Part shown: one piece after another, positions 1 to 28,694 of the stretch
How positions within the stretch are numbered: position 1 is the first letter of the stretch
How the letters are laid out: every line of letters starts with the position of its first letter
Origin: an uncultured Candidatus Saccharibacteria bacterium
GTDB lineage: Bacteria > Patescibacteriota > Minisyncoccia > UBA6257 > 2-01-FULL-56-20
Direction of reading: 5' to 3'
Assembly (NCBI GenBank): GCA_964637795.1
Contig: CAZWWZ010000001.1
Location: forward strand, 1 to 28,694
DNA length: 28,694 bases
Notes under the pieces: generated by a model
Databases searched by the model: none
What the model was told of the DNA's origin: nothing
Seen by the model: the letters and a program-made list of their open reading frames with translations, nothing else
Made by a program: the position numbers and the translations under genes

Positions 1-167
1 CCCGAGTGGCCAGCCTGTCCGGAGGCGGAAGTTGCCCGTCATTATCAGATGAAAACTGATGCTCCGTTCTCATGGTTTGATGATAACCCTGTTTATTTTT
101 TTCTATCTTATCACGCGAACTACCGCCTCGTCCACATTTCCCGAGGACGAGCCCGACTATTTTTGTT

Positions 168-185
168 TTGCGGAGGCGGAAGGAT
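168..185. repeat. 18-bp direct repeat of the tRNA-Ser 3' end (att-like duplication, distal copy)
   Basis: ttgcggaggcggaaggat at 168-185 is identical to 10169-10186, the reverse complement of the tRNA-Ser T-stem/acceptor end. Confidence 0.9.
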
Positions 186-304
186 AGGCACATAAGAATG
201 CGCCGAATCGGTTCGCTCGTCGAAAATAAGAACTCATCCCGAGTTTTTATTTTCTCCTCGCTGCCAATTCTCGAACCCTAAAGGGTTCTCATCCTTCCGC
301 CGCA
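168..304. repeat. tRNA-anchored palindromic (MITE/REP-like) element
   Basis: Inverted arms ggcggaaggat (175-185) / atccttccgcc (291-301); internal hairpins at 187-204, 222-235/241-254 (14 bp) and 273-288. Confidence 0.7.
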
Positions 305-309
305 GATGC

Positions 310-347
310 AATCAAAAAGAATGGCGAAATGGCCATCCTTTTTGATT
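310..347 (-). terminator. hairpin, probable pre-integration terminator of tRNA-Ser
   Basis: aatcaaaaag (310-319) / ctttttgatt (338-347) plus atggc/gccat inner stem; it would directly follow the tRNA if 350-10176 is excised. Confidence 0.5.
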
Positions 348-348
348 A

Positions 349-429
349 ATGCGGAGCGTAGTAGACGACATTAGAACCTATTGGCAGACCACCAGCGGGT
401 CGGTTTTTATACCAAGCTTTTCGCTTTAG
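349..429 (+). other. left junction (core tgcggag 350-356) plus detached in-frame 3' end of the serine recombinase gene (xRSVVDDIRTYWQTTSGSVFIPSFSL*)
   Basis: 7-bp core shared with 10170-10176 in the same codon phase; open frame to TAG at 427-429; AATGTC (10158-10163) / GACATT (367-372) inverted repeat flanks the core in the reconstructed attP. Confidence 0.65.
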
Positions 430-441
430 AATATAAAATCC

Positions 442-891
442 CTAGAGAATTATAGATTTATATTCTCCCTCAACTTGATTACTTTTCATAACTCCACTAA
501 TAATGGCACTCATAATAAGTTTAGGGATTTTTTCAGGAAACATAATTCCACCATTTCCAACCTTTTTAATAAGATTTTTAAGTGTTACGGGGTATACCTG
601 ATTGCAATTTATAACACTTGGAACAGTTAGACGCGGAAAATCTGTTGGAGTAATAAACACCAATGTTGATGTATCTCCACTAATCTTCTTAACAAATTCT
701 AATCGACCAGCAATTTTCGAAGTCACCGTTGCAAGAACGATAAAATCGTCCGTCTTTGGTGAAGAGTTTAATACAATAAAATAACGTTGTTTTTTAGAAT
801 TGCTGCCATCCCGATTCGCTATATTATCCCAATAAAAAAAGACTGTTCCGCGTTCAATGGATGCAATTATTTCCTTGGCTAATGGTGCCAT
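442..891 (-). CDS. PemK/MazF-like toxin (putative endoribonuclease)
   Basis: RGTV...KKQRYFIVLN...LATVTSK...SVINCNQV pattern typical of the PemK fold; 7 bp downstream of a Panacea antitoxin gene. Confidence 0.7.
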   Translation of the reverse strand: MAPLAKEIIASIERGTVFFYWDNIANRDGSNSKKQRYFIVLNSSPKTDDFIVLATVTSKIAGRLEFVKKISGDTSTLVFITPTDFPRLTVPSVINCNQVYPVTLKNLIKKVGNGGIMFPEKIPKLIMSAIISGVMKSNQVEGEYKSIIL

Positions 892-898
892 GAAACAT

Positions 899-1516
899 TT
901 AGCGCTCGAGCGACGCTGAAACCTCCCTATTCTCGAGATAAATGTTTTTTGCCGATTCTAGATGGTTCTCGGAAAATTCAAAAATTCTAGATGATTTAGC
1001 ATTCTTTGAATCAAGGAAAAAATCTAGATAGTCCATTTTCACCCGTTTCTTCCCACCCTCAATTTCAGCTTTATGTTTTGCCCATTCTGGATAGCTGTGC
1101 GAAATAATATCAGCAAGTTCAAATTGATCCTTGTCTCCAAATTCGTTATATGCAGCCTCCATCGCTTCAATGTCGGATTGCGAAAATGAATCAAAATCAA
1201 CGTCTTTTTTTGATGTAACCGTGAGTAATTTTACATCACCAGCTGGATGTCCCAAAAACGATTTGGCGTATTCTAATGAATTCTTATCCAACTTATTCTC
1301 GTCAAAATTTGCCGTATCCAACACATTCGAAGCGACGGGTCCGAATTTCATCGCCCAATATATATCCCCCACTACTGGCCGCCCATACTTTCTCAAGTGA
1401 TATCTATCAGCAAAATAAACAAGCTTGATAGCTTTCATTTTGTTTATTTTGCCATCTTTCTTTCGGGCAAAATAATTTATCGCTTGGGTACTTTTTTTAC
1501 AGAGTGGCGTCACCAT
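899..1516 (-). CDS. Panacea (DUF4065/SocA-like) antitoxin
   Basis: KMKAIKLVYFADRYHLRKYGRPVVGDIYWAMKFGPV matches the family KL-Y..AD..G.P..AM..GPV motif; C-terminal HSYPEW. Confidence 0.85.
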   Translation of the reverse strand: MVTPLCKKSTQAINYFARKKDGKINKMKAIKLVYFADRYHLRKYGRPVVGDIYWAMKFGPVASNVLDTANFDENKLDKNSLEYAKSFLGHPAGDVKLLTVTSKKDVDFDSFSQSDIEAMEAAYNEFGDKDQFELADIISHSYPEWAKHKAEIEGGKKRVKMDYLDFFLDSKNAKSSRIFEFSENHLESAKNIYLENREVSASLER

Positions 1517-1603
1517 AGCTAAATAATGATAAACGGACGAGAACCTTTAGTAACTTATTAAGTTAATAATAACACTTTTGTTCACGGATAGTCAACGTGG
1601 ATT

Positions 1604-1789
1604 TTATCTGCTTTTTTTGAACGGTGTCCCTGTATTATGTGGAGGAAATGGACTTTTTGATGGTTTTGTCGATGGCTCTTTCGTGATAACAGGCTTTTGC
1701 GGTTGCTTGCTCGGAACTTGCCGCACCGGTGCCACAGGCTGCTGTTTCTTGACTGGTTGTGTGGGTAAATTTTGTGGGTTTTCAGTCAT
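1604..1789 (-). CDS. Pro/Lys/Gln-rich microprotein (61 aa)
   Basis: Starts 14 bp after the upstream stop in a same-strand operon; low-complexity, probably disordered. Confidence 0.55.
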   Translation of the reverse strand: MTENPQNLPTQPVKKQQPVAPVRQVPSKQPQKPVITKEPSTKPSKSPFPPHNTGTPFKKSR

Positions 1790-1803
1790 AATTAAATTAT
1801 ACC

Positions 1804-2238
1804 TTAAATAAATATCAGGATAAACACAGAAAACAGCAATAAAATAAGAGCGGCCTCATAAGCCGAAGCCTTACGTCCGGCAACAGTTCTTTTCTGACTT
1901 AGAGCATATTGAGCATCACTAATAGATTGCTTTAATAATTCTTCTTCCGGCATGTCGAGGTAATCAAGATGTTCTTCTGGGTCGACTGCAATTGGTAAAT
2001 AAGTTCTTGGCCACATTGCAAAAATAAGCAGGGCTGTTGATATCCCCATAATAACCAGCCCTAGAATATCGGAACAGATAAGATTATCAGAAAGAAAGGC
2101 AGCATAGCCCGCCATAAAAGCAATCTCAATTCCCGCAAGAGTTCCCGACTTTCCGTCGATCACATTGTCGGCATCGGTGATAGTGTTATAATTCTGCCTT
2201 ACGCCATCAAGAATAATTTTGAGATTTTCCTTTGTCAT
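1804..2238 (-). CDS. three-TM membrane protein, distantly Pycsar-effector (DUF5706)-like
   Basis: Three hydrophobic segments; D-x-K before TM1, WPR after TM2, R-K before the terminal TM3. Confidence 0.5.
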   Translation of the reverse strand: MTKENLKIILDGVRQNYNTITDADNVIDGKSGTLAGIEIAFMAGYAAFLSDNLICSDILGLVIMGISTALLIFAMWPRTYLPIAVDPEEHLDYLDMPEEELLKQSISDAQYALSQKRTVAGRKASAYEAALILLLFSVFILIFI

Positions 2239-2240
2239 GA

Positions 2241-3083
2241 TTATTGATTATCTAAAATGGTACTCGTGCAGGTATATCCGTCACGTTTAAGGAACGCGGT
2301 GGCCATGTTCTGAAAGCCACTCCAGAACATATTGGTGCCGGTTGCGGTATCGCCTGCGCGATCACGCTTAATATTAGCTTGCACATCGTTGTTGCAATAT
2401 GCTTTTTCGGTATCGTAAGAGAACTCATCATACGCCATCTGAAATGTAATAATTTTGTCACGAAAAAGATCACCCGCCGTATCGAACACGCCCATATAGT
2501 CTTCGAGCTGAGTGTCCGTAAATCCCGTTTTCAGGGGTGAATATGTGTGTGGATGACTTTCGATAGCGGTAAGGATTGCTGCATACTTATTACTATTAAG
2601 TTGGTCGCTTATACTGAGCACAAATTGCGCCGATGCTTGATTTGTCGAATCTTGAATTTGTCCCCTTAAAACATCTGCCTGTTGGCCAGTATAATAGGCA
2701 ACAAAGCACGTTGCCACCAAAGAAAGTAATGCTATAAAAATCGGCATGACGCTACCGATACAATCGAGGTAATGGCCCATAGAAATCAACCTATATCCCT
2801 TGGCCCCTAATTTTAATCTATCGTTTTCTTGCTTAATAAAGCCCTTTTCAATACAACTTTCTAAATAGAATTCGATTTTCTTGAAGTCCTCAACTTCGTT
2901 GGGATCTTTTATTTCTGAAGCAAGCGCACGCCGGAGAACGGGCTGCTTAATTGTTTTCAAAAATTCCTCTCTTGGAATACCATCTAAGCGATAGCGATTT
3001 TGACTCTTTGCACCATAAAGCATTCCATAGAGTTCTTTGACAAGCTTTCTCTCGGACAAGTGGAATTTATTCGAATGGGTCAT
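2241..3083 (-). CDS. wHTH-like N-terminus + TM + DUF4760-like domain protein
   Basis: YLESCIEKGFIK...LKLGAKG wing motif; TM VMPIFIALLSLVATCFVAYY; DYMGVFD..G.LF..KII...F...IKRDR...W..FQ.MA resembles DUF4760. Confidence 0.55.
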   Translation of the reverse strand: MTHSNKFHLSERKLVKELYGMLYGAKSQNRYRLDGIPREEFLKTIKQPVLRRALASEIKDPNEVEDFKKIEFYLESCIEKGFIKQENDRLKLGAKGYRLISMGHYLDCIGSVMPIFIALLSLVATCFVAYYTGQQADVLRGQIQDSTNQASAQFVLSISDQLNSNKYAAILTAIESHPHTYSPLKTGFTDTQLEDYMGVFDTAGDLFRDKIITFQMAYDEFSYDTEKAYCNNDVQANIKRDRAGDTATGTNMFWSGFQNMATAFLKRDGYTCTSTILDNQ

Positions 3084-3090
3084 TTCTTAT

Positions 3091-3099
3091 AGTGTAACA
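3091..3099 (-). promoter_or_regulatory. extended -10 promoter (TGtTACACT), leaderless start of the membrane/TA operon
   Basis: TG-N-TACACT lies 7 nt upstream of the ATG at 3083. Confidence 0.55.
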
Positions 3100-3217
3100 A
3101 ATTGACGGCAGTCCACACTATTTCGCAAATCGTCGTACTATTCCATACTATTTTAGTATAGGGATGCTTAGTGATTTTGTGCGGGCCGACTGAACCGAAG
3201 AATGACTGTAAATAACA

Positions 3218-3700
3218 ATGATTAACAATAAATACAAGAAACAGATGGCCACTATCCTTGAACGGATCGACGTAAAGGAATATATGTGGCGCTACAGCCA
3301 CGGCGAGGCAAAACGTGATACTTATCAGACAACAGAGCGAGTATCTCCAAATTCCATACGGATCAACTGGCCGACCGGCATGTCGGTTATGGGATCGCAC
3401 AATTTAAGGGATGTTTCCGGCGAACTATGTTGGAGGAATCAGGTGATTGAACGCGTCCCCTCAAATTTGGGCAAGAACAGAGGCAGTATATGCTATTTTA
3501 TCTGCAACGATTGCGGCCGGAGAACGAAATACCTTTACTTCCAAAATTATCTTTACGCTCCGTTGTGCCGGAGATGCTGCGGCTTGCCCTATCGTCAGCC
3601 AACGCGGCCCGAAAGGAAAATATCGCGCTATCTTAGCAGGCATCCTGAAATGGCGACGCAAATTATTGATTCATTTATTGCTCCGACAGGAGGGTTATAG
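3218..3700 (+). CDS. zinc-ribbon hypothetical protein of mobile elements
   Basis: YFICNDCGRRTKYLY...LCRRCCGLPY: two CxxC pairs in the F-C-x2-CGRR-LY-CR-C-L-Y pattern. Confidence 0.7.
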   Translation: MINNKYKKQMATILERIDVKEYMWRYSHGEAKRDTYQTTERVSPNSIRINWPTGMSVMGSHNLRDVSGELCWRNQVIERVPSNLGKNRGSICYFICNDCGRRTKYLYFQNYLYAPLCRRCCGLPYRQPTRPERKISRYLSRHPEMATQIIDSFIAPTGGL

Positions 3701-3746
3701 AGGCGATTTTACTGTTATTTACTGCAAATAACAGATGATATTGGTG

Positions 3747-4736
3747 TTAATGGACGGCGTATGAGGCGGGAAGGATGCGTCCAAGAGTTCCGGCCTCTCC
3801 GACCTCTATTGCGGTCGGTATTCCAATATAGCAGTCATTGGTCTCGTCTATTGCCAATCCACCGGAATTTCCAGGATCAATTTTTGCGGATGTCGTGAGA
3901 TAAATACCGTCTTGTCCAGCGATTATTCCTTCTGTTACGGTTGGATCAATCGTTGAAAGCACGGACTGAAATTGTCCTGCATTTGTTCCGTAATCAGGAT
4001 ATCCAAGAACGACTATGGATTCTCCCGTAGGCGGGTTACTATCACAAGCGAAATGATCGTTACGCGCACGGGCATTCAAAGAAAGAGTAGGGTTCGTGAC
4101 GGACTCTTTCATTCCTGAAAGATATGCAATATCACTTCCATCGGATGTAAATTGTATTTTGCCATGAGCGGGAGTCTCAGGGATAACGACTGGCTCACTC
4201 GGAATCAAATAACTCGTATATGATGGCTCATCAACGAGAGTAATATCGTAAAATTGGTAATTATCATTGGGAAAAGCGACGTCACATTGGGTCGCCATTC
4301 CATATTGAGAGTTATAAGCTATATGGCGATTAGTGATAATTGTCGGTACTGAATTAAAGTTCGCAAGTAATCCTGACCCTGATTCTTTAAGATACCATTT
4401 GAAGGGTGTCATATTGGGATAGTTCCAATAGCATTCGACATAGGCCGTACTCTTTTGCCATTCAGCAACTATGTCAGGAAGAGACTTCGACGTGTTATTT
4501 GAAGATGAAGAAATTACATTCTGACCCGTCGTATTGTTTATATCAGAATTTGTTGAAGCCTGTTGTGTGCTGGTTGTGTTCGTATTTGTTTGGTTATTGG
4601 GCTGACCTGAGCTGGTGATATAGCTTATAAAGCCGACCAAAATCGCCAGCCCAATTAAGGCTACAATAATGACAATGGCGGGTGAACTCTTGTCGTTTTT
4701 ATTGATCGGCCGTTCGTCGTATTGAACTTCTTTCAT
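3747..4736 (-). CDS. membrane-anchored trypsin-like (S1/HtrA-type, no PDZ) serine protease
   Basis: N-terminal TM, S/T/N-rich linker, catalytic motifs ITNRH, DIAYL and IDPGNSGG. Confidence 0.85.
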   Translation of the reverse strand: MKEVQYDERPINKNDKSSPAIVIIVALIGLAILVGFISYITSSGQPNNQTNTNTTSTQQASTNSDINNTTGQNVISSSSNNTSKSLPDIVAEWQKSTAYVECYWNYPNMTPFKWYLKESGSGLLANFNSVPTIITNRHIAYNSQYGMATQCDVAFPNDNYQFYDITLVDEPSYTSYLIPSEPVVIPETPAHGKIQFTSDGSDIAYLSGMKESVTNPTLSLNARARNDHFACDSNPPTGESIVVLGYPDYGTNAGQFQSVLSTIDPTVTEGIIAGQDGIYLTTSAKIDPGNSGGLAIDETNDCYIGIPTAIEVGEAGTLGRILPASYAVH

Positions 4737-4781
4737 TGGTGAAGCAAAGTTTTCTTGCGCCCATTTATCATGGCATATTTT

Positions 4782-5861
4782 CTATATGGCAAGCATATAT
4801 GATAATGCTGGTGTATCGGCAATTTCTCCCGATGAGTTCATTTGGCCGATAACACATCCATCGGTCAATGAGACAGCGGTGCTGCCTTGCATTCCGTTCG
4901 GTACTGCCCCTATGTTGGTTGTATCGTAATATCCTGACGTGCCAGTGATAACGCCCGTGAGGGTCTGGTTTGTCGAATTGATTGGCCACCCAAACACGGC
5001 GACGGAATCCCCAACTGATGGTCTTGTCACGCAATAATTTATCTTCTTCGCATAATTCGTGAGATAGCCATTCGGTGTAGCGATGTTGATCTGCGCATAA
5101 TCAATGTTTATATTGTTTGCGACTATAGGGCTTGTGCCATAGGCAGCAGTCGTTGCGTAAGATCCTACAGTGAAGGTTGAAAGGCCGCCCGCATAGAGAT
5201 TGGCACCGGCTGGGAATTGAATATCGCATGTAGCAGGAGCGAGAACTGAACCTGTGTACGAGGTATTTATAACACCACCCAAAACTGTGCTTATGAAATA
5301 AGGAGCATACGAACTGTTGTTATAGGAGTTGAGTATGCCGTTCGAGCTTTGCGAAAAAAGTACATCGCCATATCTGTTATACCAATCGCAGGTAACGAAG
5401 GCGAGTTGAGGCGCGAGTTCTGAGTATAGAGCACTTGCAGAATAAGTTTGCGGAATGGGCACCGATTGAGTCGGCGTATTTTGAGTGGAATTCTGATTTT
5501 CTTGATTACTCGTGGTTGGAGCAGGCTGACTCACTGGTGCGGAAACGTTCATAGAATTTAGGAAGGCTCTCGTTATCGAACCGCAATAGCCTGATGCCGG
5601 AGAGATGTTATTCGCGGTCTGAAGTTGCTCCAAGGCAGTTCGAGTGCCGCTTCCGAAGTAACCCGTCGGGGTAGAGACAGATGTCAGATAACCTTTATTG
5701 ATTAAAATTTGCTGTAGGGCGATCACATCTGGCCCAGTCGAGCCGATAGTGAGGTTTTGGTTGAATTGATATGACGAGCCAGTGGCCTGTGCACGTACAA
5801 ACGAGGTGCTCGAAAAAACGAGGACTGCAATTATTGGCAAAGCTGAAAGATATTTTTTCAT
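4782..5861 (-). CDS. secreted peptidoglycan-binding protein with a degenerate (inactive) trypsin-like domain
   Basis: Signal peptide; PG_binding_1 motif (NLTIGSTGPDVIALQQIL...GYFGSGTRTAL..LQ...GYCGSITRAFLN); C-terminus aligns with the 3747-4736 protease but His and Ser are lost. Confidence 0.75.
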   Translation of the reverse strand: MKKYLSALPIIAVLVFSSTSFVRAQATGSSYQFNQNLTIGSTGPDVIALQQILINKGYLTSVSTPTGYFGSGTRTALEQLQTANNISPASGYCGSITRAFLNSMNVSAPVSQPAPTTSNQENQNSTQNTPTQSVPIPQTYSASALYSELAPQLAFVTCDWYNRYGDVLFSQSSNGILNSYNNSSYAPYFISTVLGGVINTSYTGSVLAPATCDIQFPAGANLYAGGLSTFTVGSYATTAAYGTSPIVANNINIDYAQINIATPNGYLTNYAKKINYCVTRPSVGDSVAVFGWPINSTNQTLTGVITGTSGYYDTTNIGAVPNGMQGSTAVSLTDGCVIGQMNSSGEIADTPALSYMLAI

Positions 5862-5887
5862 GTTGATAGTTTTTTATAGTTTCTTAT

Positions 5888-6056
5888 GATGGCGTGGCGA
5901 TCGGCCCATCAACACAAAACACCACGCTGACCTGATGCCTTACGGCATCCATACCCTTTCGGATATGACATCTTGCGGAAGTAGGCCAAACGTGGTGTTT
6001 GGTATCCGCAAGATGATTTTTTGCGCCATGCCCCGATTACTCAGGGTTTAGGCGAC
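5888..6056 (-). ncRNA. candidate structured RNA leader (GNRA tetraloops, 11-nt receptor variant, loop-downstream pairing)
   Basis: Three GNRA-capped hairpins on the minus strand; CCUAAA/CAUGG internal loop; 11-bp stem 5969-5979/6005-6015 whose loop pairs with 5912-5932. Confidence 0.7.
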
Positions 6057-6162
6057 TGATTAAATTGTGCTTTTATTTTGTCACAAATTTCCTAAAAAGG
6101 AAAATTCTGAAGATTGAAAAGTGCCTAGCATTTTCTAAAATCATAGGTAAAATAAGGATCAA

Positions 6163-6891
6163 ATGACAATGACAATAGAGGAAAAATACGATAATGCCAT
6201 TCAGATGTTTCAAAGCTATTACGATGGCAAAAACGAATCATTGCGTATCTCAAGTTTTGTTCTTGAAGAAAATGGTTTTGGGGAAGACTTTTGGCAAATG
6301 CTTTGCCCTAGATTAGAAAAGGATGGAATTCTAAAAGAGTGGCCATCCTTTTTTTACAAAACAGGATATTTCAGAAATGAAAGGCAATTCGATCAACTGA
6401 TAAATGATTTTAATAAAACTTTTAATTATGCTTCTGAATTTAAGGATTTTGCCATTACGGAAAGGGAGAAAATACAAAAAGAAATAAACTCCATGGAGCA
6501 TGTTTATCCTTTTGTTACTGACGGGGAAAAACTCAATGCGGTATATAACAAAGTTATCCGCAAATCAAAAAATGTATTAGCGGAAAAAGTCATATCATTT
6601 GATGATAAAAGCGCGAGAATTCTAATCGGGGAAATTTCAATTCAGCTACCTCCTTTTCAAAATGAGCACTGTCTCTGTCGCGTTATTTTTAGATGTAAAA
6701 TCCACGAGCCGATTGATTGGTCGGTGGTCTACAAAGAAATGACTGGCGATATTGACGAGATTGCCGACAAAACTAAAAAACGTTCCGTGCAAGACACGAT
6801 GTATGCTGTGAATAATCGGGTCAAAAAAGAGGCGAATACTGACGATGCATTGATGTCATGGAGGGGTAAAAGTATAGCTCGAAATTTTTAG
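6163..6891 (+). CDS. putative regulator with C-terminal OmpR-like winged helix
   Basis: LCRVIF...IDWSVVYKEMTG...SVQDTMYAVNNRVK...LMSWRGKSIARN resembles an effector-type wHTH. Confidence 0.55.
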   Translation: MTMTIEEKYDNAIQMFQSYYDGKNESLRISSFVLEENGFGEDFWQMLCPRLEKDGILKEWPSFFYKTGYFRNERQFDQLINDFNKTFNYASEFKDFAITEREKIQKEINSMEHVYPFVTDGEKLNAVYNKVIRKSKNVLAEKVISFDDKSARILIGEISIQLPPFQNEHCLCRVIFRCKIHEPIDWSVVYKEMTGDIDEIADKTKKRSVQDTMYAVNNRVKKEANTDDALMSWRGKSIARNF

Positions 6892-6923
6892 ACTCGAATT
6901 CGACCCGTAATTGACTCACTAAC
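6891..6923 (+). promoter_or_regulatory. three phased direct repeats (11-bp period) overlapping a TTGACT -35-like hexamer
   Basis: GACTCGAATTC / GACCCGTAATT / GACTCACTAAC starting at 6891, 6902 and 6913. Confidence 0.5.
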
Positions 6924-6932
6924 CATTCAGGT

Positions 6933-6963
6933 AAAGTCGAAGCAAGATGAGCTTCGGCTTTTT
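6933..6963 (+). terminator. intrinsic terminator/attenuator hairpin
   Basis: gtcgaagc (6936-6943) / gcttcggc (6951-6958) followed by a T run; an alternative partner gccggagc lies at 6970-6977. Confidence 0.55.
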
Positions 6964-6988
6964 AATTTCGCCGGAGCCATCGTAATAG

Positions 6989-7237
6989 ATGACTCTTCAA
7001 TTAAACGAAAATACCTTTTTCAAAACCACAGACCTCGCATTGGCGACGACTATTTCGCTTTCCTATCCGCTTGAAACCATAGATCGGGGGAATCGCAAGG
7101 CGCAATTTGTTTTCAAGCGAGATGTTGGGCTGGATGAATTGATCACAAGCTACTGGCGCAGGGAGCTAAAGGTCGAGCCGCAGGCTTACTACGACGCTCT
7201 GCGCGTCACAAAAGGGCAGCTCTACGAAAATCAATGA
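6989..7237 (+). CDS. DUF5659-like protein
   Basis: FKTTDLALATTISL-YPL..IDR...KAQFVFKR...YWRRELKVEPQAYYDAL..TK..LY pattern. Confidence 0.7.
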   Translation: MTLQLNENTFFKTTDLALATTISLSYPLETIDRGNRKAQFVFKRDVGLDELITSYWRRELKVEPQAYYDALRVTKGQLYENQ

Positions 7238-7443
7238 TCTCGTACACTGCTCTCCAGGAATTTAGAACTTTATGGCTTGAGGAATTTGGTGAACAGATTT
7301 CCGAGGAACAAGCCATGGAAATCGCGCCGAAACTCCTCAATCTTTTCAACCATATCTATCGGCCCGTAAAGAAAACATGGGTAGAGAGTTTAGAGCCGGA
7401 ATTAAAACAACAACCAAACGCTAATGAAAACACAAAACACTGA
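7234..7443 (+). CDS. small helical hypothetical protein of CPR integrative elements
   Basis: ATGA overlap with the upstream stop; ALQEFRTLWLEEFGEQISEEQAMEIA.KLLNLF..IYRP pattern. Confidence 0.7.
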   Translation: MISYTALQEFRTLWLEEFGEQISEEQAMEIAPKLLNLFNHIYRPVKKTWVESLEPELKQQPNANENTKH

Positions 7444-7687
7444 AATTCAAGCTACACGTCCGAGCGAATTTGATCTCTTAAAGAAACATCCTCGCCGCGC
7501 TCAGTGCTCAAAATGCGGTTCGAAGAAAAGCCATACCAATCCGATGGCCCGATGCTGGGAATGCAAAAGAAAATTCTGCTACGACCATATTTGGGGCGGG
7601 CAGATCAATGACAGTATGGGGCAGAATGAAGAAATTCGAGATATATGCGATTCCTGCAAAAAGGCGAAAGGATATAGAAACCTATGA
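7424..7687 (+). CDS. Cys/His-rich zinc-finger protein
   Basis: CSKC...CWEC...CYDH...CDSC; overlaps the upstream gene. Confidence 0.65.
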   Translation: MKTQNTEIQATRPSEFDLLKKHPRRAQCSKCGSKKSHTNPMARCWECKRKFCYDHIWGGQINDSMGQNEEIRDICDSCKKAKGYRNL

Positions 7688-7697
7688 AATAATCTTG

Positions 7698-7770
7698 GTT
7701 TCTGATGTTGGCTTCGGACACAAGACCGCCATGTCCTTGTCCGAGGCCAATATCAGAAACAGGACATGGC
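7698..7770 (+). promoter_or_regulatory. RNA switch controlling translation of the rep-like gene
   Basis: 23-bp stem 7698-7720/7738-7760 (2 G-U pairs); loop gccatgtcct (7728-7737) is the exact complement of aggacATGgc (7761-7770). Confidence 0.75.
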
Positions 7771-8254
7771 AATGGAGAAAAAAGAGATCAGTAATTTTCA
7801 GGTTAAATATGGGAGGCGTACGCTGTATTTTGGCTTCGTTCAAACTCCGAACCTCCTCATACAAAATAAAAAAGCACTTGGCCTGACAACGTCCGAACTC
7901 TTTTTATTGCAATATCTCATGTCATACGGATCAGCTCATGAAATCGCTGATTGGGTATATCCCTCGCTAAAGGAGATGTCGAAAATGACCGGATTATCAA
8001 CAGGGACCATCCACGCAGCAAAGGATGGACTGGTAAATAAAGGATTTATCGAGATCCTTAAAAAGGAAAATCCTTATGGGACGAATTATTACAATCTTTT
8101 CCCCATTAGAGAAAAGCTAGAACATATCGCCACGCGGAAAATAGAACAGCAATTCGTGAATAAAAAAATGAACCAGAAAAAATACGATGAACTTATGGGA
8201 GATACATCTACAAAGGTCGCTAAAAAGTTCTTTGAAACGAATGAGGATGTTTAA
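7766..8254 (+). CDS. DnaD-N/HTH_36-like replication initiator candidate
   Basis: PNLLIQNKKALGLTTSELFLLQYL...YPSLKEMSKMTGLSTGTIHAAKDGLVNKGFIEI. Confidence 0.55.
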   Translation: MAMEKKEISNFQVKYGRRTLYFGFVQTPNLLIQNKKALGLTTSELFLLQYLMSYGSAHEIADWVYPSLKEMSKMTGLSTGTIHAAKDGLVNKGFIEILKKENPYGTNYYNLFPIREKLEHIATRKIEQQFVNKKMNQKKYDELMGDTSTKVAKKFFETNEDV

Positions 8255-8357
8255 TCTCTAAACAGCCCCCTATTCGCTCTCTAAATACTATCAATAAGTC
8301 TTAATATTCTTTCTTATAAGGGGGAAGGAACTTAAGAAAAACGAGCTGAAAGAAAAA

Positions 8358-8385
8358 TTGATAAAGATAAACCATTTGTTATAAT
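8358..8385 (+). promoter_or_regulatory. sigma70 promoter of the recombinase transcript
   Basis: TTGATA (8358-8363)-N16-TATAAT (8380-8385) with extended TG (8377-8378); predicted TSS ~8391-8392. Confidence 0.75.
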
Positions 8386-8391
8386 GATTAT

Positions 8392-8522
8392 GTTGATCCG
8401 TGCAGAAACTTATTCCGAGAGGTTTTTTATTAGGCAATGCTCCCTTAAAGCGGCGGTTTCTGCCAGCATTGCCACTCCTTTCGGAGCGACTGTGCGGATC
8501 AACCAGAGACCGTCGCTTTAAG
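8392..8522 (+). ncRNA. candidate structured 5' leader of the recombinase mRNA
   Basis: 14-bp closing stem 8392-8405/8490-8503; 9-bp stem 8433-8441/8465-8473; loop 8444-8462 is complementary (19 bp, 2 G-U) to 8504-8522. Confidence 0.7.
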
Positions 8523-8533
8523 TTTCTAAAAAT

Positions 8534-10318
8534 ATGAAAAATCAAAACAGTGATGGTATTAGATATATCGCATATTCCCGCAAGAGCACGGAAGGAGAAG
8601 ATCGGCAGGTATTGTCCCTTGATGACCAAAAGCGTGAGATTGAGGAAATAATCCGGCGCGACGATCTTAAGGTTGTCGAAAGCTACCTCGGTACGGGCCA
8701 CGGCGAGAGCTTCTCGGCCCATAAACGCGGCAGACTAATCTTCGGCCATGTCATGCAAGAGATAGAATCCGGCAAGGCAAACGGCTTGCTCGTGTGGCAT
8801 CCGAACCGCATCGCCCGCAATGCCTTTGACGGAGGATTGGTCATTACTCTCATGGACGAGGGTAAACTTGCTGAGATCAGAACGCCGTATCGCACCTACC
8901 AAAACACGCCAGACGACAAATTCTTCTTGCAGCTTGAGTTTGGTATGGCCAAAAAATCATCCGATGATAATGGAGTTGCCGTTAAGCGCGGCCTAAAGAC
9001 AAAAGTGCAGATGGGCTGGTATCCATGCCGCGCTCCCCTCGGCTATCAGAACACCATCATCAAAGGCAAGGGCTTGAATGAGATCGAAAAAGACCCTGAA
9101 CGGTTCGATATCGTTAGGCGGATGTGGGATATGATGCTCACCGGCAACTACACGCCACCGCAGATTATGAGGATCGCCAACGAGGAATGGCATTTCAAAA
9201 CACGGCCCACAAAACGCCATAAAGGGCTAAAACCTTTGGGCCGAAGCAATCTCTATAAGATATTTACCAACCCCTTTTATTACGGCTGGTTCTCCTACGG
9301 CAGGCCAGCGCAACTCTATAAAGGCACGCACGAGCCGATGATCACCGAAGAGGAATTCGATCGCGTACAAAAAATTCTTGGCAAAGATGGCAAGCCGCGG
9401 CCGCAGACCCATCGTTTCGCCTTCACGGGATTGATGAGATGCGGGAATTGCGGAGCAATGATAACGGCTGAGGAGAAAATGAAGCGGCAACAGAACGGTA
9501 ACATCCATCACTACATTTACTATCACTGCACCAAACGGAAGGATGAAAACTGCACCGAAAAAATGGTCGAATTGAAGAACTTGGATGCGCAGATCGACGT
9601 GCTCGTAAAACACCTTGCCATTTCCGATAAATTCAAAGGCTGGGCCATTAAGTATCTCCACGAAATCCGACAGAACGAGGCAGTAAGTAATCAAGAGATA
9701 TTTGAGAGCAAACAGAAACAGCTTGCGCGGATCACCGACCAGCTTCAAAGCTTACTTTTGAAATACACGTCACCGGAGAACGCTAATGAGGAGATTATGA
9801 CCGCGCAGGAGCTTCAGACGCTCAAGGGCGGCCTCTTAAAACAGAAATCTGCCCTTGAGAACGATGTTGCCACGCAAGGCAAGGCCATTGAGGAATGGGT
9901 TACATTAAGTGAACGAACATTCAACTTCGCCCGCTATGCCAAGATATGGTTCGACAATGGCACGATGGACACGAAACGGGCCGTCTTAGCAGCCCTCGGT
10001 TCGAACCTCCTTATCAAAGACCAAAAACTCAACGTAGAGCTGTATCCTTTCTATCAAGTGATCTTCGACAACGTCGAAAAGGTGGAAAAAGAATTACTCA
10101 AGGTTCGAACCTCGGAAAATATAACGAACAAAAGGCAAATCGCCGCAATTTTGGCGAAATGTCCTACCTTGCGGAGGCGGAAGGATTCGAACCTTCGAGG
10201 GGATTTCTCCCCTAACATCTTAGCAGGATGCTGCCTTCAGCCACTCGGCCACGCCTCCATGTCGAACATTCCGAAGTCTAACGGAAAAACGCCATCTTTT
10301 CAATGCTCCAAGTTCTGA
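8534..10318 (+). CDS. large serine recombinase (resolvase + recombinase + Zn-ribbon + coiled coil); 3' end reads antisense through tRNA-Ser
   Basis: YSRKSTE catalytic motif, HPNRIARN, GWYPCRAPLGY, GTHEPMIT.EEFDRVQ, FTGLMRCGNCG...YYHC. Confidence 0.95.
   Translation: MKNQNSDGIRYIAYSRKSTEGEDRQVLSLDDQKREIEEIIRRDDLKVVESYLGTGHGESFSAHKRGRLIFGHVMQEIESGKANGLLVWHPNRIARNAFDGGLVITLMDEGKLAEIRTPYRTYQNTPDDKFFLQLEFGMAKKSSDDNGVAVKRGLKTKVQMGWYPCRAPLGYQNTIIKGKGLNEIEKDPERFDIVRRMWDMMLTGNYTPPQIMRIANEEWHFKTRPTKRHKGLKPLGRSNLYKIFTNPFYYGWFSYGRPAQLYKGTHEPMITEEEFDRVQKILGKDGKPRPQTHRFAFTGLMRCGNCGAMITAEEKMKRQQNGNIHHYIYYHCTKRKDENCTEKMVELKNLDAQIDVLVKHLAISDKFKGWAIKYLHEIRQNEAVSNQEIFESKQKQLARITDQLQSLLLKYTSPENANEEIMTAQELQTLKGGLLKQKSALENDVATQGKAIEEWVTLSERTFNFARYAKIWFDNGTMDTKRAVLAALGSNLLIKDQKLNVELYPFYQVIFDNVEKVEKELLKVRTSENITNKRQIAAILAKCPTLRRRKDSNLRGDFSPNILAGCCLQPLGHASMSNIPKSNGKTPSFQCSKF
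10172..10258 (-). tRNA. tRNA-Ser(GCT)
   Basis: Acceptor GGAGGCG/CGCCTCC, G discriminator, anticodon loop CT-GCT-AA, long variable arm, TTCGAAT T-loop; no encoded CCA. Confidence 0.97.
10275..10303 (-). promoter_or_regulatory. tRNA-Ser promoter
   Basis: TTGAAA-N17-TAGACT on the minus strand. Confidence 0.6.
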
Positions 10319-10321
10319 GCT

Positions 10322-11515
10322 ATGATGTCTTTTGAAATGACCGAAGATCAAGAATCATCCGAACATCCATCACCCAAAAATTTCCATCGCGTCGCAATCA
10401 GGATTTTTCGCATAACGTTGTATTTTTTTGCCGCAGTGGGCCTCTTTTTGACAGGGGGCTACCTGGCGGTGCGTTTCCACCTTACGGATGTAGGTGGTTC
10501 GACGGATCCGAATGACCGCTATTTCGCCGACCTTCAGAATAAAAATGCGGCGGATACTGTTTCCCAAACTGCAACCGGCACGGCATCTTTTGAAGAACTC
10601 GATCTTTGGTGCAAGCTGGCGGCGGTAAAAAACAATGACCCGGCAGACGCCGCCCGGGTTCTCGGTGCTTATCACGAAACCGATTCGTACACGCTTGCAC
10701 TTCGCATGGTGGAAAGCATCGGCGAACACTTCGCGACAGGAACGCCGCTCATGACAGCCTTTCAATCATGCGATGCTGAATGGCTGAATGTAAGCCTCAA
10801 CGCAAACGAAACACCAACGAGCTCGAATGTCGACGCAAGCGGCACGCCGAGCATCTATGCCTGGGTAAACACGCCGGAATGGGCGACGCTCAAAGCAGCA
10901 ATCACGAAGGATGCGCCGATGATCAATCAGGTTGCGACGGAGACCGGAGTCGGGCCACGCCTGATCACGGCACAGCTTATCGGCGAACAATTGCGGCTCT
11001 ACAACACCGAACGCGAGCTCTATAAGTCGGCGTTCGCGCCCCTGAATATTCTCGGCAGCGAAACGCAGTTCTCGCTCGGCGTCGCCGGCATCAAGACAGA
11101 GACTGCGGTCGAGGTCGAGGAAAATCTTGAGGATCCATCGTCCGATTATTATCCCGGCCCATCTTATGCGCATCTGCTCGATTTCACGACCGCAGATCAC
11201 GACGCTGAACGGTACGACCGCATCACCGACCAGCACAACCATTACTATGCCTACCTCTATGACGCGCTCTTCATTAAAGAGGTTGAGGCTCAGTGGGTAA
11301 AAGCAGGATATGATATCTCAAACCGGCCGGAGATCATAAGTACGCTCTACAACCTCGGATTCGCTGGCTCGCATCCGAACGCCGATCCCCACGTCGGCGG
11401 AACCATGATTACGATCGGCGGTACAAATTACACCTTCGGCTCACTTGGCTACGAGTTTTACTATTCCGGCGAGTTGGAAGACGCCATCCCCTACACAACG
11501 CCAGAGAAGGCTTAG
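10322..11515 (+). CDS. membrane-anchored protein with lysozyme/SLT-like C-terminal domain
   Basis: N-terminal TM; INQVATETGVGPRLITAQLIGEQ, SLGVAGIK and TLYNLG resemble SLT motifs I-III. Confidence 0.5.
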   Translation: MMSFEMTEDQESSEHPSPKNFHRVAIRIFRITLYFFAAVGLFLTGGYLAVRFHLTDVGGSTDPNDRYFADLQNKNAADTVSQTATGTASFEELDLWCKLAAVKNNDPADAARVLGAYHETDSYTLALRMVESIGEHFATGTPLMTAFQSCDAEWLNVSLNANETPTSSNVDASGTPSIYAWVNTPEWATLKAAITKDAPMINQVATETGVGPRLITAQLIGEQLRLYNTERELYKSAFAPLNILGSETQFSLGVAGIKTETAVEVEENLEDPSSDYYPGPSYAHLLDFTTADHDAERYDRITDQHNHYYAYLYDALFIKEVEAQWVKAGYDISNRPEIISTLYNLGFAGSHPNADPHVGGTMITIGGTNYTFGSLGYEFYYSGELEDAIPYTTPEKA

Positions 11516-11558
11516 CGACACTCGAACGATTTCAAAGCACGCATATCGATAAATTTCC

Positions 11559-11831
11559 TTATGGATTGGAACAGATGCCCAATCCTCCCGGAGCGCCAAC
11601 GCTCCCTTTCGGAACAAGCCCACCACAACACTGAGATGGCAGACCTTGCGCACCTATGGCTTGCCCTAGTTTTGCGCAAGAATAAACAGCCTGTCCGCTA
11701 GACGATGCCTGACCTGCCGGATCGATAGTTTGGACAAAAGATGCTGATGGCTTATTCACCGCGTAATACCAAATTCCCGCGACTATTACGATTAATACAA
11801 CAATGACCGTTATGAGCCTCGTTTTATTCAT
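11559..11831 (-). CDS. small membrane-anchored/secreted Cys-rich protein
   Basis: Hydrophobic N-terminus; C-terminal C...CC.GL...C motif. Confidence 0.65.
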   Translation of the reverse strand: MNKTRLITVIVVLIVIVAGIWYYAVNKPSASFVQTIDPAGQASSSGQAVYSCAKLGQAIGAQGLPSQCCGGLVPKGSVGAPGGLGICSNP

Positions 11832-11884
11832 ATTCGTAAGTTACCCGATTCCACTCAATATTCATAATTTGATTATACCATTTG

Positions 11885-11967
11885 TGCCCGGGGTGGGATT
11901 CGGACCCACAAACCCTTTCGGGTCAAGGATTTTAAGTCCTCTGCGTAAACCATTCCGCCACCCGGGC
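11885..11967 (-). tRNA. tRNA-Leu(TAA), T-loop variant TCCGAAT
   Basis: Acceptor GCCCGGG/CCCGGGC, anticodon loop CT-TAA-AA, long variable arm, A discriminator. Confidence 0.93.
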
Positions 11968-11990
11968 ATAATTTTTTTATATTATAACCC

Positions 11991-12154
11991 AGTGTCCGAT
12001 TCTAAAATAGGCATTAGAATTATCGCGAGGATTTTATGAGCGAAAACCGAGAACTTCCGACGAAGGAATAGCGGCGCTCTTTCGAGGAGGAATTCTCGGT
12101 TTGCAGCCAGAAAAGACCGCGATAATTCAATGACCTATTTTAGAATCGGACGCT
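11991..12154. repeat. 164-bp element with 37-bp terminal inverted repeats (MITE/REP-like)
   Basis: Arms 11991-12027 / 12118-12154 (18-bp perfect run); inner stem 12044-12058/12089-12102. Confidence 0.8.
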
Positions 12155-12156
12155 AG

Positions 12157-12228
<72 letters not shown>

Positions 12229-12321
12229 GTTAGAACCCATCTTACTGAAATTCGGAGCGGAAATCCAGCTACCTCGCGCGTTTATTCAACTGAATGAACA
12301 CGCAATATGCTTCTTGTATTA

Positions 12322-12352
12322 AAAAAATACCCCGTTTTACGGGGTATTTTTT
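12322..12352. terminator. bidirectional intrinsic terminator after rpsR
   Basis: aaaaaataccccg-tttta-cggggtatttttt. Confidence 0.85.
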
Positions 12353-12551
12353 ATTTGCGCACATAAGGCAAGAGCGCCATGAATCGCGCGCGCTTGATGG
12401 CCTGCGCAAGCTTCCGCTGATGCTTGGCGCAGATACCGGTATGCTGAGGATCGATGATCTTCGCCTGGCTTGAAACAAAACGCCGGAGAAGATCGACTTC
12501 CTTATAATCGATGTTATTGAGATTTTGGGAACAGAAAAAGCACTGGGTCAT
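12351..12551 (-). CDS. rpsR: 30S ribosomal protein S18 (Zn-binding C+ type)
   Basis: CFFC...IDYK.V.LL.RFVS..AKI......[24 protein letters not shown]. Confidence 0.97.
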
Positions 12552-12561
12552 AATGATAGGT

Positions 12562-13137
12562 TTATACCTTTTTTACCTGCAAAGAGTCAAGTTCGACCGC
12601 GGTATCTCTGCCAAAGATGGGGACAAGCACCTTGACGCTGCCTTTCTCTTCGTTCACTTCCGCAACTTTCCCGTCATAATCCTTGAAAGGACCGTCGGTG
12701 ATCTTCACGAGATCGCCAACCTGAAGATCAATGATCATCCGCTCCTCGTGATTATCGGACCGTGAGAGAAGCGCATCCACCTCATCCCGTGACAGCGGCG
12801 TCGGTGTCGTATTATCAGGACCGACAAATCCCGTCACGCGCGGCGTATTCCGAACCACGTACCACGAATCTTCCGTAAGGATCATCTCGACGAGCACATA
12901 GCCGGGAAAGATCTTTTCCTCGATCGTCGTGCGGCGGCCGCCTTTCACTTTAACCTTCTTTTCTTTCGGGACGAGAATGTTGAATATCTTATCGCCCATC
13001 GCAAGCGACTCCACGCGCTGTTTCAAATATCGCGCAACAGCCTCTTCGTAGCCCGAATAGGTCTGTACGGCATACCACTGCCGCGATTTTGCTTTTTCCG
13101 CCTGTGCCCCTTGGGGCAAAATGTGCGCCGGTGTCAT
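12562..13137 (-). CDS. nusG: transcription termination/antitermination factor NusG
   Basis: [36 protein letters not shown] motif [12 protein letters not shown]. Confidence 0.97.
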
Positions 13138-13148
13138 GAATTTATGTT

Positions 13149-13334
13149 TTAAGGAGTGATGGCCGCCTTAAGAAGTGTCGTAAAAAGATAATCAAAAAGA
13201 CCCAAAAAGACCGCGAGTCCAAGGGACATCCCGATCACAACGCTCGTGAGTCGAATCGCCTCTTGCCGCGTCGGCCAATTGACATGGCGCAGCTCGGTCC
13301 ACGACTCCGTGAAAAATCTTTTAATGCGCTGCAT
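13149..13334 (-). CDS. secE: preprotein translocase subunit SecE
   Basis: FF.ESW.EL..V.WPTR.E...LT.VV plus a single TM, upstream of nusG. Confidence 0.95.
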   Translation of the reverse strand: MQRIKRFFTESWTELRHVNWPTRQEAIRLTSVVIGMSLGLAVFLGLFDYLFTTLLKAAITP

Positions 13335-13342
13335 ATCCGTAA

Positions 13343-13371
13343 TTTATAGCAAAAAAATGCAGAGTATGCAA
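13343..13371 (-). promoter_or_regulatory. secE-nusG-rpsR promoter
   Basis: TTGCAT-N17-TATAAA, 8 nt before the ATG. Confidence 0.65.
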
Positions 13372-13470
13372 GTATCTTATCTTCTCATTGACTATTGAGC
13401 CAAATGAATGCAAAAAACACCCGCTACCCTGGATTGATCAAACCGTAACGTCTCGAAAACTTCCGACGAA

Positions 13471-14280
13471 TCACCTCTCCTTATTTTCTATTGGTACGAA
13501 CATAATCTCATTGGGTAGGATAAATAGCCTACATAAGACCGGGTAAAGAAAGTGTATTAACCATAAAATATGGATCTTTTTGATTATTTTTAAGGTAACT
13601 ATCTTTAACTTTCCACCAGAAAATTGTTCATTTGGCGGCATGTCAATCTGAGAAGGAAACATTACCTTTGTTCTTAAACCTGCCATTTTTGCCGCCCTTT
13701 CATAATCTCCGAGTGAATAAGAATGGTCATTATATCCTTTTTGATGGGCATCCGTATGATCGCTTGCTTCAAAAACCGATCTTTTGGTTTCATTAAACGC
13801 CAACATAATGCCATCGTTCTTCAAAACCCTCTTCGCCTCCGTAAATACTTGGCGAAGATCATCGGCGTGATGCAGAGCGCTTTTCACAAAAATGATATCT
13901 GCCACGTGATCCTTGAACGGCAACACCTGCATCGTACATTCCGCGCGAAACAAGTTGTTTGGTTTTTCTCCCCAGACTATTTGCGGAAATAAAAACAAAT
14001 CCGTCTCAAAAACTAAAGCATGCTTATAAGTATGAGCTAGGTGATATGACAAAAAACCTAATCCGGCACCAAGTTCAATGACCACTGAATCTTCTCTAAC
14101 GTACCCAGAGATGTCCCTCAGAACCGCTAGATGTTCAGTTTGTTGTCTTTCGGGCCAATCCCGAGACATGGAAAATTTCCTTCCCTCCCACTCTCTACGA
14201 GTTGCTTCCCGTTCAACCATGGCGGCCTTCGATAAGACGACCTCACTCTGGTTTACATTAAAAATAGGATTGTCACTCAT
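13471..14280 (-). CDS. class I SAM-dependent methyltransferase
   Basis: VIELGAGLG motif I; LPFKDHVADIIFVKSALHH; RVLKNDG. Confidence 0.85.
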   Translation of the reverse strand: MSDNPIFNVNQSEVVLSKAAMVEREATRREWEGRKFSMSRDWPERQQTEHLAVLRDISGYVREDSVVIELGAGLGFLSYHLAHTYKHALVFETDLFLFPQIVWGEKPNNLFRAECTMQVLPFKDHVADIIFVKSALHHADDLRQVFTEAKRVLKNDGIMLAFNETKRSVFEASDHTDAHQKGYNDHSYSLGDYERAAKMAGLRTKVMFPSQIDMPPNEQFSGGKLKIVTLKIIKKIHILWLIHFLYPVLCRLFILPNEIMFVPIENKER

Positions 14281-14391
14281 AATTCTTATACTTAATAAGA
14301 CAAGGTATGATCGTACAACATAAACCGATAAAGTACGTATCTCTATCGAGTAAAATTTACCGATATTTGCATCGGGATATGAATCAAACCA

Positions 14392-16470
14392 TTAGACATC
14401 AAGGTTTTCAACGCTTGCGGCATGAGCTTGGATGAAGTTCTTGCGCGGTTCAACCGCATCGCCCATCAGAACATCAAACAGTTTATCCGCCAGTTCCGCA
14501 TCATCAACCATAACCTGCTTCATGAGCCGGGTTTCCGGATTCATGGTCGTATCCCAAAGTTGCTCGGCGCTCATTTCGCCAAGACCCTTATAGCGCTGGA
14601 CATTGATGGATGATCTTTTCTCCTTTCCTTCGGCCGCAACGCTATCTTCCGTTTCGCTTTCCACAACTTCGATTGCAACCTCTTCTTTTTTCCCGCCCGA
14701 TTTGCTTCTCGCTTTCAGGGCTTTTTCGAACTCGGCGATAATGCCATCCTTTTCATCGTCCGAAAACGCATATTTCACCGTTTTTCCGGATTGGATCTTG
14801 TAGAGCGGCGGCTGGGCGATATAAATGAAACCGCCGTCAACGACCGGACGGAAATACCGATAGAACAGCGTAAGAAGCAACGTCCGAATATGCGCACCAT
14901 CAACATCGGCATCCGTCATGATAACGATCTTATGGTAGCGCAATTTATCAATGGTAAATTCTTCGCCGATCGCCGTACCGATCGCAACGACAAGCGCGCG
15001 TATTTCCGCGTTCGCAAGCATACGGTCGAGGCGCGCGCGCTCTACATTCAGGATCTTTCCACGGAGAGGAAGGATAGCCTGCGTCTGCCGGTTCCGCCCC
15101 TGCTTGCCCGTACCACCCGCCGAATCGCCTTCCACGATGAAAAGCTCCGATTCCGAGGCGTCCTTGGAGATGCAGTCTGCCAGCTTGCCGGGAAGCGTGA
15201 GTCCTTCAAACGCGCCCTTACGCAACACGGTATCGCGAGCCGCCTTGGCAGCAAGGCGCGCTTTCGCACTTAAAATCACTTTCGCAACGATCGCTTTCGC
15301 TTCCTGCGGGTGCTTTTCCAAGAACTCCTTGAGCGCTTCGTTCACCACGGTCTCGGTGGCGGTACGCGCCTCAGGATTGCCGAGTTTCGCCTTGGTTTGT
15401 CCCTCGAATTGCGGCTCACGAAGCTTGACCGAGACGACCGCAACCAATCCCTCGCGCATATCGTCACTCGTTATGTTTTCCTCCTTTTCCTTCAAGTAGC
15501 CCTCGCCGCGCGCATAATTGTTCAAGGTACGCGTCAACGCCGAGCGGAACCCCGTAAGATGCATACCACCCTCGATGGTATATTCATTGTTCGCAAAGCT
15601 CAGCTCCTGAACCCTTGTGTCATCCACGTAAAGGAATGCCACTTCAATATCCATGGGCGTCTTACCGTGCGCGCCAGCCTCTGCAGTTGCCATATACTCC
15701 TTTTCGACATAAAAAATATCTTCCTGCAAGTGATTCTTGCCGCGCGAAAGATAATTTACGAACGAGAGCACGCCACCCTCAAAATAGAAGCCGTGGCAGA
15801 TCGGCACGGCGCCGCGACGATCAAAGAAATTTATCCTGACGCCTTTCGTAAGATAAGCCGTCTGACGAAGATGATCGAGGATCGTCTTGTCATTGAACTC
15901 AAGCTCGGAAAATATCTCGCTATCAGGAGAAAACGTAACCCTCGTACCATGGTTCTTTGATGCACCGACCTTCCTCACTTTGTACTTCGGAATGCCACGC
16001 TCGTATTCCTGCTCGTATTTGCCGCCATCGCGCTCAACTTCCACTTTAAGCCATGTTGAAAGCGCGTTCACCACGGACGCGCCGACGCCATGGAGACCTC
16101 CCGAAACTTTATAAGATTCCCCGCCGAACTTGCCGCCCGCATGAAGCACGGTAAACACCGTTTCAAGCGCGGATACCTTTGTCTGCTTATGGATATCGAC
16201 CGGAATACCGCGGCCATCGTCCACGACGCTCACTTTATTGTCCGGCAAAAGCTCTACGGTAATGTTCTTGGCAAAACCCGCCATCGCTTCATCGATGCCG
16301 TTATCGACGATTTCCCAAATAAGATGATGCAGGCCCTGCGAACCCGTCGAGCCGATATACATGCCCGGCCGCTTACGAACCGGCTCAAGTCCTTCAAGAA
16401 CCTGAATGGACGACGCATTATATGAAGCACTGCCCCTATTGCTGTTCAGTTTTTCCTCTTTTTTAGCCAT
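14392..16470 (-). CDS. gyrB: DNA gyrase subunit B (likely start MAKK; ORF extends to 16485)
   Basis: GLEPVRKRPGMYIGST, EIVDNGIDE, EGDSAGG, PLRGKILNV, IMTDADVDGAHI, QRYKGLGEM. Confidence 0.96.
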   Translation of the reverse strand: MAKKEEKLNSNRGSASYNASSIQVLEGLEPVRKRPGMYIGSTGSQGLHHLIWEIVDNGIDEAMAGFAKNITVELLPDNKVSVVDDGRGIPVDIHKQTKVSALETVFTVLHAGGKFGGESYKVSGGLHGVGASVVNALSTWLKVEVERDGGKYEQEYERGIPKYKVRKVGASKNHGTRVTFSPDSEIFSELEFNDKTILDHLRQTAYLTKGVRINFFDRRGAVPICHGFYFEGGVLSFVNYLSRGKNHLQEDIFYVEKEYMATAEAGAHGKTPMDIEVAFLYVDDTRVQELSFANNEYTIEGGMHLTGFRSALTRTLNNYARGEGYLKEKEENITSDDMREGLVAVVSVKLREPQFEGQTKAKLGNPEARTATETVVNEALKEFLEKHPQEAKAIVAKVILSAKARLAAKAARDTVLRKGAFEGLTLPGKLADCISKDASESELFIVEGDSAGGTGKQGRNRQTQAILPLRGKILNVERARLDRMLANAEIRALVVAIGTAIGEEFTIDKLRYHKIVIMTDADVDGAHIRTLLLTLFYRYFRPVVDGGFIYIAQPPLYKIQSGKTVKYAFSDDEKDGIIAEFEKALKARSKSGGKKEEVAIEVVESETEDSVAAEGKEKRSSINVQRYKGLGEMSAEQLWDTTMNPETRLMKQVMVDDAELADKLFDVLMGDAVEPRKNFIQAHAASVENLDV

Positions 16471-16620
16471 ATTTGATGAAAACAAGCCCTCGAGGAGCTT
16501 GCCTATTTTTATAGAAAAACCCTTCCTTTAATGGTTTAATTGTAGCACGTTTTGAGGAGGAAAAACAGGTTCGTACGCACCCAAATTATCACTGCCGAAC
16601 TTCCATCATTTAGGCTCTTT

Positions 16621-18585
16621 TTACCAGATATTTACTCGATCCTCCGGATCGCGCCACAGCTTGTCGCCAGGCTTCACGCTAAACGCCTCAAAAAATTCCT
16701 GCATGTTCGAAAGCGGCCCGTTGACACGGAATCGTGACGGGGAATGCGGATCGATCTGAGTTTGAAATCTGAGGGCCTCTTCGCGCACGGCGCCCCGCTC
16801 CGATATGGCATAGCTCACAAAAAATCGTTCCTCCGGCAAAAGGCCGCCTATCTTTTCCGAGCCGGTGCCTTTTTCCTCGAGCGAGAGCATTAGGCCATCA
16901 TAAGCGATCAATAAGCCGCCAAGGTCGGCGATGTTCTCCCCGAGCGTGAGCTGGCCGTTCACGAAAAGTCCCGGCAAGGCTTCGAACTTGTCGAACTGCT
17001 TCGCCAGCCGTTCGGTTTGCGCATCGAACCGAACTTTATCTTCTTTTGTCCACCAATTTGCCAGATTCCCCTGAGCATCAAAAAGCGCTCCCTGATCGTC
17101 AAATCCGTGCGTAAGTTCATGTCCGATCGTCGTGCCGATGCCGCCGAAGTTCACTGCGTCATCGGCATCGGGATCGAAAAAGGGGGGCTGAAGTATCGCG
17201 GCGGGGAAAAGGATTTCATTTCTGAGCGGCTCGTAGCACGCATTCACGGTCTGCGGCGACATATACCACTCGCTCCGATCGACCGGCCCGCCCACCTGTT
17301 TCATTTTTCGATCGAATTCGAAACGATGCGCACGCATAATATTTGCCGCATAAGAATCGTTACCGATCTCCATTTTTTCGATGTCTTTCCAAACGTCGGG
17401 ATAACCGAGTTTGCGTGAAACCGCAGCGAGCTTCGCTATCGTCTTTTTCTTCGTTTCCTCGCTCATCCAATCAAGCTTTGAAATACGGGCGCGATACGCC
17501 GCCGAAAGATGATCAACAAGTTCTCCTATCTTTTTCTTTGCCTGTTCACTGAAATGCGCCTCGACATAAAGTTCCGCAACGGCTTCATCGAGCAGCGCGC
17601 TCACGATCCTCTGCACGCGACGCGGAAGGGATTTCATTTCATTCGTACCGGAAAACGTCCGACCATAAAAATCGAATCGTTGCCGCTCGCGGGATTCGTC
17701 GAGGCAATGGGACAGATCGTTCAAAACGCACCATCGCAGATATGACCTATGGATATCAAGCGGAAGCTCCGCGAAAAGTTTGCCGGTAAGCGCTATGAAA
17801 TCGGGCTGACAGACAATAACCTCTTTCACTGCGGGAATCCCTATCGCTTCGAAATATCCCGGCCAGTCAATTTGCGGCGCAAGCTCCGCAAGCTTCTCGG
17901 GCGAGAATTTATGGTATTGCTTTTCGATATCACGGAGTTCGACGCGTGTCATGGAAGCTCCGGCAAGCTTCGTTTCGAGGTCAATAATAACCGCCGCTTG
18001 CGGCTCCACGATTCCGCGCACAGAAGGCGATCCTGCAAGCAAATTCCGCATATAGGAAACATATTTCTCCCGGATCTCCCCGCTTTTCGCGTCGTCCTTC
18101 AGATAATAATCCCTGTCGGGCAGCCCAATGCCGCCCTGGCCAAGATAGAGCGCAACGACGTCGCTTTGTTTCGCATCGGCATCAACCTGACACGACCACC
18201 ATGCGTCGACGCCATTCCGATGCAATGTTCCCAGCACGCGCGAAAGCGCGGATGAACCGTTTATAGAATCAATGTCAGCGAACAGGTCTGCAAGCGGGGC
18301 ATCGCCCAGCTCGTTGCGTTTCGGCATATCCATGCCGGTCCGGTAGAAATCCCGCACTTTTTTTGCGCGACCCGCGACAAGCGGATCCGGCTTATCATTC
18401 AGTGCATCGAGAATTTCCTGGATCTGCCGCTCAATATCAACGCGCAAAGAGTAAAACGAACCCCAGCGTGATTCTTCCGGCGGAATCGGATTTTTATCGA
18501 TCCATTTCTGATTCACAAAACAAAAAAAATCATCCGTTGGTTTTATGGAATGGTCGAAATCCTGCGGATCAATGGGATCGTTCAT
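16621..18585 (-). CDS. M13 family (neprilysin/PepO-like) metalloendopeptidase
   Basis: HELTH (HExxH), VNACY, GENIAD and HSPS-FRVNG motifs. Confidence 0.95.
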   Translation of the reverse strand: MNDPIDPQDFDHSIKPTDDFFCFVNQKWIDKNPIPPEESRWGSFYSLRVDIERQIQEILDALNDKPDPLVAGRAKKVRDFYRTGMDMPKRNELGDAPLADLFADIDSINGSSALSRVLGTLHRNGVDAWWSCQVDADAKQSDVVALYLGQGGIGLPDRDYYLKDDAKSGEIREKYVSYMRNLLAGSPSVRGIVEPQAAVIIDLETKLAGASMTRVELRDIEKQYHKFSPEKLAELAPQIDWPGYFEAIGIPAVKEVIVCQPDFIALTGKLFAELPLDIHRSYLRWCVLNDLSHCLDESRERQRFDFYGRTFSGTNEMKSLPRRVQRIVSALLDEAVAELYVEAHFSEQAKKKIGELVDHLSAAYRARISKLDWMSEETKKKTIAKLAAVSRKLGYPDVWKDIEKMEIGNDSYAANIMRAHRFEFDRKMKQVGGPVDRSEWYMSPQTVNACYEPLRNEILFPAAILQPPFFDPDADDAVNFGGIGTTIGHELTHGFDDQGALFDAQGNLANWWTKEDKVRFDAQTERLAKQFDKFEALPGLFVNGQLTLGENIADLGGLLIAYDGLMLSLEEKGTGSEKIGGLLPEERFFVSYAISERGAVREEALRFQTQIDPHSPSRFRVNGPLSNMQEFFEAFSVKPGDKLWRDPEDRVNIW

Positions 18586-18740
18586 GATAAGGATATTGTA
18601 ACACGATTACCGCTTCGAGTCGGACGATGATCGCGCGTTCACGCCGGATAAAATATTGTTATCTTTTATATTTCTGTAAAAAGCTCGTTATTGCAGGGAG
18701 AAGATTTTTTTGGTACATTTCACAAGAAGCGGAAGAAGTA

Positions 18741-18812
18741 GCCACCTTAGCTCAGTGGTAGAGCAGCGCTTTCGTAAAGCGAAGGTCCCCGGTCCAAATC
18801 CGGGAGGTGGCT
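18741..18812 (+). tRNA. tRNA-Thr(CGT), T-loop variant TCCAAAT
   Basis: Acceptor GCCACCT/AGGTGGC, D-arm GCTC/GAGC, anticodon loop TT-CGT-AA; promoter TTGCAG-N17-TACATT at 18691-18719. Confidence 0.93.
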
Positions 18813-18875
18813 CAAAAATCGGCGTCGGGGGGGGGCGAAAGGTCTAAAAAGAATGAGGCCCTTCCGGTTGCCGTG

Positions 18876-19664
18876 TTAAATCTTTAATATTTCTCGTATC
18901 ACCAGCTTTGTTTCCCCGGGATCGCGAACCGCAACACAGTCAATACCAGTTTTCTTTGCCGCCGCATCGTTGCCTCCGGGATACAGCGCATCGCCGATAA
19001 AAAGCATTTTCTTAACGGGAACCTTGAGCGTCTTTTCTATTTCCCGGACGCCATACGCCTTGTCGATCCCCTTTTGAGTTATATCGATCGAGGTAAGGCC
19101 GCCGAGCCGGACTTCAAGCTCCGGCAATTTCCCCACAAGAAGCTTTGCCATGCGCAGCTTGAGCGCCAGATTCTCGCGTTTCCATTTTTCCTTGAGCGCA
19201 AGTCCGCGTTTGCCGAGCCGCGCCACAACATCCTGTCCGAGCGCCGAGAACGTGATCTGCGACCCTCGATTTTCGAGAACTTTCCCATATACCTTTTTTG
19301 GCGGGACATAGCCGACTTCACGAAAGACGTCTTTAAATGCCTTTTTAATTTGTTTCACGGCATGTTCCGACAATTTCATTTCATACACTTTTTGCCAGCC
19401 ATGCTGATAACGATAGAATGCCGTCGCCGTCGTCGGAAAAAGAAAAAGGTTCGGCAGAAGATCTTTTGGACAAGCAAGTGATTTTAAAAACTGTTTCCGG
19501 AACTGCCCCCAGTTCCCGCCGCCGATCACGGCAACTTTTTTTCGCGCAAGAAGCTCTGTAAGCGTACGCGACATATCCGGCTCCATATTCGACTTGCTCG
19601 GCGTCAATGTGCCGTCGAGGTCGAAAACGATAAGATCCTTGTTCTTGAATTTCGCAGATGCCAT
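18876..19664 (-). CDS. HAD-IIB hydrolase, eukaryotic-type phosphomannomutase-like
   Basis: DLDGTL.PSK, GGLTSIDIT.KGIDKAYG, FIGDALYPGGND. Confidence 0.88.
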   Translation of the reverse strand: MASAKFKNKDLIVFDLDGTLTPSKSNMEPDMSRTLTELLARKKVAVIGGGNWGQFRKQFLKSLACPKDLLPNLFLFPTTATAFYRYQHGWQKVYEMKLSEHAVKQIKKAFKDVFREVGYVPPKKVYGKVLENRGSQITFSALGQDVVARLGKRGLALKEKWKRENLALKLRMAKLLVGKLPELEVRLGGLTSIDITQKGIDKAYGVREIEKTLKVPVKKMLFIGDALYPGGNDAAAKKTGIDCVAVRDPGETKLVIREILKI

Positions 19665-19799
19665 TCCTCTATTCTAAAACCTATTACAAAACTACTCCAG
19701 CCCATGTCGCGAGCTGTTATAAAACAGATAAAATAAGGAGCGGTAGATATGCCGCACAAGCAGCTTGACGTAGTTTTGTTTTGGGTATATATTCATATC

Positions 19800-20216
19800 A
19801 TGAGCAGGCCAAAATGTAATTATACCGTGGCGTTCTGTCCAAAGATAAAGAAATTCATCCCCGAAGGTGCCTGTGCGTCGACGGGAATCGTCCTGATCGG
19901 CGCCGCGGAAGCAGAAGCACTCCGGTTGAAGCACATCGAAGATCTGAGCCAGACCGCTGCTGCGGCAAAAATGAAAATCTCCCAAAGTTCCTTTCAGAGA
20001 GTCCTTCAGGCGGCGCACAAAAAAATATCGGAGGCGCTTATCGAGGGAAAGTTCATCACCATTGCGGACAGTAAATCTGCGGCCTTTTCAGCAAAGGAAA
20101 AATCCGTAAATAATGAAGCACGGATGGTCCGCCGGAGCCTGTACCCGCGCAGGCGGGCACGAACTATGACAGAAAGAATTATTCGTGGAATCCGAAATGA
20201 AAAAGAAACAAAATAA
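19800..20216 (+). CDS. DUF134 (UPF0251) HTH protein, start refined to MSRPK
   Basis: MSRPK...F.P...EAEALRLKHIEDLSQTAAAAKMKISQSSFQRVL..AHKKISEALIEGK; TTGACG-N17-TATATT-N6-ATG promoter. Confidence 0.85.
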   Translation: MSRPKCNYTVAFCPKIKKFIPEGACASTGIVLIGAAEAEALRLKHIEDLSQTAAAAKMKISQSSFQRVLQAAHKKISEALIEGKFITIADSKSAAFSAKEKSVNNEARMVRRSLYPRRRARTMTERIIRGIRNEKETK

Positions 20217-20234
20217 ATTAATAAAAACAAAAAA

Positions 20235-20828
20235 ATGACCGAACAAAATAAATTAAAAATCCAAGTTATCCTTGGCAGTACGCGGAAGGGCCGGTTCAGT
20301 GATAAGCCGGGAAAGTGGATCATTGAGGAGGCGCAGAAAAAGGAAGGCGTCGAGGCGGAACTTGTCGACCTGCGGGATTATCCCCTGCCGTTCTTCGACG
20401 AACCGATGGGTCCGGCCGGTTTGCAGGGAAAATATTCGAGCGATATCGCCGTGCAATGGGCAAAGAAGGTTGCCGAAGCCGATGCCTATATCATCGCAGC
20501 TCCTGAATATAATCACGGCTATCCCGCCGTCCTTAAAAATGCCCTGGATTACGCCTATAACGAGTGGAACAACAAGCCAGTCGGGTTTGTGAGCTGGGGC
20601 GGCGTTGCCGGAGCGCGGGTCGTCGAACAGCTGCGCGAAGTTGCAATCGAATTGCAGATGGCGCCGATCAGAAACGCGGTCCATATCCCGTCGTTCTGGA
20701 CCTTGCTCGATGAAAAAGGAAATTTAAAGGAGGGTGCGCTTGATCAAATGAAAGATTCCTCCAATAAGATGCTCGACCAGCTTATTTGGTGGGCAAAAGC
20801 ACTGAAAAACGCCCGGGACATGAAGTAG
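20235..20828 (+). CDS. NAD(P)H-dependent FMN reductase
   Basis: ILGSTRKGRFS, PEYNHGYPAVLKNALD, KPVGFVSWGG. Confidence 0.92.
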   Translation: MTEQNKLKIQVILGSTRKGRFSDKPGKWIIEEAQKKEGVEAELVDLRDYPLPFFDEPMGPAGLQGKYSSDIAVQWAKKVAEADAYIIAAPEYNHGYPAVLKNALDYAYNEWNNKPVGFVSWGGVAGARVVEQLREVAIELQMAPIRNAVHIPSFWTLLDEKGNLKEGALDQMKDSSNKMLDQLIWWAKALKNARDMK

Positions 20829-20914
20829 ATACAAGAACAGAAGTCTCATGAAAAACGGTTTTGCTTCGGCAAAGTCGTTTTTTAGATTCCCCAAAAAGTG
20901 CTAATATGAGCGAT

Positions 20915-23074
20915 ATGGCAAAGCACAAGAAAAAGAAAAAAGGGGCTGAAAAAAGTTCCACGCGACCCACGACTGACCGCGCATCCGAAGAACATCGCCT
21001 TCATCCTGAAGCGCAAAAAAGCATCTGGGCAGTAAGTTTGCTGGGAGCAGCCATAATTCTTGCGCTTGCGGGTTTTGGAAAGGCAGGACCAGCCGGAGAC
21101 GCGATGTACCAGGGATTTCATACGCTTTTCGGGCTGGGATACTTTATCCTCCCGATGACGCTCCTTTTTGCGGCGTCAGTCCTCATTTCTTCGGAGCGGC
21201 AAAAAATGGTCGGCACGACGCTCGCGGGAAGCGTTCTGCTTATTTTATCGGTGCTCGGTTTTATCGAACTGGTCGAACCGGGAGGAGGCGGCTGGCTTGG
21301 ATTGGTTTTTGGTTCGCTTCGTTCCCCTTTCGGCAATGCCGCGGCAATCATCATAGACTGCCTCTTATTTGTGATCTCGATAATCGTTGCAACCAACACG
21401 CCGCTTAAATTCCATTGGCGGCAAAAAGAGGACAATGAAGAAGATGAGGAGAATACTGAACCGGGAAAACCGCTTGTCGTGACAGGCGACGAACCGCAAA
21501 AAGCACCAAAGGAAGAAGCTCCTGTGTCAAAATCGAACTCCGACAATGCAGGGAAAATGCGAGCAACCGTCGTTGAATCAAAGCTCGACGTTCCCGTACC
21601 CGAAAAGAAGATAAAAGCGCCATCATTTGCGAACTATGTTCCGCCGCCGCTTTCGCTTCTCAATGCCAACAGCACGAAACCGACGACCGGCGACCTGCTC
21701 ATAAACGCGAACGTCATCAAACGCACGCTCGAGAGCTTTGGCATTGCGGTTGAGATGGGAGAGATCAATGTCGGCCCCGCTGTCACGCGTTATACGCTGA
21801 AACCGGCGGAAGGCATCAAACTTTCCCGCATCACGGCCCTGAACCCCGATCTTTCACTCTCCTTGGCCGCAAGCCCGATCCGTATCGAAGCGCCGATTCC
21901 CGGCAAGTCCCTCGTCGGGATCGAGGTGCCGAACAAAGCGGCGGCAATCGTGCGCCTCGGCAGTTTGATGAACTATCCTGAATTTCAGAAGGCGGGCCAG
22001 CTCGGCTTTGTGCTTGGCCGCGACGTTTCGGGCGAGCCTCTCTTTGCCAACATCGAGAAAATGCCGCATTTGCTGGTTGCCGGCGCGACAGGTTCTGGAA
22101 AATCCATCTTCGTCCATTCGGTCCTGATCTCGCTCCTCTATCGGAACTCGCCGGAAACATTGAAGCTGGTTCTGATCGACCCGAAACGCGTCGAGCTTTC
22201 GGTTTACGATGGCATTCCCCACCTCGTAAGCCCGGTCGTAACCGAGAACAAGAAAGCCGCCGGCGTGTTCCGCTGGGCGGTATCAGAAATGGACCGGCGC
22301 TATGAAGTGCTCCAAAAATCGGGCAGCCGCGACATCAAGAGCTACAATGCGGCGCATAAAGACGAACCGATGCCATTCATCGTGATCGCGATCGACGAAC
22401 TCGCCGACCTCATGAGCTCGTTCGGCCGCGAGGTCGAAGGCTCGATCGTACGTTTGGCACAGATGGCGCGCGCGACCGGCATCCATCTTCTGCTCGCGAC
22501 CCAGCGGCCGTCGGTCGAAGTGATCACGGGCCTCATTAAGGCGAACATCACCTCGCGCGTCGCGCTCCAGGTGGCAAGCCAGATCGATTCGCGAACCATC
22601 ATCGACACGCCGGGCGCCGAGAAGCTGCTCGGTCGCGGCGACCTCCTTTTCATTTCCGCGGAACTCTCCAAGCCAAAACGTATCCAAGGTTCGTTCATCA
22701 CGGAAGATGAGATCAAGAGCGTGGTGAATTTCATTAAAAAGAACAATTCTCCGATCGAAACAGAATCAAGCAGTATCAATTTTGAAGCAGCGGGTGCATC
22801 CGAGGGCGGCAATGGCAGCTCGAAAAATGGAGGACAGAATTTCGATGAATACATGGCGGATGACGACGGTGACGAACTCATGGATGAAGCGGTTGCAATC
22901 GTAAAAGAAGCCAATAAAGCATCCGCATCGCTTCTCCAGCGGCGCCTGAAAGTCGGCTATGCTCGTGCCGCACGCCTCCTCGACCTCATGGAAAACGCTG
23001 GACTCATCGGCCCCGGCGATGGCGCCAAACCCCGCGATATCAACGAGGAAAAGATCGACGAATATCTTTCGTAA
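20915..23074 (+). CDS. ftsK: FtsK/SpoIIIE DNA translocase (start refined to MAKHK)
   Basis: N-terminal TMs, MPHLLVAGATGSGKS, IDPKRVEL, DELADLM, LATQRPS, gamma domain SASLLQRRLKVGYARAARL. Confidence 0.95.
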   Translation: MAKHKKKKKGAEKSSTRPTTDRASEEHRLHPEAQKSIWAVSLLGAAIILALAGFGKAGPAGDAMYQGFHTLFGLGYFILPMTLLFAASVLISSERQKMVGTTLAGSVLLILSVLGFIELVEPGGGGWLGLVFGSLRSPFGNAAAIIIDCLLFVISIIVATNTPLKFHWRQKEDNEEDEENTEPGKPLVVTGDEPQKAPKEEAPVSKSNSDNAGKMRATVVESKLDVPVPEKKIKAPSFANYVPPPLSLLNANSTKPTTGDLLINANVIKRTLESFGIAVEMGEINVGPAVTRYTLKPAEGIKLSRITALNPDLSLSLAASPIRIEAPIPGKSLVGIEVPNKAAAIVRLGSLMNYPEFQKAGQLGFVLGRDVSGEPLFANIEKMPHLLVAGATGSGKSIFVHSVLISLLYRNSPETLKLVLIDPKRVELSVYDGIPHLVSPVVTENKKAAGVFRWAVSEMDRRYEVLQKSGSRDIKSYNAAHKDEPMPFIVIAIDELADLMSSFGREVEGSIVRLAQMARATGIHLLLATQRPSVEVITGLIKANITSRVALQVASQIDSRTIIDTPGAEKLLGRGDLLFISAELSKPKRIQGSFITEDEIKSVVNFIKKNNSPIETESSSINFEAAGASEGGNGSSKNGGQNFDEYMADDDGDELMDEAVAIVKEANKASASLLQRRLKVGYARAARLLDLMENAGLIGPGDGAKPRDINEEKIDEYLS

Positions 23075-23114
23075 AAACTTGTTATTTTAGGCTTCCCACC
23101 TCTCGCTACGCACA

Positions 23115-23142
23115 AAAAACTCCGTCTTTTGACGGAGTTTTT
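23115..23142. terminator. bidirectional intrinsic terminator between ftsK and glutaredoxin
   Basis: aaaaactccgtc-tttt-gacggagttttt. Confidence 0.88.
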
Positions 23143-23167
23143 CCTTTCGCAAGAGAAAGTTTAATAA

Positions 23168-23404
23168 TTATTTTAAATCCAGCGCTTTTTCGATCGTCCC
23201 TTTGTCGAAACCGACGATGACTTTGTCGTCTATAACGATCACCGGAACGCCCATCTGATGGGATTTATCGAACATCTCCTTCCGTGCATCGAGATCGGAA
23301 AGAACATTCTTTTCGTCATAGGTAATGCTGTTTTTCGCGAAAAAATCTTTCGCCATTTTGCAGTAGACGCACGTTGGGGTTGAATAAATGGTTATTTTTT
23401 TCAT
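23168..23404 (-). CDS. glutaredoxin/NrdH-like redoxin (start refined to MKKITIY)
   Basis: YSTPTCVYC and MGVPVIVID...GFD. Confidence 0.9.
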   Translation of the reverse strand: MKKITIYSTPTCVYCKMAKDFFAKNSITYDEKNVLSDLDARKEMFDKSHQMGVPVIVIDDKVIVGFDKGTIEKALDLK

Positions 23405-23409
23405 GGATT

Positions 23410-23604
23410 TTATTTTTTTAATGTTCCGATTTCCGCAGAGAGGACCCACACGTTCATGACAACAAGAATGATTCCACAAAGAACACTGCTCCACTTCACG
23501 AGAACTTCATCTGAAAATCCGAGTATCCATGGCGAGATGATAAGCCACACTCCCACCGCAATAATGATCCATCGTTCCGTCGTCGTCATTGTTTTACTGA
23601 CCAT
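23410..23604 (-). CDS. SPW-repeat membrane protein
   Basis: GVWLIISPWILGF plus a second TM. Confidence 0.8.
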   Translation of the reverse strand: MVSKTMTTTERWIIIAVGVWLIISPWILGFSDEVLVKWSSVLCGIILVVMNVWVLSAEIGTLKK

Positions 23605-24442
23605 TCACCGCAGCCGCAATATCCTGCAGAATCGTCGCCGTGTCCGCACCCGCACTTGAACCGTCCGATTCGGCCGCAAGCTTTCCATCCACGATCGTGG
23701 TCGGCGTTGAACCGATACCCGCCGAAACAGCGGCTGCTTTCTCAGCGCCAACATCGCTTGCGTGCTGATCGCCATCGAGACAGGAAGTGAAATCCTGGGT
23801 ATTAAGTCCGACCTGATTCGCGAGCGTCAAAAACTCGGCTCGCGTGAAAAATCCATCATTCTCAGCACTGGCATTTTTGCTTTCATCTGTGACCTTTGCC
23901 GAATAAAGCGCATCATGATATGCCCATAATTTTCCCTGATCATTCGCGCACTGAGCGGCGTTCGCCGCGGCATCAGATTCAGAGCCAAGGAACGAAAAAT
24001 CACGGAATACCATTTTTACCTTTCCCGTATCGATATATTGCGATTTGATGAGCGGCTGGATCTGCGAGAAGTACCGGGTGCAGAACGGACACTGGTAATC
24101 GCCGTATTCTATCACCGTTACTGGAGCGTTCTGATTGCCAAGCACGGCATCGCGCGAACCAAGTGACGCAAGACTCGCAAGGGACGTCGATGTTGCATTC
24201 TGGGCGGCAGGATTCACGGCCTTGCCGGCTCCCGCATTCGAAGAACCGCCACGGTAGAAAACCGAAAAGAGAATCGCGCAACAGATAAGAACCGCGGCAA
24301 CGATGATGCTTATCGGAAGAAAACGATCCTTGCGCAACGCCGGTATGTTTTCCTGTACGTTGATCTCATATCCTCCGCTCTCCTTTTTTATCTCTCCATC
24401 AAGCGAGATCTTTTCCTGTTCTTCATTATTATTTGTGGTCAT
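23594..24442 (-). CDS. DsbA/thioredoxin-family oxidoreductase (start refined to MTTNN)
   Basis: TM anchor, EYGDYQCPFC, GIGSTPT; TGgTACAAT-N6-ATG promoter. Confidence 0.88.
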   Translation of the reverse strand: MTTNNNEEQEKISLDGEIKKESGGYEINVQENIPALRKDRFLPISIIVAAVLICCAILFSVFYRGGSSNAGAGKAVNPAAQNATSTSLASLASLGSRDAVLGNQNAPVTVIEYGDYQCPFCTRYFSQIQPLIKSQYIDTGKVKMVFRDFSFLGSESDAAANAAQCANDQGKLWAYHDALYSAKVTDESKNASAENDGFFTRAEFLTLANQVGLNTQDFTSCLDGDQHASDVGAEKAAAVSAGIGSTPTTIVDGKLAAESDGSSAGADTATILQDIAAAVNGQ

Positions 24443-24525
24443 GTGACTATTGTACCAAACCAAAAATCCCCTGCAAGGGCTCTGAATTTTGCCTTATAAA
24501 ATGACCTTCGTTTGCCGGGAAATCC

Positions 24526-25134
24526 TCATTCTTCGTCGGTGAATACCACCAATCGGTTTGAATAACTTTTTTGCGCTGCATTCCACGTTCCTTCGCATGT
24601 TATAAGATTGAGGTGCACCCCTTCGTCGTTCGAGTCAAATATGTTCGAGGTGTCGCCATTTTGGTCATATATTTGAATGCCACGCACCACGAACGTGGTG
24701 GTCGCGCCCCCTCTATCTCCAACGTACACTTTATCTCCGATATGCAATTGAGAGAGGTCATCGAATACCGCTTTTATGCCGTTCTTCCATCCTTCGTGTC
24801 CCGCAATCACGGCACTGCCCCTTTCCCCGGGATGCGGACCGAGATCGAACCAGGCCACATCAAGAGGACCTTCCGGCACGGCCATGGTTCCTTGCGGCGT
24901 AAGACCGACATCTTCGATCGCGGCATCAACATTGATTTTCGGAATCTCGAGTCGTGTCGGAAGCTTTAAATTCGCTTTCCCGAGATCCTGAATAGTCTGA
25001 TCACCGCTACGTGAAAATGGTTTTATGTCAGATTTCCAAAAAGATATCGCCGCAAAAATGACAGCCGCAAAAAAAAGAGTTCCGACGACACAAAGAACAA
25101 TCGGCTGCCATTTGAGCAAAATTTTCAATTTCAT
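24526..25134 (-). CDS. class F sortase
   Basis: RLEIPKINVDA, VAWFDLGPHPGERGSAVIAGH, LNLITC, NRLVV. Confidence 0.88.
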   Translation of the reverse strand: MKLKILLKWQPIVLCVVGTLFFAAVIFAAISFWKSDIKPFSRSGDQTIQDLGKANLKLPTRLEIPKINVDAAIEDVGLTPQGTMAVPEGPLDVAWFDLGPHPGERGSAVIAGHEGWKNGIKAVFDDLSQLHIGDKVYVGDRGGATTTFVVRGIQIYDQNGDTSNIFDSNDEGVHLNLITCEGTWNAAQKSYSNRLVVFTDEE

Positions 25135-25178
25135 AAGTTTTTCGGAGGATCAGTATCCGCCCAGTCCGACTAAAAAAT

Positions 25179-25712
25179 TCATTTCACGCAAGCCGGCGCC
25201 CTTTCGCCCACGGCCTCATCCGCCGTATTGGCATCGGCAACGGCCTTGGTAGCTTCCGTAAGATCGGGAAGATGGTTGGGCGGAGCATAAACCGTATAAA
25301 TCTTAAGGTCTTCCGTTCCTGTATTCCAAAAATTATGATCGGTGCCAGGAACCACCACGACAACATCGCCGGGACCGACCGGGAACTGCTTGCCGTTCAA
25401 TTCCCCCTCTCCTGTTCCCGAAAGAAAGAACAGCGTTTGTTCGGCATATTTGTGCGTTTCTTCTCCGATATCTCCACCTGGCGGAATGCTCTGTACGACC
25501 AGTTGACTGTTCAATCCGGTAAATAAAACCTTACGAAAATTCGTATTTTCCTGCGCAATGGTTACGATATTCGCATCATAGCTCGCGGGGATGTTTTTCA
25601 CGGTCGAGGAAAAAATCAATCCTCTCACAAGAAAAAAGATAATGGCCAAAAAACATACAGTGATCACAATACCGCCAACGATAAGCCACTTCCGTGAAAT
25701 TTTTAATTCCAT
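25179..25712 (-). CDS. cupin-domain protein with N-terminal TM
   Basis: NFRKVLFTG..SQLVV.SIPPGGDIGEETH...EQ; VVVPGTDHNF.NTG. Confidence 0.85.
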   Translation of the reverse strand: MELKISRKWLIVGGIVITVCFLAIIFFLVRGLIFSSTVKNIPASYDANIVTIAQENTNFRKVLFTGLNSQLVVQSIPPGGDIGEETHKYAEQTLFFLSGTGEGELNGKQFPVGPGDVVVVVPGTDHNFWNTGTEDLKIYTVYAPPNHLPDLTEATKAVADANTADEAVGERAPACVK

Positions 25713-25733
25713 AAATTTTTTAAAATTAAATTT

Positions 25734-26141
25734 TTATTGTATTGGTTTGTGCGCCGCCGCCTCAAGAATCTTTTTGACCTGCGCAATAAATTCGTCGTTA
25801 TCAACACGCTTTTGAATATAATCCGTTATGGCAACCTCTTTCATCTTTTTCTCCGTTTCAATCGACAAGTCTTCATTCGTAAGCAAGACAATAGGAATGT
25901 GTGCTGTTTTCGCATCTTTCTTCAATCTGCCGGAGGCTTTTATGCCATCTATCCCCGGCAAATTCTTATCCATTAAAATAAGGTCGGGCTGAAGCCGTTC
26001 AGCCAGTTCCTGCCCCTGGTCGGCGTCCGGCGCATCAAGAACTTCATAACCGGCATTGCCAAGCAGGCTGCCGAAAAGCCGGCGCAGCACCGGATCGTCG
26101 TCAATGATCAAAATACGGATTTTTTCAGATGGCGCATCCAT
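25734..26141 (-). CDS. stand-alone receiver-domain response regulator
   Basis: ILIIDDD, PDLILMDKNLPGIDG, LLTN, YIQK; no output domain. Confidence 0.92.
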   Translation of the reverse strand: MDAPSEKIRILIIDDDPVLRRLFGSLLGNAGYEVLDAPDADQGQELAERLQPDLILMDKNLPGIDGIKASGRLKKDAKTAHIPIVLLTNEDLSIETEKKMKEVAITDYIQKRVDNDEFIAQVKKILEAAAHKPIQ

Positions 26142-26152
26142 ATATTTTTATT

Positions 26153-26545
26153 TTACGAAACGGCTTTGTCGCCGAGAATTTCTTTCACTTTTTTCACAAT
26201 ATCACGATACTCCCATTCGCTTTTGATGATAAAATCGAGAATCCCTATCTTTTTCGCTCTGGCGATCGTGACGGAATCCTGGGAATTGCTCCACATGATA
26301 ACCCGGGCATTCTTGCCCCACTTGTCCCTGCGAAGATTCTCAAGGAAATAAAAACCATCGGTGTTAGGCATGAGATTATCGACAAGAATGAAGTCCGGAT
26401 GGTCCTTAAGCGCACTATCCAAGCCTTCCTGGCCGTTGGTCGCCTTGATGACTGAAAAACCTTCGTGCACGAACTTATCCGAGATGCCGTTCAGAATAGA
26501 CGCCTCATCTTCAATGATCAACATCTTTCTTTGTGGGATATCCAT
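26153..26545 (-). CDS. stand-alone receiver-domain response regulator
   Basis: LIIEDE, PDFILVDNLMPNTDG, MWSN, FIIK. Confidence 0.9.
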   Translation of the reverse strand: MDIPQRKMLIIEDEASILNGISDKFVHEGFSVIKATNGQEGLDSALKDHPDFILVDNLMPNTDGFYFLENLRRDKWGKNARVIMWSNSQDSVTIARAKKIGILDFIIKSEWEYRDIVKKVKEILGDKAVS

Positions 26546-26552
26546 GATCGTT

Positions 26553-28055
26553 TTATTTTAATTCCAATCTTCGGGAACCTTCCTTTTTCTTCATGCCTTC
26601 AAGGGGGATGGTGACGTAGAATGTCGATCCCTTGTTTTCCTTTGATTCGAACCATATCTTCCCGCCTGTTTTTTCTATCGTTTCCTTGATGATATACAAT
26701 CCAAGACCAGTGCCGTCAGGATCTTTTACCCGCGCGTTATCGGCCCGGAACATTTTCGTGAATATCTTCGACTGTGCATCTTCTGGAATTCCATAGCCGG
26801 TGTCGGTAACCGAGATAAGAACATTGGGACCGTCTTTTTTTATGTTAAGCGTTACGCTCCCTTCCGGGGGTGTGTATTTTACGGCATTCGAAAATAAGTT
26901 TTGAAATACCATTCGGATGATGTTGAGATCGGCGTTAATGGGGGGAAGGTCCTTTTCGAAGTTTTTATTTACCAGTAGCTTCTTTTCGTTGATTCTCAGT
27001 TCGAGATCCTTAAGCGCACTCTCCGCGACATTTTGAAGATTTATCTGTTCAGGTTCGACAACGAACACTCCCAGATCAACCCGCGAGACATTAAGAAGCG
27101 CCGTAATCAGATTGATCATGCGGTCATTGGCGTTTTTTATTTCTGTAAGATACTCGCGCTGCTTGTCGTTGAGCGGTCCGGCATCGCCATCGAGAAGCAT
27201 GCCCGTATATCCCTTGAGCGCCGTGAGGGGCGTACGCAACTGATGTGAGGCGATAGAAACGAACTCATCCTTCGCCAGGTCGAGCGAACGCAATTCTTTA
27301 TTCGCCAGTTCAACTTTTTTTGCCGTCACGGCAAGCTGTTTTGCTTTAATATCCAAATCCTTTGCCGTCACGAGCAATTTACGCCTGACACTCTCCTTCT
27401 CCTTGGCGGTCGTAGCGAGCTTTTTTGCGGTGACCACTAATTTATCCCTGACACTCTCCTTTTCTCTCGCTGTCATGGCAAGCTGTTTGGCTTTGAGCCG
27501 AAGCGTTTCTGCCGTCACTGCCAGCTTGTCCCTGATGTTCTCTTTTTCTTTGGCAGTTACTGCGAGCTGTTTAGCCTTAAGACGAAGTGCTTTCGCGGTT
27601 ACCAGAAGCTTACGTCTGACGCTTTCCTTCTCCTTGGCGGTCGTGGCAAGCTGTTTGGCCGTGACCACAAGTTTATCCCTGACACTCTCCTTTTCTTCTG
27701 CGGTCGTAGCAAGCTGTTTTGCTCTAAGCCGCAACGCCTCCGCCGTTACCGCCAATTTACCTCTAATGCTCTCTTTTTCCTTGGCAGTAGCGGCGAGCTG
27801 GCGAGCCTTAAGTCGGAGCGTTTTTGCCGTCACCAAAAGCTTACGCCTGACACTCTCCTTTTCCTTGGCAGTAGCGGCGAGTTTTTTTGCCGTGACCACA
27901 AGTTTATCCCTGACGCTCTCCTTTTCTTCTGCGGTCGTAGCAAGCTGTTTTGCCTTGACCACCAATTTACTCCTGACGCCTTCCTTTTTCTTTGCTAAAA
28001 CTTTCAACTTAAGGATCGTACTGTTGGTTGCGGAAACAATTGTTTTTTTATTCAT
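26553..28055 (-). CDS. soluble HisKA/HATPase_c histidine kinase with tandem-repeat coiled-coil input region (likely start MNKK; ORF extends to 28073)
   Basis: H-box FVSIASHQLRTPL, N-box NLFSNAVKYT, DTGYGI, GTGLGLYI; no TM or PAS/GAF domain. Confidence 0.93.
   Translation of the reverse strand: MNKKTIVSATNSTILKLKVLAKKKEGVRSKLVVKAKQLATTAEEKESVRDKLVVTAKKLAATAKEKESVRRKLLVTAKTLRLKARQLAATAKEKESIRGKLAVTAEALRLRAKQLATTAEEKESVRDKLVVTAKQLATTAKEKESVRRKLLVTAKALRLKAKQLAVTAKEKENIRDKLAVTAETLRLKAKQLAMTAREKESVRDKLVVTAKKLATTAKEKESVRRKLLVTAKDLDIKAKQLAVTAKKVELANKELRSLDLAKDEFVSIASHQLRTPLTALKGYTGMLLDGDAGPLNDKQREYLTEIKNANDRMINLITALLNVSRVDLGVFVVEPEQINLQNVAESALKDLELRINEKKLLVNKNFEKDLPPINADLNIIRMVFQNLFSNAVKYTPPEGSVTLNIKKDGPNVLISVTDTGYGIPEDAQSKIFTKMFRADNARVKDPDGTGLGLYIIKETIEKTGGKIWFESKENKGSTFYVTIPLEGMKKKEGSRRLELK
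27336..27944 (-). repeat. coding tandem repeat: 63- and 84-bp units in a 231-bp higher-order period
   Basis: Units of 21,28,28,21,28,28,21,28 aa (203 aa, 29 heptads); 27670 vs 27901 align at offset 231. Confidence 0.95.
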
Positions 28056-28112
28056 GGAAAGTGTCCTAGCCACGGCTTGGAGCTTTTTCTAATGGCATAT
28101 CGGCTTATAGTT

Positions 28113-28535
28113 CTACGCCGGTTTATTTTCTGCGGTTTCAAGAATCTTTTTCACGCGCTCAATGAATTCTTCGTTGCTGACCCCTTTTTGGATATACTCC
28201 GTCACTCCAACTTCTTTCATCCATGTTTGTGCCTCAAGGGACAGGTCGGCATTGGTAAGAAACGCAATAGGAACATCCGCCGCAGGAGAACCCGGTTCAT
28301 TCCTTATCAAGTCGGCGGTTTTGATACCGTCGCTGCCCGGCATGTTGATGTCGAGCAACACAAGATCGGGATGAAATCTGCGCGCCATTTCCCGTCCAAG
28401 ATCGCCGTTTCCGGCATAGATAACTTCATAGCCGGCCGACCCGAGCAAGCTGCCGAAAAGCCGTCGGCTCGTTGGATCGTCATCTATTATTAAAATATGC
28501 TTAGCAGTCGATTCTTTTTTAAGTGCTTCTTCCAT
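28113..28535 (-). CDS. stand-alone receiver-domain response regulator, paralog of 25734-26141
   Basis: ILIIDDDP..RRLFGSLLG.AGYEV, DINMPGSDG, FLTN, YIQK. Confidence 0.92.
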   Translation of the reverse strand: MEEALKKESTAKHILIIDDDPTSRRLFGSLLGSAGYEVIYAGNGDLGREMARRFHPDLVLLDINMPGSDGIKTADLIRNEPGSPAADVPIAFLTNADLSLEAQTWMKEVGVTEYIQKGVSNEEFIERVKKILETAENKPA

Positions 28536-28582
28536 GGTCTTTTTATTTTATTTTTATCGATCATTTTATTATGGGGGGCTTA

Positions 28583-28693
28583 TTAATGGCCAACCAACAC
28601 CTCAAGTCCATTTACCTTCGGCGATTTCAAGTCGAGCAACATGACCTTGAGCGGGAAATTCTCGTTGCGCGCCGTGTATTTTCCCGTACGGAA
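28583..28693 (-). pseudogene. truncated Rcp1-like receiver domain (5' end beyond window)
   Basis: ...FRTGKYTARNENFPLKVMLLDLKSPKVNGLEVLVGH*: stops right after the phospho-Asp region, before the conserved Thr and Lys. Confidence 0.7.
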
Positions 28694-28694
28694 A

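Follow-up and report, generated by a model that had tools for sequence, protein, structure and literature searches.

LOOT RNAs in integrative elements of Patescibacteria: a covarying helix and U-tract beyond the Rfam model, and a possible role as an attenuator-like leader

An integrative element with divergent operons and a large serine recombinase

The window analysed here is a stretch of 28,694 nt from an uncultured Candidatus Saccharibacteria bacterium (assembly GCA_964637795.1, contig CAZWWZ010000001.1, positions 1 to 28,694, forward strand), and contains an integrated element of approximately 10 kb (168-10186) with a perfect 18-nt direct repeat, TTGCGGAGGCGGAAGGAT, at both ends (168-185 and 10169-10186). 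The second copy of the repeat is the 3' end of a tRNA-Ser gene (10172-10258, minus strand), and G+C content is 0.40-0.45 inside the element against 0.47-0.55 outside. At the right end of the element lies a large serine recombinase (LSR) gene (8534-10318, plus strand; Pfam Resolvase, Recombinase and Zn_ribbon_recom), which is divergent from the LOOT RNA that is the subject of this study, and whose reading frame spans the entire tRNA-Ser gene on the other strand. The insertion site is flanked by a cluster of tRNA genes (11885-11967, 10172-10258 and 12157-12228), two of which, those at 11885-11967 and 10172-10258 on the minus strand, are long-arm tRNAs of 83 and 87 nt.

All ORFs between 442 and 5861 lie on the LOOT strand and inside the element, forming a one-strand operon of about 5.5 kb that encodes a PG-binding/pseudo-protease protein, a trypsin-like protease, unknown proteins, and a SocA/Panacea and MazF-like pair. 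The first gene of this leftward operon (4782-5861, minus strand) specifies a signal peptide, a PG_binding_1 domain and a trypsin-like domain without the GNSGG serine. It is paralogous in the trypsin-like domain (E = 2e-6) to the gene at 3747-4736 (minus strand), with GMQGS where the product of the latter has the catalytic GNSGG, and to judge from these residues it may encode an inactive protease. At the far end of the element, a MazF-like protein (a weak PHROG match) sits beside a SocA/Panacea-domain antitoxin (442-891 and 899-1516, minus strand), and the two genes are likely to be a toxin-antitoxin pair. The opposite operon (6163-10318) encodes a 242-aa protein (6163-6891), a DUF5659 protein, small ORFs, a DnaD-like protein and the recombinase; phage structural genes were not detected in the element.

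Relatives of the RNA were sampled with one exact pattern for its first helix, P1. A scan of IMG/VR yielded 4 clear LOOTs among 44 matches, while a stricter P1 pattern applied to GTDB species genomes yielded at least 120 loci; among the matches listed we parsed 90 distinct LOOTs, the window included, and 'universal' is used below to mean universal within that sample, among the matches listed. The loci of the relatives are blocks of at most 8 kb, many of them cut at their ends. Patescibacteria (CPR) lineage names are attached to at least 53 LOOT-positive records, an assignment that differs from the earlier picture, since to our knowledge LOOT was previously known solely from unclassified metagenome sequence. 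Ten LOOT-positive MAG records (L049, L057, L079, L086, L092, L099, L104, L107, L109 and L110) are titled 'uncultured Gammaproteobacteria bacterium'; these are probably mislabelled or misbinned assemblies, a suspicion we hold because LOOT otherwise sits in Patescibacteria.

The association with recombinases extends to these relatives. An LSR gene was found by tblastn in 45 of the 90 LOOT loci, and in 39 of those 45 it lies upstream on the opposite strand, compared to 25% expected by chance. Among 45 divergent upstream neighbours, 11 are LSRs, with start codons 140-200 nt from LOOT, and no upstream protein family other than the LSRs was recurrent. Moreover, a tRNA or tmRNA gene lies at or overlaps the recombinase 3' end in the window and in loci L154, L083 and L046, and lies within 120 nt of it in L090 and L124, so that insertion of serine recombinases at tRNA/tmRNA genes appears to recur across these genomes. 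The overlaps are with a tmRNA in L154 (952-1268) and with tRNAs in L083 (7890-7964) and L046 (3490-3559).

In loci that have a common LSR and LOOT module, DNA similarity ends 21-80 nt after P4, the last helix of the RNA, and the cargo differs. This pattern suggested that LOOT might lie at the edge of an element and read into host DNA, a reading that we reject in the case of the window, in which the element, as delimited by the 18-nt repeat, extends 5.7 kb past LOOT to its far boundary, and that also fits poorly with the tight placement of co-oriented start codons at other loci. Integron-like arrays of LOOT sites were likewise considered and rejected, as two copies occur in just one of the 109 loci listed, namely L115, in which they lie on the same strand (4053-4197 and 6724-6828, plus strand) 2.6 kb apart. 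Given a divergent control region followed by a one-strand operon, the element context therefore places LOOT as the leader of the cargo operon.

The LOOT fold and a conserved helix 3' of it

A cmscan of the whole window against Rfam matched the RNA to the LOOT RNA family (RF03000) with 82.7 bits, against a gathering score of 46.4 (E = 2e-14). The match covers window positions 5934-6054 on the minus strand and model positions 1-121 of 121, and at the gathering threshold the scan returned nothing in the window besides LOOT and tRNAs. A preliminary description, made from the sequence alone, had proposed a novel structured RNA; that proposal falls because the RF03000 match is full-length and above the gathering score. 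It is thus near certain that the feature belongs to this known family, and since the motif is already catalogued no new RNA class is added. The helices, GNRA loops, receptor-like loop and coordinates given in that description nevertheless all prove correct on the minus strand when compared with the sequence, the Rfam alignment and the predicted fold.

The LOOT motif stems from the screen of Weinberg et al. 2017 (PMC5737381), although it is not mentioned in the main text of that paper. One passage of a further report describes about 43 base pairs, six helices and many cross-covariations (PMC7657543), and an account of Rfam 15 records that two covarying pairs were added (PMC11701678). A literature search found no functional study of LOOT.

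The core of the RNA (5934-6054, minus strand) shares with RF03000 the same six modelled helices, the receptor-like CCUAAA/CAUGG loop, the GAAA loop on P3 and the GNRA loops on P1b and P4. P1 has its outer pairs at 6051-6054/6024-6027 and an internal loop of CCUAAA (6047-6052) opposite CAUGG (6026-6030), and carries P1b (6031-6046), a CCCUGA-GUAA-UCGGGG hairpin with a GUAA loop. P2a (6005-6015/5969-5979) is an 11-bp stem that closes a 25-nt loop (5980-6004), within which the Rfam model includes P2b (5986-6002), a local hairpin of 6 bp in the P2 apex. P3 (5950-5967, CAUAUCC-GAAA-GGGUAUG) and P4 (5934-5949, GAUGCC-GUAA-GGCAUC) follow, and downstream of the core a final small stem has its 3' end at 5888, 26 nt upstream of the ATG (5859-5861); all of these lie on the minus strand. 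The minimum free energy (MFE) fold of the region recovers every core helix, and a 201-nt region reaches -76.3 kcal/mol compared to -49.7 +/- 4.0 in dinucleotide shuffles (z = -6.7; 0 of 200 shuffles as good). In the main alignment, a sequence-only MAFFT alignment of 79 loci, all 8 pairs of P3 and all 4 pairs of P4 show changes on both sides.

The internal loop of P1 is laid out like the 11-nt GAAA tetraloop receptor of group I and II introns and RNase P (CCUAAG...UAUGG), and P3 offers a GAAA loop, yet P1 departs from the receptor by two changes (CCUAAA...CAUGG) that put an A.C in place of the canonical G.U. The receptor-like loop and the GAAA loop of P3 probably dock and lock the LOOT fold together. 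The invariance of the receptor-like loop across the sample arises because the search pattern demanded that loop.

The conserved unit continues past the Rfam model, which stops at P4, through an element B and its U-tract and often through a further element, C. We use element A for the apical region of P2 (5983-6006, minus strand in the window), which can pair locally as P2b or at long range with B, and element B for the 20-23 nt directly 3' of P4 (5911-5933, minus strand), which are the complement of A and terminate in the U-tract UUUUGUGUU (5911-5919). A perfect 10-bp core joins AAACACCACG (5991-6000) to CGUGGUGUUU (5917-5926), and RNAfold extends the helix to 20 pairs between 5983-6006 and 5911-5933. 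The preliminary description had noted the pairing of this loop with 5912-5932, including the 10-bp perfect core, and the pairing is real: complementarity of A to B, with B ending in a U-tract, was found in 90 of the 90 loci parsed among the matches listed, and B is also present in 10 further full-length profile matches. The helix lies outside the Rfam model, for every Rfam match ends at P4, as is the case in 18 of 18 sampled relatives, which score 68-94 bits with RF03000.

Several comparisons bear on this helix. When the P2 apex was folded against the first 30 nt after P4 without reliance on an alignment, cognate A:B duplexes had a mean of -25.7 kcal/mol, compared to -14.7 +/- 5.8 for non-cognate pairs and -11.7 +/- 4.1 for shuffled tails. 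In the 79-locus MAFFT alignment, covariation, which the preliminary description had named as one check to make, is evident in all 16 pairs of the A:B core, each of which has changed on both sides, with 87.8% of cells paired; one column pair, for example, reads AU in 25 sequences, GC in 21, CG in 19, UG in 7 and UA in 3. Over the whole structure 88.0% of cells are paired, compared to 66.0% when shuffled (0 of 500 as high) and 38-47% when the partners are slid, and RNAalifold chose the A:B helix unprompted. Additionally, A:B pairs in the relatives include 236 of G.U type and 48 of A.C type; constraint therefore acts on RNA of the LOOT strand, which agrees with the transcribed strand called at the outset. 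Judged from these comparisons of sequences, the A:B pairing is real, universal in the sample and as well supported as the published helices.

Element B typically consists of a G-rich run followed by CUUUUUGU, and in the window it reads ...GCGUGGUGUUUUGUGUU. Its G-rich part pairs with the C-rich core of A, while its U's pair with A/G-rich sequence located 5' to the core, such that the end of the helix nearest the U-tract consists of three conserved C-G pairs (alignment columns 112-114/202-204) and then CUUUUUGU, in a long-range helix with no local hairpin. The U-tract is at least 90% conserved and stays U opposite either A or G (columns 109/207). As modelled, the A:B helix and U-tract would be laid out like an intrinsic terminator, with the difference that its 'loop' holds the 3' arm of P2a together with P3 and P4.

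The local alternative is also conserved. P2b folds at -5.6 kcal/mol compared to -2.2 in shuffles, being better in 79 of 79 sequences (p = 1e-14), and, as both A:B and P2b are conserved, A therefore has two mutually exclusive conserved partners. Element C (5888-5899, minus strand), which begins a few nucleotides after the U-tract, provides a third pairing, with the 5' half of B as its partner: CGCCACGC (5892-5899) pairs with GCGUGGUG (5920-5927) of B, and in the MFE fold AUC (5888-5890) further pairs with GGU (5930-5932), placing the U-tract inside the B:C hairpin. Cognate specificity of B:C is modest (-13.0 vs -10.2 +/- 3.6), and we reject B:C as a strongly covarying helix. When the RNA is cut at the U-tract, the A:B fold with P2a opened is the MFE structure in 43 of 79 sequences (in the window, -63.3 vs -58.1), and when about 62 nt after P4 are included B pairs downstream, with C, in 58 of 79 (window -75.3). 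These nested MFE calculations leave out pseudoknots and tertiary contacts, and within them the energies of the competing folds look balanced.

Predicted transcription start and downstream genes

Upstream of P1 the conserved unit begins, unlike the Rfam model, at a conserved +1 box. In the window this box, ACAATTTAATC (6058-6068, minus strand), lies at the predicted transcription start and corresponds to the family consensus ACAAYTKAATA, to which 71 of 89 loci match at 9 or more of its 11 positions. Fifty loci have a TATAAT-like hexamer with no more than one mismatch, and in 41 of them its end lies 6-8 nt upstream of the box; in the window the putative -10 hexamer is CAAAAT (6075-6080, minus strand), a weak one that matches at 4 of 6 positions, with 6 nt between its end and the box. 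Spacing between the box and the -10 hexamer is fixed, while P1 follows the box at a distance of anywhere between 0 and 12 nt, and on this basis we take the box as the predicted start of transcription, which places LOOT in a promoter-proximal position. The box could also be an operator or an initial-transcribed-sequence element of these promoters rather than a piece of the folded RNA.

On the downstream side, an ORF of 45 aa or longer begins a median of 61 nt after P4 (interquartile range 49-70). With the cut-off raised to 80 aa, the closest feature on that side is the start of a same-strand gene in 74 of 86 loci (86%), at a median of 61-63 nt after P4, and is a convergent ORF in the other 12; the ATG in the window lies 72 nt after P4. 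A Shine-Dalgarno-like motif is present at just 12 of the 86 start codons. This position as a 5' leader differs from the type that Rfam gives for LOOT, which is sRNA.

The genes that follow LOOT are diverse. The 84 downstream products examined have no common family, spreading over 44 Pfam families of which the commonest, Zn_ribbon_3, occurs in 5 products, and they include zinc-ribbon membrane proteins, DUF805 proteins, DNA methylases, nucleases, a superinfection-immunity protein, peptidases and surface proteins; a transmembrane-like segment is found in 48 of 86. As the products share no family, an ordinary metabolite-riboswitch regulon is ruled out, and with no common function among the genes no ligand suggests itself. 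The cell-wall or cyclic di-nucleotide ligands for which the preliminary description had proposed probing consequently find no support in the genes downstream of LOOT at these 84 loci. As far as could be checked, with the Rfam model as the yardstick, the published description of the family contains neither the conserved helix 3' of P4 and its U-tract nor the promoter-proximal leader position and the association with recombinase elements.

Conformational switching and alternative roles

Our preferred explanation for these features, which we put at a little under an even chance, is that LOOT is a cis-acting, promoter-proximal, attenuator-like leader working as a conformational switch, as opposed to a free-standing small RNA. 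Transcription would start at the ACAAYTKAATA box, and the LOOT core, comprising P1, P2a with P2b, P3 and P4, would fold before B emerges directly after P4, complementary to the whole of the P2 apex and ending in the U-tract. Were B to invade P2b, a G+C-rich helix would abut the U-tract with an A-rich stretch opposite the U's, in the arrangement typical of an intrinsic terminator, and transcription would stop there, giving an RNA of about 150 nt. Were the LOOT fold to hold, polymerase would read on, C would then capture B, and the cargo operon of the element would be expressed. In this scheme we infer that termination takes place at the U-tract, which way the switch works and that some factor sets it, and a fuller version of it is more tentative still: LOOT would be the promoter-proximal regulatory leader of the cargo genes of LSR elements residing at tRNA/tmRNA genes in Patescibacteria, with the covarying helix and U-tract acting as a pseudoknot-type terminator switch set by an element or host signal.

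Some details constrain how such a terminator could work. Within window positions 5700-6250 there are 0 sites for a canonical local terminator hairpin (loop of 3-8 nt), and in an A:B terminator some 55 nt of structured RNA would take the place of the 'loop'. So long as P2a stays closed, the A:B helix is a pseudoknot, and about 20 bp probably cannot form inside the closed 25-nt loop; either P2a must therefore open, or the helix forms in part. C is transcribed after the U-tract and so cannot compete kinetically with termination. Canonical terminators are not in excess in the host part of the window (27 vs 23.9 expected), which therefore does not allow their use by this organism to be shown.

Several alternative hypotheses may account for the same observations. 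LOOT might be a free-standing, trans-acting small RNA of about 150 nt in which A:B is a constitutive pseudoknot or terminator, the U-tract is a fixed 3' end and the downstream gene is expressed independently. The sRNA type assigned by Rfam, the universality of the U-tract in the sample, the lack of common function among downstream genes and the 12 of 86 loci without an adjoining co-oriented long ORF are all in keeping with this. We nevertheless regard it as unlikely, albeit a serious contender, for only about 39 nt, including element C, separate the U-tract from the start codon and leave little room for a separate promoter, the tight spacing to a co-oriented gene start in 86% of loci points to a leader, and a static pseudoknot has no need of the conserved competing P2b hairpin. 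Alternatively, the A:B and B:C conformers might control stability, processing or translation of the cargo mRNA instead of termination. That C lies downstream of the U-tract, and acts only once made, that the full leader is predicted to adopt B:C in 58 of 79 sequences, and that the host part of the window is without an excess of canonical terminators would suit such a post-transcriptional switch, yet B and C lie off the ribosome-binding region (C to ATG, 25-35 nt) and a Shine-Dalgarno-like motif that could be sequestered is present at few start codons (12 of 86), and we consider it rather improbable.

A slightly poorer chance is given to processive antitermination, in which LOOT, like the put RNAs of HK022 or EAR of Bacillus, would stay on its polymerase and let the enzyme read through A:B with its U-tract as well as later terminators. 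Put RNAs act in cis without protein factors, and LOOT resembles them and EAR as a promoter-proximal structured RNA that heads a mobile-element operon and is followed by a terminator-like signal; in the window it stands at the divergent control region ahead of the operon of about 5.5 kb (442-5861), and a fold held rigid by its tetraloop and receptor would make a suitable docking surface. However, it has no detectable homology to putL, putR or EAR in sequence or structure (the Rfam scan matched LOOT alone besides tRNAs), is larger and has tetraloops and a receptor at the heart of its architecture; at many loci just one short gene follows LOOT, for which processivity is unneeded, and the complementarity of B to the P2 apex would be left unexplained. 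Finally, the oriented association with LSRs (present in 45 of 90 loci, upstream on the opposite strand in 39 of 45, and with the LSR start codon 140-200 nt from LOOT in more than 10 loci) raises the prospect that LOOT is an RNA partner of the recombinase, serving as a cofactor, directionality signal or guide in the spirit of the IS110 bridge RNAs. This seems very unlikely: we know of no RNA requirement in large serine recombinases, no similarity is visible by eye between A or B and the 18-nt att repeat of the window, half of the loci are without an LSR gene in the available sequence (many of these being cut at their ends), and it is two segments of one transcript that are complementary, as opposed to the RNA and the ends of the element.

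The attenuator-like leader can also be compared to established regulatory systems. As in attenuators and riboswitch platforms, mutually exclusive conserved pairings are present, A having two exclusive partners (P2b or B) and B another (C), and a U-tract abuts the G+C-rich end of A:B with an A-rich stretch opposite. LOOT differs from attenuators in that its candidate terminator helix is not a simple hairpin but long-range, enclosing or knotted with three other helices, and in that the alternative partner C lies downstream of the U-tract instead of upstream; it differs from attenuators and riboswitches alike in having no coherent regulon or candidate ligand among the 84 downstream products. The integron platform likewise has a recombinase divergent from a promoter and leader, followed by variable cargo, with similarity ending just past the leader, yet the recombinase of LOOT elements is a serine and not a tyrosine enzyme, repeated sites or arrays are lacking (two copies in one of 109 loci listed), and there is no evidence of recombination at LOOT.

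Patescibacteria are a very large and mostly uncultured group in which gene regulation and mobile elements are poorly known, and LOOT is strongly tied, with a preferred orientation, to their LSRs and to insertion at tRNA/tmRNA genes, with its own position fixed at the predicted transcription start before diverse, swappable genes. We suggest that RF03000 should be extended, given that a covarying helix, universal in the sample together with its U-tract, lies beyond the model and competes with a conserved hairpin that the model contains. The A:B helix and U-tract, the fixed position at the predicted transcription start and the link to LSRs make the function of LOOT testable. If the proposed switch is true, mobile-element cargo would bring its own regulatory module along in the form of LOOT, with a terminator made from a pseudoknot.

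Two minor features of the region upstream of LOOT complete the description of these loci. Divergent ORFs of approximately 233-265 aa without a Pfam match lie 43-151 nt upstream of LOOT (most of them 84-151 nt) in the window (6163-6891) and in loci L050, L070, L095, L099, L104, L108, L113, L130, L150, L158 and L161; no BLAST relation was detected among these ORFs of about 245 aa except that of L113 with L130, and they could be remote homologues, for example encoding a regulator. Moreover, in the window two pairs of direct repeats, 6093-6108/8059-8074 (16 nt, 94% identity, spacing 1966 nt) and 6179-6192/8175-8188 (14 nt, 93%, 1996 nt), link the intergenic region on the LOOT side to the 3' part of the DnaD-like gene, and could be due to chance or represent operator- or iteron-like sites.

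Follow-up and report, generated by a model that had tools for sequence, protein, structure and literature searches.

Two mutually exclusive, covarying helices between a zinc-ribbon ORF and a DnaD-N-like gene: a candidate two-state mRNA leader

The junction between a small zinc-ribbon ORF and the following DnaD-N-like gene in the window (the whole 28,694-nt stretch of DNA analysed here) carries a long hairpin, the loop of which is complementary to the putative ribosome binding segment directly past the stem (Table 1). On the basis of the sequence comparison of six related variants, both the stem (helix 1) and the loop/RBS helix (helix 2) are selected pairings on the + strand, and the downstream gene starts at ATG 7772; the full stem and the loop pairing are topologically exclusive, as the first-pass annotation of this DNA had stated. 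Because the relatives keep both pairings by compensatory changes, the element is read here as a translational on/off switch: that it acts in cis, as a two-state + strand mRNA leader setting the translation of the DnaD-N-like gene, is a proposition on which we judge the balance to be even.

Table 1. Features of the junction and its surroundings in the window.
Feature	Position	Strand	Remarks
LOOT RNA (RF03000)	5934-6054	-	Divergent from operon; constant companion of the element family
Zinc-ribbon ORF	7424-7687	+	87 aa; stop TGA 7685-7687; from ORF list
Spacer AAUAA	7688-7692	+	Stop codon to helix base; kept in five of six variants, missing in L043
Base extension, 5' strand UCUUG	7693-7697	+	Pairs with CAGGA 7760-7764 in MFE fold
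Stem 5' arm (A)	7698-7720	+	Lower half 7698-7709 AU/GU-rich, upper half 7710-7720 GC-rich
Loop segment L1	7721-7727	+	CAAGACC; 6-7 nt, consensus YAAGRY; unpaired in either state
Anti-RBS (b')	7728-7737	+	GCCAUGUCCU; 3' part of loop, abuts 3' arm without gap
Stem 3' arm (A')	7738-7760	+	Lower half 7749-7760 = AAUAUCAGAAAC, A-rich
RBS segment (b)	7761-7770	+	AGGACAUGGC; SD-like AGGA 7761-7764 plus spacer; start-codon positions -11 to -2
Downstream gene	7772-8254	+	160 aa, DnaD N-terminal-type winged-helix protein; start ATG 7772
Large serine recombinase	8534-10318	+	Ends over tRNA-Ser (10171-10258, - strand)

Hairpin, loop complement and covariation

The 23-bp stem and 17-nt loop described beforehand were recovered by the inverted-repeat search as well as by RNA folding: the stem is 91% Watson-Crick paired with G-U in the remaining two pairs, and the 17 nt separating the arms (7721-7737) read CAAGACCGCCATGTCCT. 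In the fold of positions 7680-7800 the hairpin amounts to -47.7 kcal/mol (z = -6.0), and none of 200 shuffles was equally stable. The GC content of the lower stem half is 21-42% in the six variants, that of the upper half 59-82%; a U-U mismatch is present in the stem of two relatives (L001 and L007). At its base the stem is prolonged in the MFE fold by an extension of 4-5 bp in which, as long as the hairpin state holds, the SD-like AGGA is paired; since its sequence is invariant, this extension is without covariation support. The arms occur nowhere else in the window, and the covariance model found one copy in each related element, in contrast to the many copies per genome that define REP/MITE-like dispersed repeats. 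No family of Rfam 15 reached its gathering threshold, and at E <= 10 the output was limited to miRNA precursor models, matched as generic hairpins (16-23 bits versus cut-offs of 70-180). Neither does the hairpin resemble an intrinsic (Rho-independent) terminator: the + strand continues after the stem with AGGACAUGGCAAUGG and the terminator scan was silent at this position, and the - strand past the stem shows an interrupted U-rich tail only.

The last ten loop nucleotides, GCCATGTCCT (7728-7737), are the exact reverse complement of AGGACATGGC (7761-7770), which begins at the first base past the stem. Among 200,000 composition-preserving shuffles, 14 (approximately 7e-5) produced an uninterrupted complement of this length linking the loop to the 20 nt that follow the stem. 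The perfect complement between loop and flank noticed at first reading thus holds at 10 of 10 positions, and the compensatory changes in the relatives identify it as a selected feature. Further copies of the 10-mer that might serve as trans targets were not found in the window beyond chance.

The comparison set consisted of the window and five related metagenome elements, i.e. six variants of one narrow clade with three versions of b/b'. The 10-mer pairs (b'/b) of these versions are GCCATGTCCT/AGGACATGGC in the window, GTCGTGCCCT/AGGGCACGAC in L003 and CGCACGTCCT/AGGACGTGCG in L043, and all six variants are Watson-Crick paired at 10 of 10 positions. Compensatory double changes were observed in 6 pairs of the stem and in 4 pairs of the loop/RBS helix (6 with L043 in register). 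Taken together, 98% of the alignment cells were paired and 10 pairs doubly changed, a result matched by none of 500 shuffles, and slid controls yielded 32-45% paired cells. In all six variants A' is abutted by b' on one side and by b on the other with zero spacing, and L1 is 6 or 7 nt long. Conservation of the hairpin exceeds that of the flanking coding DNA; between the window and L001, for instance, it is 90% as against 71-73%. G-U pairs on the + strand occur at eight stem positions and A-C at none; that all wobbles are G-U on this strand points to an RNA of the + strand. In accordance, the + strand fold was better than the - strand fold in 6/6 variants, the - strand hairpin being weaker by 0.1-10.9 kcal/mol.

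Beyond this clade, the metagenome scan with the DnaD_N alignment retrieved further homologues of a second subfamily only, and the hairpin is absent there; it is likewise absent from the distant zinc-ribbon loci L042, L044, L045, L047, L050, L051 and L052. No matches resulted from the protein scan of genome contigs for more homologues, from the zinc-ribbon alignment against viral contigs and phages, or from the structured-pattern scan of viral contigs (0 matches). The 22 matches of the DNA pattern in genomes were discarded because, by our estimate, a pattern with 17 fixed bases should yield about that number by chance in 596 Gb; the single match in viral contigs was rejected after inspection. 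DNA contigs of four wetland/peat runs had the hairpin without variants or joints.

Stop/start junction and accessibility of the RBS

The zinc-ribbon ORF is the last in a chain of overlapping ORFs (6989-7237, 7234-7443, 7424-7687) that are apparently translationally coupled; 46 homologues share its Cys pattern, and Pfam gives weak Zn-finger matches only. Its stop codon lies 10 nt before the 23-bp stem, as had been noted earlier, and 5 nt before the base extension. This spacing is conserved: in 6/6 variants 0-5 nt separate the stop codon from the helix base, which it abuts directly in L043. The stop is 84 nt upstream in the linear sequence, yet it adjoins the helix base in the fold. In relatives that lack the hairpin, the zinc-ribbon stop abuts or overlaps the next start.

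The downstream protein matches Pfam PF21984 (1.4e-10), the PHROG DnaD-like/replication initiator N-terminal domains and, in the PDB, 2vn2 (chromosome replication initiation protein; E = 1.4e-4), followed by 2v79 (DnaD). The designation "Rep" in the first-pass annotation is thus not supported: the protein is only a 160-aa winged-helix protein of DnaD N-terminal type and is no member of the RepZ/RepA family. The start codon assumed there, ATG 7766, is not conserved: it is situated 1 nt past the AGGA and is replaced by ACG in L003 and L043. ATG 7772 is the sole start kept in all six variants, at 6-7 nt past AGGA/AGGG; homologues keep it as MEK(K)E, and the collection's gene call for this window likewise gives 160 aa. 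Because this conserved start is outside the complement, the loop is to be regarded as an anti-RBS and not as an anti-start: what it masks is the SD-like AGGA/AGGG together with the spacer as far as -2. A true start elsewhere, with 7772 as the example, had been named as refuting the proposed switch; the start is indeed there, yet the loop still masks the RBS. As SD motifs are rare in the host (about 4 of 27 genes), a functional SD role of the AGGA is something that we infer.

According to the fold computations, the probability that the AGGA is unpaired rises in the window from 0.16 to 0.94 once the 5' flank is blocked. Values of 0.94-1.0 were reached in 4/6 variants, the AGGA being incompletely freed by flank blocking in L003 and L041. 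If the 5' arm is unavailable, b is fully sequestered (unpaired probability of at most 0.03) in 6/6 variants. In L041 and L043 the gene past the hairpin encodes an unrelated 272-aa protein, and b is identical in L041 and the window despite this difference; the module thus belongs to the gene junction rather than being the operator of one protein.

Proposed states and alternative explanations

In state 1, which would fold first and represent the ground state, the full 23-bp hairpin would place two codons side by side at the helix base, namely the zinc-ribbon stop from about 10 nt before the stem and the following start from 11 nt past it, with the weak 4-5 bp extension alone overlying the AGGA. 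A terminating ribosome at the extension would open it and re-initiate, the outcome being ordinary translational coupling across the hairpin; coupling of stop and start at this junction probably does occur. In state 2 the GC-rich upper stem would stay, and the AU-rich lower 12 bp would be swapped for the 10-bp helix 7728-7737/7761-7770. The resulting fold would be an H-type pseudoknot with S1 of about 11 bp, L1 of 6-7 nt spanning the deep groove of the loop/RBS helix, S2 of 10 bp and, running across the shallow groove of S1, an L3 whose 12 nt are the A-rich lower half of A' (7749-7760); if the whole 5' arm were captured, a plain b'-A'-b hairpin would form in place of the pseudoknot. Positions -11 to -2 would then be base-paired and initiation blocked, so that state 2 would presumably be the OFF state.

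The loop lengths of the pseudoknot are sterically feasible with the lower 12 bp open, whereas the full stem would leave an impossible L3 of 0 nt; the would-be L3 contains 5-7 A in 12 nt. The lower stem contributes -16.7 to -20.7 kcal/mol versus -21.5 to -22.9 kcal/mol of S2 stacking in all six variants, and such approximately equal stacking energies fit a poised switch. With the 5' arm removed, b':b was the MFE structure in 6/6 variants (-19 to -25 kcal/mol). Under a generic pseudoknot penalty, the full hairpin with extension lies about 8-14 kcal/mol below the pseudoknot; in consequence, state 2 would need an input. Our best guess is that the balance is shifted by events at the 5' lower arm just past the stop codon or by a protein that stabilises the pseudoknot; the zinc-ribbon or the DnaD-N-like protein as such an effector is a guess. 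A partner of the 5' arm corresponding to "segment 1" of attenuators was not found conserved upstream among the variants: RNAduplex proposed pairings of -13.6 to -24.7 kcal/mol, but at inconsistent positions. Translation through the hairpin (readthrough, frameshift or a loop mini-ORF) was also discarded, since frames and stops differ among the variants. None of the sequencing runs matching the window sequence was of RNA type. Possible, although on the doubtful side, is the more far-reaching view that the leader is a self-contained mRNA switch of new architecture, which would answer ribosome traffic at the upstream stop or a small zinc-ribbon or DnaD-like protein, and at the same time a conserved regulatory RNA of an undescribed LOOT-RNA-bearing serine-recombinase element family of uncultivated wetland bacteria.

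The first-pass annotation had assigned the trigger to the ribosome terminating on the zinc-ribbon ORF, which would unzip the stem base and let the loop pair with the SD and ATG 7766, as in a leader-peptide switch of plasmid rep genes. The constant vicinity of stop codon and helix base and the coupling suggested by the overlapping upstream ORFs agree with this idea; opening of about 8-10 weak lower pairs would make the pseudoknot sterically possible and, by a crude estimate, it would come within a few kcal/mol of a hairpin with its base held open. However, when the stop codon occupies its A site, the ribosome covers the mRNA to about 7693-7700: its reach is limited to the helix base, where it can free the AGGA from the extension and open a few stem pairs at most, not 8-12 pairs and not the 23-bp stem. 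Furthermore, the unconserved ATG 7766, 1 nt from the AGGA, is not the start, and upstream translation would close the RBS, opposite to the leader-peptide coupling of IncI-alpha, IncB and IncFII. In this form, the ribosome-driven opening is unlikely. We consider it similarly improbable that the hairpin acts in trans, as a stable mRNA processing or decay product or within other mRNA copies, by pairing with the RBS of other molecules, i.e. as a sense-encoded anti-RBS RNA exerting dose-dependent negative feedback. The b':b pairing that the full hairpin bars in cis would be unhindered in trans, the 17-nt loop would display the 10-mer, a hairpin of about -40 kcal/mol would stop exonucleases, and the covariation would be accounted for without melting of the stem. 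Against this, there is no sign of such an RNA species among the matching runs, none of which is RNA, bimolecular pairing would be slow at mRNA-level concentrations unless the fragment accumulates, and the zero-nucleotide junctions and the matched energies of lower stem and S2 would be left unexplained.

The loop motif YUNR is characteristic of antisense RNAs, and the loop YAAG of the hairpin, read as CUUR on the - strand, is compatible with it; a U-rich tail follows the hairpin on the - strand in 6/6 variants (e.g. CAAGUUAUUUUAUG in L041). A countertranscript ending at the hairpin could bind the leader and steer its refolding, comparable to IncI-alpha/IncB, pT181 and pSK41, and antisense control is the most common logic of rep leaders (PMC8053102). 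Nevertheless, scan and sequence inspection found no sigma-70-like promoter on the - strand near 7770-7850 for the antisense RNA over the hairpin envisaged earlier. The stem mismatches of the - strand are all A-C, and its hairpin is the weaker one throughout, which indicates that the + strand is the one under selection; moreover, an antisense RNA of full length would extend over b' too and thereby free the RBS. Antisense control is thus quite improbable here. A merely static hairpin, serving as RNase III site, mRNA stabiliser or coupling spacer, would by itself explain the proximity of stop and start, and at 23-27 bp its helix has the length that RNase III requires (the site criterion, against which the 23-bp stem plus extension was compared, is about two turns of near-perfect dsRNA). 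This would deprive the loop/RBS complementarity of a function of its own, in conflict with a pairing held at 10/10 by six compensatory double changes through three sequence versions and with a chance probability of about 7e-5 even in a single sequence; we deem it very unlikely. The lowest probability is given to a feature at the DNA level, either a hairpin in + strand ssDNA that signals single-strand initiation or an origin, or nested inverted repeats for a dimeric protein. The adjoining DnaD-N-type gene is suggestive of it, covariation is also expected of inverted half-sites, and ssDNA hairpins tolerate G-T wobble as well. But wobbles on one strand only argue against a binding site in duplex DNA, the same b precedes unrelated proteins in L041 and the window, the register to stop and start codons is fixed, and the element family has an integrase and no recognisable rolling-circle Rep. 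The nucleic acid concerned is thus probably mRNA and not + strand ssDNA.

Relation to known leaders and to the mobile element

We rate the leader as a new variant among the known rep-leader and translational-operator switches. With the IncI-alpha/IncB leaders (ColIb-P9 repY-repZ, pMU720 repB-repA) it shares an upstream ORF ending beside the start of a replication-type gene, an RBS inside a helix that a terminating ribosome can open, and an upstream hairpin loop complementary to sequence at the RBS. In PMC8053102 their pseudoknot is described as pairing bases beside the SD, not over it, and as activating translation, with a long flexible linker between the partners and an antisense RNA competing for the loop. 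In the window, by contrast, the SD-like motif and the spacer up to -2 lie within the complement, which would repress, unlike an activator pseudoknot; as the linker between stem and partner has zero length, the stem has to melt in part; the scan detected no antisense promoter; and the gene product is a DnaD-N-type wHTH protein of an integrative element instead of RepZ/RepA on a plasmid. In the tap-repA leader of IncFII R1, opening of the structure that lies over the rep RBS requires translation of a small upstream ORF (PMC8053102). A small ORF before an RBS-covering structure is common to both; in R1, however, stop and start are adjacent, no long hairpin lies between them, a loop complement is missing and control is exerted by the CopA antisense RNA.

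Among translational operators, the E. coli rpsO leader is closest in its logic: a stem-loop is in equilibrium with a pseudoknot in which the loop is paired around the RBS and which represents the repressed form, its stems are short, and the effector S15 acts by stabilising the pseudoknot and trapping the 30S subunit. Here too an mRNA leader would choose between stem-loop and repressed loop/RBS pseudoknot; differing from rpsO, half of a 23-bp stem must open and an upstream ORF is involved, which rpsO lacks. In ermC and cat attenuation and in the antisense-induced refolding of the pT181/pSK41 rep leaders, mutually exclusive helices set the RBS or a terminator and an upstream segment pre-empts pairing, the fold flipping once this segment is captured; four consecutive segments are used (1:2/3:4 against 2:3). 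In the window, the pre-empted arm instead makes up the loop that the repressing b':b helix closes, a nesting reminiscent of a molecular beacon. In hok/sok-type mRNAs, which have conserved alternative and metastable pairings, covariation likewise supports two incompatible pairings that govern RBS access, and refolding is triggered by 3' processing and involves long-range pairing of 5' with 3' parts; the incompatible covarying pairings are shared by the window, the toxin gene and the processing signal are not.

If confirmed, the leader would represent a new compact design for the RNA gating of translation, with the repressing helix nested round an arm of the hairpin that activates, both competitors being tuned to the same strength. 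The mobile elements that carry it are those of uncultivated bacteria in which Shine-Dalgarno sites are seldom used and gene regulation is almost undescribed. With a size of about 90 nt, the candidate is directly testable and makes clear predictions for compensatory mutations; its molecular-beacon-like design may be of interest to builders of synthetic riboregulators.

The analogy to plasmid rep genes drawn at first reading does not extend to the genomic location, as the hairpin resides in an integrated serine-recombinase element and not on a plasmid. In the search for tRNA-fragment repeats as att sites, no second copy of tRNA-Ser reached significance. The leader would also connect the serine integrase with LOOT, an orphan Rfam RNA, and with a gene for replication or regulation, as parts of a single definable family of elements.

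Hairpin at the zinc-ribbon gene junction

An inverted repeat separates the stop codon of the 87-aa zinc-ribbon ORF from the next ORF (coordinates in the table). Its arms form 21 Watson-Crick and 2 G-U pairs, and the RNA fold of 7680-7800 is a hairpin (−47.7 kcal/mol, z = −6.0; matched by 0/200 shuffles) whose helix is extended at the base by pairing of UCUUG (7693-7697) with CAGGA (7760-7764). The 3' end (7728-7737) of the loop (7721-7737, CAAGACCGCCAUGUCCU) is the perfect reverse complement (10/10) of AGGACAUGGC (7761-7770), the first base of which directly adjoins the 3' end of the stem; a complement of such length arose in about 7 per 100,000 composition-preserving shuffles. Further copies of the stem arms were not found elsewhere in the window. 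The hairpin with a loop complementary to its own flank, noticed in the first-pass annotation, is therefore confirmed, except for the labeling of the complemented segment as a start codon (see below).

Features of the window and of related metagenome loci (L numbers)
Feature	Sequence	Position	Strand	Remark
LOOT RNA, RF03000	window	5934-6054	-	divergent, upstream of operon
Operon ORF	window	6163-6891	+	
Operon ORF, DUF5659	window	6989-7237	+	
Operon ORF	window	7234-7443	+	
Zinc-ribbon ORF	window	7424-7687	+	87 aa; stop TGA 7685-7687
Stem arms	window	7698-7720, 7738-7760	+	23 nt each, 17 nt between
Operon ORF, DnaD-N-like	window	7772-8254	+	160 aa; after hairpin
Second structured leader	window	8388-8530	+	~130 nt; directly before recombinase start
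Large serine recombinase	window	8534-10318	+	downstream of operon
tRNA-Ser gene	window	10171-10258	-	overlapped by recombinase ORF
LOOT RNA	L001	891-1007	- relative to operon	
LOOT RNA	L003	3483-3598	- relative to operon	
LOOT RNA	L005	2263-2378	- relative to operon	
LOOT RNA	L007	3845-3959	- relative to operon	
LOOT RNA	L008	2554-2668	- relative to operon	
LOOT RNA	L041	63-186	- relative to operon	
LOOT RNA	L042	2682-2809	- relative to operon	
Second structured leader	L047	3243-3378		counterpart of window 8388-8530
Mis-started call	L003	5001-5564		P0003, 187 aa
Mis-started call	L043	2630-3529		299 aa
Mis-started calls				P0002/P0004 ('MAMEKE')

Metagenome contigs reached via homologues of the DnaD-N-like and zinc-ribbon proteins, with the gene order of the window, contained five further distinct hairpin versions (L001/L002; L007-L010; L003-L006; L041; L043). 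The hairpin is more conserved than adjoining coding DNA (e.g. 90% versus 71-73% between window and L001). In L041 and L043 the gene that follows it encodes an unrelated 272-274-aa protein without family assignment; the element is therefore tied to the position behind the zinc-ribbon gene rather than to any single downstream protein. It was not found in more distant zinc-ribbon loci nor in the second DnaD_N subfamily; in L044, L045 and L050, all hairpin-less, the stop codon of the zinc-ribbon ORF touches or overlaps the following start codon. A covariance model of the six versions gave exactly one match per element and zero elsewhere; no Rfam family matched the hairpin. L042 harbors a decaying relative (4001-6436): its zinc-ribbon gene is frameshifted near the 3' end, its recombinase is broken into three short ORFs, and both the hairpin and the DnaD-like gene are missing.

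The loop and flank 10-mers co-vary by six different compensatory double changes and are 10/10 Watson-Crick paired in every version (loop/flank: GCCATGTCCT/AGGACATGGC in the window, L001, L007 and L041; GTCGTGCCCT/AGGGCACGAC in L003; CGCACGTCCT/AGGACGTGCG in L043). In the MAFFT alignment, 98% of cells were paired and both partners had changed in 10 pairs, of which 6 belong to the stem and 4 to the loop/flank helix, where L043 lies one column out of register; 0/500 shuffles were as good, and sliding the partners left 32-45% paired. Read on the + strand, the non-Watson-Crick pairs that persist as pairs are G-U without exception and never A-C (15 cells at 8 positions), and in 6/6 variants the hairpin is more stable on this strand. 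This covariation supports the element in a sample of six sequences from one clade; judged from the sequences, both pairings are under selection on the + strand.

The ATG at 7766, 1 nt after AGGA, reads ACG in L003 and L043 (the latter with a GTG nearby, out of frame), whereas the ATG at 7772 is kept in 6/6 variants, 6-7 nt after AGGA/AGGG, and opens the conserved N-terminus MEK(K)E; the collection's gene call for the window is likewise 160 aa. The loop therefore complements the SD-like motif and spacer (positions −11 to −2) and not the start codon. Public gene calls of relatives begin within or before the hairpin or at the non-conserved ATG, P0003 and the 299-aa call of L043 reading across the hairpin; these are thus false N-terminal extensions of a protein starting at the MEK(K)E methionine. 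A conserved reading frame through the hairpin was not present.

A putative two-state leader

The segments follow in the order 5' arm, loop segment 7721-7727, loop 10-mer, 3' arm, flank 10-mer, with 0 nt at the last two junctions. The full stem and the loop/flank helix are mutually exclusive, because an H-type pseudoknot would need an impossible zero-length loop 3 over 23 bp. When the 5' arm was made unavailable in silico, the loop/flank helix, with the 3' arm as its loop, was the minimum-energy fold in 6/6 versions (−19 to −25 kcal/mol; P(AGGA unpaired) ≤ 0.03). Every version has a two-part stem: the lower 12 bp are AU/GU-rich (21-42% GC), the upper 11 bp contain 59-82% GC. Pairing of the lower half is worth −16.7 to −20.7 kcal/mol, stacking of the loop/flank helix −21.5 to −22.9; with this half opened, a pseudoknot on the upper stem (S1 11 bp, L1 6-7 nt, S2 10 bp, L3 12 nt with 5-7 A) would be sterically reasonable. 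With a generic penalty, it lay ~8 kcal/mol above the bare hairpin, the gap being larger when the base extension is counted. In these models, the leader looks poised between two folds and in need of an input.

A cis-acting two-state mRNA leader is the best-supported reading, with about an even chance of being correct. The full hairpin would be the coupling-competent ON state; the OFF state would be the loop/RBS helix, either as pseudoknot on the upper stem or as simple hairpin when the 5' arm is captured. The candidates for the trigger are an event on the lower 5' arm directly past the stop codon, a trans-acting RNA, or a protein stabilizing the pseudoknot, as S15 does on the rpsO mRNA. Searches for a conserved upstream partner of the 5' arm and for RNA-seq data both came up empty. 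The rival explanations, each with particular evidence against it, are unlikely: a stable hairpin fragment acting in trans, antisense control, a static processing site and a DNA-level role. No antisense promoter was seen, and the + strand bias of G-U pairs and stability speaks against selection on a − strand RNA as well as against a protein site in duplex DNA.

In a ribosome with a stop codon in the A site, the entry channel extends to about +11 to +15, counted from the P-site codon. The leading edge of a ribosome terminating on the zinc-ribbon ORF would presumably lie at ~7693-7697, i.e. at the base extension and not in the 23-bp stem; in L043, whose helix begins immediately after the stop, it would open a few more pairs. 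When the 5' flank and the extension were blocked in silico, P(AGGA unpaired) rose from 0.16-0.83 to 0.94-1.0 in 4/6 versions, and the hairpin sets stop and start (10 and 11 nt from the stem, respectively) side by side; the modeling thereby supports ordinary translational coupling, in which termination would free the AGGA. Such termination does not on its own account for formation of the loop/flank helix.

Leader ORF, RBS in a helix and loop complement resemble the rep leaders of the IncI-alpha/IncB and IncFII plasmid replicons (PMC8053102). The element departs from the IncI-alpha/IncB type in two defining features. In that type the pseudoknot lies beside the SD and is activating, whereas here the loop/flank helix covers the SD-like motif; protein family and replicon type differ as well. 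The arrangement is also similar to the rpsO hairpin/pseudoknot operator and to attenuator leaders, but its nesting is different: one arm of the competing stem lies inside the putative repressing helix, with zero-length junctions.

Integrative element and further RNA features

This is a small operon followed by a large serine recombinase gene, not a plasmid. The 160-aa protein, the proposed Rep, is a lone winged helix of the DnaD N-terminal type; it matched Pfam PF21984 (1.4e-10), PHROG families (DnaD-like loaders, phage initiators) and PDB 2vn2 (1.4e-4). Close homologues are designated MarR/GntR-type regulators in some sources; a replication role is no more than plausible. An SD-like motif occurs ≤25 nt upstream of the start in ~4/27 window genes. 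Most leaders in the window are rich in A/T. The mobile element holds the two AGGA motifs that stand out most, upstream of 6163 and of 7772. Host genes, among them gyrB, ftsK, nusG and a sortase, follow farther along the window; a PemK/MazF-like toxin (442-891, −) adjoins a SocA/Panacea-domain antitoxin (899-1516, −).

The LOOT RNA, an orphan sRNA motif, was present at eight loci of the element family, in divergent orientation ahead of the zinc-ribbon/DnaD-like/serine-recombinase operon; its occurrence in every sufficiently long relative suggests that LOOT is part of this family of integrative elements. The window, L003, L005 and L007 each carry a tRNA gene after the recombinase, and in L047 a tRNA gene overlaps the recombinase 3' end. 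In the window, the recombinase ORF runs antisense through the entire tRNA-Ser gene; the family match of the recombinase stops near residue 530 (~10124), so that its final ~60 codons probably represent sequence of the host or the att site. A second copy of the tRNA end, as the other element boundary, was not found.

The structured leader of the recombinase is preceded by a strong promoter-like site (TTGATA-16-TATAAT, 8358-8385). It had no Rfam match and is absent in L001, L003 and L007; between window and L047, whose recombinases are 24% identical, 6/33 predicted pairs are compensatory, and a further pseudoknot-like pairing (8444-8462 with 8504-8522) co-varies. Just past the recombinase of L047, near tRNA genes, a group I intron match was observed (5174-5399, +; 57.9 bits).

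Follow-up and report, generated by a model that had tools for sequence, protein, structure and literature searches.

The gene of interest lies on the minus strand of the window (that is, the whole stretch of 28,694 nucleotides that was analysed), where an ORF at 26553..28073 encodes 506 aa. The gene itself, for a histidine kinase with a coiled-coil array, is placed at 26553..28055 (stop codon counted) from the ORF call, the starts of orthologues and the Pfam domains HisKA and HATPase_c; its 500-aa product begins at the ATG at 28055, which is the start in all orthologues (MNKKT...) and has an AGGA 9 nt to its 5' side. The product is a cytoplasmic class I (HisKA, HK853/WalK-like) histidine kinase of an ultra-small Patescibacteria bacterium. 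Across the 506-aa ORF, Pfam found HisKA (aa 267-334) and HATPase_c (aa 383-492) and nothing else that could be regarded as real, so that N-terminal of HisKA the kinase has no recognised sensor domain; this bears out the initial annotation, which had described a sensor-less histidine kinase with a repeat helix as its sole input region. The first ~260 aa contain no membrane segment, and not a single aromatic, Cys, His or Pro residue. Pfam matches of the array to DUF3557, DUF3540 and PhageMin_Tail, all at or under the cut-offs, were set aside as low-complexity or coiled-coil noise, and an antisense ORF on the plus strand (27403..28092) is taken for an artefactual mirror image of the repeat. An NCBIfam search of the kinase gave no model over cut-off, and only generic matches to the kinase core.

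The neighbouring genes, also on the minus strand, are rich in receivers. Upstream in the operon (28113..28535) is a gene for a stand-alone receiver of 140 aa (Pfam Response_reg, 6.1e-22; no output domain), whose position is conserved in loci L001 and L086-88 and at the locus of P0001. Only 7 nt downstream of the kinase gene is another stand-alone receiver (26153..26545, 130 aa; Response_reg, 2.3e-19), followed by a second downstream one (25734..26141, 135 aa; Response_reg, 5.8e-23), and this kinase-REC-REC order was conserved in all loci examined. After a gap of 21 nt there is a gene (25179..25712) for a Cupin_2 protein (Pfam) with a hydrophobic N-terminal segment, which is confined to the lineage of the window (it is present in L086-88, but not in L001 or at the P0001 locus). 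The last gene of the same-strand cluster, at 24526..25134, encodes a sortase (Pfam Sortase, 1.6e-21), and a sortase gene is also downstream in L001, in L086-88 and at the P0001 locus. A CHASE3 kinase, REC and the sortase are conserved in the closest loci; the possibility that the neighbouring CHASE3 kinase might be a close, heterodimerising paralogue was rejected, as its identity is only 29%. A scan for promoters and terminators gave nothing above chance.

The catalytic core is easily recognised. The HisKA/DHp domain (27072..27275, minus strand; PF00512, E 2.4e-18, above the curated cut-off) contains the H-box SHQLRTPL, which a PDB sequence search aligned with SHELRTPL of WalK, and its putative phospho-acceptor, His271 (codon at 27243..27245, minus strand), falls within a helix modelled by AlphaFold2 (AF2) at residues 178-288. 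In the HATPase_c domain (26598..26927, minus strand; PF02518, E 1e-27), the N, G1, F and G2 boxes of the GHKL family can be read directly as NLFSNAVKY, DTGYGI, FTKMFR and GTGLGL. The best Foldseek matches were to HK853/WalK cores (E 2e-20 to HK853), and core identity to solved structures of this type is 33-36%. AF2 also modelled the helical hairpin of the DHp (helices 178-288 and 297-327; in the relative P0058, 11-114 and 122-152). HisKA, the GHKL boxes and the predicted hairpin are together what would be expected of a class I kinase resembling HK853 and WalK.

The N-terminal half is of a quite different character. It starts with a conserved cap (aa 1-15, MNKKTIVSATNSTIL; 28011..28055, minus strand; family consensus MNKKxxxSxxxxTIxKLKVLAKKKE), kept in family members with and without PAS domains. 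Next comes a degenerate first unit of 21 aa (KLKVLAKKKEGVRSKLVVKAK; 27948..28010, minus strand), which is in heptad phase and has 57-62% protein identity to the other units, and then the strict repeat array of 203 aa (aa 43-245; 27339..27947, minus strand), made up of 29 heptads in units of 21-28-28/21-28-28/21-28 with a super-period of 77 aa or 231 bp, as seen from Tandem Repeats Finder, a unit table and heptad rows. A last partial unit, with the junction into the DHp (QLAVTAKKVELANKELRSL; 27282..27338, minus strand), still holds the heptad phase. When aa 22-266 are set out seven to a row, 35 heptads follow one another without interruption, degenerate ends included (unit order 21-21-28-28-21-28-28-21-28 plus the partial unit). 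Tandem Repeats Finder gave a period of 231 bp (2.5 copies, 82% matches, score 777, at 27379..27953), in agreement with the heptad rows and with the 29-heptad array of 21- and 28-aa units and 77-aa period that had been described initially.

The heptad profile (a = L/K, d = T/V, e = A/R) is atypical in having Thr at d and small or apolar residues at five of the seven positions; Lys replaces Leu at a every 2-4 heptads, and the 7-residue and 7/3 harmonics are stronger than the 3.5 harmonic. Comparison of 833 units showed L, A, E-K-E, R, L, T and A to be conserved at 87-99%, the exposed Glu at b being 99% conserved and the Glu/Lys at g 84-87%. Residues F, W, Y, H, C and P account for only 27 of 7585 in the arrays of the family. 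The helical region of aa 17-250 carries a net charge of +37, and family-wide each chain keeps a net charge of about +1.1 for every heptad. Single alpha-helix (SAH) domains have very high contents of E, K and R and almost no apolar residues, and were rejected as a description of the array, in which ~40% of residues are charged but ~43% are Ala, Leu, Val, Ile or Met. Nor is the array an S-helix module: an S-helix is a single segment of ~40-50 residues between two domains, with a polar ERT signature, whereas the array is 245 aa long, N-terminal, repetitive and without ERT. Searched by itself against the sequences of the PDB, the array had no match at E values up to 1.

From the models, the N-terminal 260 aa are predicted to be one long amphipathic alpha-helix of 14-, 21- and 28-residue units, in phase with DHp helix 1 and its histidine. 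In the AF2 monomer, residues 1-10 are disordered, and helices at 11-168 and 178-288 are separated by a break and fold-back at residues 169-177 (pLDDT 44, low confidence); in P0058, a relative with 11 heptads, a single unbroken helix (11-114) passes through His96. The rod of ~30 nm that had been envisaged for a fully helical array is arithmetically correct, and helix is what AF2 predicts. Copy number varies among relatives, a check proposed at the outset: in ~55 relatives from Patescibacteria metagenomes, the arrays comprise 11-41 heptads, change in whole heptads and keep all their repeat motifs in a single heptad phase with respect to the His. Measured from the N-terminal motif, the His lies 79 to 289 aa away, always at 2 mod 7, and 724 of 732 inter-motif spacings are divisible by 7, so the earlier proposal that whole-heptad units preserve register into the DHp is well supported. 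The apolar phases of the array relative to the His (5, 1 and 2) are those of the apolar residues just before the His, both here and in WalK, and in P0208 the array adjoins a different DHp type, again in phase 6. The conservation of one phase is partly attributable to the recombining units being multiples of 7, and so does not on its own prove selection on signalling. Dozens of natural alleles with 11-41 heptads and one phase to the His are direct comparative evidence that register is constrained and length is not.

The paralogues are informative about what the array replaces. P0069 has a kinase core 85% identical to that of the window's kinase and the same ANKELRxLDLAKDEF junction, with TM-CHASE3-TM in the place of the array, and in other paralogues the array is found beside PAS domains, including between PAS and DHp. 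The array holds the position of the TM-CHASE3-TM sensor of close paralogues, and serves others as a connector beside PAS. In PAS-containing paralogues an N-terminal array precedes the PAS domain, away from the DHp, which means that DHp rotation cannot be the sole role of the array. The repeat is rare: there were ~100 matches among 1.84 billion representative proteins. A contig scan with kinase-core peptides returned 80 loci, just one of which had the array (L006, Falkowbacteria), and so was of little help with taxonomy or gene neighbourhood. We found no description of an array-kinase family in the literature searched on coiled-coil kinases in Patescibacteria/CPR.

How does such an array evolve? 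It had been suggested that near-identical DNA copies imply recent expansion, but the 77-aa super-units share 81% identity as DNA (88% as protein) and array copies overall have DNA identities of 62-81%, the only exception being a 63-bp pair (27885..27947 and 27654..27716) with 97% identity. Between copies, the proportion of synonymous differences is 0.57-0.77, which is near saturation and argues against recent expansion, with dN of 0.07-0.15 and omega of 0.04-0.14; the copies are thus old, and the peptide is under strong purifying selection. Three independent JGI assemblies (contigs of up to 589 kb) match the window exactly in length, with 17 substitutions and no indel, and P0010 was found again in four contigs from separate samples. 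A 48-bp patch (27627..27674, minus strand) has 9 differences from the same-species contigs L086-88, whose version agrees at 46 of 48 positions with the paralogous copy lying 231 bp downstream (27396..27443), and is a case of intragenic gene conversion. Length differences are found between close relatives, always as single contiguous blocks of 3-7 heptads, odd numbers included: P0004 and P0010 differ by a single 147-bp indel flanked by a ~47-bp direct repeat, plus 3 mismatches, and P0199 and P0203 by deletions of 28 aa and 21 aa. Indels of whole units and gene conversion are the means by which the array evolves. Cluster members of 400 and 427 aa, considered as copy-number variants, proved to be gene-start miscalls (the L086-88 ORF is intact and of equal length).

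What might be the function of a helix of this kind? The explanation that we prefer, and consider on balance to be probable, is that an in-register dimeric coiled-coil stalk replaces the sensor and sets the state of the DHp, with the kinase feeding two or three stand-alone receivers. The helices of a homodimer would pair as a parallel, in-register stalk ~35 nm long, with a core of Leu at a, Thr/Val at d and Ala at e, and a polar layer (Glu-g, Lys-a, Glu-b, Arg-e) every 2-4 heptads. The stalk would clamp the DHp helices by their N-terminal ends in a single rotational state, and this clamped state would set the default balance of autokinase and phosphatase activities; only length changes of 7n would keep the DHp state, which would explain the absence of other lengths. 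Phosphoryl groups would then pass to the two single-domain receivers co-transcribed with the kinase, and perhaps also to the third, upstream receiver, and the kinase, its receivers and the neighbouring CHASE3 membrane kinase may form a small multi-kinase network near genes for sortase and surface proteins. Regulation would be mainly in trans, through receivers, partner kinase and expression level, and a marginally stable stalk might contribute a further input. Such a parallel dimer would be disfavoured on its own by its net charge (about +1.1 for each heptad of each chain), a hint that a polyanionic partner or a higher-order assembly may be involved.

It is possible, though we think it doubtful, that the stalk is itself the sensor: a marginally stable coiled coil that would alter its folding or supercoiling with temperature, with ionic strength or on binding a polyanion (membrane lipids, nucleic acid and polyphosphate may be candidates) and would thereby switch the kinase, its length tuning the set-point. 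The kinase has no other input element, the core has conserved and potentially destabilising residues every 2-4 heptads (Lys at a, Thr at d, Arg at e), the positive charge is conserved throughout the family, and array length differs between near-identical strains. A comparable idea is provided by TlpA of Salmonella, in which the stability of a long, dimeric coiled coil might be the signal, and which is thus a precedent for thermosensing (PMC9611254); but TlpA is a DNA-binding repressor with no tandem-repeat array, and the PDB search with the array revealed no sequence similarity to it. Two of about five distinct loci have genes for HSP20 or hrcA-grpE-dnaK-dnaJ at a distance of 3-8 kb, but these are absent from the window, L002 and L086-88. 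Moreover, the array is a plain PAS-DHp connector in paralogues, a use that would suit a transmission element no less than a sensor. Two findings bear on the initial ideas of a mechanical, thermal or crowding sensor and of a ruler: this use as a connector, and the CHASE3 membrane sensor that takes the place of the array in kinases with an 85% identical core. In its fullest form, which we regard with similar reserve, this would be a length-programmable physical sensor in which a metastable cationic coiled coil switches the kinase, unit indels tune its set-point, and the 14/21/28 spacing of polar layers serves as a barcode for in-register pairing.

An unlikely alternative makes the stalk a spacer, tether or scaffold, the cap or the exposed E-K-E...R motifs binding a partner or cell structure, so that the array might act as a ruler or as a dock for several receivers. 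This would suit the conservation of the cap with or without PAS, its duplication in P0016, P0021 and P0026, the N-terminal location of the array even where a PAS sensor comes after it, and the three stand-alone receivers of the operon. Conservation of the b and g residues goes beyond the usual needs of a structural rod, but the conserved charges might equally be explained as g-e' and a-g' ionic pairs in a parallel dimer; no partner could be identified, and the roughly four-fold range of lengths (11-41 heptads) would be surprising in a ruler that had to fit a structure of fixed size.

That the helix folds back as an antiparallel hairpin, two such hairpins forming a chemoreceptor-like four-helix bundle, seems very improbable. 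The AF2 monomer does fold back at 169-177, and an a-d-e core with small Ala and Thr would suit tight multi-helix packing. The break, however, is modelled with low confidence within a motif that is helical everywhere else, the 11-heptad relative was modelled as one straight helix, the arrays have no conserved Gly/Pro turn, and the indels are single blocks, some of them odd in heptad number, rather than symmetric pairs.

Finally, the array could scarcely be a hypermutable contingency locus, as was initially suggested, or an assembly artefact, with copy number flipping in populations or mis-assembled: there are whole-unit length differences between near-identical genes (P0004/P0010, P0199/P0203) and a gene-conversion patch, but the copies are diverged in DNA and near saturation at synonymous sites, P0010 was recovered from separate samples, the identical length in four independent assemblies excludes artefact and speaks against a hypermutable locus as well, and the length variants, in units of 63-84 bp, are always in frame and so provide no on/off switching.

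Returning to the stalk as a replacement for the sensor, we may compare it with known systems. HK853 and WalK (YycG) are alike in their DHp/catalytic core (H-box, N, G1, F and G2) and in having cognate receiver genes adjacent, but have transmembrane/extracellular, HAMP or PAS input, whereas the array kinase has only its repeat helix, and receivers without output domains. DegS of Bacillus subtilis, like the array kinase, is cytoplasmic, has a helical N-terminal region and lacks a recognised ligand-binding domain; it differs in being of the HisKA_3 type, with a short, non-repetitive N-terminal domain and a DNA-binding partner regulator. Poly-HAMP arrays and the heptad classes of chemoreceptors (reportedly described by Alexander and Zhulin in 2007) are likewise helical backbones lengthened by whole modules with register kept, but Pfam detects no HAMP in the array kinase, and the array has neither the hairpin tip nor the symmetric indels of chemoreceptors. 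Coiled-coil linkers such as the Jalpha-DHp linker of YF1 and the signalling helices of BvgS and DesK also run continuously into DHp helix 1 and are phase-dependent; these are 2-6 heptads of unique sequence joining a sensor to the DHp, while the array kinases have 11-41 tandem-repeat heptads and no sensor upstream. In YF1, an engineered LOV kinase, linkers of 7n are active and those of 7n+1 invert the signal (PMC6798134).

CPR bacteria have 0.29 histidine kinases per 100 genes (PMC10805038), and with so few in Patescibacteria, each probably controls something central to the lifestyle of its owner. The array-kinase family is a natural counterpart of the linker-length experiments done with engineered kinases, and offers ready material for asking whether a bare coiled coil can sense physically, and how far signals travel along a two-helix cable.

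The coil kinase is encoded on the minus strand by an ORF (26553..28073) of 506 aa if counted from a GTG, but because all orthologues start six codons later, at Met (MNKKT...), and an AGGA lies 9 nt upstream of the ATG at 28055, the gene is taken to be 26553..28055 (500 aa), which after this revision coincides exactly with the coordinates in the initial annotation. The architecture proposed there, a histidine kinase lacking a sensor and having a heptad repeat as its input region, also proves to be real: Pfam recognises HisKA (aa 267-334 of the 506-aa ORF) and HATPase_c (aa 383-492), with no credible Pfam match upstream of HisKA; Tandem Repeats Finder reports a period of 231 bp at 27379..27953 (2.5 copies, 82% matches, score 777); and 35 uninterrupted heptads (aa 22-266) emerge when the sequence is set in rows of seven. 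NCBIfam gave generic kinase-core matches only, each under its cut-off. The units run 21, 21-28-28, 21-28-28, 21-28 and then a partial unit, the strict array occupying aa 43-245 (203 aa, or 29 heptads). The helical region (aa 17-250) is composed solely of K, A, L, V, T, E, R, S, Q, D, I, G, N and M, without aromatic residues, Cys, His or Pro, and has a net charge of +37. An antisense ORF across the array (27403-28092, plus strand, 229 aa, MAVVASFFAVTTNLSLTLSFSLAV...) is in all likelihood an artefact that mirrors the repetitive codon pattern and its lack of stops.

A whole-protein search yielded a large set of Patescibacteria kinases sharing the core, and in about 55 of these the repeat is the sole N-terminal region (total length 300-536 aa). 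The distance from a conserved N-terminal motif, LKLKVLAKKKE, to the phospho-His ranges from 79 to 289 aa and is always 2 mod 7 (11 to 41 heptads); TAKEKE..R motifs keep one phase relative to the His in every member, and the spacings between them (14, 21, 28, 35, 42 or 49) are multiples of seven in 724 of 732 cases. Across 833 units from 123 proteins the consensus is xLAxTAKEKExVRxKLxVTAx, in which L, A, E-K-E, R, L, T and A are 87-99% conserved. Array architecture is fluid between species: one homologue with 81% identity (P0002) has 21- and 28-aa units in a different order; P0004 and P0010 differ by three mismatches in 1164 bp and one 147-bp (7-heptad) indel with a direct repeat of about 47 bp on either side (flanks 98.3% identical); P0007 and P0013 differ in length by 42 aa, P0053 and P0061 by 35 aa, and P0199 and P0203 by deletions of 28 and 21 aa. 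With phases constant, distances constant modulo seven and near-identical genes differing by whole units, the expectation that copy number would vary among relatives with register kept is borne out. Such conservation of phase is partly automatic, as the units are multiples of seven; the absence of 1-6-residue indels anywhere in arrays diverged to 60-70% identity speaks for selection on helix continuity too.

The near-identical DNA copies and recent expansion described in the initial annotation are not found. Between the two full 77-aa super-units, identity is 88% in protein and only 81% in DNA, and by the Nei-Gojobori method synonymous differences between copies (proportion 0.57-0.77) are essentially saturated, with dN 0.07-0.15 and omega 0.04-0.14; the sole exception is a 63-bp pair (27885..27947 and 27654..27716) with 97% DNA identity. 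The copies are old, their peptide kept by purifying selection. Array length evolves in whole heptads under that selection, and it changes by recombination between diverged repeats, not by slippage of identical ones.

The array continues as one helix into the DHp domain, in heptad phase with the phospho-acceptor His271. Relative to that residue, array Leu lies at phase 5, Thr/Val at 1 and Ala at 2, and the apolar residues just before it (A-2, V-5, F-6, L-13, L-16) fall in the same phases, as do V-2, V-5, F-6 and I-13 of WalK in a PDB sequence alignment; the array's apolar seam thus runs on into the DHp core. In Foldseek and PDB sequence searches the kinase core sides with HK853 and WalK, while the array by itself has no PDB sequence match. 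The heptad profile is unlike that of a textbook coiled coil, with Thr at d, five of the seven positions small or apolar, and 7 and 7/3 harmonics stronger than the 3.5 harmonic. Taking a as Leu, there is a conserved polar layer, Glu(g)-Lys(a)-Glu(b)...Val(d)-Arg(e), which would permit ion pairing between g and e' and between a and g' in a dimer that is parallel and in register. In the homodimer the two helices would form a parallel in-register stalk of about 35 nm, fixing the rotational state of DHp helix 1 and tolerating lengths of 7n only, in parallel with YF1 linkers, in which 7n and 7n+1 lengths behave differently (PMC6798134).

Net charge per heptad across the family averages +1.1 (range 0.43-1.59). 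A stalk that itself senses temperature, ions or polyanions seems unlikely, though it is the alternative we would keep most in mind; a tether, ruler or docking scaffold is slightly less likely again. In other proteins the array serves, in modular fashion, as a connector. Array-only searches found almost exclusively histidine kinases, some with PAS and some without, from Patescibacteria and Peregrinibacteria, and few of them: of 1.84 billion representative proteins, 103 matched at E up to 1e-3. The array is N-terminal to PAS in P0008, P0027 and P0037, ahead of and between two PAS domains in P0206 (1060 aa), between PAS and a different DHp type in P0208 (652 aa; phase relative to His 6, as in every sensor-less member), and C-terminal in P0213 (608 aa), which has no recognisable H-box; the longest single array observed has about 12 motifs (roughly 270 aa). 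Found in such varied positions, the module is a lineage-specific helical cable. One paralogue (P0069), with a core 85% identical to the query, has TM-CHASE3-TM fused at the same ANKELRxLDLAKDEF junction, and P0083 has a PAS domain in addition; in the window's protein the array occupies the place of a sensor.

A fold-back four-helix bundle is improbable. AlphaFold2 models (monomers only, with family alignments supplied) give the query a helix at 11-168, a break at 169-177 (pLDDT 44, low confidence) and a helix at 178-288 that passes through His271 and ends with DHp helix 1; the 11-heptad relative P0058 has a single unbroken helix (11-114) through His96, at pLDDT 74-86. We read the break in the longer model as an artefact of monomer modelling.

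A contingency locus or an assembly artefact can be dismissed almost entirely, as the window and three independent JGI assemblies of the species (L086-L088, contigs up to 589 kb) have genes of exactly equal length, with 17 substitutions and no indels. Nine of these substitutions cluster in a 48-bp patch (27627..27674), in whose JGI form 46 of 48 positions agree with the paralogous copy lying 231 bp downstream; this is a case of intragenic gene conversion. Cluster members of 400 and 427 aa, considered as shorter alleles, are start-codon miscalls (L086-L088 10001-11203; P0196, P0197, P0201, P0204): public gene calls place the start at Leu codons within the repeat even though nothing of the 500-aa ORF is missing, a pitfall in annotating repeat genes.

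The window is chromosomal (GyrB, NusG, FtsK and tRNAs are present). A MazF/PemK-like toxin (442-891) adjoins a SocA/Panacea-domain antitoxin (899-1516) on the minus strand, a candidate toxin-antitoxin system. A LOOT RNA (Rfam RF03000; 5934-6054, minus strand; full-length match, scoring 82.7 bits where the gathering score is 46.4) has an unknown ORF on one side and a gene for a PG_binding_1 protein on the other. A large serine recombinase/integrase (8534-10318, plus strand; Pfam Resolvase, Recombinase and Zn_ribbon_recom; phrog_95 integrase, 3.9e-64), whose 3' end overlaps tRNA-Ser(gct) (10171-10258) on the opposite strand, adjoins a DnaD-like loader (7766-8254) and unknown ORFs, and 7766-11515 may be an integrated mobile element.

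The kinase itself lies in a tight same-strand cluster: a stand-alone receiver (REC; 28113..28535), the kinase, two further RECs (26153..26545 and 25734..26141), a Cupin_2 protein (25179-25712) whose N-terminal segment is hydrophobic, and a sortase, with successive gaps of 57, 7, 11, 21 and 44 nt. The cupin insertion is limited to this lineage, being absent from the related L001 and P0001 loci; the kinase-REC-REC order is conserved in all loci examined. Ahead of the cluster, the closest relatives carry a CHASE3 membrane kinase, its core only 29% identical to that of the coil kinase, and surface proteins (PF11999 Ice_binding, CLIPPER_2); after it come sortase and DsbA. Just past the window's right end, directly upstream of the operon, L086-L088 (4038-8892) encode two PF11999 'Ice_binding' proteins (one with CLIPPER_2), a DUF5670 peptide and a CHASE3 histidine kinase, with an ECF-type sigma factor and a second sortase further upstream. 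Two relatives have heat-shock genes at a distance of 3-8 kb from the coil kinase (HSP20 at L001 8662-9198; hrcA-grpE-HSP20-dnaK-dnaJ at L004 12704-17458); no such genes were found close to it in L002, L086-L088 or the window. In small genomes such proximity may arise by coincidence.

That coiled coils can feed into kinases and that signalling can depend on heptads is well established; what appears to be undescribed in the literature searched is a kinase whose sole input is a tandem-repeat stalk of 11-41 heptads, with natural length alleles all in one register. None of the cluster's REC proteins has an output domain, and stand-alone receivers are known as hubs or allosteric regulators of kinases. 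On balance we lean towards an in-register dimeric stalk that fixes DHp rotation, a reading in which the kinase would by default keep to one set-point and modulation would come in trans.
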